DNA of 64,000 nt, taken from Lytechinus pictus. Taxonomy: Eukaryota. Shown here in pieces: positions 1-64,000 of this stretch. Made by a program: the position numbers and the translations under genes. The notes under the pieces are model-generated. The model made no database searches. It had not been told where the DNA came from and saw only the letters and a program-made list of their open reading frames with translations. Every line of letters starts with the position of its first letter. The first letter of the stretch is position 1. The DNA is taken from NCBI RefSeq assembly GCF_037042905.1, contig NC_087250.1:15626001-15690000 (forward strand), given 5' to 3'.

Positions 1-480
1 GGATTTTAAGATGTAAAATGTGAAATTTAGCACTTTTTTTGTACAGTATTTTTTTTTTTTTTTTTTTTAAGCAGGAGCACGATATTTTGTAAACGTATTG
101 ACCCAGGCCTAGTTTCACCACAGATTAATTAATAGCTACACAGCTATTGCATATACGATGTTAAGAAAAATCTACAATTTATCATACATGTATTGTATTG
201 AATTGATTTGAGCTCCTCAAGGAGAGCAATTCTGAGGAGCTCAGTTGAGCTCAAAAAAATAAGGAGGGTGATTTATTGAGCTCCACAAAATTATAAATGT
301 GAAGGACTGGGTGAGTTATTAATAACTATTCTACTTATAGAGATACAGAATAAGGTCAAAGATATTGAACACCTAACATCAGTAGAGGTTCTTATCCTTA
401 GTAATAATCTTCTCAGGGTGAGTTATCAGAAACTATTCCACTTGTAGAGATACAGAATAAGGTCTAAGATATTGAACAAA

Positions 481-1145
481 AGGAGGTGGAGAAGAGGAGG
501 AGGGGGAGAAGAATAGGAGTGGGAGAAGAAAAGGAGGTGGAGAAAAGAAAGGAGGAGGGGAGAAGGAGAAGGAAAGGAGGGGAGAAGGAAAGAAGGAGGG
601 GGAGAAGAGAAGGAGGAGGTGGAGAAAAGAAGGATAGGAGGGGGAGAAGAGGAGGGGTGAAGGAAAGAAGGAGGGGGGAAGAAAAGGAGCTGGGAGAGAA
701 GAAGAAGAAGAGGAAAAAGAGGAGGGGTAGAGGAAAAAGGAGGGGTAGAGGAAAAAGGAGGGGAGAAGAGAAGGAGGAGGGGGGGGGGGAGGAGGGGAGA
801 AGAAGAGGAGGGGGAGAAGAGAAGGAGGGGAGAAAAGAACGAGGAGGTGAAGAAAAGATGGAGGAGGGGGAGAAGAAAAAGAGGAGGGGGAGAGAAGGAG
901 AAGGGGAAAAAGAAAAGGGGGAAAAGAGAAGGAGGGGGGGAGATGAGAAAGAGGAGTGTGAGAAGAAAAGGAGGAGGGAGAGAAGAGAAGGAGGAGGGAG
1001 AGAAGAGAAAGAGGATGGGGAGAAGAAAAGGAGGGAGGGAAGAGGAGGAGGAGAGGGAGAAGAAAATTAGGAGGGGAGAAGCAAAAGAGGAGGAGGGGAG
1101 AAGAGAAGGGGGAGGGGGAGAAGAGAATGAAGTAAATGTGGAAGA
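481..1145. repeat. Purine-rich (GA/GGA) low-complexity tract in a SHOC2 intron
   Basis: Almost only G and A on the + strand. Confidence 0.95.
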
Positions 1146-1310
1146 GGAAAAACAAATAAGATATGGAAGATGAATCACACTGACTGAAATGTTCATAATT
1201 ATATTCAAACATGAAATTTATCCATATCCTATATTGATATATTCTAATAAATCAGTAGTGTATAAAATCTCAAAACACAGTTGATGATATTAATTTCTAA
1301 ATTTTTGCAG

Positions 1311-1398
1311 AGACTTCCAAGCAGGATTGGGAACCTGAGTAGATTGAGAGAATTAGATCTTGAGGAGAACAAATTAGAAGCTTTGCCCTCTGAAATAG
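1311..1398 (+). CDS. SHOC2: SHOC2 internal exon
   Basis: ttttgcag acceptor, [29 protein letters not shown], gtgagt donor. Confidence 0.93.
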
Positions 1399-4300
1399 GT
1401 GAGTCCTAATTTGTTTTCTCAAGGGGGCTGTCACTCGCACCTGGGGGGGGGGGGTGGGGAGGTGTTTCACAAAGTTTCTGATATATATGGTAGGCCTCTT
1501 CTCTTAGATTACTTAACTGTTGTCATGGAAAATCCAGCATTTTCTATATTCCAGAATTTATTTTAATTTCAATTTCCATGAATTTAGCTTATTCAGGAAT
1601 AAAAAAAATTAAATGAATGTGAGTTTCTGCAAAGTGTATTTTTAAGCATATTTAGTGATTGAAATTCAGGATAAAACATATTAATATTGCTAGAAGAGTA
1701 TGTTTTTAATTTTGTCTGTCTGTCTGGTGACAGGGATTCTTATGATGTTTTATTTCATCACAAGCTAGGTCCAAAATGTTCTTATAAATAGTACAATTCT
1801 GTTATTGTATACAAAATTTGCACTGATGATATTCTATGAGTGGAGCATGAGGGTTGGAATTAACTTGAAATGCGCTGTAAGTAATTATGGCCGCCAAGCT
1901 ATAGCTGGGGTAATAATATCCAAGATCTATAGAGGTGCATAGAGACATTAGAATCATAATGTGATATGCGCTATACAAGAACTGTTTCTGTTTTTATCAT
2001 TATTCTAATTTATCTATACAACAAGGATTCAGCAGGATTATTTTTTCTCGAGCCAAACAAGTAAAATGGTATCTGTGTTCTTTTCTCAGCTTACCTGAAA
2101 GAGCTTCAGAAACTATCTGTGCAGACGAATCAACTTACGCAACTCCCAAGATCCATAGGGTAAGGGAGTTGTTCAAAGATATTACAGTGAGGGTGATTGC
2201 TGCGAGTGTGAGTGAGATCCACCCACCCCCTTTGGTTGGCAAACACGCCCTTTGAATTGCGACACACCCCATTTGAATTTAGACACACCCCTTTCATTGG
2301 CACACACCGCTTCCATTGAGAAACACACCCCCTTTGAATTTAGACACACCCCTTTGAATTTAGACACCCCTTTCATTGGCACACCCCCCTTCCATTGAGA
2401 CACTCCTTCCATTGAGACACACTCCCTTTCAATTGAGCCACACACCCCCTTTGAATTGGCACACACCCCTTCCATTGAGACACACACTCCCTTTGAATTG
2501 AGGCACACCCCCTTTGAATTGGCACACACCCCTTCCATTGAGACACACACTCCCTTTGAATTGAGACACACCCCCTTTGAATTTAGACACACCCCTTTCA
2601 TTGGCACACACCCCTTCCATTGAGACACACACTCCTTCCATTGAGACACACACTCCCTTTCAATTGAGACAACCCCTTTGAATTGGCTCACACCCCTTCC
2701 ATTGAGATGCACACTCTGAATTGAGACACACCCCCTTTCATTGGCACACACCCCTTCCGTTGAGACACACACTCCCTTTGAATTGAGTCACACCCTCTTT
2801 GAATTGAGACACGCCCTCTTTTATTGAGTCCCACCATTTCCATTGTAACACACCCCCTTTCATTGAGACACGTGTGATATAACAATCTTATTAGAAAAAT
2901 AATGTAGCCATACCCCATCACACACTTTGCAAACCTTCAAGGATTACCTGATGGCAGCATGGTTCAAATTCATCAATAAATTTGTCTATTTATTTTCACT
3001 CTTCCCTAGGCGACTCACAAATCTGATCTACTTGAAGGCTGGCGAAAACAATTTGTCGTCATTACCTGAGGAAATAGGTGAGTCAAATTTGCAAACAGTG
3101 GTGGTGCCCTCTCACGGAGCATTTCAAGAAAATTCAAATCAATTGCAAGTCAATTTTGGCTTCCAAAATCAATCATAATTTTTGCAATGAATCACAAATT
3201 TTTACTCAATTGCTGGTCTACACTTTGAAACAAGAAGTCAAGTTGATTCTCTACAGTAAAAACTGATGTATGATTTTTAGGGTAAATTTGCGAATTAGGG
3301 TAAATTTGCAAATATTTTCTTCCTAGATTCCATTAGCAATGGTTTACATGTAGGTAACTCAAGATGAACTTAATCTATACTGGTATGGAATGTGAATTTA
3401 CAACTCATTAGCTAAGGGAACTTGATCGATTGAAGGATTTATTGAAAATATCCATCCTCAATTACAATTGTTACAATGTATTTACAAGATACTAAGTCTT
3501 TGGTACTTTTAGCCGTATTACTGCTGTATAAGGGTGCTATGCGTCTTCTCATAGAGGCTTTTCCGCAATCCCCATTATTTGTCTGTGATGTAATGTGATG
3601 ATTGGTGATGAAAAGCTGCTTGCATCTGGAATTAATTTGCATATCTGCTTCTTAATGCATCAAGTTCAAAATGATTTTCTGCAGTGAAGATTGATGTCAT
3701 CTGATCTTTTACTTCTCTTTGTTATATTTCAGGCTCGCTGGAACAACTTCAACAACTCTACATTAATGACAATCACAATCTTAATCATCTCCCATTTGAG
3801 CTGGCGTTATGTTCATCACTACAGATAATGAGTATAGAGAATTGCCCTCTCTCACAGATACCGCCAGAGGTGGTAGCAGGCGGGCCGTCTCTCGTTATAC
3901 AGGTGAGCGAGATTTCCCTTCTATTCTCTAACTAGTATAGAGAATTACCCTCTCTCGCAGATACCGCCAGAGTTGATAGCAGGTGGGCCGTCTCTCGTTA
4001 TACAGGTGAGCAAGATTTCCTCTTCTAATCTGCTATTAAGTATAGAGAATTGGCCTCGCAGATACCGCCAGAGGGGGTAGCATGCGGGTTGTCTCTCGTT
4101 GTACAGGTGAGCAAGATTTCCTCTTCTAATCTGCTATTAAGTATAGAGAATTGCCCTCGCAGATACCACCAGAGGGGGTAGCATGCGGGTTGTCTCTCGT
4201 TATACAGGTGAGCAAGATTTCCTCTTCTAATCTGCTATTAAGTATAGAGAATTGCCCTTGCAGATACCGCCAGAGGGGGTAGCATGCGGGTTGTCTCTCG

Positions 4301-5196
4301 TTATTCAGGTGAGCATGATTTCCTCTTCTATTCTATTAGTATAGAGAATAGCCCTCTCTCGCAGATACCGCCAGAGGCGGTAGCAGGCGGGCCGTCTTTC
4401 ATTATACAGGTGAGCAAGATTTCCTCTTCTATTATCCTGTTAGTGTAGAGAATTGCCCCCTCCCATATTTATAATTTTCAGCTTTTTTTGTACTTTGCAC
4501 AAAAGTATAGGTGCTTTGCAATTTTAGCTATTTTAATATTTGGTCATTCGCACCTTCTATAATTTTGGGGGCGTCGTGGTCTAGTGCTTATGACTCTTGT
4601 CTTTCAATCTGAGGGAACGTGAGTTCAATTCCCAGCCATGGCGTGTGTTCCTTCAGCAAGAAATTTACCCACATTGTGTTGCTCTCAACCCAGGTGAGGT
4701 AAACGGGTATACCCGGTAGGAAGACATTCCTTGAATGCCAGAGGGCATGTTGGCCGCACGGCTATCGCCAGGCTAATAATGATTACATTATTGCAATGCA
4801 CAGTTGAGTAGGTGCATGTATCCACCTTGTTAGGTGCTCAAGGCCCTCCTATGTTGCCTCGGCTGAATATAGCTAGTCTCCCGATTCCGGTGCTCACAGC
4901 TTTTTGACGAATTACTTCCTGCCGGTACCCATTTACCTCATCTGGGTTGAGTGCAGCACAGTGTGGGTAAATTTCTTGCCGAAGGAAAACATGCCATGGT
5001 TGGAAATCGAACCCACGTCCCTTAGATTGAAAAACGCGAGTCTTAACCACTAGACCATGATGCCCCCATTATATACATGTACAGATAGAGAAATTGTGTA
5101 ATATAAATGTACAATTATAATTATTTTTTGTTCTGTGTCTTTTGTGTATAGTACCTGCGATACCAGGGCCCCTATCGTCACATGGTGTCACTCTGA
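1311..5196 (+). CDS. SHOC2: Leucine-rich repeat protein SHOC2/soc-2 homolog, 3' part (5' end outside window). Exons 1311-1398, 2090-2159, 3010-3077, 3733-3902, 5152-5196
   Basis: GT-AG exons join in phase to [146 protein letters not shown]. This matches the distinctive SHOC2 C-terminus ([30 protein letters not shown]). Confidence 0.95.
2090..2159 (+). CDS. SHOC2: SHOC2 internal exon
   Basis: ttttctcag acceptor, (A)[22 protein letters not shown](G), gtaagg donor. Confidence 0.93.
2240..2870. repeat. Intronic minisatellite, about 21-bp unit (ccctttgaattgagacacacc variants)
   Basis: Tandem degenerate copies. Confidence 0.9.
3010..3077 (+). CDS. SHOC2: SHOC2 internal exon
   Basis: ttccctag acceptor, [22 protein letters not shown], gtgagt donor. 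Confidence 0.93.
3733..3902 (+). CDS. SHOC2: SHOC2 penultimate coding exon
   Basis: atttcag acceptor, [26 protein letters not shown]...GGPSLVIQ, gtgagc donor. Confidence 0.93.
3831..4460 (+). repeat. About 101-103 bp tandem repeat made of a SHOC2 exon 3' end plus its splice donor
   Basis: Six copies of ...ctcgttatacag|gtgagc, the first being the real exon end. Confidence 0.93.
4567..4790 (+). mobile_element. tRNA-derived SINE
   Basis: A-box tggtctagtg, B-box-like gagttcaattccc, central caacccaggtgaggtaaa.gggta; related copies at 4815-5067(-), 12827-13070(+), 15650-15907(-). Confidence 0.8.
4815..5067 (-). mobile_element. tRNA-derived SINE, same family, opposite orientation
   Basis: Reverse complement begins ggggcatcatggtctagtggttaagac...gggttcgatttcc. 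Confidence 0.8.
5152..5196 (+). CDS. SHOC2: SHOC2 terminal coding exon
   Basis: tgtgtatag acceptor, [14 protein letters not shown], stop TGA. Confidence 0.9.
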   Translation, partial: YLRYQGPYRHMVSL

Positions 5197-6026
5197 TTTC
5201 AATGGAGACGCACCTTGGATATTATGCAAACAGTACCGTGTAAACACTCCCCAGACAACATTTAAGACTTGTGGTAATTTATGTGTATATTCCATTGAGA
5301 AACGCTGGCTGTGTTAACGCTGGGAACTATAATCGAACTGCAAACGTCAGTGTTTTTATTCTATGTGGACAGCAGGAGGACTGCGAGAGGGTTGCGAGGT
5401 GGAGATACTGTGAAGACATTCCACTGCACGCTCTGTTATGTTAATACAACTCCCGTGATGCAGCGCTGTGTTCAGACTGATTGAAAGTGAATACAACGAC
5501 CCTCCATTCATTACAGTAATGAGTGAAACATGTATGACATGTATGAACACATAGCAGGATACCAATGAGGATTTGGATTCACCATGAATATATGTTGTAC
5601 AAGACGATTTATTCCTGCAAGGGTGGCGAGCTGTGTTCAGACGTATCAGAAATAAATGGTCTGATTCTCCAATCGTTCTGGTAACAAACATTATGCCATA
5701 TAAAAACTCAAAAAGATCTTAGCAGAGGAAGGAATGATTATAACCATGTATCTGTGCACTGCAAGCGATTAGAATTCTACAATATATTTGTGTTCTTCTT
5801 TTTTTCCATTCGTGTGAACGCATCTTTGCAATGGCTTCGTTTCATCAGAGAATACATTAACCCAACAGGATTTGTGCTTCAGCAATAAAGAACATTATCG
5901 GAAGCTTTCGCATTTGGATGAAAATAATACGCTGTGAGCCTTCACGAGTTGGTCAGTTCCATCTTCAGAAGATTTCTATACCACTGAGAAAGGAAATGCA
6001 CCAGGCTCTTCAGTGATCTATTGCAG

Positions 6027-6171
6027 GGGCCCGTTGCAGAAAGAGTTGCAATCAATCGCAACTCTAAAAATCATGTGCAACTTAATTTTCAACCAATCAA
6101 CAGCACGAATTTGGGACTTGCGATCGATTTTTCAACTTGCGTTTAAATGCAACTCTTTCTGCAACGGGCCC
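6027..6171. mobile_element. Short MITE, PIF/Harbinger-like
   Basis: TIR gggcccgttgcagaaagagttgca, CAG duplicated on both sides. Confidence 0.75.
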
Positions 6172-6839
6172 CAGGCCTGCCAACTACTCATTTTTTTCCA
6201 GGAGTTACCCCGTTTTTTTAGATTTTTTTTATCAACCAAAAAGAGGAGCACTCCATTTTTCCATATATTTACTTGTGTGATGGGGTATACTGTATGGATG
6301 TGTGTATGGGTGTAAGAGTAATATCGTTTTTCAACCCTTGTAATTTCTCAATGTTTAACTATAAGAATGCTAAACATGTCTTAAAGTAAAAAGAAGTGAG
6401 GGAGACGCATCTGACATCGAGCGGAAAAATTCGCGCCACGCGACATTTTCAAATGTTGGCAGACCTGCTATTGGGTTTATATTCAATTGCTTTACATGCA
6501 GTTGATCTATTTCTCAGATAGTCTTAATAAGCCAGTTCGTAGTTCCTTTCTGCGCATGATCAAAAGATTCTACGCATGATCAGAGGAAGGTCATTTGTAC
6601 TAAAGTGACATGGTGGTTTAAAATCTAATGAGATAAGCACCAACTTTGATGTCTTGATTATTCATATATTCTTTTGAATTGTGGTTTTCATTTACATCCA
6701 CAAAAAACAACGATGCGTCCACGAACGACTGGTATTTCACAAAGTTGTCCATGAATTAACTACGAACTGGTCTATTGCTTTACATGCAGTTGATCTATTT
6801 CTCAGATAGTCTTAATACTAGAAGGGCTTAACTCTTTTG

Positions 6840-7103
6840 GGCCCCACCTTACAAAGAGTTACGATTGATCTGATCACTTGCAACTATGGACGGCCAGCAA
6901 CGTCAACATATAATATTCATGTTTGTTCAAATATTTTCTAACTATAATGTATATTCATGCATTCATTTTCTTGAAAATTCACTGTGCTCTTAGTTTACAA
7001 AGGACATTGTGCAAATTTCCTATAGAAAAAATTATGACAATGATGGATTTCCATAGAGTTACAATCGATTTGATCAATCGTAACTCTTTGTAAGACAGGT
7101 CCT
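6840..7103. mobile_element. MITE (second copy at about 14805-15072)
   Basis: TIR cttacaaagagttacgattgatc / gatcaatcgtaactctttgtaag. Confidence 0.7.
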
Positions 7104-7817
7104 TGGTCTACTATCAATGTAGTCTATTTGCTGTTCGGTCTACACTCCAGTTAGTCTGATATCAACCCAAGTCTAATTGCTACTGAGTCTAATGCCCCAG
7201 TCTATCTAATTTCCACTTTATGGTACGTTTGCTTGGTTAAATGGGTCATTTTAGAGGGCTGGGTCCATTGTTGTGACATACTCAGTATTGGACCATGAGG
7301 AAAGAGACCTTACGGCAAGTAGTCAATTTACCATTCATTCACCATTACTGTGCAAGATGTAACCGCTCCTTAAATATTCTGTTGTCAATGGTATTATGTA
7401 AATGCATTAGAAGCATTATAAATTATTTATCCTGCAGTCTGCTGTACTTGACCTCAGCTTCAATATCCTTTCAGTAAACAATGTCGTGCTGCACAATATG
7501 ATGCACAAAATATTGTTAATTTAAAGCTTCAGTGAAAAAAACAAAGAATAATTGACCGCTTGTTTTATCACTTCTGACGATATCATGAACAAAAATTTAG
7601 GTTTCAGGATGTGTGACATGTCACCCATAAAACCACAAATAAATCGCCAAGGAATGTTCTCCGGAAATATGCAAAAAATTAAGTAAGAATTTGAACATGT
7701 GCTTATATGAAAGAGTAATGCTTGTTAATGCTGTCCAAATAGAGTTGTTGTGTTAAATGGCAGACAAGAGTTTCTCTGAAACCACCTTTTTTCTGGACTT
7801 TTAAGTTTCACATAGAT

Positions 7818-8055
7818 CATGTTGGCTCAGTGGTAGAGCGTCCGCCTCATGAACGGGAGGTCGTGGGTTCGATCCCTGGCCGAGTCATACCAAAGGCTTA
7901 TAAAAATGGGACCTTCTGCCTTCTTGCTTGGCGCTCGGCATTTAGACTGGAGAAGGGTAATAATAACATTATTATGTTATGCAGGGCCCGCTTGTAGAGC
8001 AGTTTCCTAACTGAAGTGGCTACCCTGGGTAAAGAAAACATTATTATTATTATTA
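7818..8055 (+). mobile_element. tRNA-derived SINE, second family
   Basis: tggctcagtggtagagc...gggttcgatccc head and (tta)n tail; related head at 63831-64000. Confidence 0.78.
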
Positions 8056-10059
8056 TAGATTACTCGTACCTTGCTTGTGCACACATTGCAATCTCAGTGA
8101 AACTTCCACGCAGTCTGAAAAAAAATGTGTCCAAGAAACTCTTAAATTTCATCTTTTATTTTATTCTAAAACTTTAAATTTTGATGGTAGGAAGAAGCCC
8201 AATAACCCTTTCAAATAATTAATTTTCTTATTTCTACATTTTGTAAACCAAAATACTATTTTGGCCTTTGACATTTGAGTCTTAGAATATTTATTTTTTG
8301 TTTTGGGGGTGGCAAGTCACGTACAAGGTGTTAAGAAGAAATACTGAACTAAATGTTGTTCAGTATAGACAGGATATTATACAAATAGCGAATAGGCATG
8401 AGTGCGATGGTGCGAGATTTCGCATGAGGTGAAAGAAAGATGCTCTATTCAACGAGGCGTTAGCCGAGTTGAATAGAGCGTTTCTTTCTTTCACCGAATG
8501 CGAAATCTCGCACCATTGCACGAATAAGAATATTCGCTATTTGTGTTGTACAACGCCTCGGAATTTACCGAAAATATGAATCTATGAATTTACCGAAAAT
8601 ATAGTAATCTATGAAAAGGGAGCAAAAATACCGAAAGCAGAAAGCAAAATCCCACAAGCGCACATGACCTTGGGCAGCCTTGCGCATTTAGCAAGCAGGC
8701 TTATACGCGTATTGTTCATTTTTACTGAGCGCAATGAATTAAATCGTATCGTGACGTCACCTCCTAAAGCCGTGCAATGGTACATTTTGGACGGTACATT
8801 TTGGATGGTACGTCTTTTGTGCAACGGTACGAATGTTTGACATTCAGCCTCCCATTTGCTCGCGTACAACAAGCTAAGTAGGCGTTGTACAACATGAATT
8901 ATTTGCTATTGCTGAAGAAAATAACATAACTTTGGTTTCCCTTTTCCTTGGACACACTGAACTTCATATTACTGTTGTGGTATGCGACACACTGTACTTC
9001 ATACGTCTGTTGTGGCTTTCCTCCATAATATTGCCAGAGGTGTGAGTTACAAACATATTCAGTAGTTGAAGGTTCAAGCCCAGAGTCATAATACCTCAGG
9101 AGGAGACAATGAACTTTCAATTCGGCGGATTCACAATACGGTGCACCATCTCTCTGTTGCAGCGGACAGGCCGAAATTTGCAATACCTCTTGGGTAAAAG
9201 TTGACATCTGTTGCACGCGCTAGTACTTAAGTGCATGCATGCATGCAATTATTCAGTGCTAGCTGACGCGGCTCGACCGGATATGCTATTTATCAGAATC
9301 CAGGAGGTGGGAGAGAAATTTGTCCACATATTTTCTAAGCAAAATTTAGACCGTTTTTGGTGAATTCCTGCCATACGATTTGCATTTTTGAAGCATCACA
9401 GTCTCATTACAGTAAACTAGTACTGTGCGCTGCCTGTACCTGCGCACGATTTCGACTGTGTAGTTAGACAATTGGCCTGTTTGCTGCAACCGATAGATGG
9501 CGCACCATATTGTGAATCCACCGAATTCTGGGGTTAAACCAACATGTAGTTTGATCATCAAATTAACCACCAGAAGTATTGCGATTTATTGTGCTGTATC
9601 TCAGCATGGCTTGAATTTTCATGATGCAATAACCCTCTAATCTTCTACATGGCTTTTATGGTAATCTTGCTTTTGTCTACGATTTCATTTTTCCTTTGCC
9701 AAGTGAAGATGATTGGTAAAATGGAAATTAACTGTTACATTACGTCAGATATTCTTAAGTAAGATAGACATGTATGAAAATTAAACAGAACTTCTGCATT
9801 TTTCATGAAGATATGAAATAATATCCTAACTTTGTAGACCTAATAATTGGGCCGATCGAAAAAAACAAATTATTTAAACAAATAAGACACAATTTGTTTT
9901 AATTTTTTTTCTTCAAGGCTACTCTACCTTACAGTTTTAATATCTGTATTTAAGATGGCAGAAGGCAGTTCCCAGCTGCAAAGACGCATATTGAACTGTG
10001 TGAAAAAAATTACATCGCTAAAATGCTCAAATGAAACAATTTTATGATGGCATCACATT

Positions 10060-11375
10060 GTGTGCCACACTGTGAACACTGATACACTGTATTCAACATT
10101 GTTTAGATACTGTGGGATACATTATGAGATACACTGTATTTCACATTGTTTAGATAATGTGGACATTTGACACTGGAACAGTGAATTCCACACAGTGAAT
10201 ACACTGTATTTTACTTTGTGGGATACTGTGTTCTACATGTAAACTGTGAATACACCGTGGGATGCTGTATTCCACATTGTTTAGATAATGTGGACATTTG
10301 ACACTGGAACAGTGAATTTCACACAGTGAACACACTATATTTTACAGTGTGGGATACATGTCCTTCATGTAAACTGTGAATACACCGTGGGATGCTGTAT
10401 TCCACATTGTTTAGATAATGTGGATATTTGACACTTTGGAACAGTGAATTTCACACAGTGAACACACTGTGGGATACACTGTATTTTACATTATAAATAC
10501 GTTATGAGACACACTGTATTTTACAGTGTGGGATACTATGTTCTACATGTAAACTGTAAATACACTGTGGAACACTGTATTCGACATTGTTTAGATAATG
10601 TGGACATTTGACACTGGAACAGTGAATTTCACACAGTGAACACACTGTGGGATACACTGTATTTTACATTATAAATACATTATGAGACACACTGTATTTT
10701 ACAGTGTGGGATACTATGTTCTACATGTAAACTGTGAATACACTGTGGAACACTGTATTCCACATTGTTTAGATAATGTGGACATTTGACACTGGAACAG
10801 TGAATTTCACACAGTGAACACACTGTACTTTACATTATGAATACATTATGAGACACACTGTATTTTACAGTGTGGGATACTATGTTTTACATGTAAACTG
10901 TGAATACACTGTATTCCACACTGCTTAGATACTGTGGGAAATTCAACAATGTAGGACAGGGTATTTCACACGATGAACACACTGCCTTCCACACTGTGGG
11001 ATACACTGTATTTCACACTGAGTCAAACTTTGGGACACACTGTATTCCACAATGTGAACACCCTGTGAGATGGTGTGAACAAATCGTGTTCCACTCGTGA
11101 GCTATAGGATACTGTGAAATGTTGTGAGACACACTATATCTGAGACACGCTGTATTGCACGCTATTCCACACTATGGCCCCTATTCTCAAGAGTCTTCAA
11201 TTTTACCAACCCATGGGCTATGCAGATTTCGCGTGCATACTAATTGTACCATGGTAGAATGAAAACCTCTTTTCTGAACAGAGGACCCCATGGGATACAC
11301 TGAAATACACTGTGGAATACTGTGTACCACAGTCCACACTCTGAACACACTGTTCATTCCACCATGGTTACACAC
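10060..11375. repeat. Satellite-like array of cacactgt/acagtg motifs with a higher-order unit of about 180 bp
   Basis: Repeated cacattgtttagataatgtggacatttgacactggaacagtgaatttcacacagtgaa; similar motifs at 40610-40815 and 41870-42090. Confidence 0.85.
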
Positions 11376-12826
11376 TCCAAGCTCTGCCCTATAACTTGCA
11401 AGATGCTGTACGCTCTACATACAAAATAGCATCAATGGAAAATCAAGGCCCTTTTGCAGAAAAAGGAGATATTTTATCAATATTACTTGGACATTTGTAT
11501 AAACTGTACTAGGTATATGAGTGTTTATTATAGTTTGATATACAGTCTTTATACCGTCTTGTCATTTTAGTTTCTATGTCTGTGCAAAATCTCAAGTTTT
11601 TGTTGTTCTCCTGACTTTCATATACTGTATACATATGTAGGATATTTGGGAAAGAATTATGTGTATTGCCAATAATATCATGTACAAAGAACCACAGGAA
11701 TATGATCTTGTTATATATTGTGTTTTTAGAAGCAAGCTATATGTCTTACAGCGCCATCCTTTATCCATATTAATGGAAAGGTATTATGCTAAAATGAAGT
11801 ACCATTCTGAAGTATTACCAAGAATTATGCTCCATGTATGTCATTTTTTTTTTTTGGTTAAAAACCCCTATGATTATGATAATCATTAGTAGTATTATTA
11901 TATTTTCATCATGCAACTTTTCTTCTGTGAATTGGCTCAAAATATTCTTAACTTTCTTTGTCTTGCCTTCTACCAAATGGGTAAAACAAAAATGGCACCT
12001 CAAAAGGTTGTCCAGACCTGCCAACCAGTACGTTTTAGCCGTATTTAGTACGTTTTTGCAACCAAAATACGGCAGTACGTTTTTTTCTTTGAAAAATATG
12101 TTTTTTGTAAAAAAAAAATATATATATATATATATTTTTTTTTTAAAACCAAATCGTAATTTATTGAGAAAAATAATCTCTATATGTCTCTATTTCATAA
12201 AACGTGCACAAATATGGTTATTAGATCAATGTAATTTTAGGCAACTTGTTTTTTTTTTTCAATCATTTTGTTCAAACCAGGGTGAAGATATACACATGTT
12301 TTAATGTTTTTTTTTTCATCTGCAAGAGCAGTGCGCATTTTAGCTTGCATGCAGCTTGAGCGCCGCGATGAGCGAGTGCGCCAAGCATTTTATTATGAAA
12401 TACACTTTTTTGGGAAAAATACATTTTTTTAAATCACAGAATACAGTTTTTCATTCCCAGAGGTTGGCAGGTCTGGTTGTCACTTTTAATGAAGAAAACA
12501 TGTCATGAATACATGGCCTAAAAGAGTATCTTTTTCGAAATAGCTTGATTCCATTTTGTATGTGGTACTTCCAGAAAAACAAAATCCCCTGTCAACTTAG
12601 GCCATGGTCTAACTCTGAAAAAAAAAAATTATGGGAAGCCAACAATTTAAAGACTGCATTTACATCATGTGTTTTCTATATTGACTTTGCTAGTCAGTTA
12701 TGAATGGGTTGGATGTCAAATGAGTAAACAAATTGAACTTGTACTGTTAGATATACCTGACACAATTGGCTATCCATAGTTTATAAAGTTTTTGAATTTA
12801 TACAAGAGTTGAACTTGAAATTTGTT

Positions 12827-13070
12827 GGGGCATCATGGTCTAGGGATTATTCCTCTCGTCTTTCAATCTGAAGGATGAGGGTGTGATTCCTAGCCGTGGT
12901 GTGATTTCCTTTAGCAAGAAACGAAGCTGAGTTGAATGGGTACTCGGAAGAAATTCCTTGAATGCTTGGGCGCCAAGGTAGCCGAGCTAAAGCCGGGGTA
13001 ATACTAATAGGAGGGCCCGTTTTGGGGAACTGAAGTGGCTACACTGGGAAAATATACCTCTATTATTATA
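12827..13070 (+). mobile_element. tRNA-derived SINE, degenerate
   Basis: ggggcatcatggtctag head shared with the 4567 copy. Confidence 0.65.
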
Positions 13071-13489
13071 AATTGAACCTTAGTTCAGAATAAGGGCCAA
13101 TAACCTGATTAACCTCATCTTTGATTCTAATGTGGCATAATTATAAATATCAGGACCCAAGCGTGTGACAGAAGAAACTCATTGATTTCTGCTGTTGAAC
13201 AACTTTTTGTCATTTACATTATGCAAAGTCTAACTTTTGTTCTAGGTTTCCCATGGAAGGGTTATGACTGCTAAGGAATACAAATCTTACCTATTCACTT
13301 GAGATTGTAATAGGATGAGGGAATGTCTGAACGATTAATTTCCATAAACGAGTATTGCGACTTGAGTTATGCAAATATTGTTTCTTGTAAATCTTTACTT
13401 CAAATGCATCCTAGAGTACTGAACATCGAGATAAAAAAAAATGGATAGAGCAAAAACATGCTCTTTTGAGGCCCAAAAAAAACACTTAA

Positions 13490-13981
13490 AGGAAAGTCAC
13501 CCTGAAGAAAAGTTTGTTGTAAAAATAGCAGAAAAAATAATAAAAATATTGAAGGTTTAATGAAAATCTGTTCAAAAGCAAGATTAAGAAAGTTAATAGA
13601 ATTTTAAGTGTTAGATTTGTGATGTCATAAACGAGCAGGTGCCCCAAATGTTATGTAATGCTAAATGCATGATTTTCAATTTTTTAATGCTTCCATTCCT
13701 GATGACTATTTTGTTTTCTTTTCATGATCGGGAATGATTTGTCTATTGATATAAAAAAGGTACAGTGAAAACCATTGTCAATTTTCTGAGAAAATTACAT
13801 TTGATTGATTTTTTACCATTCACTATGTAGGAATGCTGCTCGCATATGACGTCACAAATCAAATAATTAAAATTCTAATAACTTTTTTTATTCTTTTATG
13901 GATTTATCTCAAACCTTCAGCAATTTTTTTTCTTTTTCTGCTATTTTAACATTAAATTTTTTGTCAGGGTAAACTTCCCTT
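13490..13981. mobile_element. TTAA-flanked MITE, Kolobok-like (inverted relative at about 33585-34062)
   Basis: ttaa-aggaaagtcaccctga ... tcagggtaaacttccct-tttaa with long TIRs. Confidence 0.7.
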
Positions 13982-15649
13982 TTAAAGGTGCAGTACTCCA
14001 AAAGGTCAAGTGCGCACACAAATCAGACATTTTCTGTGCATGCCATTTCTTACTAGCCCCATATACTGTTCATTGTGTCATGTAGTAGTTATCCCGTAGC
14101 TTCAAGGCTAAGTGTGCGGTAGCATACAAGCTCCATCCTTTTTTTTTATATTCAAGTTACTGAAGCAATGAAATCACAATTTTTTTTAGCATTCCAGTGT
14201 TTGTCTCAGCGGAGCAAGATGAAACACATCCACAATCCAAATTTGATGGGAATCGGTCCTTGGGAGCCCAAAGAGTGACCGAAAGAATACATGGTGGCCG
14301 TTTCATAAAGCTGTTCATAAGGTTCAAGCCACTTAACAATTGACTTTTGTGGTAAATGATATACACTAGATTTGCAGAAGTGTTGATCAGTGTAGTTCCT
14401 AAACAGGATCGCCAGTCTTTTGGTAAAGTTGCTCATAACTTAGAAACAGCTTTATGAAACACCCAACTGGCCCCATTGAAATGAGTATGAATTGGCCTGG
14501 AGCGGATTTTGCATGAATGGGTCTTTGCAATGACTGTCTTTTGCATTATGCTGCGCTGTATGAGACACTTTTACAATGAATTACCCGTTTCATGCTTTCG
14601 TTAAATTAAATAAAACGATTGATATACATGTAGTCATGGTGTAAGGTTTTATGTAATTCTATAAAATTGAGTTAAAAGTGAGCTAAATGGTTTAAATTGT
14701 TTAATTTCTAAAATGCCCCTCATAGAGTGGACCATAATAATGGGCACCATGAAAGAAAGTCCTTGCAAAGATCCTCTCGTGCAATCGGTCCCTGGTTCCC
14801 AAACAGGGCCCAGTCTTACACAGACTTGCGATTGATCCCATCAACCACAACTATGGACGGCCAGCAACGTCAACATCTAAAATGCATGTACAAAATATTT
14901 TCTCGATATGATGTATATTCATACTTTCATTGCTTTCTTGAAGATTCAGTGCAATTCTTTGTTTACTAAGGAGATTGTCCAAATTTCCCGTAGAAAAAAT
15001 TATGGTATGGATGGATTTCCATACAGTTGAGATTGAGTGGATCAATTGTAACTCTTTGTAAGACGGGGGCCCAGAGTTTGAATTAAACCCCGAGTTCAGA
15101 AAACAAGCCTTTGACTTTAGTTTAAAGTGTGCTTAACCCCCAAACTTGACACACTACATTTATCTTCTTCATCTTTCATTATTCTGTTTAATAGTTCTAT
15201 TGAGTATGTGAATAGAGTCCTAAAGCGTGACATCCTTTTGAAATATTAATTTCAATGTTTGCTATAATAACGACTATTACTTCAGTTAAAATAGCATGAT
15301 ATAAAAGAATAAACAAAATCAAAATAAACATTGCAGCAATAAGTGTGATTATTTTTTCTGTGCAACTGTACATGTATGTGTAATTGAGTACATGAATTTT
15401 AGAATCGCCCATGATGTCCATAATGGCTCAATTCAAGGAAAACTAGAAAATGAATTGTTTTTTATGCTAGTCCAACAAAGAGTTTGAGTCATTTTTTTCA
15501 TTCATTTCTGGTACTACTAGGTGGAATTTCAAGATGTAAATTACACACAAGTTGAGCTCATGTCTCAGTATAAACAGTATCCCATATTTATCTCAATTAA
15601 GCCAAGAAATGGACTTTGGTCATTTGATAAATCTCCTTTATTATACTAC

Positions 15650-15907
15650 TACTAATAATATAGGATTTGTATAGTGCACGTATCCACCTTGCTAGGTGCT
15701 CCTATATTACCTTGGCTGTTTTAGTCTACCGATTCCTGTGCGCACAGCTTTTTGAGGTATTACTTCCTGCCGGCACCCATTTACCTCGCCTGGGTTGAGT
15801 GCAGCAAGATGTGGGTAAATTTCTTGCTGAAGGAAAATACGCCATGGTTTGGAATCGAACCCACGTTCTTCGCATTGAAATCTTAACCACTAGACCACGA
15901 TGCCCCC
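15650..15907 (-). mobile_element. tRNA-derived SINE
   Basis: Ends accactagaccacgatgcccc; same family as 4815-5067. Confidence 0.75.
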
Positions 15908-18539
15908 TTATACATCTGAAGGGAGATTACAGTTCACAAATATCAGTGAAAGAAATGCTTGTCAATACTTCTCATTACAACCAGTGATATGAATGAATTT
16001 ATTCATTAATGCAATAATAACCATTTTACAAGTTTACAGCAAATCAGTTATGAATACATAGAAAAGCAAGGATAACGGGGCCAAGAAAATAGCATGAATG
16101 CTAGTCAAGTCTAGCCCCTTGTAGTTTAAGCAGATAATCTACTGAATATATAAACAGTGCCTACATAACAATTAAAAAAAAATTAAGTGTTTACATATGA
16201 AAAATATATAAATGATAACAAATATCCCATATAGATGATAACACAATTCAGTTTTCCAACAGATGTTCAACAACAGTTTTATGAAAACTTGACCTTGATA
16301 TGCAGCCTAATAGAAAGAGAGAGGGCGACAGAGCCTTCTTGATGGGTTGTGATGTCGGCATCACAATCTTTTTAATTCTTCAGGAATGTTAACATAGAAA
16401 ATATTGTAGAATCCCCCCTTGCTTTTGTATTTTTTCTCTCTAATTAAACATCTTGGATAAAACATTGGCATGAAAATGAAATACATGTATATCAGATTTC
16501 AGTACCAGAGTCAACCCATTATGGGAGGGGGGGGGGGGGGAAGCGGGGTCGTATTGAAAAAAAAATGCAATGAGGGCGGGGGGAGGGAGGGTGAAGACTA
16601 GAAGACTAGAGCAACTAGAATTCCAATTCCTTAAAGATAAAGAAACACTGATACATCAATTTTTTTTTCCTCACATGCTTAACTCACAATTCACCCTAAC
16701 AAACAAGCAAATGACAAATTAAAATGAAATTAATCAGAATGTTCAATCATGTAGAACCTTACATGATTATTTTCATCTTTTTAAATAATGAAAATAATCC
16801 TATTCAATATCATATAAACAAGTAAAGCAATAGCCACAATATGCAAGAAACAAACAAACGAAGAGCTCAATTGCAAAAGGGGTTAGATCCATTTTTCATC
16901 TCTGATTTGTTTTGGTCTCAATGTATAGACTTTTAGTAGCTCTATTTATAAGATGATACCAAGAAAAGTTGAATTTCCCATTAAAAAGAGAACAAAAATG
17001 ACAAAGAAAAATCACTTAATTTTCAAAAGGGGTTAGATCCAAAAAGGACATTTTTGGAAAAGAATATTTAAAAAATATGAAGACAGGTAGATTTCTTTAA
17101 TACCCAATTATATGTTCACATGGCAGGGACGTACATCATGACAATTTAGTTTTTCATAAGAATATTGCAATATGGGAGAATGAAAAAACATAATTTTCTT
17201 GGAATGGTCCAAAGTGGATCTAACCCCTTTTGCAACCAAACTCAGATGAAGGGGGAGAGGAAGAAAGACAAAGTGAGAATGGGTTAAAGATAGCGAGAGA
17301 GAGAGAAGGTGGGATGAATACAATTATATCCTACATAAATTAAATCATGTGTGCGGATTGGTTTAGATAGCATCATGTAATCAAACATATTCTCACTATT
17401 TTGCGATGATGTCGAAAATGAAACGCCCACCAAAGGAAATGAGCTATTCCGTGATGTCAATGATGGAATAGTCGACTATTCCATCATTGGCGTCACAGAT
17501 CATGACGGCGCAAGCACTAATACGCATTCCGCGCGCTGAGCGCATGGCTTCAGGAAAAGTAGGTCAGTCAGCGCAGCAGGGTTATCTTGATTCAGATTAA
17601 AAAAGGATGAACTACGAGTACAAGAACTAGATTATCAAGATCTATGATTGCTCTAACTTATTAAAGTAGGATATAAAACAAATATGTCAGGCCTTTATTT
17701 CGAAAGTATAGAGGGAATTATTCATCCTCGGTTGTACTGGCAACATCACTATTTTCCCTCAGAAATATAGTAATGCCAGTCCAACCTCGGATGAATAATT
17801 CCCGCTATACTTACTCCAAGCCTGGTATATTTGCATATTATAATTTATGAGTTGAGTTGAGGAAGAGTGAAAATACTCTCATTTATTTCTATCAATAATA
17901 TATACATGTAAATGCGAACAAATATCATACATATACAAATGTAATCATGAAACATTAAGATGAGATTTTTTTTTTATAATAATGAAAGAAAAATGTGTCC
18001 CTTGGAACACCATACAACACACTCAAAGATTGTTTTATTTGAAATCTTGAAAAACCTTGAAAACTAAATAAAAAACTTGAAAAAACACACACATGCATGC
18101 ACAAGAGTTTCCATGACACTTCAAACACTATCCTAAGTTAGAGTGATCAATTTCATGATAAAACTTCTACAATATACTTTAAGTGCAATGTTAAACAGTC
18201 TGGCACAAATGTAAATGTGTACATGTAGTACGTTGTGTCTGCATTTAGCTTCATTGCATCAAATAAACACAGGAGCCTGTATTCTGAACTCGGGTTTAAA
18301 TCAAACCCTGGTTTAAAGTTGTGGTTTAACTATGGAGAGCCAATTGGGGCACCAATCCCTAACAGTAAACATCCAATTTATTATCTCATATGACAACCAT
18401 TGTCTGGGAATGAGAACAGAAGTATTTTTCATCATTATGAAAGCAAAAGCAAACAAAATAGTAAACACAAGAAATATACAATATAAAAAGAATGTTAGAA
18501 TTTTTGGCTCCCCATAATTTAAGCACAGACTTAGACCAT

Positions 18540-18629
18540 AATGAGACCTGAGATTCTTTTGACTCCACCTCTTCTTGCTAGACGGCGGATAGCAGGCTTC
18601 GTGATACCTTGGATGTTGTCTCGTAGAAC
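18540..18629 (-). pseudogene. H4: Histone H4 gene fragment (residues 21-50)
   Basis: Translates to [30 protein letters not shown]; no start codon and no remainder of the gene. Confidence 0.92.
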
Positions 18630-19105
18630 TGAGGCGCCCTCTTTATATTCTTTTAAATGTAGGCTGAAAATATTTCTTTTACAATCGTACGCTAGTGGGT
18701 AAGCGCCTTGCTCGAGTGACTATCATGTAGAACTCTTTATAATGTATTATTTTTCTACATTTGATTTATCTTGCTTCATTGCGTTAGGAATTTTTAATCC
18801 TTGATTATTTTCTTCTGGGAACCTTTATGTCTACAAGCTTTGCTTTTTAATAGGTTCCTCATATTTCACGATTTTGTATATCTTTGAAAAACACTGTACA
18901 ACTATGTATTTTTTGTCATCTTCTCATAATTATGTTCAAGATGTATGTTTTTGTGGAATGTGAAACAATAAATCAAATCAAATCAAATCAAATGGTTTAA
19001 GTTAAACCTGATTTAAGAATACGGGACATGGTTTGTTGCAAGAAAATATTTACAATCAATTGCTAATATTTTGTTCCAAGTTTGCAATGGATAGATCAAC
19101 TTTAA

Positions 19106-19686
19106 AGGGATGGTCTGGGCTGAAAGTATGTATAGCTTAATACATAGAGTAGAATTCACTGAGCAAAATGCTGAAAATTTCATCAAAATCGCATAACAAA
19201 TAATAAAGTTATTAAAGTTTAAAATTTAGCAATATTTTGTGAAAACAGTCGTCATGAATTAGGTGGGCTGATGATGTCACATCTCCACTTTCCGTTTTCT
19301 TTAATATGTTATTACATAAAATTATAATTTTTTCATTATTTCATACTTGTGCGAATAATATGTCTCCCTTATAATGAAATAAGTTGCAGCAATAAATATC
19401 TAATGCACTAAATCAGTTGTCAATCCAATTTTTCTAGTTCTTGGAGGAAAAAATTTGAATAAACTTAACTTCATATAATAAAATACAAAAGAACAAGTGG
19501 AGATGTGACATCATCAGCCCACCTAATGAATATTCACAACGACTGTTTTCACAACATATTGCTAAACTTTAAAATTCAATAACTTTGTTATTTGTAAGTC
19601 CGATTTTGATGAAATTTTCGGCATTTTGCTCAGTGAATACTTCTCTATTTATTAAGCTATGCATACTTTCAGCCCGGACCATCCCT
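19106..19686. mobile_element. TTAA-flanked MITE with long TIRs, Kolobok-like
   Basis: ttaa-agggatggtc.gggctgaaa ... tttcagcccggaccatccct-ttaa; copies at 47255-47772 and 62736-63317. Confidence 0.85.
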
Positions 19687-19847
19687 TTAAATGTGGCAAA
19701 TCAGATTACAATCAATCATATCAACAATTATTTTCAAAACTTATGATGTAGGGACCGAAAATAGGTCGCAAGTTTCTTGCAATGCCCGAATAGTCAAACA
19801 AGTTCGGTTGACGTTCCAAAGTATCACTTTATCATTTTGACGAAGTC

Positions 19848-20041
19848 TCATAGTTCATCATGGTGGTCCGCTGTTGGGACGTTGTCCTCAATACTCCGCT
19901 TACGCCTACGTTTATATTTATTGGATCGGATAGTAGTCTGCGCCCACCGGTGGCCGTCCATGGTACTGGGGACAAAGGATACCCTTCCGTTGACTTGACC
20001 ATCGAAGCCATAGCGACCCTGGTCCTTTATAATAGATGCTC
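19848..20041 (-). CDS. Terminal coding exon ending [21 protein letters not shown]
   Basis: ctaatcttacag acceptor; (G)[23 protein letters not shown] completes the jelly-roll tail motif (Y.MDE..G....D....G.DG...G); phase 1 matches the upstream exon. Confidence 0.8.
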
Positions 20042-21084
20042 CTGTAAGATTAGAGGAAAAAGAGTGGTTTATAATAAGTTCTTGTATAGTGCATAACACA
20101 TTATAAATAACGACTCTATGCGCTTCCAAAGGACTTGGATATTATTACCTCGGCTGTAGCTCAAGCAGCTAGCTTCCAGCGCTCAGCATTTCAAGGAATA
20201 AATTCCTGCCAGGTACCCATTCACCTCACCTGGGTTGAGTGCAGCACAATGTGGATAAATGTCTTGCTGAAGGAAACTACGCCATGGCTGGGATTTGAAC
20301 CCACGAACCTCTGTTTCAAAGTCCGGAGACTAATCCACTGGGCCACAATGCTTTATATGTCTATTCATTTCATTATTTCAATACAAGGAAAAGATATATT
20401 TCAGTTTAAAAAAAAAAATGTTTTTCAGCTTTCCTGTGTACATACACATACCTTTTACAATATAGAAATATGTAATAATATAAATGAATATTCAATAGCT
20501 GGATTTATATAGCACTTTTTGCCAGAGGATTCAAAGCTCCAACATGCCATGGCTGGGAATCAAACTCATGTCCCTAAGACTGAAAGACAAGAGTCATAAC
20601 CACTAGACCACACCTCCCCCAAATATAATATATATATATATATACATAAAATAACCACAAATGGTTTAGTAAATGCCGTAGAAATAAAATCGTACATTAT
20701 AAAAGGAGCGTAGCTCTCAAAAATGAAAGGTAAAGTCAAGCTCTTCGTCAGTGATGAAGAGTGTGACTTTACCTTTCATCTTTTTAGAGCAACGCTCCTT
20801 TTAAAATCTATGATTTTATTTCTACAGCATTTACTAAACCATCTGTGATTATTTTATTCCATATGCTGAAGTAGACTTTTTCTATCCTTGTATACAGAGT
20901 GCTTGATGTCCTTTCCAGGAAGAGCTTTGAATAATAATACAAGTTCACAAAGTTAACTGTAGGTTCATTAGATTTATTGCTACTCAGAGTTTCATGCAAC
21001 CTACGTGAGGTGCAATCATCAGGCAACTAAATATGTGTGTGTGTGCGTATATGTAAGTATATATATATATATACATGTATATAT

Positions 21085-21137
<53 letters not shown>

Positions 21138-24100
21138 CACGAAATGGGTTTTATTTCGTGTTAGAAAATTATATTTGGTTGATTTATAATGATTTTGTCG
21201 TAGCTGGTGATATTACATGCATGTTTCTACACTAATAATGACGTCGATAAGAACATGAAAGTTATGCATGTTTTGAACCGTTTTTGTGGAATAACAATTT
21301 CCTGGAGATGTTTAACTGATTATTGTGGTTATCACTAGCTTGATCTAAATAAATGCTTTAATTTGGAGAGCAAAGTTATAGCTGTTCTAAGATTGTAACA
21401 GAGGTTAACTATAACAGATATTGTATAATTAATGCATAAATACAGTAAGTTGATGTACTCGTGAGGCTTTGCCTATAATTTGTTGAAATACGGCGCCCAC
21501 GGGGTGCATTGCACGTAAAGTATGCAAATTGATTTGGATTCGCTATCCAATAAATAAAGTTGGTGGATGCGATCGAAATGATTTATATGATCGTTCGCAT
21601 GTCATTCCACGGGGAAACCTAGGATGGATTTCTAGTCCTAGGCGACGACTGTGGTTAGATTTCCTTGTGTGTTGGGTCTTTTGCACGCCAGCAAGAGACT
21701 ATACCAGGGCTTGCTCTTTTGGTAGTCTGGTTCGTCTGGAGACGGACGGTTCGGAGTCTGGAGTAGACGGCTGGTGGTCCGGAGCAGACGGGTTGGTCTG
21801 AAGCGGATGGTTGCTGGTCTGAAGCAGACGGTCGGAGGTCTGGAGCAGACAACAGGAAAACTACAAGTAGAGCAGAGCCAATGGGTGTGGTCGTGAGAGC
21901 CTGACTGCAGAAGGACCCATACATATGGTCGAAGAACCAGACGTAGTTTCCAGTACTGAACAGACGTGGTTGCAGTACTGAACAGACGGTGTTGCAGTAC
22001 GGTATCAGACGTGCATGGTTGCTGTACTGAACAGACCTGGTTGCAGTACGGGATCAGACGTGGTTGCAGTACGGAGCAGACGTGGTCGCTGTACTGAACA
22101 GACGTAGTAATTGGTCGTAAGCAGACGACCGAGGAAATTACCAGAGTCCATAGGTATGGTCGTGGGAGCTTGACTACGGAGAAACCCATACCTATGGTCG
22201 AGATAGCTTAACTACAGGAATCAGATGCATATGGTCGAGAGGGCTTAACTACACAAGCTAGATGCATATGGTCGGGTGAGCTGTTGGAGCTGACAACAAA
22301 GAGTGTAGCCGTCTGGAGGTTGCCTGGTGGTGGTACTGACAGGATCGAGGCGTGTGCAAGTGTCAACTGCGGCAGTATATCTCTGCCAAACGGATCCGCG
22401 ACTAAAAGTTTGGAAATCGACGTGGCAAAGACACCCGCCGGCGGCAGGCATCCTGACAAGAGCGAGCTGCCGGCGGACCACCCAACAACCCCGCACAGCG
22501 ATTCCGTCACAATATATTGTCACGAAATAGGTTTTATTTCGTGTTAGAAAATAATCTTTGGTTGATTTATAATGTTTTTGTAGTAGCTGGTGATATTACA
22601 TGCGTGTTTCTACACTAATAATGACGTAGATAAGAACATGAAAGTTATGCATGTTTTGAACCGTTTTTGTGGAATAACAATTTCCTGGAGATGTTTAACT
22701 GATTATTGTGGTTATCACTAGCTTGGTCTAGATAAATGCTTTAAGTTGATATGTCATTCATGCATATCCAGTTTTAGAGAGCAAAGTTATAGCTGTTCTA
22801 AGATTGTAACAGAGGTTAACTATAACAGATATTGTATAATTAATGCATAAGTACAGTAAGTTGGTGTATTCGTGAGGCTTCGCCGATGATCTGTTAAAAT
22901 ACAGCGCCCACGGGGTGCATTGCACGTAAAGTATGCAGATCGATTTGGATTCGCTATCCAATAAATAAAGTTGGTGGATGCGATCGAAATGATTCATATG
23001 ATCGTTCGCATGTCTTTCCACGGAGAAACCTAGGATGGATTTCTAGTCCTAGGCGACGACTGTGTTTAGATTTCCTTGTGTGTTGGGTCTTTTGCACGCC
23101 AGCAAGAGACTATACCAGGGCTTGCTCTTTTGGTAGTCTGGTTGGTCTGGAGGCGGACGGTTCGGAGTCTGGAGTAGACGGCTGGTGGTCCGGAGCAGAC
23201 GGGTTGGTCTGAAGCGGATGGTTGCTGGTCTGAAGCAGACGGTCGGAGGTCTGGAGCAGACAACAGGAAAACTACAAGTAGAGCAGAGCCAATGGGTGTG
23301 GTCGTGAGAGCCTGACTGCAGAAGGACCCATACATATGGTCGAAGAACCAGACGTAGTTTCCGGTACTGAACCGACGTGGTTGCAGTACGGAATCAGACG
23401 TGCATGGTTACGGTACTGAACAGACGTGGTTGCAGTACGGAATCAGACGTGCATGGTTGCTGTACTGAACAGACCTGGTTGCAGTACGGGATCAGACGTG
23501 GTTGCAGTACGGAGCAGACGTGGTCGCTGTACTGAACAGACGTAGTAATTGGTCGTAAGCAGACGACCAAGGAAATTACCAGAGTCCATAGGTATGGTCG
23601 TGGGAGCTTGACTACGGAGAAACCCATACCTATGGTCGAGATAGCTTAACTACAGGAATCAGATGCATATGGTCGAGAGAGCTTAACTACACAAGCTAGA
23701 TGCATATGGTCGGGTGAACTGTTGGAGCTGACAACAAAGAGTGTAGCCGTCTGGATGTTGCCTGGTGGTGGTACTGACAGGATCGAGGCGTGTGCAAGTG
23801 TCAACTGCAGCAGTATATCTCTGCCAAACGGATCCGCGACTTAAAGTTTGGAAATCGACGTGGCAAAAGCACCCGCCGGCGGCAGGCATCCTGACAAGAG
23901 CGAGCTGCCGGCGGACCACCCAACCACCCCGCCCAGCGATTTCCGTCACAAGTGGTGTCAGAAGTGGGATCCAGTGACAATGGCACAACAAGGAAATATA
24001 CAGTATCGACCGACGCCAGGAGAAATGATGGCGCACTTGGAAAGAAGCATGACAGAAATTGACCAAAGGATGGAGCAGTTAAGATTGTCCATAAGACAAA

Positions 24101-27100
24101 CACCCGGTGCAGAATCAAGTGGACAAGATATTCCCCCAACTATGAGTGGACAAGCGGACAGAGAACCAAGGTATGACTCACAGAGGGAAGGGGCACAGCA
24201 GGCTGGATTCAGCTCAACGTCCAGAGAGCAGATGAGACGACCGTCTACTGCGAGACCCGGTGTTCATTTTACACCCCCACAGTTTTCCCCACATATTCAG
24301 GATGCGGGGATGGCAAATTTTGATGCTATGATTGGCAGACGACCACATCTGGTACCGGACAGATTTGATGAACGCACACCTGTCGAAGATTATTTGCATC
24401 ACTTTGAGGCCTGTGCTGGAGTAAATGGATGGACAAAAAGGGAAGCAGTTCAGTTTCTTGCTGCAAGTCTGAGGGGCCCTGCTGTGAAGTTGTTGACCCA
24501 ACAACCTGGAGTGGTGTTGACATACGACGAGTTGGTATACAGGCTCAGAAACAGGTTTGGCCTAGGAGGCAAAGCTGAGGTATACCTGGCGGAGTTGAGG
24601 CAACGTCGTCGCCAACCAAAGGAAAGTCTCCAGGAGTTAGGACAAAGAATACGGGAGCTGTGTTGATTGGCGTATCCCGAATTCGACGAAAAGGGGCAGG
24701 ATTGGCTTGCCCGAGGGCATTTCCTAGATGCCGTAGTAACACCAGAAATAAGAGAAGGATTATTCCGTGCTCAACCTCGCACATTGGATGATGCTGTGGA
24801 AGCTGCTTTAAACACAGAGGCCTTTCTGAGAATGGAGGGTCAGAGGAACGAAGTAAAGCGGGCTACAAGGTACAGCCGAGCTCTGGAAGAGCAAGAGTGT
24901 GAGGTTGTAGCAGTGCGGGAACATCAATCAAGGAATCCAACTATCGACAAGATAGTAAAGGCTGTCATAGACGCCTTGGATGAAAGAGACAGGACAAAGG
25001 AAACACAAATCAGGACCAAGTATCAGGAATCAAGAAAAGATGGCGTAGAGCCACAAAGAAAAAGAGAGGAACCAAATAAATCAAAGATTGATGAACAAGA
25101 GGAACAAAGATGTTTCAACTGCAATGGATTGGGGCATTGGAGGAAGAACTGCCCATATCCAAAGAAAATGAAAGGAGGAACAGCAGCTTTTCAAGTATCC
25201 GAAAGGGAAATGATGAGCGAAATAAAAGAGAAAGATGAACAAATCAGAGTCGGAACGACTCTAGATGGACAAGAGAAAAGAGGAACAGAGGAACAAACAA
25301 GAGTCGGAGCGACTCCAGATGGACAAGAGGAAAGAGGAACAAAAGAACAAGAAAAAGAGGAACAAACCAGAGTCGGAGCGACTCTAGATATCAAGAGAAA
25401 AGGGCTTTACCTTCAAGGCAGAGTAAATGGACAAGAATTAAAATTACTGGTCGACACTGGAGCTACCAACACTCTCATTGGAGAGAACGTGTTTGACCAG
25501 ATAGAGGAAATCAGAAAACCAGAATTACTACCAGTGACAAGTGTTGTACTACAAGCAGATGGATCTCAATTGAGAATCAGAGGAAAGTCAATGCTGGAAG
25601 TGCAGATTGGAGATATAGTCGTCACTACAATGGCTCCAGTGGCAAGTCTAAAGAATGAGGGCATTTTAGGGCTAGATTTCCTAGTCAAAATCAATGCTGT
25701 ATTAGACTGCCAAAAGATGGAATTGAGGACCAACTATGGCATAATTCCATGCCTAGATAGTAACGGAGAATCATTCTGCAGGAGGATAGTAGCGGGAGAA
25801 GATTATTCGATTCCCCCAGGACACGAGATGGTATTAGCAGAGGAAAGAAATAGACGAGCAAGTAAAGAATCTACTAGCTCAGGGCCTGATTGAGCCAGTG
25901 ACCAGCCCATGGGCATCCAACATCGTACTGGTCAAAAAGAAAGATGGCAGCCAAAGATTGTGTGTTGACTACCGTCAACTCAATGCGGAGACGATTAAAG
26001 ATGCCTACCCGCTGCCAAGAATTGATGACACACTAGATTCACTTGCAGGAGCACAATGGTTCTCAACCTTAGATCTTGCAAGTGGCTACTGGCAAGTTGA
26101 ACTAACTGAAGATGCCAAACAGAAATCGGCGTTTATTGCCAATGGCGCCCTCTACTCCTGGAAAGTAATGCCCTTTGGGTTATCAAACGCACCTGCAACC
26201 TTTAGCAGATTGATGGATCGTGTGTTAGCTGGACTCAAATGGGATACACTACTTGTATATCTTGACGATGTGATAGTTCATGCCAAGTCCGTGGAAGCTG
26301 AACTGGAACGACTGAGAGTGGTATTTCAGAGATTACGCCAAGCAGGCCTCAAGGTGAAGCCATCAAAATGTCACTTATTCCACACCAGCGTCCATTTCCT
26401 GGGACATGTGGTTTCAGCAGAAGGAGTAGCAACAGAACCGGACAAATTGGAAGCTGTTCAGAGGTGGCCAGAACCTACCATGGTTGGAGAAGTTAGAAGC
26501 TTTCTAGGCCTGGTATCTTACTATAGGCGTTTCATCAGAAACTTCTCTAACATCGCAAGACCACTACAAGAACTTACTGAAAAGAACCATAAGTTCGAAT
26601 GGACAGATCAATGTCGGGCTTCATTCCAAGAGCTCAAGGAACGGTTAGTGTCACCGCCTATTCTTGCTTATCCACAGCCAGAGGGACAGTTTGTACTGGA
26701 CACGGACGCAAGTGATTATGCAGCTGGTGCAGTGTTATCCCAAATCCAGGATGGCGAGGAAAATGTTATCGCCTATGGCAGCAAGACTTTCAACAAGCCA
26801 GAGAGAAACTATTGTGTTACACGGAAGGAACTCTTGGCCATTGTAATGTTCCTAAAACAATTCAGACCATACCTATATGGAAGACCAGTCCGGGTTCGAA
26901 CAGACCATGGCTCTCTCCGCTGGTTAACCAAGTTCAAAGACCCTAAAGGACAGATGGCCAGATGGATGGAGATAATTTCAGAATTTGACATCGAAATCCA
27001 GCATCGAGAAGGTCGTAAACATGGTAACGCAGACGGTATGTCAAGACGACCATGTCGACAGTGTGGACGAACTAATGACGACATTCAGGAACAGGTACAA

Positions 27101-30100
27101 CTGGTTGAAACAATCACTGACCGGACCTCACAGGAGATAGCTGACTGGCAAGAAGCGGACAAAGACATACGTCCTATCTACACGGCCAAGAAGCTTGACA
27201 ACAAGCCTAATCGAGATGAAACTTGCACATGGTCCTTGGCTTCTAGACGTCTTGTGGAATATTGGGATGCCTTAGAACTGAAAGAAGGAGTGCTTTTCCG
27301 ACGATGGGAATCAAATGACGGCAAAATGATCACGTGGCAGTTAGTCGTGCCCAGGAAAATGGTACCAGAAGTAGTACAGCTTGTCCATGCTGCAAAGTTA
27401 TCAGGGCACTTTGGCCTTTCCAAGTGCTTGGGTCGTGCAAGGCGGAAATACTTTTGGGTCGGCATGACTGCTGACCTTCGTTCAGCTTTACGCCAATGTG
27501 ATGTCTGTGCCAGGCGAAAACTCCCTACCAGGACTCGGAGAGCACCACTCCAGCAAAGAATAAGTGGCTATCCTATGGAAAGAGTAGCAGTGGACATCCT
27601 TGGACCACTACCAGAAATTACTGAGGGCAACAAATATGTTGTAGTAGTCGGTGATTATTTCACCAAATGGGTGGAAGCGTTTCCTGTACCAAATGAGAAA
27701 GCCAAGACTGTTGCAGAGAAGTTAGTGGAAGAATTCTTTTGTAGATTTGGGGTGCCCAGATATCTACACTCTGATCAGGGACGCAACTTCGAATCCGAAG
27801 TATTTGGTGAAGTCTGCAAGTTGATGGGGATATCCAAAACCAGAACAACCCCCTACAACCCAAAGTCAGATGGAATGATAGAGAGGTATAACCGTACCCT
27901 GATTGACACCATAGCACCCATGCTAGACCCAGCAGCTCACCAGAGGGACTGGGACAAATACCTTGCTTTTGCCACTGCTGCATACAGGAGCTGCCCACAG
28001 GAATCTACAGGTGAAACGCCCAGTATGATGATGATGGGGCGTGAAGTCGTTCTACCACCTGATCTTGCAATTCCACCAATACCAGGCACCACTGAAGATC
28101 TGGACACAGACTACGCCTTGAAGCTTCGTGAGATCATGAGAAATGTTCATGAAAAGGCTCGGGACTCTCTGAAAGAGGCAGCTAGTCGCCAGAAGCAACA
28201 CTATGACAAAGCAACTGAATCAGTCCAATTTCACCCTGGAGAGTTTGTGTGGATGAGGAAGAAGACTAGAGAGAAAGGACTCGCACCAAAGCTCCAACCC
28301 AGATGGCTTGGACCATACTTGGTCGTCACTAAACTTTCTGATGTGACTTTTCGCTTGCAACTTTCTCCAAGATCACACCCAATTATTGTCCAGGCAGATC
28401 GACTCAAACCATACACTGGTGCAGCAAGAGACGTGTGGCAGTACGACTCCTCCGCCTCCAGACCACCAGACCACCAATAAGAGCTAGTGTTGGGGACGCT
28501 GATTAGCAAATTGTTGCAAAAACACTAAGGCCTCCATGATTTTAGGCCACATAGAAAGACCAAAAAAAAAAATAAATATTGAGCTGAATAATGAGACGAA
28601 TCCTAATGATTTAAAGGGAAAACTGTTGTGACATGTTTTTTAATCACCTTTCTCACGAGCTAATTTCCTTTATGTCTCAACAGAAACATGTCTTCCGATA
28701 AGCAGGAACAAGATGATAGACGCACTACAACCCGTCGTTACCAGTGTGAATCTTGTGACAAGACTTATGAAAAAAAGAGTCTCTTCAAAGACACAAGAGA
28801 GAAATCCATATCAAGAAGTTCCGCTGCAATGAATGCGATTACCGGACTGGGAGGAAAGCCGAGATTGAGCGCCATCAAGCGGCTCATGCTACAGCTATAG
28901 CTCAAGAGAGAAAGCACAGCTTTACGCGTGTCTACTCGCCAAGATGTAAACCTTCTTCGACAACAACGAAAGCCAGTGAGAAGGAAGATTCTAATTGGCG
29001 TCTTGTTCGTATGGACCCTATGCCGCCGCATCGGGAAGACAAGGATCCATGACTGAGTCGATCTCTTATGAGGTCACCACGTCGCTCTGACTCTCGCTCA
29101 CCACGTCGGGCAGAACGTGCTAGTTCGGCTCGTCACTCCCGTTCCCGATCACCAAGACGGAGGTCCAGGACACCACAAAAGGACATGCCTAAATCATCCG
29201 TTCCAGATTCTCCAAAGTCTCCTCAACCTCACCGATCAGAAGTGTCTCCACGGCATGGTCAGAATTCTACCCCTGAACCAGAGGAGGAGCTGGACTATGA
29301 TGAGAGGTCGCCTTCACCGCTTGATTTGAGATACGCTTCTAGGAAAGTGGTGTCGGAGATGCCGTCTACCAGTGACTGGATAGAATGCACTGGTAAGGAT
29401 GCTGAAACGCAGACTGACAACCCTCGCCAGAGAATTCAGGCAATCTTACAAGAGATGAGAGCCGGCGGATCAGAAGAGGTGACCCTGAACAAGTCAACCG
29501 ACACATTCCAGATTCCCCCAGGTGTCATCTTTGTTCGTACCATGGAACGTTACATCACTAAGGAAGGAGAACTGTTAGAAGTAGTGACAGAGGAACTCAA
29601 GAAGAAAGAGTCGTCTTGAACAGTATCTCTCGTGTTCTTTGGAGTTGTGTTGTTAATACAAGTTCACTATAAGAAGGCATGTCATCATGTACCTTGGACA
29701 TTATTTTTCATGCCGCATAGTTTTAGAGTTTTCTTTGGACTTTAGCTGTTGTGTTTTGTTGAACCTGAACATAAGTGTTTTTAGGACTCCTTTATCCGTT
29801 TTTGTGTGTGGAGAAAAGACACAATGGACAGCAATTCCGTCACAATATATTGTCACGAAATAGGTTTTATTTCGTGTTAGAAAATAATCTTTGGTTGATT
29901 TATAATGTTTTTGTAGTAGCTGGTGATATTACATGCGTGTTTCTACACTAATAATGACGTAGATAAGAACATGAAAGTTATGCATGTTTTGAACCGTTTT
30001 TGTGGAATAACAATTTCCTGGAGATGTTTAACTGATTATTGTGGTTATCACTAGCTTGGTCTAGATAAATGCTTTAAGTTGATATGTCATTCATGCATAT

Positions 30101-33100
30101 CCAGTTTTAGAGAGCAAAGTTATAGCTGTTCTAAGATTGTAACAGAGGTTAACTATAACAGATATTGTATAATTAATGCATAAGTACAGTAAGTTGGTGT
30201 ATTCGTGAGGCTTCGCTGATGATCTGTTAAAATACGGCGCCCACGGGGTGCATTGCACGTAAAGTAGGCAGATCGATTTGGATTCGCTATCCAATAAATA
30301 AAGTTGGTGGATGCGATCGAAATGATTCATATGATCGTTCGCATGTCTTTCCACGGAGAAACCTAGGATGGATTTCTAGTCCTAGGCGACGACTGTGGTT
30401 AGATTTCCTTGTGTGTTGGGTCTTTTGCACGCCAGCAAGAGACTATACCAGGGCTTGCTCTTTTGGTAGTCTGGTTGGTCTGGAGGCGGACGGTTCGGAG
30501 TCTGGAGTAGACGGCTGGTGGTCCGGAGCAGACAGGTTGGTCTGAAGCGGATGGTTGCTGGTCTGAAGCAGACGGTCGGAGGTCTGGAGCAGACAACAGG
30601 AAAACTACAAGTAGAGCAGAGCCAATGGGTGTGGTCGTGAGAGCCTGACTGCAGAAGGACCCATACATATGGTCGAAGAACCAGACGTAGTTTCCGGTAC
30701 TGAACCGACGTGGTTGCAGTACGGAATCAGACGTGCATGGTTACGGTACTGAACAGACGTGGTTGCAGTACGGAATCAGACGTGCATGGTTGCTGTACTG
30801 AACAGACCTGGTTGCAGTACGGGATCAGACGTGGTTGCAGTACGGAGCAGACGTGGTCGCTGTACTGAACAGACGTAGTAATTGGTCGTAAGCAGACGAC
30901 CGAGGAAATTACCAGAGTCCATAGGTATGGTCGTGGGAGCTTGACTACGGAGAAACCCATACCTATGGTCGAGATAGCTTAACTACAGGAATCAGATGCA
31001 TATGGTCGAGAGAGCTTAACTACACAAGCTAGATGCATATGGTCGGGTGAACTGTTGGAGCTGACAACAAAGAGTGTAGCCGTCTGGATGTTGCCTGGTG
31101 GTGGTACTGACAGGATCGAGGCGTGTGCAAGTGTCAACTGCAGCAGTATATCTCTGCCAAACGGATCCGCGACTTAAAGTTTGGAAATCGACGTGGCAAA
31201 AGCACCCGCCGGCGGCAGGCATCCTGACAAGAGCGAGCTGCCGGCGGACCACCCAACCACCCCGCCCAGCGATTCCGTCACAATATATATATATATATAT
31301 ATATGGGAAATTCAATAAAATTTGTACATCCGACCCCATGTATGTGAGACCTTCATGAAATTTTCTGGTTCACATGACAGTCTTTAATGTTCTCAAATGA
31401 CCATGACTTGGTCAATTTTTAAATGAAGTAAGAATTTAACAAAATGGGGGTTGGACATACAAAATGGTTGAATATTTTATGGAATTGCCCATATACACTG
31501 TATATACTTACACAAATATTTATTAACAAAGCAACATACATCACAAATACAAGACACGTTTGCGATGGAACGACATCAAGGAGCAGACGTGAAATACCAT
31601 AAAATGAACTTCATTAAATTCTAAATCTTCTTTCTTTTACATGATGAGAAATTATTACTTTTTATTTGATTGGAGTTGGATGATACTATCTGTCATATTT
31701 ACCATTTGACTGCTCATCCATTGAGTACTGCAGGACAAAGTAGCCACTGTTTCTCCAGAATTCAAAATCACGGAAAAAAGTATCTCCGACGTGAGAATTA
31801 AAGGCAAACTGAAATATCCTCAACTACAAATAAAAATATAGAAATAGGAGGCGTAACAATAAAAGGCATAACAAAATTTCCTGAACGACATGTACAAATG
31901 AAAATGTAGAAATAAAGAGGCATAAAAAAGACATAACGAAATACCCTGAACTACAAATGAAAGCATAGAAATAATAAGCGAAATGTGAATCAAAGTCACT
32001 AAGACATTGGTTAGCATTACAAAGGTATTAAAAAAAAACTTTGGTGTTTTAATTTATTTAATATTGTTTATATGCATGAAAAACAATTAGAAATAAATCT
32101 AATGTGTTACCCCCGGGTATTAAAGCAGTTCTGAAAGTATTCAACATTTTGTAAGTGTATGCATGCATGTTGATCCAAAATTGCCCCAAAACGTGTATGC
32201 ATGTGACAATGGCCCATATTCTGAAGTCAAGTTTAAATTAAACCCTGGTTTAAAGTTGTGGTTAACCCTATCTTAACTGGGCTATTTCGGACCAATATAC
32301 TGGAGTGGGTCAATATGACCCCCCCCCTCAGATCTCGGCCGCTGATTACGCGATTGCCACGAAAATTTGCACACGCGTAGAGCCGGATGTAAACTACAAG
32401 ACTGTATAGAAAATTCTTCAAAATATTAATTGTTTATATTTTTTTATTAATTAATTATGCAAATAAGCGTATGAAATTTACCCTAAATTTGGTTTTTTGT
32501 GTATGTTTTTGCCTTAAACTCAATTTATATAGCTAGAAGAATGCTTATTTTTGGTGGGAGTATCAATTATTACATTTGCAACTAATATCTACAAAAAATT
32601 GCAAAAATATGATTAATTTCTTATGTATTTTATTATTTTTTAAATTCTTATGTATTTCTTTGTTTTTTCAAACCTTTGTTTTTTCCGATGAACTTTGTCA
32701 GGGACCCTTTTGCGATCATAAATAGCATAAAATGAATCCATTAAAACCAACAAAAGTGAAAATAATCATACATTTATGATTTTTGGTTGATAAACACAAT
32801 TTGCATTGACTTTGTACATGGAATCACGTTTTTGAGCAATTTCGGGTCTGACATGCACTTACAAAATGTTGCGTAATTTCGGAACCACGTACCCGGGCGT
32901 CGCAAATTTGGTCTAAAAAGATGCGCAAGACTTGAAAGTAAAAAGTCAGTGAACGGTGCGGTAAAAAAATTTGGCGCGACGGCATAGTGACAAAATTTGT
33001 CGAGGGGGGGGGGGTCAAATTGACCCCCCAGTTTAATAAGGGTTAAACTATGGAGAGCCAAATGGGACACAAATCCCTAACAGTATACATCCAATTCATT

Positions 33101-36100
33101 AAATCAAATGACTCTCAAATGACAATTATCTGGGAATGATAACTGGACAAGCAGTATTCTCCCGAGGCAGTAATCTAAATATAACCCAGGTAGTATATTG
33201 TTTTATGTCCTCATGAAAGAAAAATACATCTTGAAGTAAAACTTTTTGAAAATATGACATTTTAGCCATTGTATGTATTGGAATACAGCATGAAAGAGTA
33301 GTCCTAGCCTTACATCACTACGACATCACATATCCGCGGCCAATTAGAAGACTCCATGGGTATAGCGACCAGTATCCGATATTGTTCAAACTGTCACATA
33401 TCGACTTGTCTTGTTTTTTCTTTTTCCTCTAAAACAAGGTTTTATTTGGGTAGGATTCCCCTTTAAAAGAGCAGAAAATAGTACCTCATCAATTTTTCCT
33501 CTGAAGAGTTCACCTGAGGCTCCTTTGCCGAGGTACAGATGAGAGCCAGGAGGCTATATAGAAGTAAATGGATATCAGCATAATTAAACAGGAAGTTCAC
33601 CCTGACAAAAAGTTTATTGTAAAAATAGCACGACAATGAAAAAAATCCATAAAAGAATGTAGAAGTTATTAGAATTTGAATTATTTGATTTGTGACGTTA
33701 TATGCGAGCAGCATTCCTACATAGCGAATGGTAAATAAAATCAATGAAATGTCATTTTCTCAGAAAATTGAAAATGGTTTTTACTCTACCTTTCGTATAT
33801 CAGTTGACAAATAATTTCACACCCGATCATGAAAAGATAACAAAACCAAGTCATCAGGGACCATAAAAAAGTGAAATTCATGCATTATATATATCACATA
33901 TCGGGCAGCTGCTCGTACGACATCACATATCCAAACTTTGTCATTCTCATAACTTTCTTAATCTTTAGTTTAATGGATTTTCGTCAAACCTTTGCCAATA
34001 TTTTTTATTATTTTTTCTGCTATTTTTACAACTAACTTTTTTTCAGAGTGAACTTCACCGTTAAAGCCCATCTTCAACTTTGGTATTAAGGGTCAATAAT
34101 GTGAACGATATCATTGAACATGACAATATGATAACAGAATAGTAGTAGTGATTGAATGGATTTTGGTACCATAAGAATTAACCTCATATTCATAATTTTC
34201 ATTTATAATTTTTGCTAACAAGTTAGATAATAATATTCAAATATTTTTAAATAAAATATTAAAGTTAAGCACAATTCTAACCAAATGAAGGATTGTAAAT
34301 TTTAAAATGGGTCAAGCCGCTAGAAATGACATACTACAGTGCGTATCAAAAAACAGTTTACACTTAGAAAAAATCCTGTATATTTATACATTTGTAATAT
34401 CCTGAAGATTTTTCCACATGTTAACATTGGTAAAGATCCATTTAAGCAAATGACGATATATCTGTTGAAAAATATTTATGCTTGAGTGAGAACCACTTAC
34501 TTTTGAAAAGTTAGTGAAAAAGGATTTGCAAAGAACTTTGAAATAGTTATGCGAATATAAATAGACGTTAATCATGAAGAACACGTGGAATTTAGCTAGT
34601 AAAATTGATTTGAAGATACCTTTTTTAACTTGTTTCCTTCCCCAAAACACTTTGAAGAGTACATTGCGCCCTACCCCTCTCCCCAAACACCGAGGCCATT
34701 GTGATAATATTTGCTTTACACTGAGCTGTGATGTACATGAAATGGCTTAGGCTTGATTTTCATGTTTTTAATCATTGTATAGCTTGGAAAAATTGTGGAG
34801 AAACAAGTATGAAATGAAAAATGAAATGTAAATCTACTTTAAATGATAATACTTAGTGAAAAATGCTGGAGATATCTGATATAAACTCAGATCCAGCTGG
34901 CACAAAAAAGGTAAAGGTTGTGCTTACTAAGTGTGGGAATTTCAATTTGGGTGGCAAAAATTAATACAAAATGCTTGAATGTATCCGTTTTTATTTCAAT
35001 TGACTAAAAGTGCAAGGGAAATGTATGAGAAATGTTTCGCAGGGTAAGTTTGATTTAGCCCTTTCCCCTTGACACAGCGTGAAAACAAGCATTTCTGCGC
35101 AAACAAATTTCTGCGAGCTTTACAAAAATGGACAGTGCTCACTCAAGTGTAACATTCTGTCAAAACTTTTACTTTCATTGGATAGATGAGACCAAACCCA
35201 AGATTATATGTGAAAAATTTACCAACATGTATATTTTTTAATTCCAGGGCTTTTTCAAAGTGTAAACTTTTTTTTTGATACCCACTGTATAATAGCCTGC
35301 TCCATGGAATTCCAGAAAAGGATATTTCAAAGCTGCAGAGAATTCAAAACTCTGCAGCAAGTCTAGTTTCCCTCACTAAAAAACATGACCACATGACACC
35401 TACTCTTAAACAATTGCACTGGCTCCCGATCAAATTTGGTTGTATTCCAAATATCACATTGTTCAGACCCAATTTAAAGACTAATCTCATAAAGAGAGCC
35501 CAATCAACATAGCCCCATTAACAGTGTCCTCAATATTTTCAATTTTTTGTTTAATTTCTAATTCAATTTTGTTTGTATATTACATATGTTCTACATTTAA
35601 TTTTAGCGCTTTGATACGGATTTCATGAAAAGCGCTATATAAGACTAGGTTATTATATTAAAAAACAAATACATAATTGTTGTATCAACAAAGAGTGCTA
35701 GAAAGCAGAGATAGCACAAGGGGGGGGGGCAGGGGGCGAACACATGTAACTTTTCAGGTAATGATAATATTGGACAAAAATAAGGAGAATAAGAAAATAT
35801 TATAAAAAAGGAATGAAAGTATGAAAAGAGAGAGGTCTTGCCATATAAATTCTTTATGAGTTCTCCTTTAGGTCGGTCATATAGCCCACAATCCACATAT
35901 ACCCTCACAGATATAACTAACAAGCGAAAAGCTCAATAAGATCTTTAAAGGAGAATGAAACCCTTAAAACCAGCTGAATCCATATCAAAGAGAAAAATCA
36001 AAGAAACATATTGTTGAAAGTTTGAGGAAGATTGAATGAATAATAAGAAAGTTATGAGCATTTAAATATTGAGATCACTAATGCCATGTAGTTCCTCCCA

Positions 36101-39100
36101 TTGGCAATGCGACCAAGATCTGTGATGTCACACACGTACAACTCCCTCATTACTTTAGTACTTATTTCACTTATATTCTCACTTTTATAGAGTCTTTCAC
36201 AAGGTGAGGTGTTCTCTTTATGAGAGGACAAGTACAGAGGTTTCATAACATTATATCATTGATGAATCGTTTGTCATATGATTAGAATGAGCAAAAAGAG
36301 ATGTTTTGGGGTATATTTTCAGTGTCCAAAAGGGGAGAGTTGTTCATCTGTGACATCATAGATCTTGGTCGCATTGCCAATAGGAGGATCTCCATAGCAT
36401 TAGTGATCTCGACATTCAAATGCTCATAACTCTTCTATTGCTAGTCCTATTTTACTCAAACTTTTGTTGATCTTATTCTTTGATTTTTCTGCTTTCACAA
36501 AAGCTAACTTGCTCCAAGAGTTTCATTTTCCTTTAAAGGACAAGTCCACCCTAACAGAAAGTTGATTAATAGAAAGAGAATAATCCAACGAGCTTAGCAC
36601 TGAAAATTTCTTCAAATTCGGATGTGAAATATGAAAGTTATGACATTTAAAGTTTCGCTTAATTTCACAAAACAGTTATATGCACATCTCGGTCGGTATG
36701 CAAATGAGGAGACTGACGTCATCCAGGAGAATGACGTCATCCACTCACTATTTCTTTTGTATTTTATTATAGGAAATATTCTAATTTTCTCCTCATTTTC
36801 AATCCTCCCTGCACATGTGGAATTTGCACTATTTTAATACTACATGTATATGGTTCAGTCAAGTTGGTCCTTAATTATTGTCAAATATGTAAAAATTGAA
36901 ATATTGTATAATACAAACAACAAATAAAAGAAATAATATGTGAGGGACATCATGCACTGTCTAATTTGCATGTCACTGAATTGTGCATATGGGCAATTCC
37001 ATAGGTTGGTGGACATGAGCTCAATGTGTCTTTGTACTGTATAGCCCATCTGAACCGTAACGTGAGTAACCACTTTATCTGCACCCCTAGTAAAAACCAT
37101 GTGTTCTTTATTTTTGAATTATATACAAAGTTTGTCTCCCTAATATACTTCTTTGAAATGTAAATAATCAACTTTCATAAAAGCCTTGTATGAGGACACT
37201 TTTCACTTATGTCGACTTTTCATTTTATGCATGTCCAAATCATGTACCATGACTAACCGACACATTTCAAAGATTTGCCAGGAGCATAATAAAATTTCCC
37301 AAGTTTTGTTTTTATACAAAGGATAGTCAGACTGCGTACTATGTTGTGATAAAGAGATGTTTACTTCCTATCAATAATAATGGAGTTACAGCTCCAAGTA
37401 TGAGTCAAGGTGTCTCCAAATGTAACGTGAGTAACCGTGGAATAGCCCATATCACTGTTGTGTGAAAAATAAGCTATGCTTTAAAATGTCATAACTTTCT
37501 TATTTTACATCTGATTTAGATGAAATTTGTTGGATTTTTCTCTTTTTTTAAATTCAAATCAACTTTTTGTTGGGGTGGACTTGTCCTTTAAATAAGCAAC
37601 TAGATAGTTGCTAGCCCGGACTTAACTTGCAGCATGCTTTGATTTCTATAAGGGTACACTGTAAATTGGGTGTTAAAACTGACGCCAGTTGGTGTCCTTT
37701 GAGGACCACACCCTGAGGTGTTGAAATTACACCCTAGACTAGAGATTGAACATAACACCAAAGAGTTTTAACAGTAACAAAGGTTATATTGACACCCAAA
37801 TTTAACACCATAGTAAACTGACTATGTACACTAATCAAACACCACACCATTTTTTAAAGGGTGTTGAGCCAATGGGTACTTAACATTGTGACTGGTATGT
37901 TCCTATACGTACACCAATCAAACACCACGTTTTCATAGGGGTGTTGAGCCAACACTGGAATTCAAGACTGGACTAAAATAACCTGTGCAGTCCTCAATCT
38001 ATGTACACCAATCAAACACCAATTGAAGGTTTTTGCAGTGTTAATTTACCCATTGGTTATGAGCACTGATGATAGCATCTGGAGTCGGTGGTGAATATTC
38101 CCCTTCAATGTAAATTGTGAGCTTCCCTGCATGATAAAAAAACACACATCAACACCAAAGGGGGTAAATAGGTAATGTAGATATAAAGAGAATAACTGTT
38201 ATATGACACCTAGATAGATCCTTGTCATTTGTTTGATATCGATCCTTCAGCCCATTTTACAATGACGTCATCAACCGTGCAATTTTGTATCCATACAATT
38301 TTGTCCATTGCACGTGTACACCTGCACCGAGACAGCAGGTAACACAAAACGACTCGCTTTTGAAGCGCGCATGTTGTATGTACATGATAATCAGCAGACC
38401 GAGCTTGCACTGAATATTTTGCATCGAAACTCATCAATTTCAAATGAAAAGAATCAATTTTTAGGTGTCATATAAACCAAATAATGTTCTTTTCATTCGT
38501 GCAATGGACAGAATACTTCATTCGGTGAAAGATGAAATGAATGGATCATTTCATCTTTCACCTCATTCTGTCCATTGATTTGATTTGATTTATTCATTTC
38601 CACATTCCAATAACAAAAGTATAAACAAGTGTAATAATTTTTTTCTCAGCATAAAATCAGCATAAAATAACGATAAGCAAATGACATAATGAATAACATA
38701 ATTATGCATACATACATTCTAACAATCCAATTGAAATATATTTATACCTGATAATTTTTGTTTTATTATTAAAACAAATAGCAGAATATATATATATATA
38801 TATCGACATAATACATTTCGAAATGTGGGAGACCTCCATCTTAAGCTTAGAGCTTTAAATTGATAAAGCCTCAAAAGGAGAGGGGAAAGAAAACCAGACA
38901 AACAGTGCAATAAAAGAGACTTATCTTTAATTGCACAAATTAATAGGAATATTACCAAAAAAGTGGATCGGGAAAGACAAATTCTAATGCACTCATGAAT
39001 ATTCATTATTCGTATACTATCTCATGTTCAGTGATATTCACCCCCTCAAGTATGTTTGATTACCAGGGAAGAGGGGGGGGGGGAACTTCCATTGACGAGT

Positions 39101-42100
39101 GGATACCACGCATGACCATAGGGTTTCGAAAAACACCCTTAACAAGTATTTTCCATGTTCTGAAAATGCAGCCCTTAACAAGTAAACGGTACCCTTGACA
39201 AGTATTCCCTTACTTTAACCCTAAATCTCCCAGGGTATTTTGATTCCTGTCATTCCCGGGGGGGGGGGGGGGGGCATTATGGCCCCCCTTAAGATCTCAG
39301 CTGCGGATTGCGAGACAACGAAAATTTGCATGATGGTAGAGAATGACGTAATCTACGCAGTTGCATTAGTAAATTTCACTGAATTCATATATTTTTATTT
39401 TATATGAATTAATTATGCTAATTTATTCATGAAATCATACTTTTTGCTCTGATTCACTAAATAAAGCTCCTAGAATGCTATTTTTTTGTGAAAAAATTCT
39501 TTATAGAATTGCTAACAATTGTGAATGTATTGTATTGGTTTTTTAATTTCTTATGAATTTCTTTATTTTCTTATTGTTTTTTTTATGGAAATCGTTCCAG
39601 ACTTAATTTTGATCAGAAACAAGGCAAAATTAATTAAGTTTAATCAGTAAAAGTAGAATGATACATTTATGAATTTTGGCTAAAAACACAATTTGCATTG
39701 GATTTGTACATGAAATCACGTTTATGAACAATTTTGGGGCTGACATGCACTTACATGTTGCGTAATGTCATAACCGCGTACCCGGGCGTCACAAATTTGG
39801 TCTCAAAATTTGCGCGAGACTTGAAAGTAAAAAGTCAGTGAGCGGGGAGGTCAAAAAATTTTGCGCAGCGAAAATTGTCAAGGGGGGCCATTATGGCCCC
39901 CCTTGGGAGAATTAGGGTTAACCCCCTATTGGCAAGTAGGTCTACGGCTACAGCGATAGTTCAACAGCCCCAGCATTAGCAACAATCCTTTTTTCTAGTA
40001 TGTGTAATGTACATTTGAGTTACAATTACAACAGAGAATTACAACAGAAAAGCAAACATACAACTGTAAGTTTCCCCTTTTCTGCCCCATCTCCAACAGG
40101 ATTGACCCTAAACATGTAGTCTTGGTGAAAAAAGTCGGCATCCTCTATACAGTATGACACATAGCTTTCCTAGTGAAATATATACCCCTTTCTCATTATT
40201 ATAGTGTTTTTGACACCCTTATTGCGTTACATACGTAACATGGCCTATCTTGAACAAGAAATCCCTTTTACATGTTTCTTTGGTCACACGTGGTATTAGC
40301 TCGCCAATGGAAATTAATTTTATTTGTGAAGTGGATATATCATCAGAAACAACATTTCATACCCTCTTCTATCATGTTCCATTGAAAAATAACATAATTC
40401 TTACCTCCTATAGAAGCACTAATAGCCACATGCCTCCACCCGCCTGTAAGATTCCTAGTCATATTGGTAAATGCGTCTCTGTATTTTCCAAAGAGTGTTC
40501 TGAATGAATGCAATGAGATAATACCACCGACAAACATTAAAAATAAATTGTCTAGTACTTTTACTATTATTGAGGCACCTTATCAATAGATGGATGATGG
40601 GAACAATAGTATTCCACATTGTGTTCAAAGTGTGTTCACAGTGTTCTCACAGTGCATTAAACAGTGTATTAACAGTGTTTTCACATTGTGTTAACAGTGT
40701 TTACACAGTGTGTTCAGTGTATTCCACATTGTGTTCAAAGTGTGTTCACAGTGTCAAACAGTGTTTTGATAGTACGTTGTAATTGTCTCCACTGTGGACA
40801 CAGTGCTCACAGTCTTAGACTTTTTGACGTCAAAATCGATAGGCTTCCTGGGATCCATGCTAGTATCATACACACCAAATTATATGAGCCCAGGTTAAGT
40901 TAAACTGAAGTTATCGTGTTTACAAGGACTGCAGAAAGGTAAGATGAAACATGTCTCTGTGACCTTGACCTCTAACCTTTTGACCTCAAAATCAATAGGC
41001 TTCCTGGGATCTATGCTAGTATCATACACACCAACTTATATGAGCCTGGGTTAAGTTAAACTGAAGTTATCGTGTTTACAAGGACTGCAGAAAGGTAAGA
41101 TGAAACATGTCACTGTGACCTTGACCTCTAACCTTTTGACCTCAAAATCGATAGGCTTCCTTGGATCCATGCTAGTATCATACACACCAAATTATACGAG
41201 CCTAGGATAAGTTAAACTGAAGTTATCGTGTTTACAAGGACTGCAGAAGGGTAAGATGAAAACATGTCAGTATAACCTTGACCTTTTGACCTAAAAATCA
41301 ATAGGCTTCCTGGGATCAATGCTAGTATCATACACACCAAATTATATGAGCCTAGGTTAAGTTAAACTGAAGTTATCGCGTTTACAAGGACTGCAGAAGG
41401 GTAAGATGAAAACATGTCACTGTGACCGTGACCTTTGACCTTTTGACGTCAAAATCAGTAAGCTTCCTAGGATCCATGCTAGTATTATACACACCAAATT
41501 ATATGAGATTAGGTTAAGTCAAACTGAAGTTATCGCGTTTACAAGGAAAATTTAACGGACAGACAGACAGACGGACAGACACCAAGCATGATACCATAAT
41601 ACATGTACGTCTTGTCTTGGACGGGCGTATATAAAATAGCAATTTTTGGCATGACATTGTCCCGTAAAAAGTCACGTGGCGTCGCTATGTTATACCCGTA
41701 TGTCGCAAATTTGGTTTAAAAGTTGCGTGACTCAAAAAAAAAGTCATAAAATTTTGCGGCGCTATCTTTTCGCGTTTTGAAAATATCGAGCGAAGCGTTG
41801 AGGGGGGCCATCATGGCCCCCCCTCAGCTGTCCTTTAACGGTTAATCCGATGGTTGAGGGTTCGAAGTGTAACAATGTGTTGACAGTGTTGCAGTGTGAT
41901 CAGTGTTCACAGTGTGTTTGGTGTCCAGTGTTGCACAGTGTGTTCGGTGTTGCACAGTGTGTTTAGTGTCCACAGTGTGTTCAAAGTGTTGCACTAAGTG
42001 GTCAAAGTGTAACAGTGTGTTGAAAGTGTTGCACAGTGTGTTTTAAGTGTGTCCACAGTGTTGCATAGTGTGTTCATAGTGTAACACAGTGGCCCGTATT

Positions 42101-45100
42101 CTGAACTCAGGTTTGAATTAAACCCCGCTAAGAGACATAATCGTAATTTGCGCTATATGAAATTTGAGTACTATTATCATTATTATCATAATCATACTTA
42201 CGAATTCTGAATGTAAAATTCGAATGATCCATCTGTTGTACTCAACAAGGGGAAAATCTCTTCATCTGATACTGGATCTATGAAACACCACATCTCAATA
42301 AAGAAATGTGCGGTCACGTGGATTGATTGTACCTCTCCGATATCGATATAAGTGGTATTCCCATCAAGCACGAGAGCCTTGTTCAATCTACACCCAAACA
42401 AAGTAGACATTTTCATTTATTTATATGATTATTCATATATTATTATTTTCATTGAGTATAATCAATTCAATTCAATTGATTTATTTAGCAATCGTCAGGT
42501 ACAATACAATTGCAAAAATACATACCAAAATTAATAATCATCAAACAAATTGCATATCGATACAAATACAAAGAGAATACACCAGCAATAGAGCAATAAA
42601 AGATAATCAATATCATTATTATTATAATGATTATTACTCTCATCCTCAATTAGCATTGGGAAATATTATCACAAAAAAATGTATTATTAGTGATTCCGTT
42701 ATTTATATTCTAGCATCATATAAGTATTGTTCTGTTCACATCCTCAAAGGGGGAGAAGCTAAAGAGATCAGAGAACAATATGGGGTAGGTTGGGATGGGG
42801 CGGCGTTACTATCTTCACCTTCCTGCCAAGACACTTGTATTCCACATTTGACGAGAAGGGGTGGGGGCGGGGGCAGGGCGTTACTATCTTTACCTCCCTG
42901 CCCAGACACATGCATTCCATATTTGACCAGAAGGGGTGGGGCAGTGGACTATACTATCATTACCTACCTTTCAAAACTCTTGTATTCAACAGGAGGTGGG
43001 GGGGAGGAATTCTATCATTATCTACTTGTTAAGACATATTTGACCAGAGCGGGTGGGGGGGGGGGAGGCATGGCTACCTACCTGCCAAGACACTTGTATT
43101 CCATATTTGACCAGAGGACACCGTCTTGGTGGTTCATGAATATACCCAGACGACCCCCAAGATACATGATGTCATATATATCACCTGAATCGGTTAGCAG
43201 ACCATCAACGGTGAATATCTGGACCCTATATGGTATGAAGGGGAAAATATATATATAAAACACTATTAATTTGCAATTAGTGACACCTTCATTGATAACC
43301 AGATAGAATAGGCATCCTAATTACTGTCTGTCATCACACATGTAATAGTATGTCTCTACAGTCCGCTTCTAAAGACGTCAATAAAGATGAAAGCAAATAT
43401 GAGGAGAGGAAGAGGAAGAACAAAACAAGATGATAATGGAGAAGAAGAAGAAGAAAAATAAGAAAAGAATAAGAATAAAAAGAAGATGAAGAAGAGGAAG
43501 AAGAAAAAGATAATGATGATAATGGAGAAGAAAAAGAAGAAGAAGAAAAAGAAGATGAATAAGAGGAAGAAGAAAAAGATGATAGAGGAGAAGAAGATGA
43601 AAAAGAAAAATAAGAAGAGGAAAAAGACAAAATAGGGAGAAAGAATTGGAAGAAGGAAAACAGTCATTAGCCCTATAACTAAATAAATAAATATATATAT
43701 ATATATACATGTATTCATTAAATTAAAAGATGTGAAGAAATAAAAAGCAAAAGACAGTGTCAAAGACAAAACAAGAAGAGGAAATGGAAATAGGAGGAAT
43801 GAAGGGGAAGAAGAAGAAGATGAAGAAGAAGAAGAACAGGAAGGGGAGAAGGAGAAGAAGACAAGAATAACAAAGAAGAATAAGGACTATTGAAATTCAT
43901 AGGACAAGGCAAAATAAGAATAGGATTCAAGTAGAGAAGACAATTTTTTTTGTTGAAAATATACATAAATATATCATCTTTTTCATTACTTTCTTTTGAA
44001 TTGACTCGACTCGTTTTGCCAGGTATATAAGTACAGTGTATGTCTTTTGTTTATATCTACTTCTCTCCTTCCCTACTACTTCAATTTTATGTTGCCCTGT
44101 TTTGTTCACTTAAAACATGAAACCTGTGACCTGGTGGGTGTTTCATAAAGCTGTTCTTAAGTTAAAGGAAAATGAAAGGATAGATTTATTATCTGGTCAT
44201 AAGCCAATTACACTTCACTAATTAAAATAAAATTAAAATGAGGCAGAACGGTTTCCTATTTCCCATGATATGCCAAGTCAAAGTTATCAATATTTTGATA
44301 TTCGAAAGACCCGTGGAGGTCGCCATTTTGCTCATACTCCCCATATCTCCGTGGGGGGTTGTGACGTCAGCGACGTACAACTCAGTGTCCAACCCCGGCG
44401 AGCGCCTGTGATTGCTAGCGTAAAACAATGCTGATCAGGATGGTATACTGCCAAGCGTATGGCTGCTGAAATCGGTCAGAAAAGGGGACAAAATGCAGCT
44501 AGCTTTTACCTAATTCACGATCCGCAGAAGCTGAGGCCAGAAATCTCTCTAAAAAAAATTGGGTGGCTGCTGCTGACCGTGCGCCGACGTGCCTCTACTC
44601 TATACTACCTCTAAGTTAGCTCTGCTCGTTGAACAATTTCTTCGGCCGAGTAGATCTATTTGTGGCTCGAAGTCGTAGGCTCTCGGCCATCCATTTCAAT
44701 ACATACGTCCGCGATATGTTTTGTTTTATTTAAAATCGACGGTAACAAATAATAAACAACGTTAGATATATAGAAATATAACACAATCAACAATTTCCCG
44801 ATATTCAAACGGGATAAATAACCAAACTTCCAACATAACACGATCACTCGGTTCAGGGTACATGACGGCCCGTACAGTACGTACAAATTTAGCTTTGTCA
44901 AATTTGCCAATTTGGATATCGTAAATAAATTTGTAAAATATTTCATCAAAACTCATCAATTTGTGTTTTTAATCCATAAAATAATTTAAATAGCTTTTTA
45001 ATATTATTTCTAAGTGTTTTATGTGTATATTTTATTCATTTCTGGTAAAAAAAGTATCTATATTATGCAAACTTGGGGGCGGTTTCAGCCCGTATAGCTA

Positions 45101-48100
45101 GCTATGCGTTATGCACATGGAAGTACCGATACTACCGAGAGCAGTTTTGAACGAACCCCACAACAATGGCGATCTCCATTCAGAGACTTCGAACCTGAAG
45201 AAGCCCAACTTTGAAGAGGTGGTACTCGATACTGGGAAATCAGATTGGGGTATAAGTGGATTCATTTTGATTGGCATGTACTTATCAATGATATTATGTG
45301 GTATTCAATTTTGGGTTTCATTCTCCTTTAAGAGCAACTTTAAGAACGATTGGTGATCCTTTCTTGTGGTAAATGGTATTGGATTGGCAATTGTTTAGTG
45401 CGTATAAGGGTTCGCCAGTCGTTCTTAAAGTCGGTCTTAACTTAAGAACAGCTTTATGAAACGGCACCCTTGGCATATTGTAAAAATTGCTTGCCTCTGT
45501 TATCTATAAAGACGAATGCACACCTTACGATTAGTCTGTAACCCAAATTTGGAATAAAACGTAGTAAAATTTGATGCAAATAAAGAGATATGGAATAATG
45601 TAGGCTTACTGCTTAACCCTAAAAGGACTGGGCTATTTGAGATGTATTTGCCTTCTCGACCGCCGTTCGCGCTTAAATTTGGCACGCACATTCTCTACCG
45701 CATAAACTACAAGCTAGTACGAAAAAAAAAATTCTGAAAAAAATTATCTTTTATATATTATAAATAAAATATGCAAATTTACTCATGAAAAACATTATTT
45801 GCATATTCAACACCCAATTTCATCTTAAATTTTCTTCTTCTTTTGCAGATGTCATCTTAGTAATCTATTTTAAAAGTTTCCACAAAGAAAAATTGTGAAA
45901 ACCAATTTTTTTCTTTATGTATTTCTTTGTTTTCAGAATTTCTTATATCTTTGTTTTTTCATCTTTTGTTTTTCATTGTTTTTTTCAATGGAAATTATTA
46001 CAGACCATTTAACAAGTAATAAAACCCTAAATCAATTAAGAAGATCAATTAGAATGAAAAATAATCACCCTTTTATGAATTTCATCTCCCTTAGACTTTG
46101 TACACAAAGTATAAAAATGAGCCATTTTTGGCATGACAATGTCTCGTAAAAAGTCACGCGTCGTCGCGATGCTATACCCGTATGTCGCGAATTTGGTCTT
46201 CAGCGGGATTTTTTGAAAAAATAAAATGGTCATCACCTGAACTTTCCAATGGATGGTGTGTGTAAGATTTTCCATCTATAAGGTGTCGTGTAGTTCCAAG
46301 TTTTGAGGTCTCTGTCTTGCCACATCACATGGGAATAATCTGTGTACGTCTGATAAGACCACAGAGCAGCAAGGAAGTCATCGCTATGGTCCTTAGCAAA
46401 TATCCTCTACAGAACAGGATTTTGTAGTAAGACGGAAAAAACAAAAAACAAAAAAATCAGGGAAATCAATCCGCACATAATTATTTATCAAAGGTCAAGT
46501 CCACCCCAGAACAAAGTTGATTTGAATAAAAAGAGAAAAATAATAGAAGCATATCACTGAAAATTTAATCAGAAGAAATTCATTGAGAGCTGTGAGATTG
46601 ACCGTCTTTATGCAATTCTCGAGGAGGCGAATCTCGACCTATTCTAAATCCGTAGTCAGCTGTTCATGTCAAAAATTTTTGGGGGACAAAGTCAACCCAT
46701 ATGGCCAGTTTGAAGCCTCCATAACGATAGTGATTTGCAAACTTTTCAGAATTCATACCTTTCTATTTAATATACTTTAATAGTCTGATATTATTCAAAA
46801 TTTTACATATCTGATTGTCTAATTTTCCCCCTTTTCATCATCTAAAAACAACTTTCTTTGCTGGATTCCCCTTTTAATAAAATACATGCAACACAATCAA
46901 ATTGGCCTCGCTGCAAATCATGTGAAAAGGATTACAATTAGTGGAAGTATATGTAGATGAAATATATCATTAGTGGATAAGGTAGTGCATTAGAACCAGG
47001 GGGGTGTTTCCCAAAGATTTAAGTATGACTTAAGTCGCACAGACGTGCACATGATGTGCAACGCATGATCTTATTGATTGATACGCATAAGTGCGGGTCC
47101 TCGTAACACGATCTGACCAATGCGGTCAAGCCTTTCGTACCGTACACAACTCTGTATTTAAGTGCAACTCTAAGTCATACTTAAATCTTTTTAAAACACC
47201 CCCCAGGAGGTGGTGTTTCACAAATATTTAAGCGTGACTTAGAGTCATACTTAAAGGGATGGTCCGGGCTGAAAATATCTATATCTTAATACATAGAGTA
47301 GAATTCACTGAGAAAAAATGCCGAAAATTTCATCGGATAACAAATAATAAAGTTATTGAAGTTTAAAGTTAAGCAATATTTTGTGAAAACAGTCGTCATG
47401 AATAATCATTAGGTGGGCTGATGATGTCACATCCCCACTTTCCATTTTCGTATGTTATTACATAAAATCATAATTTTTTATTATTTCATACTTGTGTGAA
47501 TAATATGTCTCCCTTATAATGGAATAAGATGCAGCAACAAATATCTAATGCACTAAATCAGTTGTCAATCCAATTTTTCTAGTACTTCTTGGAGGAAAAA
47601 ATTGAATAAACCTAATAAGTGGAGATGTGACATCATCAGGCCACCTAATGAATATTCATGACGACTGTTTTCACAAAATATTGCAAAAGTTTAAAATTCA
47701 ATAACTTTGTTATTTGTTATCCGATTTTGATGAAATTTTCGGCATTTTGCTCAGTGAATTCGGACCATCCCTTTAAATGTGCACGTCGGCATTTAATCCA
47801 TTTCCAACTGGAACCTGGTGATACCTGTGAAAAGTCTATGGGAATTACAGAATTTAATATTCAATGGGTTTAAATACGCAATACTCTATGTCACATTCAA
47901 CTCTTTGTGAAACACCCCCCCCCCCCCGAGTATTTCTTTCACAGACCTTGATGACTATTCCAGGAAGATTTGTTTCCGTTTGGAAACCGAACTGCTTCCA
48001 CCATTGTACCAAGTAGAATTGCCTGATATCGTGGAAGCCGAAAACCAATCCAATGCACATGTTATCCCCCGTCTCCTCATCACCGTTGACGTACATGGTG

Positions 48101-51100
48101 CCCGTGTAGATCACGTCCTCAAATTTTTCGTCGCTAACCAGGAGCACAGGAACATTTTTATCTTTCTTGCCGTGGACCTCTCTTCCCTGTCACAGACAAG
48201 GTATGAAAATCAATTGAAATGTAATGTAATTGAGTGAAATTAAATTAAATGGACTGGAATATAAAAATGAAATGAAATGCAATACAGTGCAATGAAATGA
48301 AATACCATGAAATGAAATCACTTAACCCTAAATAGACTGGGCTAGTTTGACACCTAAGAAGACTGATCTGAGGGGATCTGATTCAGCCCCCCCCCCCCGG
48401 GGGGCCACTTCCATTCACGAGTGGATACCATGCGCGACCATGGGGTCTCGAAAAGCACCCTAAACACGTAATTTCCATATTCTGAAAATGCACCCCTTAA
48501 CAAGTATTGGCATGTGAAACCCTACCCTTAACAAGTATTGGAAACAAAACGATACTCTTGTTACGGGTCCTTCGGTCGTCGGCTTTACCTTATTTGGTTT
48601 AGTACGACCCCACCTTCTACACCTCGCGCAAATTGGACTCTAAACACGAAGTGTTGGGGCAAAAAGGACATCCTTTATAAAACATTTTAATTTTGTTTTA
48701 TCATCCCCACAAATTCGACCCTAAACACGTAATTGTCCTAGCGAAATAGATACCCTTTTTTCATTATTTTTGTGTTTTTGACACCCTTATCACGTTACGT
48801 ACGTAACGTGCCCTATCGTGAAAAAGATATCCTTTTTACGTGTTTTTTTGGTCGCGCATGGTATCCACTCGTCAATGTAAGTGGCCCCCCCAGGCCCCCC
48901 CCTTATGATCTCAGCCGTTGATGGCGCGATCGGGACAAAAAATGGCACACACATTACCCATGGCATAATCTCAAAAACTTTAAGGTCAAATTCTGTGAAA
49001 AATCTCATTGCTAATTAATTATGCTAATTTATGCGTAAAATCAAAATTTTGCTCTAATTAGCTAAAAAGTGCCCCTAAAATGCTAATTTTTTGTACAGGG
49101 ATCTGATCAAATGTACTTTAAAGAAATTACAACATCACATTTATTTTCTGATGTATTTTATTGTTTTCTAAATTCCTTTGTATTATTTAGTTTTTTTACT
49201 TTTTGTTTTTTATTGTTTTTTCAATTGAAATTGTCGGGGACTTTATTTTGACCATAAACAAGATGAAGTTAATTGATTTTAATCAGTAAAAGGAAAACTA
49301 ATGATACATTTATGAATTTTGGCTAAAAACAATATTTGCATTGGATTTGTAGACAAATTCATGTTTTTGAGCAATTTTGGGCCTGCATGCACTTACAAAA
49401 TGTTGCATAATATCGGAACCGCATACCTGGGGGTCGCAATTTTGGGGAGATCATATGGCCGGGGGGGGGGGGGGGGATCTCGACCGTCGATCGTGCCGAA
49501 AATTGGCACGCAGCTTGCCTGGAACATGATCTACAAATTTTGTACTAATTTATTTCCTGCATTTTTGCTTTTAATTATGCTCATTTATGCATAATTAGTA
49601 TGCAAAATCATACTTCCTCCTCTCATTCCCTAAATAAAGCTCCAAATGTTCTAATCTTTGGTGTAGAAACTCTTTGTGGTAATCTCAACAAACAAACATG
49701 AAAAAAATTGCGATATCAGAACAATTTCTTGTGTATTATATTGTTTAATGCAATTTCTTATGTATTTCTTTGTTTGTTTACCTTTTTTTTTCAATGAACT
49801 TTAACGGGGACCCTTTTGAGATCATAAACAGCAAAAAATAAATCCATTTAGACCAGCAAAACTAAAAATATGATTATGGGTTGAAAACACAATTTGCATT
49901 GACTTTGTACACAAAATCACGTTTTTGAGCAATTTTTGGTCTGACATGCACTTACAAAATGTTGCGTAATTTTGTAACCCCGTACAAGGTTGTCGCAAAT
50001 CTGGTCTCGAAAGATGTGCAAGAATTAAAAAAAAAGTGGAAAAAAAATGAAGTGATGTGAATTGCAATAAAATGAAATGCAATGTAATGTACTACAATGC
50101 AATGAAATGAAATGCAACGAAATGTAATAAATGCAATGAAATGCAATGATATGAAATGAAATGCAATGGAATGAAATGAAATGATATGAAAAGCAATATG
50201 AAATGAAATGTAACGATATGAAATAAATAAAATGCAATGAAATGAAATGCAACGATATGAAAAAAAATGAAATGCAATGAAATGAAATGAAATGCAACGA
50301 TATGAAATGAAATGCAACGATATGAAAAAAAATGAAATGCAATGAAATGAAATGTAATGATATGAAATGCAATGAAATGAAATGTAATGTAATGATATGA
50401 AATGCAATGATATGAAACAAAATGCAATTTTTCGTTGCTGACACGAACGTTTTTATTCTTTTGGCCATGGACCTCTCTTCCCTGTCACAGACAAGATATG
50501 GAAATCAATTGGAATGTCATGCAATTGAGTGAAATTAAATTAAATGGAATGGAAAATAAATATGAAATGAAATGCAATACAGTGCAATGAAATGAAATCA
50601 CTCAAATGAAATTAAATGCAATGCAATCCAATGATATTAAATAAAATGCAATTAAATGTAATACAATGCAATGAAAAGAAGCGCAATGAAATGAAATGCA
50701 ATGATATAAGATGAAATGCAAGCAATGAAATGAAATGAAATGTAATACAATGCAATGAAATGAAATGCAATGATATGTAATGAACTGAAATATAATGAAA
50801 TGAAATATAATGAAATGAAATGTAATACAATGCAATGAAATGAAATGTAATGAAATGAAATGCAATGCAATAAAAAGAATGCAATGAAATGCAATGCAAT
50901 GAAATGAAATGTATTTCAATGCAATAAAGTTATATGACATAAATACACTGCAATGAAATGGAATGAAATGAAGTGAATTGAAATGCAATGAAATGAAACG
51001 CAGTAAAATGAAATGAAATGCAATATGAAATGAGATATCAAAGCCAAACCTTATCAGAGAAGAACCATTTAACTCCTTGCGTGGGGTTATTTAGATTGGC

Positions 51101-54100
51101 ATCTATCCCATTGGTCCAATTAGAACTGTGCAATCGAGGGTTCTTCGGACAATTATCAACCTCGTCATCAAAACCATCTCCATCAAAATCAGTCTCGCAA
51201 GCATCTCCTATAAAGTTCTCTGTTGGAGGAATATAACATTGACAACACATTATCATTATAATCATGACAATTTATTGCAATGTAAAATATAGTTATGCTA
51301 GAAGTACTAAATTTCAGCTGGTTCCTTGAAGAGGAGAGTTTTATAGTTTGGAAATAAAGAGAATTGAATTCTCTGTCCTGGGAAAATTTGAAATGAAATA
51401 TCATTAGTATAATTATCATCATGAAAGTTTTATCATAATTTAGAATATGGTTATGATAATATCCATCATAATCTTTCATAATTTAGGCTAGCTCCTTTAA
51501 GAAAAACATAGTTTTATAGCTTAGAAATAAAGGAATGAAATTTAAGATGAAGTATTTAAATTCATGCATAGGCATTAAAGGGGAGGACTTAACCCTATCT
51601 TAACTGGGCTATTTCGGACCAGTAAATACTCAGATTGCTTATATATTTTTATTAATTAATTATGCAAATAAGCGTATGAAATTTGCCCTAAATTTGTTTT
51701 TTGTGTACTATGTTTATGCCTTTGTGGGAGTATCAATTATTACATTTCTAACAAATATCTACAAAAAATTGCAAAAATATAATTTCTTATGTATTTTATT
51801 CTTTTTCCGATGAACTTTGTCAGGGACCCTTTTGCGATCATAAATAGCATAAAATGAATCCATTTAAACTAACAAAAGTAAAATTAATCATACATTTATG
51901 ACTTTGGTTGAAAATACAATTTGCATTGACTTTGTACATGGAATCACATTTTGAGCAATTTCGGGTCTGACATGCACTTACAAAATGTTGTGTAATTTCG
52001 GAACCGGGTACCCGGGCATCGCAATTTGGTCTCAAAAGATGCGCAAGACTTAAAAGTAAAAAGTCAGCAAGCGGTGCGGTCACAAAATTTTGTGCGACGG
52101 CGTAGTGACAAAATTGTCGAGGGGGGGGGGGTCAATTTAACCCCCCCAGTTTGATAAGGGTTAAGGGGTAGAGAATAAACATTGTGTCTTGTATGGCTAG
52201 TCTTGAAATAGACTTTTTCAGATAAGTTAGTAATACAGAGAATAAAATTAGCCTATAAAAATTAGTTATGTAGAGAAACAAAAATGTTTTTTAAGAGGAA
52301 AGTTACTTATGTTGCTCCAAGGTAACATAGCTTCTATTGAAATATCAATGTAATGAGACATGAAAGAGTTTGCTATACTTCAAATGGGTCTTTATTACAA
52401 GACTACACTGCTGGGAATTCTGCAATATGGGTAATAAACCTGGCCAGATATGAGTACTTGACAACCTGAGGTAGGGCTATTAAGGTTGCAGGTATAATTC
52501 CCTTTAATGGATACATTAATACGAACCGATATCATCTACTTGATCATCATTTGGGACCAGTGGACAATTATCGACTTCATTTAAAATGCCATCACCGTCA
52601 ATATCCTCATCACATGCATCCCCTGAAAAGAAAGTAAGTACCAAAATCAAGCAAAAATTTACATATATTATAATGAAATACACAATTGGTTCCAATCGTG
52701 GCAAGGTATTACTAACTAACTTTGATAAATTCTTCATCTTGTAAATAATGACATAGAAATAATCAAAGGCAATTTTATTTGTTTGCTGTTTTTGGGGGTA
52801 ATGCTAGATCTGTAAAAAAACAAAATGATGGTAAAATCATTAAACCATCTTGCAACGTGCCTCTCATTACCCCCCCCCCCCCAAAAAAAAGGATACATAT
52901 TCTTTCAAAGGTATTAAATACATATGAGATTTTTTTTTTAATTTTACCTTCACCATCACCATCAATATCAAGCTGTTCAGCATTAGGGACAAAAATACAG
53001 TTGTCATCGTAATCATGTACGCTGTCACCGTCTCTGGTTAAGGAATTTGAATTAAATGATAGAAAAGGAAAATTTGATATTACCTATTGTTTAGTTTCCA
53101 CATAATCTCAGTATAACTGTGGAAATACAAATGGTTTACAGTAGGGGAAAGAAGACAAACATTGAGAGAAAAACAAGAAGACATTTGGGAAAATGTTAGA
53201 AATACAATAACAATCATATGTCTATTGCTCATTGCAGATGGCATAATCTACAATAATTAAGAAAAAAACATTGATAATGAAAAATTATGCATAAAATCAG
53301 ATTTCTGCTCTAAATCAAGAAATAAAGGTCATTATGATAATAAATATGCAAGCACTGGTTTGTTACAAATTGTAGGCCTGTGTCACTTACAATGCTCGGC
53401 TGTATAAATAAGGACTTCCTACCCTGTAGGAAGGGATTCCATGAATCAGGATAGCCGTGGAAAGCCGGGGTAATAGTATGCAGCGCTATGAAACATTGCA
53501 TAAAAAGTGCTATATAAATGATGCATATTATAATATTTTCATTATTAAAAAGAAAAAAAAAAAAAAGCAAACACTAAATAAAAGAAGCAAACATACACAT
53601 CAGACTCCCCATTGTCGCACTCATCACCGTATCCATCCTTGTCATAGTCGTCCTGATCGGGGTTGGTAACGAAGGGGCAGTTATCACAGGCATCACCTAA
53701 GTCGTCCCCATCTGTATCCTCTTGATCAGGATTGTAGACAAACTTGCAGTTGTCCTTCCAGTCCTTGAGACCTAGGATCGAGGGTAAGATCATCACAGGT
53801 TATGCTCAACTCATATCCGTGAAACCGACCCCAACAGTTGAAACCTTGGGTGGGAAACAAACTTGATGTTATCCTTCCAGTACTTGTAACCTATTAACAT
53901 ATTAAGGGTAAGATTACCACAGGTTATGCTCAACTCATACCCGTGAAACCAACCCCAACAGATGGAAGCTTGGGTGGGAAACAAACTTGCAGTTGTCATT
54001 CCAGTCCTTGAGACCTAGGATCAAGGGTAAGATCATCACAGGTTATGCTCAACTCATACCCGTGAAAGCAACCCCAACAGTTGAAACCTTGGGTGGGAAT

Positions 54101-57100
54101 AAACAAACTTGATGTTATCCTTCCAGTCCTTGTAACCTACGACCAAGGGTAAGATTACCATAGGTTATTCTCAACCCATACCCGTGAAACCGACCCCATC
54201 GGTTGAAACCTTGGAACCTTGGGTGGGAAACAAACTTGATATTATCCTTCCAGTCCTTGTAACTTATGACCAAGGGTAAGATTACCATAGGTTATGCTCA
54301 ACCCATACCCGTGAAACCGACCCCATCGGTTGAAACCTTGGAACCTTGGGTGGGAAACAAACTTGATGTTATCCTTCCAGTCCTTGTAACCTATGACCAA
54401 GGGTAAGATTACCATAGGTTATGCTCAACTCATACCCGTGAAACCGACACCAACAGTTGAAACCTTGGAACCTTGGGTGGGAAACAAACTTGATGTTATC
54501 CTTCCAGTCCTTGTAACCTATGACCAAGGGTAAGATTACCATAGGTTATGCTCAACCCATACCCGTGAAACCGACCCCATCAGTTGAAACCTTGGAACCT
54601 TGGGTGGGAAACAAACTTGATGTTATCCTTCCAGTCCTTGTAACCTATGACCAAGGGTAAGATTACCATAGGTTATGCTCAACTCATACCCGTGAAACCG
54701 ACCCCAACAGTTGAAACCTTGGAACCTTGGGTGGGAAACAAACTTGATGTTATCCTTCCAGTCCTTGTAACCTATGACCAAGGGTAAGATTACCATACGT
54801 TATGCTCAACCCATACCCGTGAAACTGACCCCATCGGTTGAAACCTTGGAACCTTGGAACCTTGGGTGGGAAACAAACTTGATGTTATCCTTCCAGTCCT
54901 TGTAACCTATGACCAAGGGTAAGATTACCATAGGTTATGCTCAACCCATACCCGTGAAACCGACCCCATCGGTTGAAACCTTGGAACCTTGGGTGGGAAA
55001 CAAACTTGATGTTATCCTTCCAGTCCTTGTAACCTATGACCAAGGGTAAGATTACCATAGGTTATGCTCAACTCATACCCGTGAAACCGACCCTATCGGT
55101 TGAAACCTTGGAACCTTGAGTGGGAAACAAACTTGATGTTATCCTTCCAGTCCTTGTAACCTATGACCAAGGGTAAGATTACCATAGGTTATGCTCAACC
55201 CATACCCGTGAAACCGACCCCATCGGTTGAAACCTTGGGTGGGAAACAAACTTGATGTTATCCTTCCAGTCCTTGTAACCTACGACCAAGGGTAAGATTA
55301 CCATAGGTTATTCTCAACCCATACCCGTGAAACCGACCCCATCGGTTGAAACCTTGGAACCTTGGGTGGGAAACAAACTTGATGTTATCCTTCCAGTCCT
55401 TGTAACCTATGACCAAGGGTAAGATTACCATAGGTTATGCTCAACCCATACCCGTGAAACCGACCCCATCGGTTGAAACCTTGGAACCTTGGGTGGGAAA
55501 CAAACTTGATGTTATCCTTCCAGTCCTTGTAACCTATGACCAAGGGTAAGATTACCATAGGTTATGCTCAACCCATACCCGTGAAACCGACCCTATCGGT
55601 AGAAACCTTGGAACCTTGAGTGGGAAACAAACTTGATGTTATCCTTCCAGTCCTTGTAACCTATGACCAAGGGTAAGATTACCATAGGTTATGCTCAACC
55701 CATACCCGTGAAACCGACCCCATCGGTTGAAACCTTGGAACCTTGGGTGGGAAACAAACTTGATGTTATCCTTCCAGTCCTTGTAACCTATGACCAAGGG
55801 TAAGATCATCCCAGGTTATGCTCAACTCATACCCGTGAAACCGACCCCATCGGTTGAAACCTTGGAACCTAGGGTGGGAAACAAACTTGATGTTATCCTT
55901 CCAGTCCTTGTAACCTATGACCAAGGGTAAGATTACCATAGGTTACGCTCCACTCATACCCATGAAACCAACCCCAGAGCTGTAAACAAACTTGATGTTA
56001 CCCTTCCAGTCCCTGAGACTTATAGGCCCGTATTCTGAAGTCGGGTTTAACTTAAACTCAGGTTTAAAGTTGTGGTTTAAGTATGGGAAGCCAAAAGTAT
56101 CATTTTTTTATTAAGTTGTATGTTTCTTCTGTTTACCGTGCTCTTTCCTGATTCACCGATGGTGAAGACAATAATTTTTCATACTTCCTAGACAATTATG
56201 AATGATTTGAGAGCCAAATGAGCTGAAATATGATATCTCTATTGTTACGGATTTATGTAACAATTGGCTGTCCATACTTAAACCACAACTTTAAACCTGA
56301 GTCTAACTTAAACCCGACTTCAGAATACGGGCCATAGGATCAAGGGTAAGACCATCACAAGTAATATGCTACACTCACAACCGTGAAACCAACCGAGCCA
56401 ACAGGTGAACCTACCCCAGGATTGTAAACAAACTTGCAGTTGTCCTCCCAGTCCTAGTGACCCTAGAGCCCGGGTGGGTGTTTCATAAAGCTGTTCGTAA
56501 GTTAAGAGCAACTTTAAAAACGACTGGTGATCCTTTCTTTTGATAAATGGTATATTCATTAGCGATGGTTTTGCGCGTAAGAAGGGATCACCAGTCGTTC
56601 TTAAAGTCGCTCTTAACTTACGAACAGCTTTATGAAACGGCCCCCAGCACACACTATGCAACGCGATTGCACCAAGATGCGATCGCATCAAAATTACAGT
56701 GTGCGCCAACCTACAACACGCTGCAACTGCATCCTGCTTTGTTGCAGTAGGATCGCAGACCAAAACTCAGACATTTGACATGTCAAATCTTTTTGCAATT
56801 TTGCTGATTTCAGCCAATCAGATTTGTCCTTGACGATGACATCATGGCCAATTTGTGGGGCTTCTGCAGCTCAGACAACATTCGCGCAAAAGAAGAGGCG
56901 CCATGAGATGCAGCGCGCTGCAGAGCTGTTGCAATGTGTGCGCCGACCTGCGATGCGATTGCACCAAGATGGGATTGGCAATTTGCTGGAATCGGATCTT
57001 AGTGCATTCGCATCGCATAGTGTGCGCTGGGCTCTAGATCAAGGGTAAGACCATCACGAGTTATGCTTTACTCACAACCGTGAAACCAACCCCAAACCGA

Positions 57101-57508
57101 CCAATAATAGGTCAGGGCCGAGTAACATGAGGAGTAGCAATTGATCGCACATTTGCTTTTTACACTTCATCGTGCATTCAATGGAATCAATTATAAAAAT
57201 TTGTTCTACGATCAATGCATATTTGTTATAGCATAACATTCATTTGTTCATTTAAAGTTATTTATTGAGGTAGAAAAAAAACAAAAAAACAGGACCATGA
57301 CACTGATTGCGGCATGTAGCCAAATATAAAAAAAATTAATGACAAGTATTACATGCAAATTTGACAAACCACAAGGTAGTATATAATATACATGTAACTT
57401 AGAATGCCATATGACAGAACAACAAAACAAGGAACAACTATTGTTATACAGCATTAAAGTATATAAATGATATATGAAGTATAAAAATAATGAAACAAAT
57501 GAAATATC

Positions 57509-57539
<31 letters not shown>

Positions 57540-60500
57540 TATAAACACACATATATACAGTTGAGGCCAAAAGCTTACATACACCCATGGAATTCAGTGA
57601 AACTTGTTTGTTTGCCAAACATCGTAAAATTGACTTTATCTTCAAAAATATAAATACTACCATGACAAATTTGATATCAATTGAAAGAGCATATAAGCTC
57701 TTTCACACAATTGGGATGTTGTTGGGATTAAGTATATTTCAGGTGGAATTTTCTTTGAAGAAAAAAATACTTCTTGTGCCAAATGTATTTGATTGCTTGT
57801 TATTATATTTTCTAATATCATTTCATAGAAATACATAAATGTCAAATCTATGATTTATATTACATTTTCTCTCATATGTCACCCATGAACAAAAAAGTGT
57901 AATCTGAAATGTTCACATTGAGAAGTAGCTCGCACAAATATGACATGTTTTGTCAAATTTTTATTGTTAATTCGTCTAAAATATGAAGATTTTTGGGGAA
58001 AGAATTACACCCAAATATTCTTCAGCTCCTGATGACAAAGCAATGTGATGAAGGGGCATGACATACTCATTTGTTTGATATCTAATTCGTCATGATAGCG
58101 CAAACATTTTATAAGATACTGTCAATTTTAAAATGTTTGGCAAGTGTCAACCTTTCTTTGAATTTCCTGGGTGTATGTAATCTTCTGGCCTCAACTGTAT
58201 ATATATAAAAATCATATTGCATTACGTCAAACCCCCGTTTGGAGAAAGACCGCAGTTCAGATTGCAAACTGCGGTTTTATACCCCATTTTACGTTTGGAA
58301 ATCCCAAAAATAATTTCCAAGCCCTGATCAACCCTGCTTGGCCAGGTAATCCCCGCTGTCTCAATTTCACCTCCACAGGCCAGTATATGAGCCAAGGACG
58401 AAATGATAAACAACAGCTGTGCTATTACGTAAGACTTCTCTGCCTGTAGTAGGACCTTCAGAATGAAATTATTGCATTCGATTTTTAATCACGTTTTCAA
58501 AGGCATATTGTATTCAGAAATCCAATGTTAGTCCATTTTCAATTTCGAACGAAGAAAATCGACCTCAAAATATGGAAAGTAAGCGAATAAAAATGACGGC
58601 ATGCTTTGCAGGGACCGCGCATGCATCCCATCGTGTGTGGCCCCCTGCTGTGACTGTATATGCCGGACTGTTGTGTTATCTTCGGACCGAGGTCAAGAAA
58701 CAGGTGTTTTGATACTTAAATTGCTTGCTTGGGGGCAGTTAGGGTTTGTCGTACTTGGAGAAGAGAATTGAAACAGGGGTATAGTGTTCTCAAATGGAGA
58801 TTTTCGTCATGATTATCAAATCATGTGAGACTGTGGGTACATCAACTGAATTTGAATGCACACAAACACATGTACATGGCCATAAACAATTAACAGGGGG
58901 GTGGGTGCTCTAAAAGATGGAAACATACATGCACATGTACATTTTCTTACTGAAAATTTTTCACAAAGTAGACCAAAAGTGATCACATCAAGATCGTGCT
59001 GGAACTTTTGCAGTTCTGTGGAAAAATAACAAGAGCAAAGGGGAAGGAGGGCCTGTCATTAGAAGGTGGGACAATCAAGTAAAACTGGCTGGGTGTTTTT
59101 TTTTTAAAATAATCCGGGAATGTATGCATGCACTGAGAAATGGGTATCAATATTGCAACAAATAGGTGAGTAAAAAGGCTTCAATACCGAAACCGCCTTG
59201 TGCACATGGTGTATGAGGAGGGTAAATATTTCAACCTATCATGAAAAATAGAATAATCTTAGAGACTCTACTTATTACAATGGGGAAAATGTAAACAAAT
59301 TCTGGTTAACGGTAAAATGAGATGAAGCAGGAATACTTGTTTTGGAATAACAATTGTGTCCATCTTCCGATGATAGTGGTGCCTGAGCAAGAACTTTGTA
59401 TATTGAGCAAAAAAGACTGGAGGTCAGGAGTGTGTGGGTGTGTGAGGGTTTATGCGAGTGTGGGTGTGAGATGATGAAGTCTGACATTACATAAATAAGT
59501 AAAGGTCTGAACAAAATGGAATAATCTTAGAGACTTTACTTATTACGATGGGGAAAATGTAAACAAATTCTGGTTAAAGGTAAAATGAGATGAAGCAGGA
59601 ATACTTGTTTTGGAATGACAATTGTGTCCATCTTCCGATGACAGTGGTGCCTGAGCAAGAACTTTGTATATTGAGCGAAAAGACTGGAGGTCAGGAGTGT
59701 GTGGGAGTGTGAGGGTTTATGCGAGTGTGGGTGTGAGGTGATGAAGTCTGACATTACATAAATAAGTGAATGTCTGAACAAATATCTTTACAATAATAGT
59801 GCAGGTTTGCCTTTAATGGTGCTGCAGTTTTTCCTGAAGCTGCCTTTCTGAAACAGTTTATAAAACGGCCAAATTCTGAAGCTGTGATCTCGTGCAAAAA
59901 TACACTCAATAAAATGGCAACATGAAATCTAATTTAAGAGATCGGTGGAAAGGCTAGCCCGTGACCAATCGTTTATTTTAGCTAACAAAAAATTAATTGC
60001 TATTGACTGGTACTAATATCTTGTTCCATCGTACTGTCATGGTTTTGAAGGGTTTATTTCCAATTCATCTAATGCCAGTTCGTCCAATCACCAACTCGTC
60101 TACTACCATTTGGTCTATCATCAGTTCGTCCACTCACAACATGGTCTACTTTCATTTAGTCTAATGGCATTCCATCTAAATATCAGTTGGTCCAATAGCT
60201 ATTTAGTCCATATGCCATTTGGTCTAATTAAATTAAAGTGTTAATTGTACAAAATGAATGGAAAGAAGATGGGTATTAGACGAACTGGTTATCAGATGAA
60301 ATGGTAATAGGCGAATGGTGATTAGATGAAGTGACGATTGGACCAAATGGTTATTAGACGAAATGGCATTAGACTAAATGAAAGTAGACCATGTGGTAAG
60401 TAGACGAACTGATGATAGACCAAATGGCAATTGGACGAATTGGCAATTTACTGTTTTGAGATGAGAATGGTTTCACAAAATATCAAAGAACCAAATCCCT

Positions 60501-63500
60501 ATATTGTAATACTGTACACATCATTTTTTGTTTGAACATTAGAAATATCAAACACAAGTGTTACCTTTAAAACTGTCTATAATTATGCCCTCGGCTATGC
60601 TTTGGGCATGTTAGAACTTCCAAAGTAAGCCATCCGAGTGATATTCTTACCAGTGACCTCTACGTGTATTATTTGCATACTAACGACTGAATGAAAATCA
60701 CTATTTCATGCCCATCCAATAATGTGAAAGGCTCATTTTACATGCATGGCTCTGAACCAATCAGATTGCTGGAATTTTCACGTCCATTCCATAATACTTT
60801 ATTATACAAACCTTCGTCATCCTCTTCTATACCTGCATTGATAACATTAGAGCAAATAGCGAGAAAACATATAAATCTATTAATTGACAAAAAAAAGGAT
60901 ACGTTCATAATCGTACAACGCCTACTTAGCTTTTTGCACGCAAGCAAATGGGGGGCTGAATGTGCGATATTCTGTACCATCCAAATGTACTATTGCATAG
61001 CTTAGGAGGTATGGTAATGGTACGATTCAATTCAATTCATTTCGCTCAGTGCAGGAGCAACACTGTACACGTATGCATAGGGCCTACTGGCTAAATGCGC
61101 ACTGTTCAATATCAATTCATGGTATTTATTTCTGAATTCAATAAAAAAGGATACAATGAGAACAAAGTTATATATAGCTAGAGGAAATACAAATACTAGC
61201 AACTAAACAAGTGGAATACCTCTGGCAGTCTCGTCTGCATTATGCGATGCAATATAGCAGCAGTGCTGACTTTGATTAACAACTATTGAATATTTAGTCA
61301 CCAAAATACCATTCATATGATAATAAAATACTATGTTCATTGATAATAAGTGACCTTTGACCTGGGCCATGTGACCTGAAACTCATTCAATGATACTTGA
61401 TTACTCTTATGTCTAGGTTTCATGAACTAGATCTATAAACTTTCAAAGTTATGATGGCAGTTCAACAAATACCCCTACATGACCAAAATTTATTGACCCC
61501 AAATAGCGTTTGACCTAGATCATGTGACCTGAAACTCATGCAAGATGTTTAGTAATACTTGATTACCCTTATGTCCAAGTTTCATGAATAACTCATGACA
61601 TTTCAAAAACTTAACCTTGGTTAAGATTTCAATGTTGAAAGTTGAAAGTCTTGCTCTGCTATGCAGGCGACCAACAATGTGTGCTTTTCTCAATGACTGT
61701 ATTGTACCTTTTGAGAAAATACAGATGATAAATTAGCCAATAAGATTTGTAGTGGAATAAAATTATTTTTGATAGGAAAGGTACCTGTCTCGCTACTTGA
61801 CTACATATTTATTGCAGTATGAATTTATTAAGTAATGAAATAGCTTTTTAATTATTTAAATGAGACTTTATTGCAAGACTACACTGCTCAGAATGTTGCA
61901 TTATGGGTAATGAATCTGGCCAGATAGGATTAGTTCAGGACCTGAGGTGGGGCTATAAAGGCTCAGTGCTAATTTGTATGCCCTTTAAAACATTCAGAAT
62001 AACATAAATCATGCGAACGGGGGCTTGTATTTGCTCAAAAATCCCAGAAACACATCACGATACACAATCCTCATGATGCCCTTTAATTAAAGGAAGAAAG
62101 TTGATTTATGCTCAAATTTTCACTGTTGTACTTGTTTTTGTTTATACTGTTTATACAAATATTTTATTATGAGGCTGCACTCTACAAGCTCCGCTTTTTC
62201 AGCAGCCTCCTTCATTTCCAACCTGTTTGAATGGTTGTTTTGATTATTGTAATATAAATTTTCCTTGTTCTTTATTATGTATCAAGCGATAAGGAACAAA
62301 ACATTATGTAAATGTTGGAAATGCAAACATATAAAATGAAATGAAATGAAATAAAGATATGGTGTGGAGGAGTGTGGAGGACCTGTGGTGTAGTGGTTCT
62401 GACTCTCGCCTTGTAAACAGAGGGTCGTGTGTTCGAATCCCACCACGGTCTGGCATCCTTTGGCAAGGCGTTAATCCACACTTTGCCAATCTCCACCCAG
62501 GTGCTAAATGGGTACCCGGTAGGATGTGAAAGTCATTGTAGCTTGTCCAGTACTGTGTGCGCCTTACCGGCGACTGACTGGAATACTCCCCAGGGAGTGG
62601 AGGATGTGCACACATTGTGTGCGGGAATGACTGATTGAATCCGATGACCGGGGTAATAATATATCTGTAAAGCACTTAGACATGTCGTTCAGATGTATTA
62701 AGCGCTATATAAAAGCGGGTTATTATTATTATTAAAGGGATGGTCCGGGCTGAAAATATTTATATCTTAATACAGAGTAGAATTCACTGAGCAAAATGCC
62801 GAAAATTTCATCAAAATCGGATAACAAATAATTAAGTTATTGAATTTTAAAGTTTTGCAATATTTTGTGAAAATAGTCGTCATGAATATTCATTAGGTGG
62901 GCTGATGATGTCACATCTCCACTTTCCGTTTTCTTATGTTATTACATAAAATCATAATTTTTTCATTATTTCATACTTGTGTGATTAATATGTCTCCCTT
63001 ATAATGAAATAAGTTGCAGCAATAAATATCTAATGCACTAAATCAGTTGTCAATCCAATTTTTCTAGTTCTTGGAGGAAAAAAATTGAATAAACCTAATT
63101 TCCTATCATAAAATAAAAAAGAACAAGTGGAGATGTGACATCATCAGCCCACCTAATGAATATTCATGACGACTGTTTTCACAAAATATTGCTAAACTTT
63201 AAAATTCAATAACTTTGTTATTTGTTATCCGATTTTGATGAAATTTTTGGCATTTTGCTCAGTGAATTCTACTCTATTTATTAAGCTATACATATACTTT
63301 TAGCCCGGACCATCCCTTTAAATGGTGAGAATCATGTTCACTGACCATCGTTGTCATCATCTTTATCACATTGATTGCCCTCCCCATCACCATCGTTGTC
63401 CAACTGGCCTGTATTAGACTTTGTCATGCAATTATCACAAGCATCACCATGACCGTCGCCATCCACATCTGCCTGATCAAAGTTGGCTACATAGGGACAG

Positions 63501-63505
63501 TTGTC
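19848..63505 (-). CDS. Thrombospondin/COMP-family protein, 3' part (5' end outside window): TSP type-3 repeats, TSP C-terminal domain, LamG/pentraxin-like domain, C-terminal HDEL; 14 exons
   Basis: Exons 63346-63505, 53597-53771, 52948-53033, 52527-52622, 51050-51219, 47947-48186, 46237-46406, 43082-43225, 42202-42387, 40405-40499, 38050-38126, 33485-33553, 31703-31808, 19848-20041. All have GT-AG boundaries and matching phases, giving one open frame of about 655 aa. Confidence 0.88.
20135..20352 (-). mobile_element. tRNA-derived SINE
   Basis: Reverse complement has tggcccagtgga...gggttcaaatccc and the same central domain. Confidence 0.7.
21135..22511 (+). repeat. LTR copy 1 (more diverged), 1377 bp
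   Basis: tgtcacgaaa...attccgtcaca; lacks the aagttgatatgtcattcatgcatatccagtt segment present in LTR2/3 and has fewer internal repeats. Confidence 0.93.
22518..23950 (+). repeat. LTR copy 2 (5' LTR proper), 1433 bp
   Basis: tgtcacgaaa...ttccgtcaca, followed after 2 nt by the PBS. Confidence 0.95.
23953..23970 (+). promoter_or_regulatory. Primer binding site complementary to the 3' end of tRNA-Leu
   Basis: TGGTGTCAGAAGTGGGAT is the reverse complement of ATCCCACTTCTGACACCA, the tRNA-Leu(CAA)-type 3' end. Confidence 0.85.
23980..25837 (+). pseudogene. gag: Gag plus aspartic protease, interrupted by an in-frame TGA at 24664-24666
   Basis: Capsid-like [18 protein letters not shown] knuckle [14 protein letters not shown], protease LVDTGA..ILGLDFL; reads ELC*LAYP across the stop in one frame. 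Confidence 0.9.
25838..28480 (+). CDS. pol: Pol: reverse transcriptase, RNase H, integrase (out of frame with the protease after an apparent internal deletion)
   Basis: [30 protein letters not shown] (RNase H), HHCC zinc finger, DDE core ([18 protein letters not shown]), GPY motif. Confidence 0.93.
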   Translation, partial: QRKEIDEQVKNLLAQGLIEPVTSPWASNIVLVKKKDGSQRLCVDYRQLNAETIKDAYPLPRIDDTLDSLAGAQWFSTLDLASGYWQVELTEDAKQKSAFIANGALYSWKVMPFGLSNAPATFSRLMDRVLAGLKWDTLLVYLDDVIVHAKSVEAELERLRVVFQRLRQAGLKVKPSKCHLFHTSVHFLGHVVSAEGVATEPDKLEAVQRWPEPTMVGEVRSFLGLVSYYRRFIRNFSNIARPLQELTEKNHKFEWTDQCRASFQELKERLVSPPILAYPQPEGQFVLDTDASDYAAGAVLSQIQDGEENVIAYGSKTFNKPERNYCVTRKELLAIVMFLKQFRPYLYGRPVRVRTDHGSLRWLTKFKDPKGQMARWMEIISEFDIEIQHREGRKHGNADGMSRRPCRQCGRTNDDIQEQVQLVETITDRTSQEIADWQEADKDIRPIYTAKKLDNKPNRDETCTWSLASRRLVEYWDALELKEGVLFRRWESNDGKMITWQLVVPRKMVPEVVQLVHAAKLSGHFGLSKCLGRARRKYFWVGMTADLRSALRQCDVCARRKLPTRTRRAPLQQRISGYPMERVAVDILGPLPEITEGNKYVVVVGDYFTKWVEAFPVPNEKAKTVAEKLVEEFFCRFGVPRYLHSDQGRNFESEVFGEVCKLMGISKTRTTPYNPKSDGMIERYNRTLIDTIAPMLDPAAHQRDWDKYLAFATAAYRSCPQESTGETPSMMMMGREVVLPPDLAIPPIPGTTEDLDTDYALKLREIMRNVHEKARDSLKEAASRQKQHYDKATESVQFHPGEFVWMRKKTREKGLAPKLQPRWLGPYLVVTKLSDVTFRLQLSPRSHPIIVQADRLKPYTGAARDVWQYDSSASRPPDHQ
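28688..29619 (+). pseudogene. Third ORF of the retrotransposon: two C2H2 zinc fingers plus RS/SP-rich region; 1-nt frameshift at 28770-28776 and TGA at 29050-29052
   Basis: Adding one A gives [22 protein letters not shown] and [21 protein letters not shown] (both C-x2-C-x12-H-x3/4-H), in frame with [14 protein letters not shown]... Confidence 0.8.
29851..31282 (+). repeat. LTR copy 3 (3' LTR), 1432 bp
   Basis: Nearly identical to LTR2 (about seven differences counted by eye). Confidence 0.95.
31703..31808 (-). CDS. LamG/pentraxin-like exon
   Basis: [35 protein letters not shown]; atttcag acceptor, gtaaat donor; phase fits both neighbours. Confidence 0.7.
32266..33042. mobile_element. Non-autonomous piggyBac-like element
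   Basis: TTAA-ccct...aggg-TTAA; relatives at 39219-39917, 51593-52160, and partial copies near 45615-46200 and 48325-50030. Confidence 0.8.
33485..33553 (-). CDS. LamG/pentraxin-like exon
   Basis: [23 protein letters not shown] (L-x-I/L-G...F-x-G-x-I-D-E motif). Confidence 0.8.
34337..35287. mobile_element. Tc1/mariner-type non-autonomous element
   Basis: TA-cagtgcgtatcaaaaaa ... ttttttgatacccactg-TA. Confidence 0.8.
35288..35655 (+). mobile_element. L2/CR1-group LINE 3' fragment
   Basis: Translates to [27 protein letters not shown]...[15 protein letters not shown], the typical L2 ORF2 C-terminus, followed by an agcgctatataag tail. Confidence 0.85.
35949..36532. mobile_element. TTAA-flanked MITE, Kolobok-like
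   Basis: ttaa-aggagaatgaaac ... gtttcattttcct-ttaa. Confidence 0.8.
36537..37587. mobile_element. TTAA-flanked MITE containing a nested MITE (about 36989-37450)
   Basis: aggacaagtccaccc ... ggggtggacttgtcct; inner TIR tatgggcaattcca / tggaatagcccata. Confidence 0.78.
38050..38126 (-). CDS. LamG/pentraxin-like exon
   Basis: (G)[25 protein letters not shown] (L-x-I-Y-I-D/E-G motif); tttatcatgcag acceptor. Confidence 0.78.
39219..39917. mobile_element. Non-autonomous piggyBac-like element
   Basis: TTAA-ccctaaatctccca ... tgggagaattaggg-TTAA. Confidence 0.78.
40405..40499 (-). CDS. LamG/pentraxin-like exon
   Basis: [31 protein letters not shown] (W-x-H-V-A motif); gtaaga donor. Confidence 0.8.
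40815..41635 (+). repeat. About 150-bp tandem array ending in (GACA/GGAC)n and a small hairpin; possibly a non-autonomous Helentron-like element
   Basis: About five copies of gaccttgacc...atcatacacaccaaattatatgagcctaggttaagttaaactgaag; family assignment is inference. Confidence 0.6.
42202..42387 (-). CDS. Exon starting a LamG/pentraxin-like jelly-roll domain
   Basis: [17 protein letters not shown]...FFIEMWC...; gtaagt donor; in phase with the upstream exon. Confidence 0.82.
43082..43225 (-). CDS. Thrombospondin-like exon, end of TSP C-terminal domain
   Basis: [47 protein letters not shown] (GGRLG..Q..WSN.Y.C motif); gtaggt donor, no stop. Confidence 0.9.
43400..43880. repeat. (GAA)n-rich low-complexity tract
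   Basis: gaagaagaa runs. Confidence 0.85.
44166..45327. mobile_element. TTAA-flanked non-autonomous element nested in a short MITE (44133-45470)
   Basis: ttaa-aggaaaatgaaa ... tttcattctcct-ttaa; the uninterrupted host is visible at about 56473-56645. Confidence 0.82.
46237..46406 (-). CDS. Thrombospondin-like exon, TSP C-terminal domain
   Basis: [56 protein letters not shown], like the TSP motif ALWHTG..LWKD..W...YRW.L.HRP. Confidence 0.88.
47255..47772. mobile_element. TTAA-flanked MITE (19106 family)
   Basis: Same TIRs, with internal deletions. Confidence 0.82.
47947..48186 (-). CDS. Thrombospondin-like exon, TSP C-terminal (L-lectin) domain
   Basis: GREVHG...[13 protein letters not shown]...[21 protein letters not shown]...PGIVIK, aligns by eye to the TSP_C motifs [26 protein letters not shown]. 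Confidence 0.88.
50045..51035. repeat. (GAAAT/GCAAT)n pentamer satellite
   Basis: Tandem aatga/aatgc units, interrupted at 50425-50520. Confidence 0.92.
51050..51219 (-). CDS. Thrombospondin-like exon, last type-3 repeat and start of C-terminal domain
   Basis: [34 protein letters not shown]...VKWFFSDK. Confidence 0.9.
51593..52160. mobile_element. Non-autonomous piggyBac-like element (deleted copy of the 32266 family)
   Basis: TTAA-ccctatcttaactggg ... cccagtttgataaggg-TTAA. Confidence 0.8.
52527..52622 (-). CDS. Thrombospondin-like exon, TSP type-3 repeat
   Basis: [31 protein letters not shown]; tctttttcag-type acceptor. Confidence 0.9.
52948..53033 (-). CDS. Thrombospondin-like exon, TSP type-3 repeat
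   Basis: [28 protein letters not shown]; phases match neighbours. Confidence 0.9.
53597..53771 (-). CDS. Thrombospondin-like exon, TSP type-3 repeats
   Basis: [57 protein letters not shown]; gtatgt donor. Confidence 0.92.
53738..56020. repeat. About 110-125 bp tandem array (roughly 19-20 copies) made of a splice acceptor plus the exon start
   Basis: Unit acaaacttgatgttatccttccagtccttgtaacctatgaccaagggtaag...; the first copy overlaps exon 53597-53771. Confidence 0.93.
56026..56333. mobile_element. MITE with long TIRs
   Basis: ggcccgtattctgaagtcgggttta ... taaacccgacttcagaatacgggcc. Confidence 0.85.
57558..58197. mobile_element. Tc1-like non-autonomous element in a TA-rich tract
   Basis: TA-cagttgaggccaaaagcttacatacaccc ... 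gggtgtatgtaatcttctggcctcaactg-TA. Confidence 0.85.
59248..59782. repeat. Direct tandem duplication of about 265 bp
   Basis: Two near-identical copies starting aataatcttagagact. Confidence 0.85.
62378..62731 (+). mobile_element. tRNA-derived SINE with (tta)n tail
   Basis: tggtgtagtgg A box, gttcgaatcc B box, ccacccaggtgctaaatgggtacc central domain. Confidence 0.8.
62736..63317. mobile_element. TTAA-flanked MITE (19106 family)
   Basis: Same TIRs and TTAA flanks. Confidence 0.85.
63346..63505 (-). CDS. Thrombospondin-like exon, TSP type-3 repeats
   Basis: [26 protein letters not shown]...DKDDDND; ttccag acceptor, gtcagt donor. Confidence 0.92.
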
Positions 63506-63830
63506 CTGGAAGGAATGAATAACGGTAATTGTTTTTGTTATGGAATTCAAACCATAATGCTGCCAATGTGAAAGACCATCCTCATTCATTCACAGTTCTG
63601 GTACGGATTAATGTCACTATTATACATCTTCAACTATATCAAATATCCAGTATCCCCCCCCCCCCCGAAAAAGTGTCATGACTAAAAATTAAAATACAAC
63701 ATGGGCCCGTAACACAAAACTTAGCAATGATTGCAGAATATTTTTCTATGACTGATTGCACCGACAATGTACAATCAACGTGAAAATCAGGCGTACGATT
63801 AACTGCTATCCTTTGCACTACAAGACCAAG

Positions 63831-64000
63831 GACAGGTGTGTTGGCTCAGTTAGTAGAGCGTCCGTCTCACAACTGGGAGGTCGGGAGTTCAAGCCCCGGC
63901 CGCGCCAGACCAAAAGACGTCAAAAGATGAGAGTTGCTGCTACCCTGTTTGGCGGTCAACAAGTAAGGGATAGCTAAAGACCTGGCGCTGCACAGTGGCT
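63831..64000 (+). mobile_element. tRNA-derived SINE, truncated by the window end
   Basis: tggctcagttagtagagc...gagttcaagccc followed by a non-tRNA body. Confidence 0.7.

Follow-up and report, generated by a model that had tools for sequence, protein, structure and literature searches.

A zinc-finger and RS-rich third gene at the envelope position of Ty3/Gypsy elements in Lytechinus pictus

What does a sea-urchin Gypsy element encode in the place where an envelope gene might be expected, and what could such a gene do for the element? The question is raised by a 64,000-nt stretch of Lytechinus pictus DNA (the window; positions are counted from its first base and all features lie on the + strand), in which a sequence-only reading had placed a finger-encoding accessory gene behind a splice acceptor, encoded by the element and distinct from an envelope. 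We find that the segment 28655-29619 is the third gene (ORF3) of a Ty3/Gypsy element, present as three colinear pieces between pol and the 3′ LTR, and it is very likely a real, conserved, non-envelope accessory gene.

The element belongs to the Ty3/Gypsy (Metaviridae) LTR retrotransposons, with the Pfam order zf-CCHC, gag-asp_proteas, RVT_1, RT_RNaseH, Integrase_H2C2 and rve, and direct LTRs with TG...CA ends flank its internal region. The 5′ LTR (22518-23950; TGTCACG...CCGTCACA) is 99.5% identical to the 3′ LTR (29851-31282, followed by a (TA)n microsatellite), with 6 mismatches and 1 gap in 1434 columns, and an older extra copy, LTR1, lies upstream at 21135-22511 (93.2% identity to the 3′ LTR) and is followed by ATATAT at 22512-22517. 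A PBS-like 18-mer with a TGG start sits 2 nt 3′ of the 5′ LTR (23953-23970) and recurs unchanged in a sister family described below. The gag frame with its CCHC knuckle and aspartic protease (23980-25893, ATG at 23980) carries an in-frame stop at 24664-24666, a site that is a sense codon in all three other copies covering it. At 25837-25840, 478 nt present in other copies are deleted; the PR-RT linker and the N-terminus of RT are lost with them, and pol is left in a different frame from gag-PR. The remainder of pol (25838-28480; RT, RNase H and integrase by Pfam) spans 880 open codons. A 207-nt spacer that does not align with those of other lineages (28481-28687) separates pol from ORF3. The junction on the 5′ side of the 3′ LTR (29790-29850) is abnormal in that the polypurine tract, present in 3/3 other copies examined, is missing, and 29828-29850 repeats the LTR end plus ATATAT in the manner of the LTR1/LTR2 junction.

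Within ORF3, piece A (28688-28777) starts with MSSDK and supplies the start codon together with the initial half of finger 1. An A7 run at 28770-28776 carries a one-base frame change, after which piece B (28771-29049) continues in the -1 frame relative to piece A as far as an in-frame TGA (29050-29052), and piece C (29053-29616) runs to a stop at 29617-29619. The pieces, the fingers and the acceptor-like motif lie exactly where the sequence-only reading had put them, as do the two lesions, the A7 frame change and the TGA. Read through with an X at each break, the gene comes to 310 positions that are colinear with five intact relatives, and 129 of 272 positions (47%) are identical to P0029, a 289-aa protein found as a cluster member; a repeat homology search with P0029 as query brought no additional members. 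Elsewhere in the genome, piece B matches an open frame of 269 codons that occurs repeatedly (E=1.4e-11), and the C-terminal domain of that relative retrieves piece C of the window at E=1.8e-8.

The ORF3 product is a soluble protein of 250-320 aa. A classical C2H2 finger pair is followed by an RS/SP-rich linker, disordered and variable in length, and then by a conserved domain of about 75 aa at the C-terminus. The fingers occupy 28745-28887: finger 1 (28745-28809) takes the form C-x2-C-x12-H-x4-H only when the frame change is bridged; finger 2 (28825-28887), C-x2-C-x12-H-x3-H, lies wholly inside piece B. Pfam assigns the finger pieces to C2H2 models only (zf-H2C2_5 at 28.6 bits for piece B, cutoff 27; zf-C2H2 at 29.5 bits for a relative's protein, cutoff 25.2), assigns piece C to nothing, and reports no env or fusion glycoprotein family, no RRM at E up to 0.1 and no other RNA-binding module. 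In a PDB profile search the finger pair alone was matched, by Aart, CTCF, ZNF568 and Ikaros, with E down to 4.7e-11. The pair resembles classical DNA-binding fingers and would suit a transcription factor no less than an RNA binder, which counts against a specifically post-transcriptional role.

The linker (29068-29300) is of low complexity; the window read-through contains 15 RS/SR dipeptides and its relatives 19-24, and the ORF3 proteins consist of 13-18% arginine and 12-15% serine. In an AF2 model of a relative the counterpart of this region is predicted to be disordered, with pLDDT below 50, and the C-terminal domain (29374-29616 in the window) forms one helix and three strands at pLDDT 71-86. 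A profile of this domain found 6 matches among 1.84 billion cluster representatives, and to judge from sequence it is without homologues outside the ORF3 family. Structural comparison gave leads at most: with VIA-align against 48,161 chains the best Z was 4.0, with COMM-domain rows at Z 3.3-3.6 and Rad52 at Z 3.0; Foldseek against the PDB returned nothing at E<=0.001 (the top entry was RAD52, E=4.7e-3, TM 0.13/0.23); and an ESM Atlas feature search yielded no usable match. Across the window read-through and three relatives the maximal 19-aa Kyte-Doolittle mean is only 0.37-0.53, and the N-termini are hydrophilic, so that the protein has neither a transmembrane segment nor a start resembling a signal peptide.

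ORF3 is common to a small Gypsy clade whose named members all come from L. pictus. The same genome holds a sister Gypsy family that is 65% identical to the window element in pol, 42-44% in gag and 38% in ORF3; its intact ORF3 of 248 aa lies ahead of the 3′ LTR, with its start 203 nt downstream of the stop of pol, and is open in six of nine copies. A search of 5.8 billion proteins returned 5 matches, 36-97% identical and alike in architecture, and four further intact ORF3 lineages were found in protein databases. In the metagenome contig L038 the end of pol is followed, after a spacer of 229 nt, by ORF3, and in a third Gypsy lineage of the genome (pol 59% identical) a remnant of the C-terminal domain directly follows pol; the close Gypsy lineage L014 is without ORF3. 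The adjacency to Gypsy pol that the sequence-only reading had proposed to look for is therefore seen in the sister family, in L038 and, as a remnant, in the third lineage. Its claim that the element itself encodes a gene other than an envelope at the env position stands, as the gene adjoins pol in several Gypsy lineages and contains no hydrophobic segment. The contrary case that it had named, a host zinc-finger gene captured in this copy alone, does not apply, as related elements also possess ORF3.

How the gene may be expressed is suggested by the sequence directly before it. The acceptor-like signal of the window (28660-28683) consists of CTAAT at 28660-28664 and a tract of 0.81 pyrimidine content that ends in CAG (28665-28683), 4 nt before the ATG at 28688. 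A YAG acceptor-like motif is found 1-4 nt 5′ of the ORF3 ATG in 3/3 lineages, with surrounding spacers that do not align; in L038 it is TTGCAG, 1 nt before the ATG and behind a weaker tract (0.62 pyrimidine). The internal regions of the two families, 5.9 kb and 6.3 kb long, hold only 5 and 4 sites of comparable strength, and in each family one of them falls 3-4 nt before the ORF3 ATG. Candidate donors, scored with a PWM, are weak and unconvincing in the window (22856, 23592 and 24171, scores 3.0-4.0), and the LTR of the sister family has one good candidate, AGG/GTGAGT, with a score of 6.0; we assign none of them as the donor.

RNA reads were mapped to the intact sister family rather than to the window, as it has more intact copies and was judged likelier to be expressed. 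Among the 97 reads (36, 39 and 22 from three RNA runs) mapped to L036:1930-9238, at a depth of no more than 2, there was no splice joint, and no reads fell on gag-pol (3638-8029). Most of the reads on ORF3 and the preceding 560 nt were 90-95% alike, which points to a truncated, diverged copy as their probable source; a few, from diverged copies, run unbroken across the sister-family acceptor. Among the sequencing runs listed for 28480-29800 (word shares <=0.13), none was recorded as RNA. On balance, we lean slightly towards expression of ORF3 by splicing.

From its domain content and by analogy, we infer that ORF3 may function as a nuclear regulator. In the mechanism we propose, the protein would be translated from a spliced subgenomic mRNA, with the conserved YAG 1-4 nt before the ATG as acceptor and a donor probably in the LTR or leader; it would enter the nucleus by way of its RS region, bind the element's own nucleic acid through its fingers and act post-transcriptionally, steering the splicing or export of intron-containing genomic RNA in the manner of Rev, Rex and Cer1 CERV, with phosphorylation of the RS/SP region as a possible switch. 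As a whole, the explanation that ORF3 is an element gene expressed from a spliced mRNA and acting as a nuclear post-transcriptional regulator is slightly better than an even prospect, and for the specific post-transcriptional role we would put the odds lower, below even.

Several known systems resemble ORF3 in part. The env ORF3 of errantiviruses (Drosophila gypsy, ZAM and Idefix) is likewise a third ORF that follows pol and precedes the 3′ LTR in a Ty3/Gypsy element and is made from spliced subgenomic RNA, which the acceptor-like motif directly before the window ATG recalls; the window gene differs in that it has no signal peptide, transmembrane segment or env family match, and in its zinc-finger/RS product. 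The complex-retrovirus regulators Rev, Rex, Rem, Rec, Tas and Tax are small, nuclear, arginine-rich proteins made from spliced mRNAs and encoded 3′ of pol, and they control the export of unspliced RNA or transcription from the LTR. Unlike these regulators, ORF3 matches no Pfam family except C2H2, and its arginine-rich region is of the RS/SP type instead of an arginine-rich RNA-binding helix. Among cellular SR and SR-related proteins, SRSF7 and ZRANB2 have zinc fingers, and ORF3 shares with such proteins the combination of a zinc module for nucleic acid with a disordered region rich in RS dipeptides (15-24 RS/SR), whereas it is transposon-encoded, lacks an RRM, has C2H2 fingers in place of CCHC or RanBP2 ones and bears an orphan C-terminal domain. 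Plant LTR retrotransposons also carry additional ORFs, an orchid Ty3/Gypsy element being one example, and they too represent lineage-specific extra coding capacity fixed in Ty3/Gypsy elements, although the proteins and hosts are others and we found none described with C2H2 fingers and an RS region.

A precedent is CERV of the C. elegans Ty3/Gypsy element Cer1, which its published account presents as a nuclear, accessory, non-structural protein made from a spliced mRNA, with a Cys-rich putative zinc finger (PMC10309623). The same account describes a 517-aa protein whose five exons overlap gag and which has H, M and G domains, with structured domains on flexible linkers, and states that it depends on serine phosphorylation and is required for the export of unspliced genomic RNA (PMC10309623). 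Compared by description, ORF3 is alike in having fingers, a phosphorylatable linker and a small folded domain; CERV differs in having no C2H2 pair and no RS domain. In the literature searched, with most subscription journals and Repbase outside its scope, no C2H2/RS ORF3 is described for Gypsy elements.

The same protein could instead work on DNA. As a transactivator or repressor, comparable to foamy-virus Tas or HTLV Tax, ORF3 would act on the LTR through its two fingers, and the RS region would serve only nuclear import or the docking of co-factors. Such a role draws support from the best matches of the finger pair, all of them DNA-binding tandem C2H2 proteins, and from base-contacting positions 2 and 3 of finger 1 (in our own numbering), which differ between lineages as would suit fast-diverging LTR targets. 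Finger 2, however, is near-invariant even though the LTRs of the lineages are unrelated in length (1433 vs ~1008 nt), the linker from the last H of finger 1 to the first C of finger 2 has 5 residues where the canonical one has 7, and RS domains are typical of RNA-processing factors. We consider action on LTR DNA unlikely, and favour as an inferred function a nuclear regulator of the element's own RNA, similar to Rev or CERV.

Another possibility is that ORF3 is an anti-silencing or chromatin-directed factor, one that might oppose silencing by piRNAs or heterochromatin, or tether integration to certain chromatin. The protein is soluble and its RS linker and fingers are of a nuclear type, which would suit such a role; the orphan C-terminal domain could bind a host protein, and the evolution of ORF3 at about the speed of gag is compatible with an interface in conflict with the host. 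Against it, the Pfam, VIA-align, Foldseek and ESM Atlas searches gave no similarity to a known silencing suppressor or chromatin reader, and finger 2 and the C-terminal strands, which are conserved best, lack the fast change that such an interface would lead one to expect. We regard this role as improbable.

That ORF3 has no role in the element life cycle, and is a passenger derived from a captured host zinc-finger/SR-type gene fragment, is very unlikely. The NCBI pipeline does give copies of the sister family the host-type names 'zinc finger protein 672-like', 'zinc finger protein 774-like' and 'serine/arginine repetitive matrix protein 2-like', and deletion derivatives that lack the finger half have spread. 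Yet at least four Gypsy lineages carry ORF3 at the same place after pol, with 33-47% identity and a frame that has stayed open and colinear. When element copies are set aside, the finger piece has no genome match better than E=0.019, and hence the fingers have no close paralogue among host genes; of 16 genome matches to the C-terminal domain, all those placed are element copies or remnants (the surroundings of L048 excluded), and that domain is almost missing from the 1.84 billion representatives.

The substitution patterns offer modest signals of selection. Comparison of piece C with deletion derivatives gave dN/dS of 0.28-0.40 for four related copies (binomial p of 0.017 for L002 and 0.0016 for L007) and of 0.63 and 1.08 for two other derivatives, and six intact sister copies gave a value of ~0.55 (7 synonymous and 13 nonsynonymous sites, p=0.15). 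Four derivatives lack the last ~30 residues of the C-terminal domain through a common truncation, from which it follows that they do not need this domain in cis. We also considered whether internally deleted copies are retrotransposed spliced RNAs and rejected this, as their junctions (26030/27076, 27287/28980, 27255/29001 and 25275/29175) are without GT..AG and have short microhomologies.

The copy of ORF3 in the window is dead, and its frame change and TGA are private lesions beside the gag stop, the 478-nt PR/RT deletion and the missing polypurine tract. Programmed recoding, with a -1 slip on A AAA AAG, as the sequence-only reading had contemplated, and read-through of the stop, is scarcely credible: the heptamer (28771-28777) is in register for a slip in the frame of piece A, and a slip would restore the correct x12 spacing of finger 1, but this reading is contradicted by the 5/5 intact relatives aligned, in which finger 1 lies in one continuous frame and the linker has no stop, by the sense codon at the TGA site in 3/3 other same-family copies covering it, and by the three other lesions in the same copy.

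Accessory regulatory genes are a hallmark that divides complex retroviruses from simple retroelements, and in the literature searched the sole studied case of an accessory regulator outside vertebrate retroviruses was CERV of nematode Cer1. A C2H2 pair joined by an RS linker to an orphan domain would be a new architecture for a conserved non-envelope third gene, and its presence in echinoderm Gypsy elements would offer a fresh system in which to ask how retroelements that splice bring the unspliced genome out of the nucleus, and how often such a solution has evolved. In practical terms, transposon ORF3 genes are currently annotated as host genes, under the zinc-finger and SRRM2-like names given above. 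We also speculate, as a rather doubtful extension, that this sea-urchin Gypsy clade may represent 'complex' retroelements with an independently evolved regulatory gene that is expressed from spliced RNA and imitates host SR proteins, in which the C2H2 pair would recognise element RNA, the RS/SP region, controlled by kinases, would draw in or redirect the machinery by which the host splices and exports RNA, and the orphan domain would assemble the complex, so that the unspliced genome is exported. If true, this would mean that a Rev-like function was invented independently a third time, after complex retroviruses and nematode Cer1.

The window's Ty3/Gypsy element, with the domain order CCHC, PR, RT, RNase H and IN, carries a third gene, ORF3 (28655–29619), between pol and the 3′ LTR. 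The pol stop codon (28478–28480) is followed by a 207-nt spacer, the 3′ end of which consists of CTAAT, a pyrimidine tract and CAG (28660–28683), and by the ORF3 ATG at 28688. Piece A (28688–28777) contains both cysteines of finger 1; at an A7 run (28770–28776) the homologous reading moves one base back into piece B (28771–29049), which supplies the finger 1 histidines and the whole of finger 2, and a TGA (29050–29052) separates this from piece C (29053–29616), an RS/SP-rich stretch and C-terminal domain. The pieces, fingers, acceptor-like site and both breaks, at the A7 run and the TGA, all lie where the sequence-only reading had placed them, and the pieces match C2H2 models in Pfam. Its claim that the product has no signal peptide or transmembrane segment also held, as we found neither a hydrophobic segment nor a signal-like N-terminus.

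Judged from its relatives, ORF3 is a real element gene, as had been proposed. Searching the genome with the finger piece recovered a repeated 269-codon open frame at 48–49% identity in at least 7 places; these are members of a sister Gypsy family whose gag-pol occupies a single 1687-codon frame (65% identity to the window pol, 42–44% to gag). The sister ORF3 encodes 248 aa, starts 203 nt past pol and ends ~400 nt short of the 3′ LTR; it is open in 6 of the 9 copies found, and the three that are not show a TAA, a frame change and a 5′ truncation. Against 5.8 billion proteins it gave 5 matches (97, 61, 50, 39 and 36% identity), all of identical three-part build, and the cluster lists of these matches yielded the closest intact relative of the window gene, P0029 (289 aa; 129 of 272 aligned positions identical). 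Named sources are limited to Lytechinus pictus, in entries titled ‘zinc finger protein 672-like’, ‘zinc finger protein 774-like’ and ‘serine/arginine repetitive matrix protein 2-like’; we take these for transposon genes that annotation has assigned to the host. In the metagenome contig L038, likewise, ORF3 comes after the end of pol and a spacer of 229 nt. No convincing match to the fingers was found in the genome outside element copies (best E=0.019). One more Gypsy lineage of this genome, with pol at 59%, retains a 20-aa remnant of the C-terminal domain right behind pol. Another close lineage, represented by L014, lacks ORF3, and its IN instead extends into a long acidic tail, so the gene is specific to a clade.

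Several features of these lineages were observed in passing. L014 (G000:C8:23719420-23723007) has five similar loci (L015–L019), and the IN region of this lineage shares 68–70% nucleotide identity with the window; in L014, the locus read, the tail is ~200 aa of acidic, Pro/Asp-rich repeat fused to the integrase C-terminus. The window family (23953–23970) and the sister family (reverse complement of L036+L037, ~4774–4791) have the same PBS-like 18-mer, TGGTGTCAGAAGTGGGAT, behind the 5′ LTR, and the LTRs of the two families are unrelated in length. In this sister copy, L036/L037 (G000:C8:6726300-6739300), gag-pol (1687 codons) and ORF3 are both open, and the 3′ LTR, which contains tandem repeats of ~25 nt, is broken by a ~1.2-kb insertion.

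Comparison with the relatives identifies the frame change and the TGA as lesions. Finger 1 lies in a single frame and the linker is free of stops in all 5 intact relatives aligned, and the TGA site is open in 3 of 3 same-family copies spanning it; on these grounds programmed recoding is rejected. The suggested −1 slip on the A-run therefore fails, with 5 of 5 aligned intact relatives continuous through finger 1, and the slippery-looking heptamer is a coincidence of an A-run indel.

These lesions come on top of others, and the window copy of the element is not functional. It runs from the 5′ LTR (LTR2, 22518–23950) through a gag start at 23980 to the 3′ LTR (LTR3, 29851–31282), and an older third LTR (LTR1, 21135–22511; 93% identity to the other two) lies directly upstream, giving the order LTR1, ATATAT, LTR2, internal region, LTR3. 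Because the entire arrangement has inserted into a (TA)n microsatellite (21135–23950 and 31283 onward), target-site duplications are unreadable. Gag is interrupted in frame by a stop at 24664, where 3 of 3 other copies spanning the site have a sense codon, and 478 nt from the PR C-terminus to the RT N-terminus are absent at 25837–25840 relative to other copies (counterpart L002:654–1131) and the sister family. Gag-PR-pol is one continuous frame in the sister family and in copies having the 478 nt, the loss of which leaves gag-PR and pol in different frames in the window. Within 29790–29850 of the window, an odd segment of LTR end plus ATATAT takes the place of the polypurine tract, which 3 of 3 other copies examined (L002, L003, L007) possess, and the 23 nt preceding the 3′ LTR (29828–29850) match the LTR1-end/ATATAT junction (22495–22517) exactly. 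Together these suggest recombination or gene conversion between LTR junctions, and in that event the 99.5% identity of the 5′ and 3′ LTRs need not date the insertion. The window copy is a decayed example of the gene.

We found no second DNA copy of the finger half of ORF3 (28655–28980) from the window's family in the 812-Mb assembly. The remaining family members are internally deleted derivatives that retain gag, a pair of small pol fragments and the part of ORF3 beginning at ~28980, 29001, 29106 or 29175. In L002, L004, L006 and L007 (G000:C21, C4, C8 and C11), an in-frame fusion joins gag-PR and small pol fragments to the RS and C-terminal portion of ORF3, with open frames of 677, 642, 316 and 577 codons. 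At least 2 of the deletion junctions are independent, both in frame with microhomology and without GT..AG, and the in-frame fusions may reflect either selection or chance.

Our main argument for selection is that the ORF3 frame has been kept open and colinear at 33–47% identity between lineages with gag 42–44% identical. Pairwise dN/dS for window piece C was 0.28–0.40 against four related derivatives, which are non-independent copies (binomial p 0.017 for L002 and 0.0016 for L007), 0.63 against L005 and 1.08 against L006. Across six intact sister copies, the variable sites are 7 synonymous and 13 nonsynonymous (ratio ~0.55, p=0.15). In four derivatives the C-terminal domain is cut short by a shared truncation, as expected of a trans-acting factor.

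In profile searches of the PDB, the finger pair matched classical tandem C2H2 fingers of DNA-binding proteins (Aart at 4.7e-11, CTCF, ZNF568), and the rest of the protein had no match. Finger 2 (CDYRxGRKxxxExH) is nearly invariant between lineages and finger 1 is more variable. The linker, predicted to be disordered, varies in length and is unalignable between lineages, but it invariably contains 15–24 RS/SR dipeptides and 5–15 SP. The C-terminal ~75 residues are conserved, with 15 invariant columns among 5 sequences including the window, and their AF2 model has one helix and three strands at pLDDT 71–86, within a poor whole model (mean pLDDT 55.8). A profile of this domain matched 6 of 1.84 billion cluster representatives, all ORF3-family members or fragments, and no significant structural neighbour of it was found.

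Defining an acceptor-like site as YAG with at least 70% pyrimidines at −20 to −5, we counted only 5 across 5.9 kb of internal region in the window and 4 across 6.3 kb in the sister element; both elements have one of these 3–4 nt 5′ of the ORF3 ATG, and L038 has TTGCAG 1 nt 5′ of its ATG behind a weaker tract. The three pol-ORF3 spacers are of similar length (207, 203 and 229 nt) and otherwise unalignable. From this conserved acceptor position, the sole evidence, we infer that ORF3 would be expressed by splicing. A splice donor search yielded none that could be assigned, and RNA-read mapping of the sister family detected no transcripts of intact elements. One 80-nt piece of sister LTR (L036:8233–8314) has coverage in each of the three RNA runs and in one contig set from reads that pass into unrelated sequence at either end; the piece is probably a fragment of LTR carried within a different transcript.

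In build, a soluble protein in which a finger pair for nucleic-acid binding is joined to an RS/SP region and a small folded domain, and in gene position, 3′ of pol and preceded by an acceptor-like site, ORF3 fits what is seen in retroelement regulators that are translated from spliced RNA. The main rival is an LTR-binding transactivator, since the fingers look classical, like those of DNA-binding proteins. An element that splices would also have to export its unspliced genome, and the RS region is the functional part of host adaptors for splicing and export. For these reasons, together with the fit to spliced-RNA regulators, we favour a post-transcriptional role for ORF3. Its models would be Rev and CERV of Cer1 (PMC10309623). 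In the full-text literature, covered incompletely and exclusive of Repbase entries, we found no description of a C2H2/RS gene of the ORF3 type in Gypsy elements. ORF3 is an LTR-retroelement accessory gene, and so of a known kind, with a new protein architecture.
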